Positions 1 through 13,867 of a DNA stretch of 13,867 nt are shown one piece after another. The stretch spans positions 1 to 13,867 of the forward strand of contig NW_021826041.1 in NCBI RefSeq assembly GCF_006345805.1, written 5' to 3'. This stretch comes from Octopus sinensis (taxonomy: Eukaryota). Numbering within the stretch: the stretch's first letter is position 1; each line of letters opens with the position of its first letter. Under the pieces are notes generated by a model, which did not search any database, was not told the origin of the DNA, and saw only the letters and a list, made by a program, of their open reading frames with translations. A program made the position numbers and the translations under genes.

Positions 1-695
1 ACAATGTGCAGACGACTCACTGGCTGGATCCTGAGGACATTCCGGACAAGAGACTGCGAGACCATGTTGACACTATGGAGGACATTTGTCCTAAGCCCGC
101 CACTACTGCTCCCAACTGTGGTCACCACATAGTGTCAAACTAACCACAGAGCTTGAGACAATCCAAAGACATTTCACCAAGATTATTCCACCATGAAAGA
201 AAAGAACTATTGGGAGAGGCTTAGGGAACTCAATTTGTACTCCTTGGAACGAAGACGAGAGAGATATGCAGTGATATACATATGGAAAATCCTGGAGGGA
301 CTAGCACCAAATTTTGGAATTGAGAGCTGTTCCAGTCCCCGTACAGGACGTCACTGTGTGGTGCAAAGTCCCGTCTTCCACATCCAGGGTAAGGAGCAGA
401 TACTGTAATAGCCTGGGGTTCAGGGGCCCTCAGCTGTTCAACAACTGCCAAGAAAACTAAGAGATCTACATGATGCGGATGTGGACATTTTCAAAAAACA
501 TCTAGACAAGCTGCTTTCCGGGATCCAGATGAACCCACTGCAAGGTACGAAGGTAACCTAAGGGCAGCAGCTACAAACTCTCTCTTAGATCAGTGGCCAG
601 CCACGGCAAACTGGACTTAGAGAGGGTAGCAACAAGAGCGGTGCCCCAGCATGGCCTCAGCCGGATGGCTGAAACAAGTAAAAGAGTAAAGAGTA
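1..695 (+). mobile_element. 3' end of a CR1-group non-LTR retrotransposon (ORF2 C-terminus, short 3' UTR, GTAAA(A)GA tail); runs off the left window edge
   Basis: Joining frames gives ..GWILRTFRTRDCETMLTLWRTFVLS/YCSQLWSPHSVKLTTELETIQRHFTK/MKEKNYWERLRELNLYSLERRRERYAVIYIWKILEGLAPNFG../SLGFRGPQLFN/LPRKLRDL..VDIFKKHLDKLLSGI/PDEPT..RAAATNSLLDQW..TAG(618-620). This is the typical post-RT region of CR1-like ORF2. About 5 frameshifts. A short-repeat tail follows, then (TA)n. Confidence 0.88.
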
Positions 696-822
696 ATATA
701 TATTATATATATATATATATAATATATATAATATATATATATATATATATACATACATTTATTTCAAGGCTTGCTTGGAGATACATGGTATCTTTTATAT
801 AATTATATATATATATATATAT
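696..822. repeat. (TA)n microsatellites around a short unique spacer
   Basis: TA runs at about 696-752 and 797-822. Confidence 0.9.
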
Positions 823-1023
823 GCCTACTTGAAGTGCCATTAAAATATGAAACTGTTTGTGCATCAAACTGATATTTATCGCTCACTTGTTGATTTACCT
901 GTATTGGATCTATCTTTAAACTACATCTCCACACACACACACTCATAATCTTAAGAATATTATTTCTCTTACTCGCATTTTTCCATGAAATATATATACG
1001 TGTAAATATATATATATATATAT

Positions 1024-1469
1024 GGGTGGGAAGGGGCTGTTGACACAATCGTTTCATTCACAAATTGAATTCGGTGATACCAGTTGCGGATTCTAGCTCG
1101 CTCTGATACTGAGTTGAGTTGGTGCCTTCTGGTATCTCAAAATTCAATATATAATCATTTATGATTATAGTATTCTACGCTGAAGAGAAAAGAAGTTTCG
1201 GTAAGATAGAATTATTTAATATTTAATATTTAATTCTTATGCTTTCCTTAAAACTTGATTTCGAAACGTACGTCCGTGGATAACTAAAAAAAAAATGTAT
1301 GATAGATTGCAGTCAATTCATTCTCTCTTACCTGTTTGTGTCTGCCTTCCAAATGCTGTTTTTACTGAGATCTCCCTTTTTAGTAGAAGAAATAGCTATA
1401 ACCCTTTGACTGCTATTTCTAAATTCGGTATGTGGTAAGGCAACTCGTTGCTAAACCCTTATTGCTTAG
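1024..1469 (+). mobile_element. Hammerhead-containing, hairpin-rich non-coding cassette in (TA)n (Penelope-like LTR or retrozyme-like unit)
   Basis: Bounded by TA tracts on both sides, no ORF, contains the hammerhead at 1174-1280 and four further hairpins. The class assignment is inferred from the known association of type I hammerheads with Penelope-like elements and retrozymes. Confidence 0.6.
1174..1280 (+). ncRNA. Type I hammerhead ribozyme with elongated stem II
   Basis: Stem I TCTACG(1174-1179)/CGTGGA(1275-1280); core CTGAAGA(1180-1186); stem II 1187-1262 closed by G1187-C1262; GAAA(1263-1266); palindromic stem III ACGTACGT(1266-1273); GUC triplet with predicted cleavage after C1274. 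Confidence 0.8.
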
Positions 1470-1477
1470 TATATATA

Positions 1478-1525
<48 letters not shown>

Positions 1526-1529
<4 letters not shown>

Positions 1530-1726
1530 GACCTCGTGTGTACCGTTGGCGATTTTCTTCCTCTGTCTTCCCTTCTCTGATCTTTCTTTCCTTCTCCTAT
1601 GTTTCCGACGAAGAGCTCCGCTCGAAACGTTAAGCCCTCCTTCTTTCCTGAGCGTCCAATAATACTATATTTGTTCCACGTCCTCGCATTGTTGTGTTTT
1701 TTTTGTGCTTTCTTGTTTGGATTAAC
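1526..1726 (+). mobile_element. ~200-bp TA-flanked repeat with a variant minimal hammerhead (Penelope-like LTR-type family), copy 1
   Basis: Flanked by (TA)n. Collinear with the reverse complement of 13653-13867 through blocks TGTRACC, GTTGGCGATTT, TGTTTCCGANGAAGAG, GCTCGAAACGT, CTGAGCGTC, CCACGTCC and ATTRACTATA. Confidence 0.7.
1601..1635 (+). ncRNA. Minimal type I hammerhead-like motif, non-canonical core
   Basis: GTTT-CCGACGA-A-GAGC(TCC)GCTC-GAAA-CG-TT-AAGC. Stem I GTTT/AAGC, 4-bp stem II, ACGT mini stem III. Has a U4C change and an extra A relative to the consensus. Confidence 0.5.
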
Positions 1727-1745
1727 TATATATATATATATAAGT

Positions 1746-1783
<38 letters not shown>

Positions 1784-1794
1784 TGTGTGTGTGT
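1727..1794. repeat. (TA)n-(TG)n microsatellite
   Basis: Direct inspection. Confidence 0.95.
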
Positions 1795-1800
1795 CAATCC

Positions 1801-1854
1801 TTTCTGCTATAGGCACAATGCCTTAAATTTTGGAGGTGGAGACTAATCGATTAC
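1801..1854 (-). mobile_element. 3'-terminal fragment of SINE family B
   Basis: TTTCTGCTATAGGCACAATGCCTTAAATTTTGGAGG..TAATCGATTAC aligns with 4021-4074 and 4183-4230. Confidence 0.65.
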
Positions 1855-2171
1855 TTCTGCTATAGGCCCGGGCCGACCAATGCCTTATGAGTGGATTTGG
1901 TAGACGGAAACTGAAAGAAGCCTGTCGTATATATGTATATATATATATGTATGTGTGTGTGTTTGTGTGTCTGTGTTTGTTCCCCTAGCATTGCTTGATA
2001 ACCGATGCTGGTGTGTTTACATCCCCGTAACTTAGCGGTTCGGCAAAAAAGACCGATAGAATAAGTACTGGGCTTACAAAAAGAATAAGTCCTGGGGTCG
2101 AGTTGCTCGACTAAAGGCGGTGCTCCAGCATGGCCGCAGTCAAATGACTGAAACAAGTAAAAGAGTAAAAG

Positions 2172-2172
<1 letters not shown>
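1855..2172 (+). mobile_element. SINE family A, 5'-truncated, with internal (TA)n(TG)n and LINE-derived tail
   Basis: Collinear with the reverse complement of about 9527-9852. Ends GCGGTGCTCCAGCATGGCCGCAGTCAAATGACTGAAACAA(GTAAAAGA)2. Confidence 0.92.
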
Positions 2173-2218
<46 letters not shown>

Positions 2219-2429
2219 CATATATATATACATATGTATAGATACACACACACACAGCTCACATATATACATACGTAGGTTCACTGACTGTCTAGCAATT
2301 GCAGGAGGACATAGAAACACACGCGATGGCGAAAAAGCGCAGTGCAAGACCGCCCTGGCGTGATGGGCCCTTATTATTTGTTAGAATATCTGCCTAGCAA
2401 AAAGGATTTTTCCTCTAGTTGCCCTACCC

Positions 2430-2600
2430 AATGTTGGGCTAAGGAGAGGAAAGCTCCTCCGTCTGAAAAATGAATACAGTTCTGTGCGCCATTTATTTAC
2501 TATGAACAATGCCATGCCCAGGAATTTCTTGGAAAAATACTTTCGAAAAATAGTCCAGCGGCGTTGGGTAGTCGCATAGTGACGCATAAAGACTGGCTTG
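2430..2600 (-). pseudogene. Possible degraded piggyBac-like transposase fragment
   Basis: With a one-base slip in a T5 run, the minus strand reads PTPLDYFRKYFSKKFLGMALFIVNKWRTELYS. This is reminiscent of the piggyBac N-terminal TPxxYFxxFF..IVxxTNxY segment. No catalytic residues or TTAA/TIR ends were found. Confidence 0.3.
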
Positions 2601-2906
2601 ACCACTGGAAATATGTAATTATAAACATGTACGTACATAACTTGTGATATTTGAATTCTTTCTTTTCCATAGCATTCTTATAGAGGGAGGTAACATACTT
2701 TACGTTGTGTACCTAAATAGTCAATTCTAGGAATTGTTAAAGATGGTCGAAACAGAGCTTGTCTAATTCTGCAACTGTTCAGCTCTTCCACGGCCGCTGT
2801 GGTGGGGTGGTTGTCCTCTTTTTGCGGGTTTCCATTGGAACATCCGAGAAATTTTACAATTTTCTGAGGAATAGTACTGGAACACGAGCTGACGTTTCCA
2901 ACATTT

Positions 2907-3177
2907 ATATCATATCATATCATATATCATATCGTATCGTATCATATCATATCGTATCATAACATATCATATATATATCATATCATATACGTATCATAAC
3001 ATATCATATATATATATCATAGCATAGCATATATATATATATGGGTGTGTGTGTATATATATATATATATGAACATATATACACACACAGACGTGCGTAT
3101 ATGTATATGTGCGTGCATATATGTTTACATATATAAGAACATAAATGTATATATATATGCATACACACACACACACC
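2907..3177. repeat. (ATATC)n/(ATCGT)n pentamer microsatellite grading into TA/TG/CA low-complexity DNA
   Basis: Direct inspection. Confidence 0.9.
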
Positions 3178-3533
3178 ACCTTCATTCTTTCTCTTTTCTC
3201 AGACACATTCAACGTTCACCCTCACATTTACTCAAATAAAAAAAAATGGTTGCAACAAAACAACAATATTGATTTCGCATTCCCCCCCCCCTCCGCCGCC
3301 CCATGCAATTCTTAGTTTCACACGAATTAACAAACGGCAACAACAACAAAACGAAGACCAACAAAAACAACACGAACAACACGATCGACATCAAAATAAG
3401 AAGTGTCACAAAAGCATATCCGCATAACTGAAACGCGAATAAACATGGCGCATAATTTCTTGGCGGGGTTGGTTGCCGTGTCAGTCATTTTTTCTGTGTT
3501 ATTCTTGCCTGTTTTAGAAATATTTACTTACAG

Positions 3534-3613
3534 CCTCCTCCTCCTCCTCCTCCACCACCACCACCACTACTACCACCCCCGCCAGCACCACCATCACTAC
3601 CACCATCATCGCA

Positions 3614-3656
<43 letters not shown>

Positions 3657-3760
3657 TATTACTACTACTACCAGCCCTACCAGCACCACCATCACTACCA
3701 CCTTCATCACAACTACTACTATTAGACCATAACCCTTATGGCTACCCATCACTACTACTT
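3534..3760. repeat. Compound trinucleotide repeat (CCT)n(CCA)n(CTA)n
   Basis: Direct inspection. It explains the Leu/His/Tyr/Thr runs of ORF 3403-3732. Confidence 0.95.
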
Positions 3761-3792
3761 TCAACAGTAATGATGACAGTGATGGTGTTTAA

Positions 3793-4000
3793 TTTTGGCT
3801 TAAGGCAAATTTGGCAGGAGGAGGAGGGGATAATCTACTATGTAGACCCCTGTACTTCACTCGTACTTTATTTTATCGACCCGAAAGGCTGAAAGGTAAA
3901 TGTTAACCTCGGCGGCATTTGAACTCAGAACATAGAGAGCTGATAGACATATTACTAAGCATTTTGTCTGGAATGCTAACGATTCTACCAGTTCGCCGCC
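3793..4000 (-). mobile_element. SINE family B, diverged near-full-length copy
   Basis: Reverse complement begins GGCGGCGAACTGGTAGAATCGTTAGCA, has a B-box GAGTTCAAATGCC and a central GAGGTTAAC..CCTTTCAGCCTTTCGGGTCGATAAAATAA. Matches 11714-11880. Confidence 0.85.
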
Positions 4001-4020
4001 TTATATTTGTCAATAACTAT

Positions 4021-4587
4021 TTTCCCACTATAGACACAATATCTGGAATTCGTGAGAGTTGGTCAGTCGATTACATCGACCCCAATCTTCAACTGGTACT
4101 TATTTTATCGACCTCGAAACGATTAAAATCAAAGTTGACTTCGACGGGATTTGAACTCAGCCTGTGAAGAGCCGGGATAAATATTATAGACACGAAGCCT
4201 GAAATTCGAGGGGGGTAGTCAGTTGATTACATCGACCCCAGTCTTCAAACGGTACTTATTTTGTCAACCACGAAACGATTAAAATCAAAGTTGACCTCGA
4301 CGAGATTTGAACTCAGCTTGTAAAGAACCGAGACATAAGTCGCAAGGCATTTTGTTCGACGATCCAACAATTCTTCCAAATTTCTAAGAGAGGGTTAGGA
4401 CTAGTTTTTTAAGGAGTTAGTCTGTTAATTCGACTCCAGTACTTGCCACGAACTTTATTTGTCGATCCTGGAAGGACAAAGGGCAAAGTTGATCCCGGCA
4501 GGATTTGAACTCAGGATGTAAAGAGATAAAACGTATATCTCGAAGCGTTTTACCCGATGTCATGAAGATTCTACCAAATTTCTAAGA
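4021..4587 (-). mobile_element. Three further head-to-tail SINE family B units (~4021-4180, ~4183-4377, ~4378-4575)
   Basis: Each unit has TCGACCCC/TCGACTCC, AAAGTTGA and GATTTGAACTCAG blocks in the same order. Confidence 0.85.
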
Positions 4588-4642
4588 TATGCACGAAGCC
4601 AGTATTTTCGCAATGACAACAAGGCGGTGAAACACAGCTTAC

Positions 4643-4709
4643 CCTTCACGATCGAAGGAGGGCGCTGGGAGATCTTCATGTTGGATTTAGCTGGTAGCCC
4701 CGGATTCAT
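4643..4709 (-). other. Candidate exon of an unknown minus-strand gene
   Basis: GC-richer unique island reading MNPGLPAKSNMKISQRPPSIVK and ending at G|GTAAGC (donor 4642-4637). No homology recognised. Confidence 0.22.
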
Positions 4710-5899
4710 TCCTAAAAGCGGGCCGGCAGCTGTTTGGTATAACTATATGTGCCAATAATACTTAGTCAATGAATTAAATAATGATGAGAGCAGTATAGAC
4801 GCGGAAACGTAGCTCTCCGAAATCTGAATTAAACACCAAAGTCATAATCAAAATTTACAAAAAAGACAAAATACGGTGATTTATAATGATCCCAATAAAG
4901 TTAATTCCTAAAAAAAAAATTGTAGGTTTTACGATCAATATATTATGAAGACGAGAAACTGATCGTTTAAGAAAAAACAAAACAACGAAACAAACTTTTG
5001 AATATAATTTATAAGAGCATAAAACTATTTCATGAAGTACAACAAATAATATTTTATGGCTTTCAAGTGAGTATTGCACAAAATATATTGTTTAAGCAGT
5101 AATTAATATTTGCAAAGATGAGGAACAACGAGCAGTGAGCATTTCATATATACAAAACAAAATGAAACGAGCCAATGTTATTTAAATCCAGATCAACAAT
5201 GCTTAAAGACAAATTAAATCGCAATAAAAATACTTGCGGACGAATAATGGTGCTTAGTGAATGTCGAAGTGTGACTTTGTTGCTGGTTCGTTATTCAACG
5301 TGAAACAATATAACAAAACTCATATTCTATAGTTGGGGCTCTCTAACCAGAGTAAGTGTACCTCTAGGGGTACGCAAGAGAAATTGTGGGGACTCGTGAG
5401 GTTTATGAAAACACTGATATTCTGAATAATCTCAAATAACTAAATACAGCTACTGGGTCTAAAAAATATCTATAAATATGTTCCTATTGTTTTATGGCTG
5501 AAAACATCACTACAAACTCTTGTGAACTAAAGTTTTCAGCAATATTTATAACCAAAGACAAATTCCTTCAAAGACTTGGAATTGAAAATGATATATAGGT
5601 GTATCTTTCCGAAACTGTTTAAAATAGAGTTATTAGAAGTGGCCAAACTAATGTAGCTTATTAAATTAAATTGATTTCTTACATAATTACAAGGCCAGAA
5701 AAGAATGGGCGGGGATTCTTGGACAAGTGGCGAAGGAGAGAAAAGATGTTGCCAGGCGAATGAGAAAGCAAGCCATTGGACAAGTGGTGTACAAAGAGTG
5801 AGCATTGAAACACACTTATAGAGCCATCTTACAAATGTATGCACTGGCAGAAACATACCTTTAGCTCATATAAGTAAGTTTTACCAGTCTTTATCGTTT

Positions 5900-6270
5900 G
5901 AACATTTAGTTCAACTTGCAATTTACTTCTATAGAGAAATCTACTTCCAAGCCTTTGAACATTTCTTTAACCAATATATCCCTCTTTATTTATTCTCTAC
6001 TTACTATTTCTTTACCTCCTTCTCTTCCTAGGGTCTGCCTTTGACGTCGGATCTACTAACGGTTTTTAAAAAAATACTTAATAGCGTTCTGTTTATCATT
6101 TATGCAGTCATCAAAATTGTTATAATGTCTTATTGTTGAGATAGGTTCTCTTTCTTTCCTAATGAGAAGATTGCATTATTTTACACAGTTTATTCCTTTG
6201 GAATAAAACCAATGTTGTCTTCGAAACATATGTCGAAAGTAAAAGAATTTGAATAACATCTGCGTTCAAC
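5900..6270 (-). pseudogene. Possible very degraded reverse-transcriptase fragment (Penelope-like)
   Basis: A minus frame with stops gives ..RE*IKRDILVKEMFKGLEVDFSIEVNCKLN.., loosely like the post-catalytic IxKxIxxxFKxxGLxIxIExNxK segment of Penelope-type RTs. No intact YxDD. Confidence 0.25.
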
Positions 6271-6328
6271 TCCATTTATTTACTTATATATATATATATA
6301 TATTATTTATATCATTTATATTATTATA

Positions 6329-6709
6329 CTAGCAGTATCGCCCGGCGTTGCTCAGGTTTGTAAGGGAAATAACTATAAAGCATTTTTAGAGAGTTATAGC
6401 CAAAAAATAGCAAAAAATGGAAAAAAATGATGGTAAATTTTTTTTTGAGAGTAAAAAAAGTTTGAGTTGCGTCCCCTAGACAGTCTGTGGTTATTTTTTT
6501 GATTCTCGACCCCAGTCGAATTTATCGATTTTTTTCAGAACTGGGGGAACTTTTCAAAATTTTTCGCTGCGTTAGTTTTGAATTATGACATTGGGCTATG
6601 TGTGTGTCAAGTTTCATCAGAATCGGTTGAAGCCGGGGTCAAGTGAGGGTACGAGAAAACAGACACACAGAAACACGCACAGACAAACTGCCGTTTATAT
6701 AGAGAGAGA
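6329..6709 (-). mobile_element. Non-autonomous Helitron, 381 bp
   Basis: Minus strand: host A(6710)|TC start (TCTCTCTCTATATAAA..), 3' end CTAG(6332-6329)|host T. Imperfect GC-rich hairpin CCTGAGCAACGCCGGG (6356-6341) lies just upstream of CTAG. No TSD. Confidence 0.85.
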
Positions 6710-6919
6710 TGATTGAATGCCACGCATCTCCTTCCAAGTAATATATATATATATACATAAAAAATATACATAGATACATACACACGCATGTATAGATGTG
6801 TGCGCGTGTTTGACGACTTCTTGTAGGGATAGATAGAGAGAAACAGAAACAGAGAGAGAGACAGACAGACAGACAGAGAGAAATATCTATCTTAGTTAAT
6901 GACTAGCAAATTATCCGCC

Positions 6920-7043
6920 ATCGGCCGGTTCGAAAAGATGAAAATCAAATCTAACCTCATCGGAATTTGAACTTACATCACACAGAGCCAGAACGAATAC
7001 CAGCAAACACCCACGCTCTAACGACTCGGCCAACTCTACGCTT
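6920..7043 (-). mobile_element. Highly diverged SINE family B 5' half
   Basis: CGAAAAGATGAAAATCAAATCTAACCTCATCGGAATTTGAACT and CTAACGACTCGGCCAACTC align with family B blocks. Confidence 0.6.
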
Positions 7044-7702
7044 TGAGTAAATACCGAATGATAAAATTGGAACAACGACAGCAGTAGCAGCAGTGAAGCA
7101 AGAGAAACGACACAGCATGATTGAGAGAAGGACGGTGTGAGGGCCATTATCTTTTTCTAGGATTTTAAACGTTATCAAAATATTAGCAATGGAAAATAAA
7201 ATAATACAAATCAGATATTGACACTTGTCAGAAAGTCACGTGACCTTCGTGAACCATAAAGTCAGAAAGTGTCACAGAAGAATGCCATGATGAGTTAAGA
7301 GGAATTAGAAGAAGAAGTAGAACTCTACTTGCGACCGTTGTCATTTGCGGTTGAATTGCTGGGTATCATTGGCTGATTCTGAAATTATCTAACCAATCAA
7401 AATTGACCATGTTTTGATTTTCAATTTAACATTGAATTTATGCCCTGAGAGGGACGGATTATTATGTGTGATTTCTTCATTTATCTAAACAAGGGACGCA
7501 GGATAATTTCTTTAATCACCAAGTGACATTGTAAAACAACAATGCCCACATACGCATGCGCAAACAAACGCACGCATGTTACATACATATATATGTATCA
7601 TTACAAGGATATATATGTATGTGTGAGGTATATAACCATAGCTGTTGCAAACTGTATGTATGTGTGCTTGTTTTCATGTTAAGTACGTACGTACATACGT
7701 AT

Positions 7703-7703
7703 G

Positions 7704-7766
<63 letters not shown>

Positions 7767-7799
7767 GTCTGTCTGTCTGTCTGTCTGACTGACTGACTG
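7703..7799. repeat. (TCTA)n(TCTG)n(ACTG)n tetramer microsatellite
   Basis: Direct inspection. Confidence 0.95.
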
Positions 7800-7850
7800 C
7801 ATGTGTTTGTCTGTGTGCGAGGTTTAAGTGAGTGTGTATAATATATATAT

Positions 7851-7984
7851 CGGCAAAATGTGACTGATAGGATAGGTACCACACACATAAAAAAATGTAC
7901 TTGGAACAATTCATTCGGTTAAAAATTCTTCAAGACGGTACCCCCAATGGCCGCAGTCTAAGACTAAAACAAGTAAAGGTAAAA
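7851..7984 (+). mobile_element. Old diverged 3' part of a family A-like SINE
   Basis: CGGCAAAA..GACTGATAGGATAGGTAC..CGGTACCCCCAATGGCCGCAGTCTAAGACTAAAACAAGTAAA aligns with 2041-2172. Confidence 0.7.
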
Positions 7985-7986
7985 CG

Positions 7987-7988
7987 TA

Positions 7989-8034
<46 letters not shown>

Positions 8035-8092
8035 ATATTGATATATTTATGTGATATATATCTATATATATATATATAGATATATATATATA
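7987..8092. repeat. (TA)n-rich tract
   Basis: Direct inspection. Confidence 0.9.
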
Positions 8093-8638
8093 TTTTAAAA
8101 GAAAGAAAAAGGTCAATAAATACTTGCCATTACATTTTTAATCAACCAAATATGAAACATTTTGTTGCACAATGCGTCTCCATCTTTCCTTTCACTTGAA
8201 ATAACCCCCTTCCCAGAACTGAGGTGGTTTCATGGCAAAGAATTCATCATGGTATCTTTTTGTGTCATCCAAGGAATTGAAATTTTTACTATTAAGACTA
8301 TTCTGAGAGACCTGAATAAGTGGAAATCCGAAGGAGCAATATCTGGTGAATATTGACATATTGAGGGTGGGGTAACACATCCCAGCCGAGCTGCAGCAAT
8401 TTTTTTTCTGGTTCCCAAAGCATCAAGTGCCGAAAAGGAACTTTCTTATCTTCCATTTTAAAGGGTTACAGAATTAACACATGTTATAAGAACATAAATC
8501 TTCTTCCACGAGAAGACAGCGTAAACTGTGCTCTAAATGGAGGTGTAGTCAAATCCTATTTTATGGACTCAACCATGTTCTAAAATAAGTCAAAAGGTAA
8601 GCTACCATAAATCGGCACGAACTTTCCGGACAACCCAA
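8093..8638 (-). mobile_element. Internally deleted mariner (Tc1/mariner) element; 3' TIR not seen
   Basis: TA followed by TIR-like TTGGGTTGTCCGGAAAGTTCGTGCCGATTT (8638-8609). ATG at 8456 gives MEDKKVPFRHLMLW, fused to the C-terminal LGTRKK/LLQLGWDVLPHP/YSPDIAPSDFHLFRS/QNSLNSKNFNSLDD..DEFFAMKPPQFWEGG. YSPDLAPxD is the mariner signature. Confidence 0.92.
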
Positions 8639-8757
8639 TACACACACACACACACACACACACACCATATAGTATATTATAAGCTTAAAGCTTATAAACG
8701 ATCACCTAATGGGGCATATCAGCCCTTGACGGAACAAAGTAGGTTTTCCCGTACGCG

Positions 8758-8798
<41 letters not shown>

Positions 8799-8855
8799 AT
8801 TAGAGATAAAACCACTATTAGGCAAATCAAACAGTGAAAATCATAAACCAATACA

Positions 8856-8891
<36 letters not shown>

Positions 8892-8980
8892 TCCATACAT
8901 ACGTACACTGACGCGCGAGCACACATATACGTATATGCATGCATATATGCACACACACATACATATGCATATAGCACATG

Positions 8981-9943
8981 CAGTAATACCTCACTTTACA
9001 AGACCCCGGGTTTACGAGTTTTATTTTATCATATTTCATGCGCAAAACCCAAATTTTGAATGAAGTGCAAACATTTCTACTCTTATAGCAAATGCTCCTG
9101 CAGGATACCGAGAAATTTACAGAGAGCGAAAAGGTTTCTTCTAAGCAAACAACGCTAGACTTGATTTTTAAAATGAGATCTGCAAGTCCGTCTACGAGTG
9201 CTTTTGCATCAGCGATCGCGTCTATAAGTGACGGTGTGCACGAGTCTAGTTCGAGTGAAAGTGATTCAGAAAACGATAACAATAATAATAATTTTAAATT
9301 ATAAATGATCTTGACATTCTTTTTGCTTTGCATAAAATATTCTTTACATTCTACTGTTGTTTTATTGCCATTTATTTACGAGTATTATCAATTTTATAGG
9401 TAAAATATTTTTCTGGGAACGAATTACAATTTATAACATTGCTACTATGGAAAAGTATCGCTCTGCTTTACGAGTATTCACTTTACGAGTGATCTCCGGG
9501 AACATATTAACTCGTATATCGAGTCATTACTCTTTTACTCTTTTACTTGTTTCAGTCATTTGATTGTGGCCATGCTGGAGCACCGCTTTTAGTCGAGCAA
9601 ATCGACCCCAGGACTTATTCTTTGTAAGCCTAGTACTTATTCTATCGGTCTCATTTGCCGAACCGCTAAGTTACGGGGACGTAAACACACCAGCATCGGT
9701 TGTCGAGCGATGTTGGGGGGCGGACAAACACAGATACACAAACATATACACACACGTACATATATATATACATATATACGACGGGCTTCTTTCAGTTTTC
9801 GTCTACCAAATCCACTCACAAAGCTTTGGTCGGCTCAAGGCTATAGTAGAAGACACCAGCCGAAAGTTCCACGCAGTGGGACTGAACCTGGAACCATGTG
9901 GTTGGTAAGCAAGCTGCTTACCACACAGCCTCTCCTACGCCTG
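8981..9943 (+). mobile_element. Internally deleted Tigger/pogo DNA transposon (body 8981-9530; last 2 nt displaced to 9942-9943 by a SINE)
   Basis: Left TIR CAGTAATACCTCACTTTACAAG (8981-9002). Right TIR CTCGTATATCGAGTCATTAC[SINE]TG followed by TA. C-terminal remnant NPNFE*SANISTLIANAPAGYREIYRERK/SKQTTLDLIFK plus an acidic tail, typical of Tigger transposases. Subterminal TTTACGAGT repeats. Confidence 0.82.
9527..9941 (-). mobile_element. SINE family A, full length (tRNA-derived head, internal microsatellite, LINE-type tail)
   Basis: Minus strand starts GGCGTAGGAGAGGCTGTGTGGTAAG, with an A-box-like motif at 9931-9921, a B-box GGTTCAGTCCC at 9888-9878 and a (GTAAAAGA)n tail. Confidence 0.92.
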
Positions 9944-10002
9944 TATACTTTATATACACATAAAGCATGTGTTTATATACATATATTATGAACGCATATC
10001 TA

Positions 10003-10020
10003 CATCTCTCTCTCTTTCCT

Positions 10021-10107
<87 letters not shown>

Positions 10108-10255
10108 ATATATACACATATATACACACACACACATATATATATATATATACACGTACACACACATACATTATACATATACATACATAGTTCTCTACAT
10201 GTATATTTATGCGTGCGTACATTTACAAAATCATATGTGCATACAAACTCACATG

Positions 10256-10295
<40 letters not shown>
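10003..10295. repeat. (TA)n/(CA)n microsatellite block
   Basis: Direct inspection. Confidence 0.95.
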
Positions 10296-10296
<1 letters not shown>

Positions 10297-10709
10297 TACC
10301 ATAGCGTTAATATTTGCAGACTGCAAAATAACTCCACTCAATTGCAGGTGTTCCAGCAACCGAGTTATTATATAAGTAAGAGAAAAATAACTTTATACTT
10401 AAAACATATATAAATATATATATTCATTGATATTTGTCTCATTCCAAAATAGGAAATTCCTGAAACCTCAGGGAATCTCGTAGCAATGACAGCAGGTAGT
10501 TACCGAGGTAACTTTTAAAGATAGGTAAAGTAATACATAGAAACGGAACGATAAGCCATGTTCAGGAAATTAAAAATCAAACATGACTAGAAATGGCCGT
10601 TAATGAACGTAATTAGTTTTCACTTTATTTATTATTTGCAAATCGTTGCTATATGGTGATTTGAAATCGATGTAATCTACTCTGCCATTAGGAAATATAT
10701 ATAGGAATA

Positions 10710-10712
10710 ATA

Positions 10713-10744
<32 letters not shown>

Positions 10745-10858
10745 CGTGCATACGCATATATATATATATATATATAAGCATATATATACACACAGACACA
10801 TATATTACATATATATATATTTATATATATACGCATACGCACACGCACACACACACAC

Positions 10859-10893
<35 letters not shown>

Positions 10894-11058
10894 TAAATAC
10901 GCTTATATATAGACATACATACTCGTACCTACATGCATATATATAGCCATATATACGTATCTATATGCATATATAACATATTCTATCTTTATACACACAC
11001 ACACATATTCATGTAAGCATATAAGTATACACATATACTTATACATATAAGCATATAC

Positions 11059-11093
<35 letters not shown>

Positions 11094-11270
11094 CAAAGAT
11101 ATATTTATATATCTTTATCTATCTGTCTATCAATTTTTATATAATTGATATATAATTGATATATATATATATCAATATATCTCTATCTCTCTATTTTTAC
11201 ACACACACACACATCAAACACACACACACACACACACACACTTACGCGTGTGTTGTGAGTATGTGTGTGA
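10710..11270. repeat. Compound TG/TA/CA low-complexity block
   Basis: Direct inspection. Confidence 0.92.
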
Positions 11271-11713
11271 CTTTTGCTGCGTTGACAAAACGGGAAACGA
11301 CCTCTCTACTATGAATTACGAAGCTTTCAAGATTACCAACGAAGTCTGTCAAATACAAATGTAATAAACAGCGGTAGCCGCTTAAGTGATGTTTTACCTG
11401 AGCTAAATTCGATGGCCAGGAAGTGGCTTGTCACTCTAGTGTAATGATATTCGCCGTGAGATGGTGTTCAGCAGGTAGTGTGTTCTATTTCCGTAGGCGA
11501 TTCTGGGTATTTATTTACGTCTTTCACTCTGCCTTTGAATGTAGTCAATTCTTGATAATAATGTTATTTCGAAATATATTATAACAGTGAATAGCAAGAA
11601 GCTATAGGGAGAGCTGAATAACAGGATGTTTTTCGAGAAGCACCTCTCATGTGTGAGGTTTCTCCTCTGAAGATCTGCCGTTCAGTTCTCAAACAATATT
11701 TCTGTTCGTCTAA

Positions 11714-12182
11714 GGCGGCGTGCTGGTAGAAACGTTAGCACGCCTGGAGAAATGCTTAGCAGTATTTCGTCTGCCGTTACGTTCTGAGTTCGAATTCCGC
11801 CGAGGTCGACTTTGCTTTTCATCCTTTCGGGATCGATAAATTAAGTTCCAATTACTCACTGGGGTCGATGTAATCGACTTAATCCCTTTGTCTGTCCTTG
11901 TTTGTTCCCTCTATGTTCAGCCCCTTGTGGCAATAAAGAAATAAGAAACGTTAGCACGCCGAGCGAAATACTTATCGCTACTTCGTCAGTTTTTACGTTC
12001 TGAGTTCAAATTCGACTTTGCTGTTCATCCTTTCAGAGACAATAAATCAAGGACCAGTTGCATACTGGGGTCGATCTAATCGACTGATCTCCCCCCCCCC
12101 CAATTTTTTTCTCCCCAAATAGAAAAGCTCTACATTGTAATTTGTCCCGTCTGAGTTCAGCCCTGTGTGACTAATAAAGAAA
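11714..12182 (+). mobile_element. Dimeric SINE family B (monomer 1 11714-11948; monomer 2 11944-12182)
   Basis: Head GGCGGCGTGCTGGTAGAAACGTTAGCACGCC, B-box GAGTTCGAATTCC (11786-11798). The central GAGGTCGACTTTGCTTTTCATCCTTTCGGGATCGATAAA resembles the Meta/MESC-type conserved SINE domain (from memory). Tail AATAAAGAAA. The second unit restarts at AGAAACGTTAGCACGCC. Confidence 0.88.
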
Positions 12183-12184
12183 CA

Positions 12185-12430
<246 letters not shown>

Positions 12431-12750
12431 TATACATGTACATATACATACATATACATATACGTACAGCCATACATTCACGAACGCACAAACATATATC
12501 GTTGCTATTATGTAAGTGTCGTAAGTCCAAAACGTTAATTTTTCAGAAAACAAAAAGATAGTTCACTATTCCATAGCAAAACCGCTGTACTACACTTTGA
12601 CAATTTTTGATATCTTGGCATCTGAACCGGCTGGAGATACGATAGTTTGACCAAAAGAACTGACTATTGCAAGCAAAAACAAAAAAATTAAAAAACCGCA
12701 TTTGGGCAAATCTGGACATACGAGAGTTTAACATAATAACAGCGATATAT

Positions 12751-12807
12751 ATTCTTTTATTCTTTTATATGTTTCAGCCTCGAGGCTGCGGCTATGCTGG
12801 GGCACCG
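12751..12807 (-). mobile_element. Extreme 3' fragment of a CR1-type LINE or its partner SINE
   Basis: Reverse complement CGGTGCCCCAGCATAGCCGCAGCCTCGAGGCTGAAACATATAAAAGAATAAAAGAAT matches 639-695. Confidence 0.8.
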
Positions 12808-13119
12808 TGTGTGTGTGTGTGTGTTGTGTGTGTGCAAATGACAAGGCATGGCAAATGGAGTCTTCAACTTTCAAATGCATTTTCTCGTATATCCACGAAA
12901 TAATTGAAATTAGCACCGGAAGTCGGAACGAAGCAAATGTCTAGTTTTTCATCTCGTGACACTTTGTGGACCGTTGTTCAGTATAGATAGAGTGCTACAC
13001 ATAATGCAAGGATCGTTTGATCAGATAGAGCGACAGTTGTATGACAGACGGTAACTGAAGAGACTAGTGAACACCAGGTGTCCGTGTCAGAGTAGGGATG
13101 ACGCCCATGGAATCAGGGA

Positions 13120-13146
13120 TACACACACACACACACACAGACACAG

Positions 13147-13178
<32 letters not shown>

Positions 13179-13581
13179 GGATATATGTGTATGCATATAG
13201 GTAGATAGATGGATATAATTTGTATATGCTATGTACATATGCATATACACACATATATATATATGTGGGGGTGAGTGTGTGTGAGTATGTGTGTGAGTGT
13301 TTATACGTATGCCACAAATACATAGCTATATTGGTATATATAAATATATGTGTATATATTCACGCATACATATGTATCTATATATAATATATAAATGCAT
13401 ATGTACGTGTATATTTGTTATTTTCTTTTTCTCTGTGTTTTTTTTTATAATTGACTATATATATATATGCATCGGATATGTGTATGCATACAGATACATG
13501 CTTGTATTTGCTTGTGTGTATGCCAATATGAATATGTTATATATATAATATATATGGTTACATATAATAATATATATTATC

Positions 13582-13614
<33 letters not shown>

Positions 13615-13650
13615 GATATATATATATTATATATATATATATATATGTAT
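13120..13650. repeat. CA/TA/TG low-complexity block containing one unique 48-bp insert (13412-13459)
   Basis: Direct inspection. Confidence 0.9.
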
Positions 13651-13652
13651 AT

Positions 13653-13867
13653 AGTCAATTATAAAAATTATAAACACAGAGAAAAAGAAAATAACAAATA
13701 AACGTTTGGACGTGGCACAAGTAATGTATTAGTAGTAAGACGCTCAGAGAAAGAAAAGAGTAGAAGTTTTACGTTTCGAGCATATCTCTTCTTCGGAAAC
13801 AGAAAGAAAGAGGAACGTCCGAGACGAAGGAGGAAAATAAATCGCCAACAATCACGTGCGGTTACAT
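13653..13867 (-). mobile_element. Hammerhead-bearing repeat family, copy 2 (reaches the window edge)
   Basis: Homologous to 1526-1726. Hammerhead-like motif at 13800-13766: GTTT-CCGAAGA-A-GAG(ATATG)CTC-GAAA-CG-TA-AAAC. Confidence 0.7.

Follow-up and report, generated by a model that had tools for sequence, protein, structure and literature searches.

The forward strand of a 13,867-nt stretch of Octopus sinensis DNA (referred to here, at its full length, as the window) contains at positions 1168-1286 the complete sequence of a hammerhead ribozyme whose stem II is unusually long. This locus raises the question of whether the motif is a solitary ribozyme, the first sign of an unannotated ribozyme family, as had been suggested from the sequence, or a part of something larger, and of how such a sequence would come to lie where it does. 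The motif consists of the following parts:

1168 to 1179, plus strand: 5′ strand of stem I (distal 4 bp, 2-nt internal loop, proximal 6 bp)
1180 to 1186, plus strand: 5′ catalytic core CUGAAGA (C3-A9), from the sequence
1187 to 1262, plus strand: stem II, 76 nt (4 bp, 2x2 internal loop, 6 bp, weaker distal hairpin)
1214 to 1234, plus strand: (ATTTAAT)3 at the tip of stem II, the third unit overlapping the 3′ strand of the GAAUUA/UAAUUC helix
1263 to 1274, plus strand: 3′ core GAAA, stem III and GUC, with the predicted cut after C1274
1275 to 1286, plus strand: 3′ strand of stem I and internal loop, from sequence and folding

Every sequence feature of a type I hammerhead is present, namely CUGANGA, GAAA, UH, A15.1-U16.1, and the 10.1-11.1 pair, and the topology is likewise that of type I, with three helices and helix I open. 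Proximal stem I pairs UCUACG (1174-1179) with CGUGGA (1275-1280) over 6 bp, including one U-G, and folding places a distal stem I (1168-1171 with 1283-1286) beyond a 2x2 internal loop. Stem II is closed by the G1187-C1262 pair, GAAA occupies 1263-1266, and the GUC triplet occupies 1272-1274. Stem I has its internal loop, and stem II has an internal loop after its first 4 bp with no terminal loop 2, the tip being an expandable AT-rich cap. The first-pass annotation had located the core, the G-C closing pair, GAAA, GUC, the 6-bp stem I, and the 76-nt stem II correctly, and the palindromic stem III that it had described, ACGUACGU, does lie at 1266-1273. Its hairpin model of stem II needs one amendment: the helices, including the distal GAAUUA (1209-1214) with UAAUUC (1231-1236), and the (ATTTAAT)3 cap are present, but the GGUAAG/CUUUCC helix contains one U-U mismatch. 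The parts it named are thus right, although the distal stem I, the 600-bp unit to which the motif belongs, and the pattern of insertion were missed.

A relaxed descriptor allowing a stem II of 10-100 nt has a single match in the window, at this motif, and matches 2 of 500 dinucleotide shuffles. Taken by itself, the motif has an unremarkable folding energy (z of -1.3 to -1.7). A search of the window copy against Rfam returned no hammerhead match, the other matches being microsatellite-driven noise. The Rfam model RF00163 (Hammerhead_1) aligns the core and all three stems of a subfamily-B relative with a 61-nt stem II, for which a 57-nt insert is needed and 21.1 bits are scored against a cut-off of 34. 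It had been expected that so long a stem II would evade length-limited searches, and the motif does lie outside two published descriptors, one of which takes a stem II of 3-7 bp with a loop of 3-10 nt, or ~24 nt at most (PMC4209133), and the other a spacer of 7-17 nt (PMC8557442). However, the length of stem II is not the sole cause of the Rfam misses, since a copy from a sister family with a short stem II was also missed.

In the folded monomer, stem III amounts to just an A-U and a C-G pair around a GUAC loop and has a pair probability of 0.04; the probabilities for stem I and basal stem II are 0.89-1.0. When two copies are co-folded, the double hammerhead is the minimum-energy structure (-57.2 against 2 x -21.3 kcal/mol), so that the dimer is preferred by 14.6 kcal/mol, and stem III forms an 8-bp intermolecular duplex within it. 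The preference for a dimer that had been anticipated for this motif is therefore borne out in folding. On the basis of modelling and analogy, the hammerhead likely cleaves as a dimer and not as a monomer. Circular monomers folded at z of -4.2 to -7.8 in five of five cases (30 shuffles each), and the two circular folds that were inspected had stems I and II formed and stem III open.

The motif belongs to a 600-bp non-coding repeat present in thousands of copies in the genome, and this abundance rules out a solitary domesticated ribozyme. The repeat has a period of exactly 600 bp and a GC content of 35%. It holds no ORF, the longest stop-free frame being 58 codons, and the absence of longer open frames rules out a coding role. 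A 16-base word from the core and stem I has 2,917 matches genome-wide, compared with 1 for the reversed control, and words for the young 5′ half and for the older subfamilies have 1,641 and 776 genome matches, respectively. The 421 bases around the motif gave 1,232 candidate genome matches, and nearly all of the 40 that were scored are 98-100% identical. Units stand head to tail with one type I hammerhead each, in arrays that reach 14-15 units, and copies are dispersed over many contigs without LTR architecture. So far as sequence can test it, the repeat is a non-LTR retrozyme, which agrees with the earlier assignment to the Penelope/retrozyme kind of type I hammerhead. By the same measure, the suggestion of an unannotated family gives way: the long-stem-II hammerhead is a variant within a known class, the non-LTR retrozymes, and not a new ribozyme family.

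Positions in the unit are numbered from m1, the first base past the predicted cut, on a reference monomer taken from locus L007. In these terms, the window holds the following:

1006 to 1023, no strand: remnant of the (TA)n target at the 5′ junction, from the sequence
1024 to about 1472, plus strand: truncated single retrozyme copy of about 447 bp, m350-600 and then m1-195, 98-100% identical to the L007 monomer
1367 to 1472, plus strand: structured region up to priming site 1 (~m195), the part best conserved between retrozyme families
1470 to 1525, no strand: (TA)n target at the 3′ junction, from the sequence and from the TA that follows most arm ends

The window copy lacks m196-349 and is flanked on both sides by TA tracts. 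As it has one ribozyme, it is unable to release a circle. Both ends of the insertion lie in (TA)n, which masks any target-site duplication.

Several other repeats share the window. Positions 1528-1730 (plus strand) contain an abundant repeat (3,372 candidates) that ends in (TA)n and has a minimal hammerhead-like core, CCGACGA...GAAAC, near 1605-1640; it resembles the pseudo-LTR (pLTR) of a different Penelope-like element (PLE) family, and no ORF linked to it was found. A more decayed minimal hammerhead-like PLE end, CCGAAGA...GAAAC, which folds poorly, occupies 13755-13867 (minus strand). A LINE-like RT region with an ERRR-type motif is represented at 1-690 (plus strand) by its decayed 3′ end, for which Pfam gave no match. 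SINE-like repeats form an inverted pair at 1854-2172 and 9531-9852 (84-96% complementary), with more SINE-like copies at 3899-4540 and 11777-12096.

Beyond this assembly, the unit is present in runs carrying five organism labels (A-E), and contigs from organism C are 85-95% alike, one of them being without 7 nt at the stem II tip. The unit, whole or in part, was found in 19 of 21 listed sequencing runs, none of which is of record as RNA. Contigs from four runs all show the end-to-start joint of the unit, which is compatible with tandem DNA and circles alike. Judged by its sequence, the retrozyme family probably spans related species.

Stem II varies in length with the age of the subfamily: the older ones have 60-61 nt, and lengths of 69, 76 or 83 nt are seen among the young. 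The 76-nt length and the (ATTTAAT)3 cap are confined to the youngest subfamilies, and ATTTAAT-like units, which vary in number among young copies and are absent in older ones, account for the growth of the young stem II. The cap thus reads as a recent slippage expansion. A functional role for (ATTTAAT)3 is ruled out by the older subfamilies, which are without it.

To what extent the rest of the structure is conserved was assessed in an alignment of 27 of 100 distinct motifs, hand-picked to span the subfamilies with a long stem II, to the exclusion of near-duplicates, copies bearing indels, and sister families. Because the copies were retrieved through the 3′ core, the invariance of the 3′ core and helix III is uninformative. 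C3, G5, G8, and A9 are invariant in the 27 copies and in three sister-family copies. Departures from the core comprise U4C (3/27), A6G (1/27), and an A-C mismatch at 10.1-11.1 (4/27), and the subfamilies that carry them still spread. In the named structure, 93.5% of 797 cells are paired, compared with 23-53% in slid controls. Double-sided changes occur at five pairs, two of the six in proximal stem I and three of the ten in basal stem II, with none in the distal part. The covariation score exceeds 500 of 500 shuffles, though the copies are related, which inflates it, and 65 of 500 shuffles had at least as many double-changed pairs. From this alignment, RNAalifold recovered stem I, stem III, and a distal helix and did not recover basal stem II.

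Two sister retrozyme families of 542-558 bp (3,758 matches) have a stem II of 25-26 nt (L095, L101, and others), together with a GUU triplet and, frequently, a CCGA core. BLAST aligns them to the 600-bp unit only over ~170-200 nt (about m128-291) at 67% identity, and despite this divergence they retain the core and the GUAC loop, with stems that are re-paired. Since the short-stem-II sisters keep the core and re-paired stems, the long arm is an extension on a shared base. On comparison of the sequences, the conserved base of stem II is 4 bp, a small internal loop, and 5-6 bp, and the long extension appears to be tolerated. The internal loop, which takes the normal place of loop 2, may contact the stem I loop. 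A fold common to the families covers ~m90-298 with 37 pairs, four of them with double changes. When a canonical ancestor with a short stem was searched for, 37 matches came back, and almost all of them are variants of the sister families.

The manner of insertion was examined in 87 merged stretches, in which 140 arm 3′ ends are visible and 47 complete inverted insertions are found. Sampling was non-random (the best matches, those that came first on one contig, and 40 regions picked by hand mostly as multi-unit or inverted) and exaggerates the proportion of inverted and long arrays, while end positions played no part in selection. Arm ends fall at two fixed internal sites in 132 of 140 cases, 81 at site 1 (m175-205) and 51 at site 2 (m280-310), with 8 elsewhere, and TA comes next in 128 of the 140. 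Both sites lie within the fold shared between families, and the sister families have the same two end sites with some exceptions. From the sequence, the region ~90-300 nt past the cut is a candidate RNA element read by the RT. One arm ends at each site in 42 of the 47 inverted insertions, which is the "tail" geometry of Penelope. Both arms are longer than one unit (600 nt) in 16 of the 47 and longer than two units (1,200 nt) in 4. The arms continue through the cut site; priming at the ribozyme cut end is ruled out, as 1 of 140 arm ends lies there. The 5′ junctions are scattered, with 5 of 47 near the opposite priming site where 4.7 are expected, and this leaves L1-style twin priming on one linear RNA unsupported.

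PLEs are known for inverted 5′-truncated arms, a 30-40-bp tail at one end, and a bias to microsatellites (PMC8557442), and the protein of a lizard PLE makes nicks in both strands of AT-rich DNA, with initiation at two internal sites by which the tail is defined (PMC11167929). The retrozyme unit itself is without an RT + GIY-YIG ORF and is not an autonomous PLE. In this genome, a GIY-YIG-like fragment (Pfam E 0.014, below cut-off) led to a young PLE family with 717-aa open frames, represented by the following copy:

L191, 2178 to 5025, minus strand: apparently intact young PLE with a 2,578-bp unit and a 717-aa frame

Within its pLTR, this copy has a hammerhead whose stem II, ~30 nt long, is interrupted, and its tail is ~75 nt. 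In 14 regions, all nine inverted PLE copies with both ends visible pair a short end with a long one, both in TA. Nothing significant emerged when the sequence of the 717-aa protein was searched against Pfam and PDB, and the protein searches for a partner found a single PLE group. The cysteine-rich linker of the protein suggests an affiliation with Neptune or Nematis. BLAST of the retrozyme unit against the fetched loci of this family detected no similarity, pLTR included. By eye, ~25 nt upstream of the PLE hammerhead (L191 pLTR ~120-150 against m270-298) resemble priming site 2, a likeness unreported by BLAST. At L235:669-3125 lies an inverted insertion of a PLE derivative that has no ORF and bears a long, AT-rich variant of the pLTR, one of its arms being fused directly to a retrozyme array; this chimera is a hint, because one template switch or two successive insertions both fit. 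Since the two-site tail geometry and the TA targets match those of PLEs, the PLE class of enzyme is well supported, though the exact family is not.

The template can be approached through the differences between units, which in 29 young loci amount to 0.16% for units of the same arm, 0.25% for those of opposite arms, and 1.6% for those of different loci. Private variants are common to both arms of one insertion. In the 62 loci that have at least two units, 28 array-wide variants are each confined to a single locus. On the ribozyme strand, these private array-wide variants include 13 A>G versus 6 T>C (one-sided P=0.025), an excess that is modest, with 3 of the 13 from one locus and genome-wide privacy checked for one haplotype only. 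Single-unit changes number 4 A>G versus 15 T>C. We presume ADAR editing to be the cause of the private A>G changes. A word with a double A>G has 33 matches, 17 in one insertion (15 and 2 in its arms) and 16 on a duplicate contig with the same flanks and junction as the 17-unit locus. This unplaced contig, G000:C10246 (L257-L259), is a second version of the C6 array locus in which the junction occurs twice, and is likely an assembly artefact. The double A>G haplotype is most simply accounted for by one edited circle copied by both primers.

PLEs have been named as strong candidate movers of animal retrozymes (Cervera and de la Pena 2020, PMC7229834), and the mechanism of retrozyme mobilisation has been described as still to be elucidated (Li, Clavereau and Pollet 2026, bioRxiv 10.64898/2026.07.22.740005). 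For the octopus repeat, it is probable that a dimer-cleaving non-LTR retrozyme is circularised and copied in rolling-circle fashion into (TA)n by a Penelope-like RT-endonuclease. First, tandem arrays would be transcribed. Neighbouring hammerheads would then pair through ACGUACGU, cut after GUC, and release 600-nt monomers, as predicted from folding and from the newt/axolotl precedent. By analogy with coral, mussel, and axolotl retrozymes, a host ligase would close the monomer, and the lone hammerhead in the circle is predicted to be without stem III and hence quiet. A PLE protein, the putative enzyme, would nick both strands of the TA tract, and cDNA would start at two internal sites, ~195 and 290-305 nt past the cut as the observed end positions indicate, one per strand. 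Each cDNA would travel round the presumed circle a varying number of times, and the pair would be joined head to head in the architecture that is observed.

A bolder form of this proposal is offered tentatively, the balance of our judgement leaning slightly against it. The insertions could be fossils of single A-to-I-edited RNA circles, from which a Penelope-type enzyme copied as many as 15 turns off one primer and copied again off a second primer on the opposite target strand. The hammerhead could at the same time have a new ribozyme architecture, with stem I docked on the stem II internal loop and the tip free for 35-60 extra nt, such that whole retrozyme families are missed by current descriptors.

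The main rival keeps the same element and PLE machinery and takes as template an uncleaved linear multimer from a homogeneous array, lost or unassembled, with a slow or dispensable hammerhead and no circle intermediate. It draws on the lizard PLE, which in vitro used mainly unprocessed RNA and for which cleavage was dispensable (PMC11167929), and on the Xenopus retrozymes, of which one dimer in nine cleaved in vitro and eight were inactive (bioRxiv 10.64898/2026.07.22.740005). Core variants also persist in some octopus subfamilies, and the arrays of 14-15 units are possible sources. This account is nevertheless unlikely: the double A>G haplotype has no other source locus in the assembly, a linear multimer edited stochastically would not bear the same marks in all units, the junctions misfit twin priming on one linear RNA, and the core and stems are preserved across divergent families. 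The private variants common to opposite arms, the fixed 3′ sites paired with scattered 5′ ends, and the insertions in which both arms exceed one or even two units argue against growth at the DNA level, by which single units would be retrotransposed and their arrays later grown and homogenised by unequal crossing-over. Such a route has been proposed elsewhere (bioRxiv 10.64898/2026.07.22.740005) and would yield homogeneity within arrays, but it demands two independent expansions per locus and appears quite improbable here. It is harder still to credit that some further autonomous PLE has the unit for its pseudo-LTR, with arrays as its ORF-less deletion products and the long stem II inherited, for although 24 of the 57 retrozyme families of Xenopus have termini that match known elements, nearly all of them PLEs (bioRxiv 10.64898/2026.07.22.740005), and the autonomous PLE described above also has an interrupted stem II, 0 ORFs are attached in the 87 merged stretches, the ends meet TA or an inverted arm, and BLAST found no similarity to the fetched loci of the one PLE family compared.

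For a retrozyme probably copied from a circle by a Penelope-like enzyme, the signatures of mobilisation weigh more than the length of stem II itself. The signature of the enzyme is the two-site tail geometry common to the retrozyme and the young autonomous PLE of the same genome, and that of the template is the single haplotype extending over both arms, up to 17 units. The series of stem II lengths (25, 60, 69, 76, and 83 nt) nonetheless constitutes a natural test of the cargo tolerance of the hammerhead, which is useful for circRNA engineering, and this family shows that descriptor-based censuses of ribozymes undercount.

The openly accessible literature searched on octopus or cephalopod hammerheads, octopus Penelope/Neptune elements, and long stem II yielded no description of the family or of a natural stem II of this length. 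The portions consulted of three further sources contain no case comparable to a stem II of 60-83 nt (PMC3088659; PMC6765202; PMC7761336). A helix II called "long" in a 2026 paper is 6-8 bp (PMC13725137), and the hammerheads of Clec2 are split by several hundred nucleotides (PMC6765202).

As in the metazoan non-LTR retrozymes (PMC7229834; bioRxiv 10.64898/2026.07.22.740005), the octopus units are ORF-less, low in GC, and tandem, with one type I hammerhead each, and they share with them dispersed dimers to multimers, a strongly self-paired predicted circle, and coexisting PLEs. The 600-nt unit is larger than the circles of ~170-400 nt (PMC7229834) and falls inside the 51-972 bp range reported more recently (bioRxiv 10.64898/2026.07.22.740005). 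In contrast to the typical helix of 4-5 bp in metazoan non-LTR retrozymes, stem II here is 60-83 nt, and no description of strict (TA)n targeting with a two-site inverted architecture was found for retrozymes in the parts consulted of the published accounts (PMC7229834; bioRxiv 10.64898/2026.07.22.740005). The nearest parallel for the ribozyme is HHR_Amex1 of newt and axolotl, which has one pair and a palindromic tetraloop in helix III and, in axolotl, cleaves efficiently only as a dimer (PMC7229834). The octopus hammerhead has the same one-pair helix III with a palindromic tetraloop and the same preference for a dimer, here by folding prediction. However, HHR_Amex1 retains canonical contacts between loop 1 and loop 2, whereas in the octopus motif an internal loop and a long extension replace the terminal loop 2. 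The insertions resemble those of EN+ PLEs in being tandem or inverted with unequal ends, in their microsatellite or AT-rich targets, and in internal initiation downstream of the hammerhead (PMC8557442; PMC11167929). They differ from EN+ PLEs in that the retrozyme has no RT-EN ORF and has a full canonical stem I in place of their minimal hammerhead, and the tail is ~100 nt here, compared with the 30-40 nt published for PLEs.

Follow-up and report, generated by a model that had tools for sequence, protein, structure and literature searches.

Near the start of contig NW_021826041.1 of Octopus sinensis (assembly GCF_006345805.1), some 445 nt tiled with hairpins surround a hammerhead ribozyme motif, which raises the question of whether this stretch is a retrozyme-like, potentially circular RNA unit or the solo long terminal repeat of a Penelope-like element (PLE). 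We addressed it in the window, i.e. the whole 13,867-nt stretch of forward-strand DNA that was analysed, and in the genome from which it comes. The two possibilities, both raised by the first-pass annotation, proved not to be exclusive: the element is ORF-less like a retrozyme and bears the insertion footprint of Penelope, yet no RT/GIY-YIG ORF was linked to it where this was tested. Reading the data jointly, we consider it likely that the 600-nt repeat to which the element belongs is a non-autonomous non-LTR retrozyme for which a PLE supplies the copying enzyme in trans, probably with a circular monomer RNA as the template.

Identity and structure of the element

At window positions 1024-1472 lies one copy, truncated at its 5' end, of a repeat that is 600 nt long, encodes no protein and contains a type I hammerhead motif. 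With one array period taken as the reference for unit coordinates (q1-600), alignment to the array unit shows that the window copy is devoid of q1-54 and of a 100-nt tail, q501-600. The 445-nt cassette that had been proposed as the unit is therefore q55-q500 of a longer tandem unit, and the element ends at 1472 instead of 1469. The reported lack of an ORF extends to the whole 600-nt unit, which has stops in all six frames; a tRNA scan of the unit found no tRNA gene. One of its frames had seemed to resemble the C-terminus of an endonuclease and was rejected, as no match was found. The features of the locus are as follows.

1006..1023, no strand: (TA)n target microsatellite on the 5' side, from the sequence
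1024..1472, plus strand: 5'-truncated monomer (unit q55-q500), 99.3% identical to the array unit, its 3' end being the main fixed end q500
1024..1057, plus strand: 5' strand of a predicted long-range rod that lengthens hammerhead stem I, its partner in the predicted fold being 1299-1335
1065..1147, plus strand: long hairpin (helices 8-9), z -5.5 (1060-1150), three pairs with two-sided changes
1150..1169, plus strand: short hairpin 5' of stem I, z -3.4 (1148-1172), two-sided changes at 3 of 6 pairs
1174..1280, plus strand: type I hammerhead, from the sequence by inspection; the MFE fold contains both stem I and stem II
1388..1420, plus strand: hairpin (helix 18), z -4.1 (1383-1425), conserved, no two-sided change
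1439..1452, plus strand: weak 3' hairpin (helix 21), z -1.7 (1436-1455), one-sided changes only
1470..1525, no strand: (TA)n target microsatellite on the 3' side, from the sequence, overlapping the element's terminal TAT

The hammerhead is composed of stem I (1174-1179/1275-1280), the core CUGAAGA (1180-1186), a stem II of 76 nt closed by a G-C pair (1187-1262), GAAA (1263-1266), an 8-nt palindromic helix III (1266-1273) and a GUC with a predicted cut after C1274. Its core is near-invariant in the family, with 9 of 7418 base calls differing at 13 core-region positions. Helix III has a calculated energy of +2.4 kcal/mol as a monomer hairpin and of -9.8 kcal/mol as a two-copy duplex, so that modelling favours a dimer-type architecture; such a helix III is described for metazoan type I hammerheads in the available text of PMC4209133. 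The folding energy of the hammerhead region (1165-1290) is not exceptional by itself (z only -1.5). Rfam returned no family at gathering score; with E allowed up to 5, the matches were TA-repeat noise only and included no hammerhead model, probably because of the long stem II. Holding one ribozyme only, the window copy cannot itself yield unit-length or circular RNA and is predicted to be a dead end. Besides, junction 1274/1275 is continuous in genomic copies, and divergent RT-PCR across it, which had been suggested as a check, would thus be no proof of a circle on its own.

Folding was compared with that of dinucleotide shuffles. The plus strand of 1024-1469 reaches a z-score of -4.14 and beats 100 of 100 shuffles, whereas the minus strand folds weakly (z -1.64, with 4 of 100 shuffles as good), which points to the plus strand as the folded RNA, in agreement with the first-pass annotation. 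All the stems named there are in place. For the GCAAC/GTTGC hairpin, the bases are present, but the loop as written would have 2 nt, and the fold uses a shifted 5-bp stem with the low local score listed above (local z-scores come from 200 shuffles per segment). In the full unit, the rod strand 1024-1057 continues into q30-54, absent from the window copy. Folded as a circle, the 600-mer has a predicted z of -6.2 on the ribozyme strand and of -3.7 on the other strand (25 shuffles); in this predicted fold stems I and II form, the ribozyme is able to form, and a long rod of q30-88 with q327-387 prolongs stem I. A further predicted helix, q452-461 with q530-539, would join the body to a part absent from the window copy, and several other helices of the full predicted fold likewise need missing parts.

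Covariation was assessed in an alignment of 18 subfamily representatives, with the structure taken from one member. There, 94.8% of cells are paired, and two-sided changes occur at 15 of 170 pairs, a count matched by 0 of 500 shuffles and set against 1-6 in slid controls, though the control ignores relatedness and some of the changes in stem II hinge on how the rows are aligned. The two-sided changes concentrate in stems I and II (helices 11-12) and in the hairpins at 1150-1169 and 1065-1147; the first of these hairpins (helix 10) is paired in 100% of cells and is predicted by RNAalifold, too. Rod helices 4-7 are paired in 86-95% of cells, with a two-sided change at one pair, and the 3' hairpins are conserved in the same 18 rows with no two-sided changes. 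Run on this gappy alignment, RNAalifold predicted 39 pairs only, with the hammerhead not among them.

Insertion footprint and template of copying

The 2.72-Gb genome contains many copies of 99-100% identity at 600-bp spacing, which rules out single-copy status; the 600-bp arrays and dispersed copies bear out the earlier proposal of a non-coding, multi-copy hammerhead element that is tandem elsewhere. About 3,000 hammerhead-motif copies are present genome-wide: a pattern search found 1,202 exact hammerhead 3' halves of the window's variant and 1,616 of related variants, and a looser pattern gave 3,174 matches as opposed to 199 with a control pattern. Identity between subfamilies ranges from 100% down to ~72%. 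Both tandem and head-to-head arrays occur, with a maximum of 19 units and with the hammerhead present unit by unit. In metagenomes, 38 pattern matches were obtained, none of them homologous beyond one 20-mer.

The insertions carry a Penelope footprint, consisting of (TA)n targets, 5' truncation and an inverted arm with a tail. Exact q476-500 ends followed by TATA occur at 459 sites and exact q603 ends followed by TA at 315 sites. From the first 100 of the q500 sites listed, we retained 95 loci; four that already belonged to the locus set were left out of the counts, and L162 was excluded before counting since its anchor was absent from the expected place. An inverted second arm lies on the 5' side in 48 of these 95 loci; it ends within q592-615 in 45 of the 48, mostly at q603 and q610, leaving a tail of ~100-110 nt. 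The family thus has 3' ends fixed at two places (q500 and about q603-610) and random 5' ends. Among 30 tail-anchored loci, 26 have a partner arm, three are single and one runs off the locus; compared with the 48/95 seen from q500, this marks q500 as the main end and the tail arm as optional. (TA)3 lies within 25 nt of the 5' end in 41 of 47 single-arm copies, and in 28 of the 48 pairs both arms stop no more than 25 nt from equal distance to q500. Most q500 arms (70/95) are no longer than one unit; 25 are longer. For comparison, PLE insertions are described, in the text of PMC8557442 available to us, as tandem or inverted copies with an optional tail of 30-40 bp and a microsatellite bias, and a PLE protein of anole, according to the accessible part of PMC11167929, extends both strands in vitro from two internal RNA sites that bound the tail. 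The octopus family, in short, acts like a non-autonomous PLE and not like an autonomous one.

Older subfamily insertions (L026 3370-3924 and L031 1587-2606; 77-85% identity) lie about 160 bp and 4 kb, respectively, from young ones and have the same two-armed, tailed layout, suggesting that the mechanism is old and stable. Two individual loci showed unusual variant patterns. At L127 (G000:C1:36727400-36731600), the outermost unit of each arm has a two-base variant in common that is absent from the inner units, a mirror pattern suggesting that one arm served as the template of the other, or that a single linear multimer gave rise to both. At L281 (G000:C12:62053300-62061500), a variable core position is G in 5/8 units of one arm and A in 3/3 of the other, a mosaic that could reflect RNA editing or an assembly error.

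These features would fit a copying cycle of five steps. Tandem arrays would be transcribed, and two neighbouring hammerheads in the transcript would pair via their palindromic helix III and cut at q305/306. The 600-nt monomer would then be closed to a circle, the ligase probably being of the host's RtcB type if other animal retrozymes are a guide. A Penelope RT/GIY-YIG protein would nick (TA)n DNA and prime reverse transcription inside the RNA at q500, often with additional priming on the other strand at about q603. The RT may run for part of a round or for many rounds, and would stop at structure, at a break or at a cleaved 5' end. Under this scheme, the cDNA that became the window copy would have been primed at q500, have read through the cut site and have ended at q55, w/o a second arm. 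The predicted cut is crossed by 47 of the 95 q500 arms, which together with the 25 arms exceeding one unit argues that the template is uncut or re-ligated there.

Cutting itself may have left a trace in the 5' ends. Among the arms at risk, 9 of 56 had their first-pass 5' end within q306-323, as opposed to 0/56 and 0/47 in the adjoining 18-nt bins; this bin was chosen with the cut site known, and its tract is A-rich and joins easily to (TA)n. A larger hotspot, q396-413, took 21 of 89 first-pass ends; it lies at a multi-hairpin junction and adjoins the 5' base of the 1388-1420 hairpin. Among newly collected tail-anchored loci, 3 of 19 ended at q306-316. At L400 the start of each arm is precisely q306, four other letters separating the two, and at L426 a multi-unit arm has exactly this start. 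A genome-wide junction pattern gave five junctions: in three, q306 is where both arms begin, and in the other two the arms overlap within the palindrome. Five matches are not clearly above a rough chance expectation of 1.5-3 (0.11 per 48 junctions, scaled to an estimated 650-1,200 two-armed insertions), and four of the five use self-complementary overlaps. The 5'-end pile-up after the predicted cut is hence only suggestive as a footprint of cutting. As to related systems, only one of nine tested Xenopus retrozyme dimers was cleaved in vitro in the available text of 10.64898/2026.07.22.740005, and the anole PLE inserted in vitro w/o hammerhead cleavage, with no reads ending at the cut in the part of PMC11167929 at hand.

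The arrays provide a second record. Across 160 units, substitutions between units amount to 1.6 within arrays versus 8.1 between arrays. Of the 58 arrays with at least 4 units, 48 are uniform outside homopolymer-prone sites; 22 haplotypes were found, in arrays of up to 19 units. In one array of 17 units, every unit that covers the sites concerned shows the same four A-to-G changes, on both arms where covered. Uniform array haplotypes are what repeated reading of one circle predicts, and circles as templates for more-than-unit reverse transcription are proposed in the accessible portions of PMC7229834 and PMC4209133. It is tempting, and to our mind possible rather than probable, to regard the young copies, which number in the hundreds, as a direct genomic record of the retrozyme life cycle, until now known as a proposal, with a Penelope enzyme priming at two fixed internal sites of one 600-nt circle, reading it up to some 19 times and at times running off at the cut. 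If this were true, the genome would provide evidence of in vivo cutting by a Penelope-associated hammerhead whose stem II has 76 nt, and of circles serving as the template in transposition, possibly once they had undergone A-to-I editing.

Private array-wide variants, which bear on such editing, number only 18 among 88 arrays. In the first set there were 13 A>G versus 3 T>C; in 53 further arrays, chosen by likeness to the queries and so biased against private variants and of little power, there were 0 A>G versus 2 T>C, and pooling gave 8 versus 4 (p 0.10). An apparent strand bias of single-unit variants was dropped after it had vanished in a larger set (53 A>N, 74 T>N). Among contigs from sequencing runs whose RNA origin is a guess, there is coverage of both the unit and its wrap joint; in two such runs (X1 and X16) the unit is covered, and the adjoining, normally more abundant pseudo-LTR (pLTR) little or not at all. 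A circle junction equals a tandem DNA junction, and no run is on record as RNA; we therefore did not count this coverage as evidence.

The template might instead be a linear, multimeric read-through transcript of an array, un- or partly cleaved, used by the same Penelope helper with no circles involved and with array homogeneity arising by descent. Homogeneous arrays can also stem from transcripts of already homogeneous arrays; many arrays do share an identical haplotype with others, and private array-wide variants are few. Besides, 10 of the 58 arrays are mosaic, one of them with two recombining haplotypes, which one circle read repeatedly does not explain. The tendency of paired arms to stop together would fit one linear RNA with a 5' end, the multi-unit arm of L426 points the same way, and unprocessed RNA was the main anole PLE substrate in vitro according to the available part of PMC11167929. 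However, most arrays are uniform throughout, and each of the 22 haplotypes would need its own monomer-to-multimer step; repeated multimer copying should moreover accumulate ordered, unit-specific variants, whereas the 17-unit array has its four changes in every covering unit. We thus rate the linear template as unlikely and keep the circular monomer as the preferred, probable source.

Search for a helper element

We infer a Penelope helper from the footprint only, and looked for it in the genome. PLE frames are common there: 149 of 150 scored GIY-YIG candidates matched, with open frames of up to 883 aa, and one intact-looking genomic frame carries both RT and GIY-YIG. The unit could also be the pseudo-LTR (3' repeat) of an autonomous PLE whose ORF-bearing copies lie outside our sample, the window copy being a solo pLTR. 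The insertion footprint is fully that of Penelope, and animal retrozymes are reported to derive from pLTRs in the portion of 10.64898/2026.07.22.740005 available to us. Yet the unit was absent as a 3' repeat from 30 loci of one PLE family and 20 of a second, where two matches were independent insertions; these 50 loci were drawn from 5,029 and 8,386 first-look candidates and cover, together with L024, three PLE families, the smaller part of PLE diversity. No PLE protein match, with 34 query peptides, lay within 2 kb upstream of any of the 47 single-arm copies, and loci L021-L070 had no adjoining ORF except a LINE-type frame and a PLE lying tail-to-tail. The proposed linkage of copies to RT/GIY-YIG ORFs, on which a reclassification as an ordinary Penelope LTR was to depend, was accordingly not seen at the single-arm copies or in L021-L070. 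When the unit was aligned locally with the 3' UTRs of three PLEs, shuffles scored as well; a short likeness to one of these UTRs was equalled by 269 of 500 shuffles. Pure 600-nt arrays of up to 19 units, running continuously across q600/q1, speak against a pLTR origin as well. Taken together, these results make a pLTR of an autonomous PLE quite improbable, and copying in trans stays our preferred reading.

Three PLE-related or LINE-related loci deserve mention in their own right. The 579-aa frame at L031 was rejected as a helper because it encodes a LINE-type RT, and the broken PLE at L024 because it lies tail-to-tail and has its own 3' end. A young PLE family (L078, L071-L100) has open frames of ~780 aa with RT and GIY-YIG and a minimal hammerhead-like motif of its own ~67 nt before its (TA)n end. 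By activity and target this family is a candidate helper, w/o sequence likeness to the unit.

It seems hardly credible that the repeat is a satellite, descended from an old ribozyme relic whose RNA structure is now irrelevant and amplified as DNA through extrachromosomal circles or unequal crossing-over: local DNA amplification would also give within-array homogeneity, and amplification after insertion is suggested by Li et al. 2026 in the available text of 10.64898/2026.07.22.740005, but the insertions, dispersed and in the hundreds, which share one fixed 3' end and have random 5' ends as well as another fixed end on the inverted arm, the predominance of q500 arms no longer than one unit, and the strand-specific folding, compensatory changes and near-invariant catalytic core all speak against it.

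Relation to known elements and neighbouring repeats

By its sequence, the family qualifies as a metazoan non-LTR retrozyme, having a type I hammerhead per unit, tandem and non-coding units, and dispersal w/o LTRs. At least two consecutive complete ribozymes stand head-to-tail in the family arrays; the window copy is a truncated monomer. The family is hence a further member of an already known kind, and the window copy itself an ordinary truncated insertion. In the accessible text of PMC7229834 and 10.64898/2026.07.22.740005, metazoan non-LTR retrozymes (of coral, mussel, axolotl and vertebrates) are likewise ORF-less tandem repeats of low GC with one type I hammerhead per unit, are found as dispersed monomers and multimers, have PLEs in the same genome, and are modelled as self-paired circles in which the ribozyme is free to form. 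Axolotl HHR_Amex1 has a similarly weak palindromic helix III in the part of PMC7229834 consulted, and the octopus unit size is within the 51-972 bp range given by Li et al. 2026 (10.64898/2026.07.22.740005, available text). The same partial sources mark the differences: the octopus unit has 600 nt as opposed to the 170-400 nt reported for invertebrate retrozymes, and its stem II 76 nt as opposed to about 4 bp; head-to-head arms with a 100-nt tail are absent from the metazoan retrozyme descriptions compared; and, unlike for retrozymes linked to pLTRs, no homologous pLTR was found in the 50 PLE loci and L024.

With PLEs and their pLTRs, the family has in common partial tandems, an inverted 5'-truncated arm and an optional tail between two fixed 3' ends (PMC8557442, PMC11167929, available parts), as well as AT-rich or microsatellite targets and a type I hammerhead with palindromic helix III (PMC8557442, PMC4209133, available parts). 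Non-autonomous Chlamys elements also occur in head-to-tail multicopy insertions in the accessible text of Craig et al. 2021 (PMC8557442). An autonomous PLE, however, has an ORF for RT and GIY-YIG, and the octopus unit has neither. In the PLE descriptions compared, which are partial, the tail measures 30-40 nt, in contrast to ~100-110 nt in octopus, and the hammerhead is minimal, in contrast to the full-length stem I and very long stem II seen here; arrays of up to 19 identical non-coding units also set the octopus family apart. Plant LTR retrozymes, compared by partial description, are alike in being non-autonomous and hammerhead-bearing and in their size class of 600-1000 nt circular RNA. They differ in a type III hammerhead within LTRs, a PBS, a PPT, 4-bp target duplications and a Gypsy helper, whereas the octopus family has a type I hammerhead, tandem units and a Penelope footprint.

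Our literature search found no paper on cephalopod retrozymes, and a term search of the main text of a 2026 Octopus vulgaris repeat annotation, as far as available, found no mention of ribozymes. With its two mapped priming sites, its array haplotypes and a candidate run-off site, this young family offers a ready substrate for testing how retrozymes are copied. It bears on the copying of animal retrozymes in general and on in vivo cutting by Penelope-associated hammerheads.

Several other repeats were seen in the genome and in the window. An unrelated dispersed repeat with a 21-nt near-palindrome (L409-L423; ~250 sites, often paired ~490 bp apart) swamped our first junction-pattern matches, which were set aside. 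Directly after the (TA)n, the window contains a separate pLTR-like repeat (1526-1730, plus strand) with a minimal hammerhead-like motif at ~1603-1635; an 89% copy of it lies in Penelope locus L102, downstream of an endonuclease frame, and ends related to it are frequent, lying ~95-110 nt beyond the motif. Positions 1-690 (plus strand) hold a broken fragment with a frame at 157-408 that has no Pfam match and is presumably similar to the C-terminus of a LINE ORF. A dispersed SINE-like repeat is present in two inverted copies at 1854-2172 and 9531-9852, with 84-96% complementarity, and the 3' motif of this repeat also ends the fragment at about 640-690. Diverged copies of a repeat of 56-150 nt, some of them 156 nt apart, are found at 3899-4540, 6947-7002 and 11777-12096, and contain what we take to be a tRNA B-box-like motif.

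What the first reader, a model, noticed from the sequence alone, without database searches (positions are those of the whole stretch)
1601..1635. Variant minimal hammerhead (CCGANGA + extra A) conserved in two diverged copies
Seen: copies at 1601-1635 (+) and 13766-13800 (-) differ mainly at tolerant sites: N7 (C/A), the stem II loop (TCC/ATATG), the cleavage base (GUU/GUA) and stem I (AAGC/AAAC, both pair with GTTT). Both keep C in place of U4 and an A inserted before stem II, while the flanking sequence has diverged with indels. Inference: the deviation is a family trait rather than decay, either a non-canonical ribozyme or a repurposed structural signal. Based on only two copies.
Basis: partly seen in the sequence, partly recalled or inferred. 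Interest (0 to 1): 0.7.

Follow-up and report, generated by a model that had tools for sequence, protein, structure and literature searches.

The report
Octopus Penelope-type hammerhead, C4 variant
A short, abundant octopus-type repeat carries the tiny hammerhead RNA motif known from Penelope-like jumping genes; its extra A is normal for that class, and its one odd letter (C for U) is the majority form among close relatives and likely allows only weak, still untested self-cutting.

Summary
Observation confirmed: both motifs are there (2 strict hits; 0.003 expected in shuffles), each inside a ~200-nt repeat set in (TA)n, in what looks like an Octopus genome. The motif matches the published minimal hammerhead of Penelope-like elements (PLEs) at every core position but one. 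The extra A is not a deviation: 54 of 56 published examples have an extra base there, 30 an A. The C for U4 is a real family trait. In 26,162 public contigs laid on copy 1, C holds 72-77% of the depth and canonical U 23-28%, in three runs. This covers copy 1's subfamily only. U4C is known elsewhere as a tolerated, still-cleaving variant (viroid, viroid-like RNAs). This scan noted it repeatedly in phages, and PLE minimal hammerheads in other animals. I found no paper with a C4-majority PLE family. Flank blocks are nearly as conserved as the motif, and the 'stem I covariation' is a near-private change of copy 1. Best reading: a non-autonomous or truncated PLE repeat whose masters carried a weakened, dimer-dependent hammerhead; these lone copies are probably inactive. 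No PLE ORF was linked and cleavage is untested. New variant of a known kind; interest 0.3.

The parts
1601..1635 (+). Minimal type I hammerhead motif, copy 1: 4-bp stem I, core with C at position 4, extra A, 4-bp stem II, palindromic 4-nt stem III half, GUU triplet
   Evidence: Sequence; descriptor scan; fits the published min-HHR consensus except at position 4
1606..1606 (+). Core position 4: C in place of U
   Evidence: C in 72.0, 77.2 and 75.9% of laid depth in runs X3, X7, X11; T in 28.0, 22.8, 24.1%
1612..1612 (+). Extra A between A9 and G10.1, a standard feature of PLE minimal hammerheads
   Evidence: PMC4209133 text and Fig. S3; no A-to-other row at this place among the 40 rows shown
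1526..1726 (+). Host repeat, copy 1: ~200-nt non-coding unit with three conserved blocks (about 1530-1560, 1600-1635, 1648-1690) joined by pyrimidine-rich spacers
   Evidence: Alignment with copy 2; depth profile and 13,323, 8,204 and 4,635 contigs laid; no Pfam or protein homologue for its one stop-free frame
1470..1525 (.). (TA)n array on the 5' side of copy 1, likely the insertion target
   Evidence: Tandem Repeats Finder
1727..1742 (.). (TA)n run on the 3' side of copy 1
   Evidence: Sequence
13766..13800 (-). Minimal hammerhead motif, copy 2: C4 at 13795, N7=A, 3-bp stem II, GUA triplet, perfect 4-bp stem I
13654..13867 (-). Host repeat, copy 2 (diverged subfamily); its 5' end reaches the window edge
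   Evidence: BLASTN match 13708-13849
13538..13653 (.). (TA)n array on the 3' side of copy 2
   Evidence: Tandem Repeats Finder

Best explanation
The motif is a minimal type I hammerhead, with C in place of U4 in most close relatives, inside an abundant (TA)n-flanked repeat that is likely the terminal piece of a Penelope-like retroelement, and it would self-cut only weakly and only as a dimer. Shown: the anatomy, the match to the published class, the repeat context, and the C:U split of about 3:1 in copy 1's subfamily. Inferred: C4 arose in master elements and was copied by retrotransposition beside a canonical-U sub-lineage. In tandem master transcripts two motifs would pair through their palindromic ACGU and cut after position 17, trimming the RNA. 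The two lone, oppositely oriented copies here, 12 kb apart, cannot do this in cis and are probably decaying relics.
For: Core, G10.1-C11.1 pair, extra base, palindromic 15.2-16.2, U-rich 5' flank and short stem I match the consensus of PMC4209133. Both copies abut (TA)n; all 4 Octopus PLE entries in the PMC8557442 metadata have a (TA)n preference. A neighbouring repeat-derived ORF hits an Octopus vulgaris predicted protein. C at 1606 is 72-77% of depth in three runs. The alternative there is U at 23-28%, well above the other CpG changes shown (0.4-10.9%), and no G1607>A row is among the 40 shown, so U looks like a master lineage rather than deamination. The two family changes of 10% or more inside the motif (C4>U; C1635>U, giving a G-U pair) keep the fold. 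G12 changes at CpG-like rates (1.6-3.5%), as expected of unselected dead copies. U4C cleaves in other hammerheads. A monomeric min-HHR showed no cleavage and dimers low cleavage in PMC4209133.
Against: No PLE reverse transcriptase or endonuclease ORF was linked to the repeat: none in the window, no genome held, no exact string match in the Naiad/Hydra consensus files. Cleavage was not tested. U4C precedents are full hammerheads, whereas this one lacks stem III and visible tertiary contacts, so the two handicaps may add up to no activity. Predicted folding is unremarkable (z 0.03 and -0.40), and C4 lowers the predicted stem II probability from 0.79 to 0.51. sees only sequences near copy 1: no C>A change reached 1%, so copy 2's type was not sampled. 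Eleven variant rows were hidden, including 2 G>A. The raw-read run X22 gave only 4 reads in 1,934 million letters, which does not fit a high copy number in that sample. Motif conservation exceeds the flanks only weakly.
Confidence: 0.6

Rival explanations
1. Same PLE origin, but the C4 motif is catalytically dead: masters that had lost cleavage spread anyway, using PLE proteins in trans.
For: Min-HHRs are barely active even with U4. PMC3088659 says U4C considerably lowers activity in vitro. Naiad PLEs spread without canonical hammerheads. C4 favours competing folds in silico. Head-to-tail joints were rare: 3 go-back contig records listed among 26,162 laid (table 5c).
Against: Copies only about 72% alike keep all other core bases. 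No variant row is shown at C3, G5, A6, G8, A9, A13, A14, A15.1 or U16.1 (11 rows hidden). The one common core change is to the canonical U.
Confidence: 0.2
2. C4 is a local feature of one or two subfamilies, and across the whole repeat superfamily canonical CUGA dominates; these two copies are an unrepresentative draw.
For: Reads were laid on a C-bearing copy, and diverged subfamilies were not captured (no C>A change at 1% or more, although copy 2 has A at N7). All 56 and all 34 published PLE hammerhead rows have U4.
Against: Both copies in the window have C4 although they belong to distant subfamilies. Independent T-to-C change cannot give 72-77% in three runs. The published sets were found with descriptors that fix the catalytic boxes.
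Confidence: 0.1
3. The motif has been repurposed as a non-catalytic structural or protein-binding signal (for example for recognition by the reverse transcriptase), for which C4 is preferred.
For: C4 is the majority form. PMC4209133 does not rule out functions other than cleavage.
Against: U and C coexist at 1:3, so C is not required. No other departure from the hammerhead core has accumulated. No more stable alternative fold is shared by both copies.
Confidence: 0.05
4. The unit is a non-LTR retrozyme (tandem, circular-RNA-forming) rather than a PLE end piece.
For: Short, non-coding, hammerhead-bearing; retrozymes are proposed PLE derivatives; a few go-back joints exist.
Against: Both copies are single units in (TA)n, not tandem arrays. 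The motif has the extra base and 4-bp stem I of min-HHRs, not the 6-bp stem I with a capped stem III of canonical metazoan type I motifs.
Confidence: 0.05

Closest known systems
Minimal hammerheads (min-HHR) in the pseudo-LTRs of metazoan Penelope-like elements (Cervera and De la Pena 2014, PMC4209133)
   Same: Type I topology, no stem III in the monomer, palindromic 15.2-16.2, extra base between 9 and 10.1, G10.1-C11.1, short stem I, U-rich flanks, mostly dispersed single copies.
   Different: C at position 4 (0 of 56 published rows); stem II of 3-4 bp is at the short end; no PLE ORF was linked here; no cephalopod is among the 56 rows.
Natural U4C (CCGA) hammerheads: peach latent mosaic viroid variant (Ambros and Flores 1998, seen only as cited in PMC9608096 and PMC3088659), citrus-associated viroid-like RNA (PMC9608096), zeta virus ZV1 minus strand and betaviroid-like RNAs (bioRxiv 10.64898/2026.09.16.752053)
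   Same: The same core change. ZV1's CCGA hammerhead cleaved during transcription.
   Different: The ZV1 and betaviroid-like motifs are described as full type III hammerheads in RNA replicons. Here the change sits in a minimal, dimer-dependent motif and is the majority form of a genomic repeat subfamily.
Octopus PLE families Hydra-1_Obim, Naiad_Obim, Naiad_Ovul (Craig et al. 2021, PMC8557442)
   Same: Same likely host genus; (TA)n insertion preference; Hydra-1_Obim has a hammerhead near its 3' end.
   Different: The Hydra-1_Obim motif has a CUGA core, 7-bp stem II and a real stem III. None of ten short strings from this window occurs in the paper's files (line breaks could hide a match).
Non-LTR retrozymes of animals (bioRxiv 10.64898/2026.07.22.740005)
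   Same: Short non-coding hammerhead-bearing repeats, proposed to derive from PLE pseudo-LTRs.
   Different: Retrozymes are defined as tandem units with a hammerhead in each; both copies here are monomers.

Membership tests
PLE min-HHR | Core CUGANGA with U4 | tested here: not met
   Both window copies have C4; in relatives of copy 1, 23-28% of depth has U
PLE min-HHR | Other core bases (C3, G5, A6, G8, A9, G12, A13, A14, A15.1, U16.1, H17) | tested here: met
   All present in both copies
PLE min-HHR | Extra nucleotide between 9 and 10.1 | tested here: met
   A in both copies; 54 of 56 published rows have one, 30 an A, counted by eye
PLE min-HHR | G10.1-C11.1 pair and a stem II | tested here: met
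   4 bp in copy 1, 3 bp in copy 2
PLE min-HHR | Palindromic 15.2-16.2 allowing a dimeric stem III | tested here: met
   ACGU in both; a double-hammerhead pairing can be drawn (energy not computed)
PLE min-HHR | Large consensus families, mostly dispersed single copies | tested here: met
   13,323, 8,204 and 4,635 contigs laid in three runs; but only 4 raw reads in the fourth run
Penelope-like element | Hammerhead in a pLTR next to an RT/GIY-YIG ORF | tested here: inconclusive
   No ORF in the window or in the unit; no genome held; no loci in viral, metagenome or prokaryote collections
Penelope-like element | Insertion into (TA)n, as listed for Octopus PLEs | tested here: met
   Copy 1 has (TA)n on both sides, copy 2 on the one side that can be seen; not specific, since other repeats in this window also abut microsatellites
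Hammerhead ribozyme (functional) | Site-specific self-cleavage after N17 | not testable with these tools
   No raw RNA reads were offered; needs an assay
Rfam hammerhead families | Covariance-model match | tested here: not met
   No hammerhead hit at E<=5 in the window or E<=10 in 1030-1730
Non-LTR retrozyme | Tandem units, each with a type I hammerhead | tested here: not met
   Both copies are monomers; only 3 go-back joints listed

The most novel reading that the evidence does not exclude
A very abundant octopus Penelope-derived family has been amplified mainly from masters with a U4C minimal hammerhead, held under selection as a deliberately slowed ribozyme that lets longer-than-unit transcripts survive for reverse transcription. 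Paired natural C4 and U4 sub-lineages would then make the open question 'what do PLE hammerheads do?' directly testable.
Probability: 0.15. Interest if true: 0.6.

Novelty: new variant of a known kind. Interest (0 to 1): 0.3.

Why it matters
The role of hammerheads in Penelope-like elements is still unclear. A family with two amplified forms that differ at one catalytic-core base is a natural experiment on whether cleavage matters for spreading. It also shows that descriptors fixed on CUGA would miss about three quarters of this subfamily. The class, the extra A and the U4C change are each already described, so the surprise is modest.

Tried and rejected
Rfam scans: only microsatellite-driven miRNA hits, no hammerhead. 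Own genome: none held, so no assembly-wide count. Pattern scans for family copies: 0 in viral contigs, 0 in two metagenome scans, 0 in prokaryote genomes. Protein search with the unit's stop-free minus frame, meant to read position 4 in diverged copies: no candidate; Pfam 0 families. Earlier findings by sequence, by genome and by 'octopus cephalopod hammerhead': nothing. String searches in the PMC8557442 supplement: no match. Ambros and Flores 1998 and the Terminon paper were not held. Raw-read run X22 was uninformative: 4 reads, all under 95% alike; a human-likeness filter on microsatellite-rich reads or a different sample content could explain it, neither tested. Seven runs guessed or recorded as RNA hold 0.11-0.61 of the words; I did not lay them and do not use them. 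Rejected: 'stem I covariation' (near-private base in copy 1); pure CpG decay as the source of U4 (rate too high, partner change not seen); a heterodimer with the hammerhead at 1180-1274 (stem I strands not cross-complementary, by inspection); a coding role (frames not conserved between copies).

Full report
Observation. A strict hammerhead descriptor that allows C or U at position 4 finds exactly these two in the window, against a mean of 0.003 in 300 dinucleotide shuffles, none of which reached two. They are copies of one repeat: 71.7% identity over 152 columns, E=1.3e-12. Copy 1 spans about 1526-1726 between two (TA)n runs; copy 2 lies on the minus strand from the window edge to a (TA)n array at 13538-13653. 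Identity between the copies is 29 of 35 ungapped columns in the motif and 101 of 157 in the flanks (p=0.045, windows chosen after the fact). Two flank blocks reach 22 of 29 and 33 of 43. The motif is thus the best of three conserved blocks, not a lone island.

Host and context. The window is microsatellite-rich and has no long ORF. A repeat-derived ORF at 9564-9905 has two hits among six candidates; one is named as a predicted protein of Octopus vulgaris, 77% identical over 39% of the query. I take the host to be an Octopus; the species was not determined. No genome is held, and pattern scans of viral, metagenome and prokaryote collections found no copy.

The extra A is normal. Cervera and De la Pena 2014 (PMC4209133; I read parts 1-2 of 4 of the text and parts 1-2 of 3 of the supplement) define the minimal hammerhead of Penelope-like elements. 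[quoted passage not shown] In their alignment of 56 motifs I count by eye 54 with the extra base, 30 of them A, and 0 with C at position 4. Their search fixed the catalytic boxes, so the last count is biased. The window's motifs fit their consensus at all other core positions. They report no cleavage by a monomer and low cleavage by dimers. In Craig et al. 2021 (PMC8557442; passages, supplement parts 1-2 of 59 and string searches) all 34 listed PLE hammerhead rows have CUGA, and all 4 Octopus PLE entries prefer (TA)n.

C4 is a real, majority, but unfixed trait. I laid four of the 24 runs offered on 1526-1726 at 80% likeness. Three contig runs with different organism labels gave 13,323, 8,204 and 4,635 contigs. 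At 1606, T holds 28.0, 22.8 and 24.1% of the depth, so C holds 72-77%. The other CpG changes shown run from 0.4 to 10.9%. No G1607>A row is among the 40 shown; 11 rows were hidden, by subtraction 7 C>T, 2 G>A and 2 T>C in run X3, and six CpG guanines compete for the two hidden G>A rows. The U form therefore looks like a separately amplified lineage rather than deamination of dead copies (inference). Apart from 1634, the two changes of 10% or more in the motif are C4>U and C1635>U, both compatible with the fold. At 1634, 96-99% of depth has A, so the family's stem I is perfectly paired and copy 1's G is nearly private. G12 is changed in 1.6-3.5%, like other CpG sites, as expected if single insertions decay freely.

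Limits of that count. Depth sums are not copy numbers. The lay reaches only sequences near copy 1: no C>A change reached 1% anywhere, although copy 2 has A at N7, so copy 2's subfamily was not sampled and its C4 rests on one copy. The three labels may be related species or relabelled samples. The fourth run, raw reads under the label of the best holders, gave only 4 reads in 1,934 million letters; this is unexplained and speaks against a high copy number in that sample, unless a filter removed the reads.

U4C has precedent. PMC9608096 (passages) reports CCGA variants in a viroid-like RNA and says the same change in peach latent mosaic viroid did not affect cleavage. PMC3088659 (passages and section 8) says of that variant that it considerably lowers activity in vitro but suffices in vivo; the two citations differ in degree. 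The original paper was not held. A 2026 preprint (10.64898/2026.09.16.752053; passages) finds CCGA in zeta-virus and betaviroid-like hammerheads and shows that both ZV1 strands, one with CCGA, cleave during transcription. Earlier notes of this scan report U4C repeatedly in phage hammerheads and PLE minimal hammerheads in other animals (unchecked here). Searches for hammerhead+CCGA+CUGA, hammerhead+U4C, hammerhead+octopus+ribozyme and cephalopod+hammerhead ribozyme showed no report of a C4 PLE hammerhead or of this family. Two octopus repeat papers mention Penelope elements but not hammerheads in the main text (PMC13282606, part 1 of 3 and passages; PMC8967140, passages). The supplement of the first was listed but not read, preprint supplements are closed, and most subscription papers are not held, so a prior mention cannot be excluded.

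Mechanism. Shown: anatomy, class match, (TA)n context, C:U split. Inferred: the unit is the end piece or a non-autonomous derivative of a (TA)n-targeting PLE. Master transcripts with tandem units would form a double hammerhead through the ACGU palindromes (pairing drawn) and cut after position 17. C4 would slow this without abolishing it. The monomer folds are unremarkable, and C4 lowers the predicted stem II probability from 0.79 to 0.51. The two copies here are single, opposite in orientation and 12 kb apart, so they cannot dimerise in one transcript and are probably silent. Go-back joints were rare (3 records listed). The main rival is that the C4 form is dead and spread passively. No PLE ORF was linked, so 'works like a PLE minimal hammerhead' is better supported than 'is part of a PLE'; by the strict core definition the U4 test is not met.

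Verdict. One of the two claimed deviations is standard and the other is a known tolerated variant. What I did not find described is their combination as the majority form of an abundant animal repeat. New variant of a known kind, interest 0.3. A second, unrelated and fully canonical hammerhead with an unusually long stem II lies about 330 bases upstream and deserves its own look.

Noticed in passing
window 1168-1285 (+): A second, unrelated type I hammerhead with a canonical CUGA core (C3=1180, G12=1263, C17=1274), GUC triplet, 8-nt palindromic stem III region, 6-bp stem I plus a distal 4-bp helix, and a 76-nt stem II hairpin. The fold with the core forced open is -22.3 kcal/mol against an MFE of -22.4; z-score only -1.33. 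No Rfam hit, no second copy in the window. It sits in a TA-flanked block, 1024-1469.
   Followed up: partly
window 1-690 (+): Broken 3' end of a LINE-like ORF (frame 1 reads YWERLRELNLYSLERRRERY; the family assignment is recalled, Pfam gave no hit). By eye its tail at about 640-695 resembles the tails of short repeats at about 2117-2170 and, reversed, 9525-9585, as in a LINE-SINE pair.
   Followed up: no
window 1854-2172 (+) and 9531-9852 (-): Two inverted copies of a young ~320-nt SINE-like repeat, 84-96% alike; an ORF in the second hits an Octopus vulgaris predicted protein.
   Followed up: partly
window 3880-4560 (+), 6940-7040 (+), 11700-12170 (-): Several copies of another short repeat family, partly in tandem with 156-232 nt spacing (families D18, D19, inverted pairs I4, I5).
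   Followed up: no
window 8110-8600 (-): Broken fragment that reads like the C-terminus of a mariner transposase (YSPDIAPSDFHLFRS; assignment recalled, not searched).
   Followed up: no
run X22 on window 1526-1726: Raw genomic reads under the label of the best-holding organism gave only 4 laid reads in 1,934 million letters, while three contig runs gave thousands of contigs. Unexplained.
   Followed up: no
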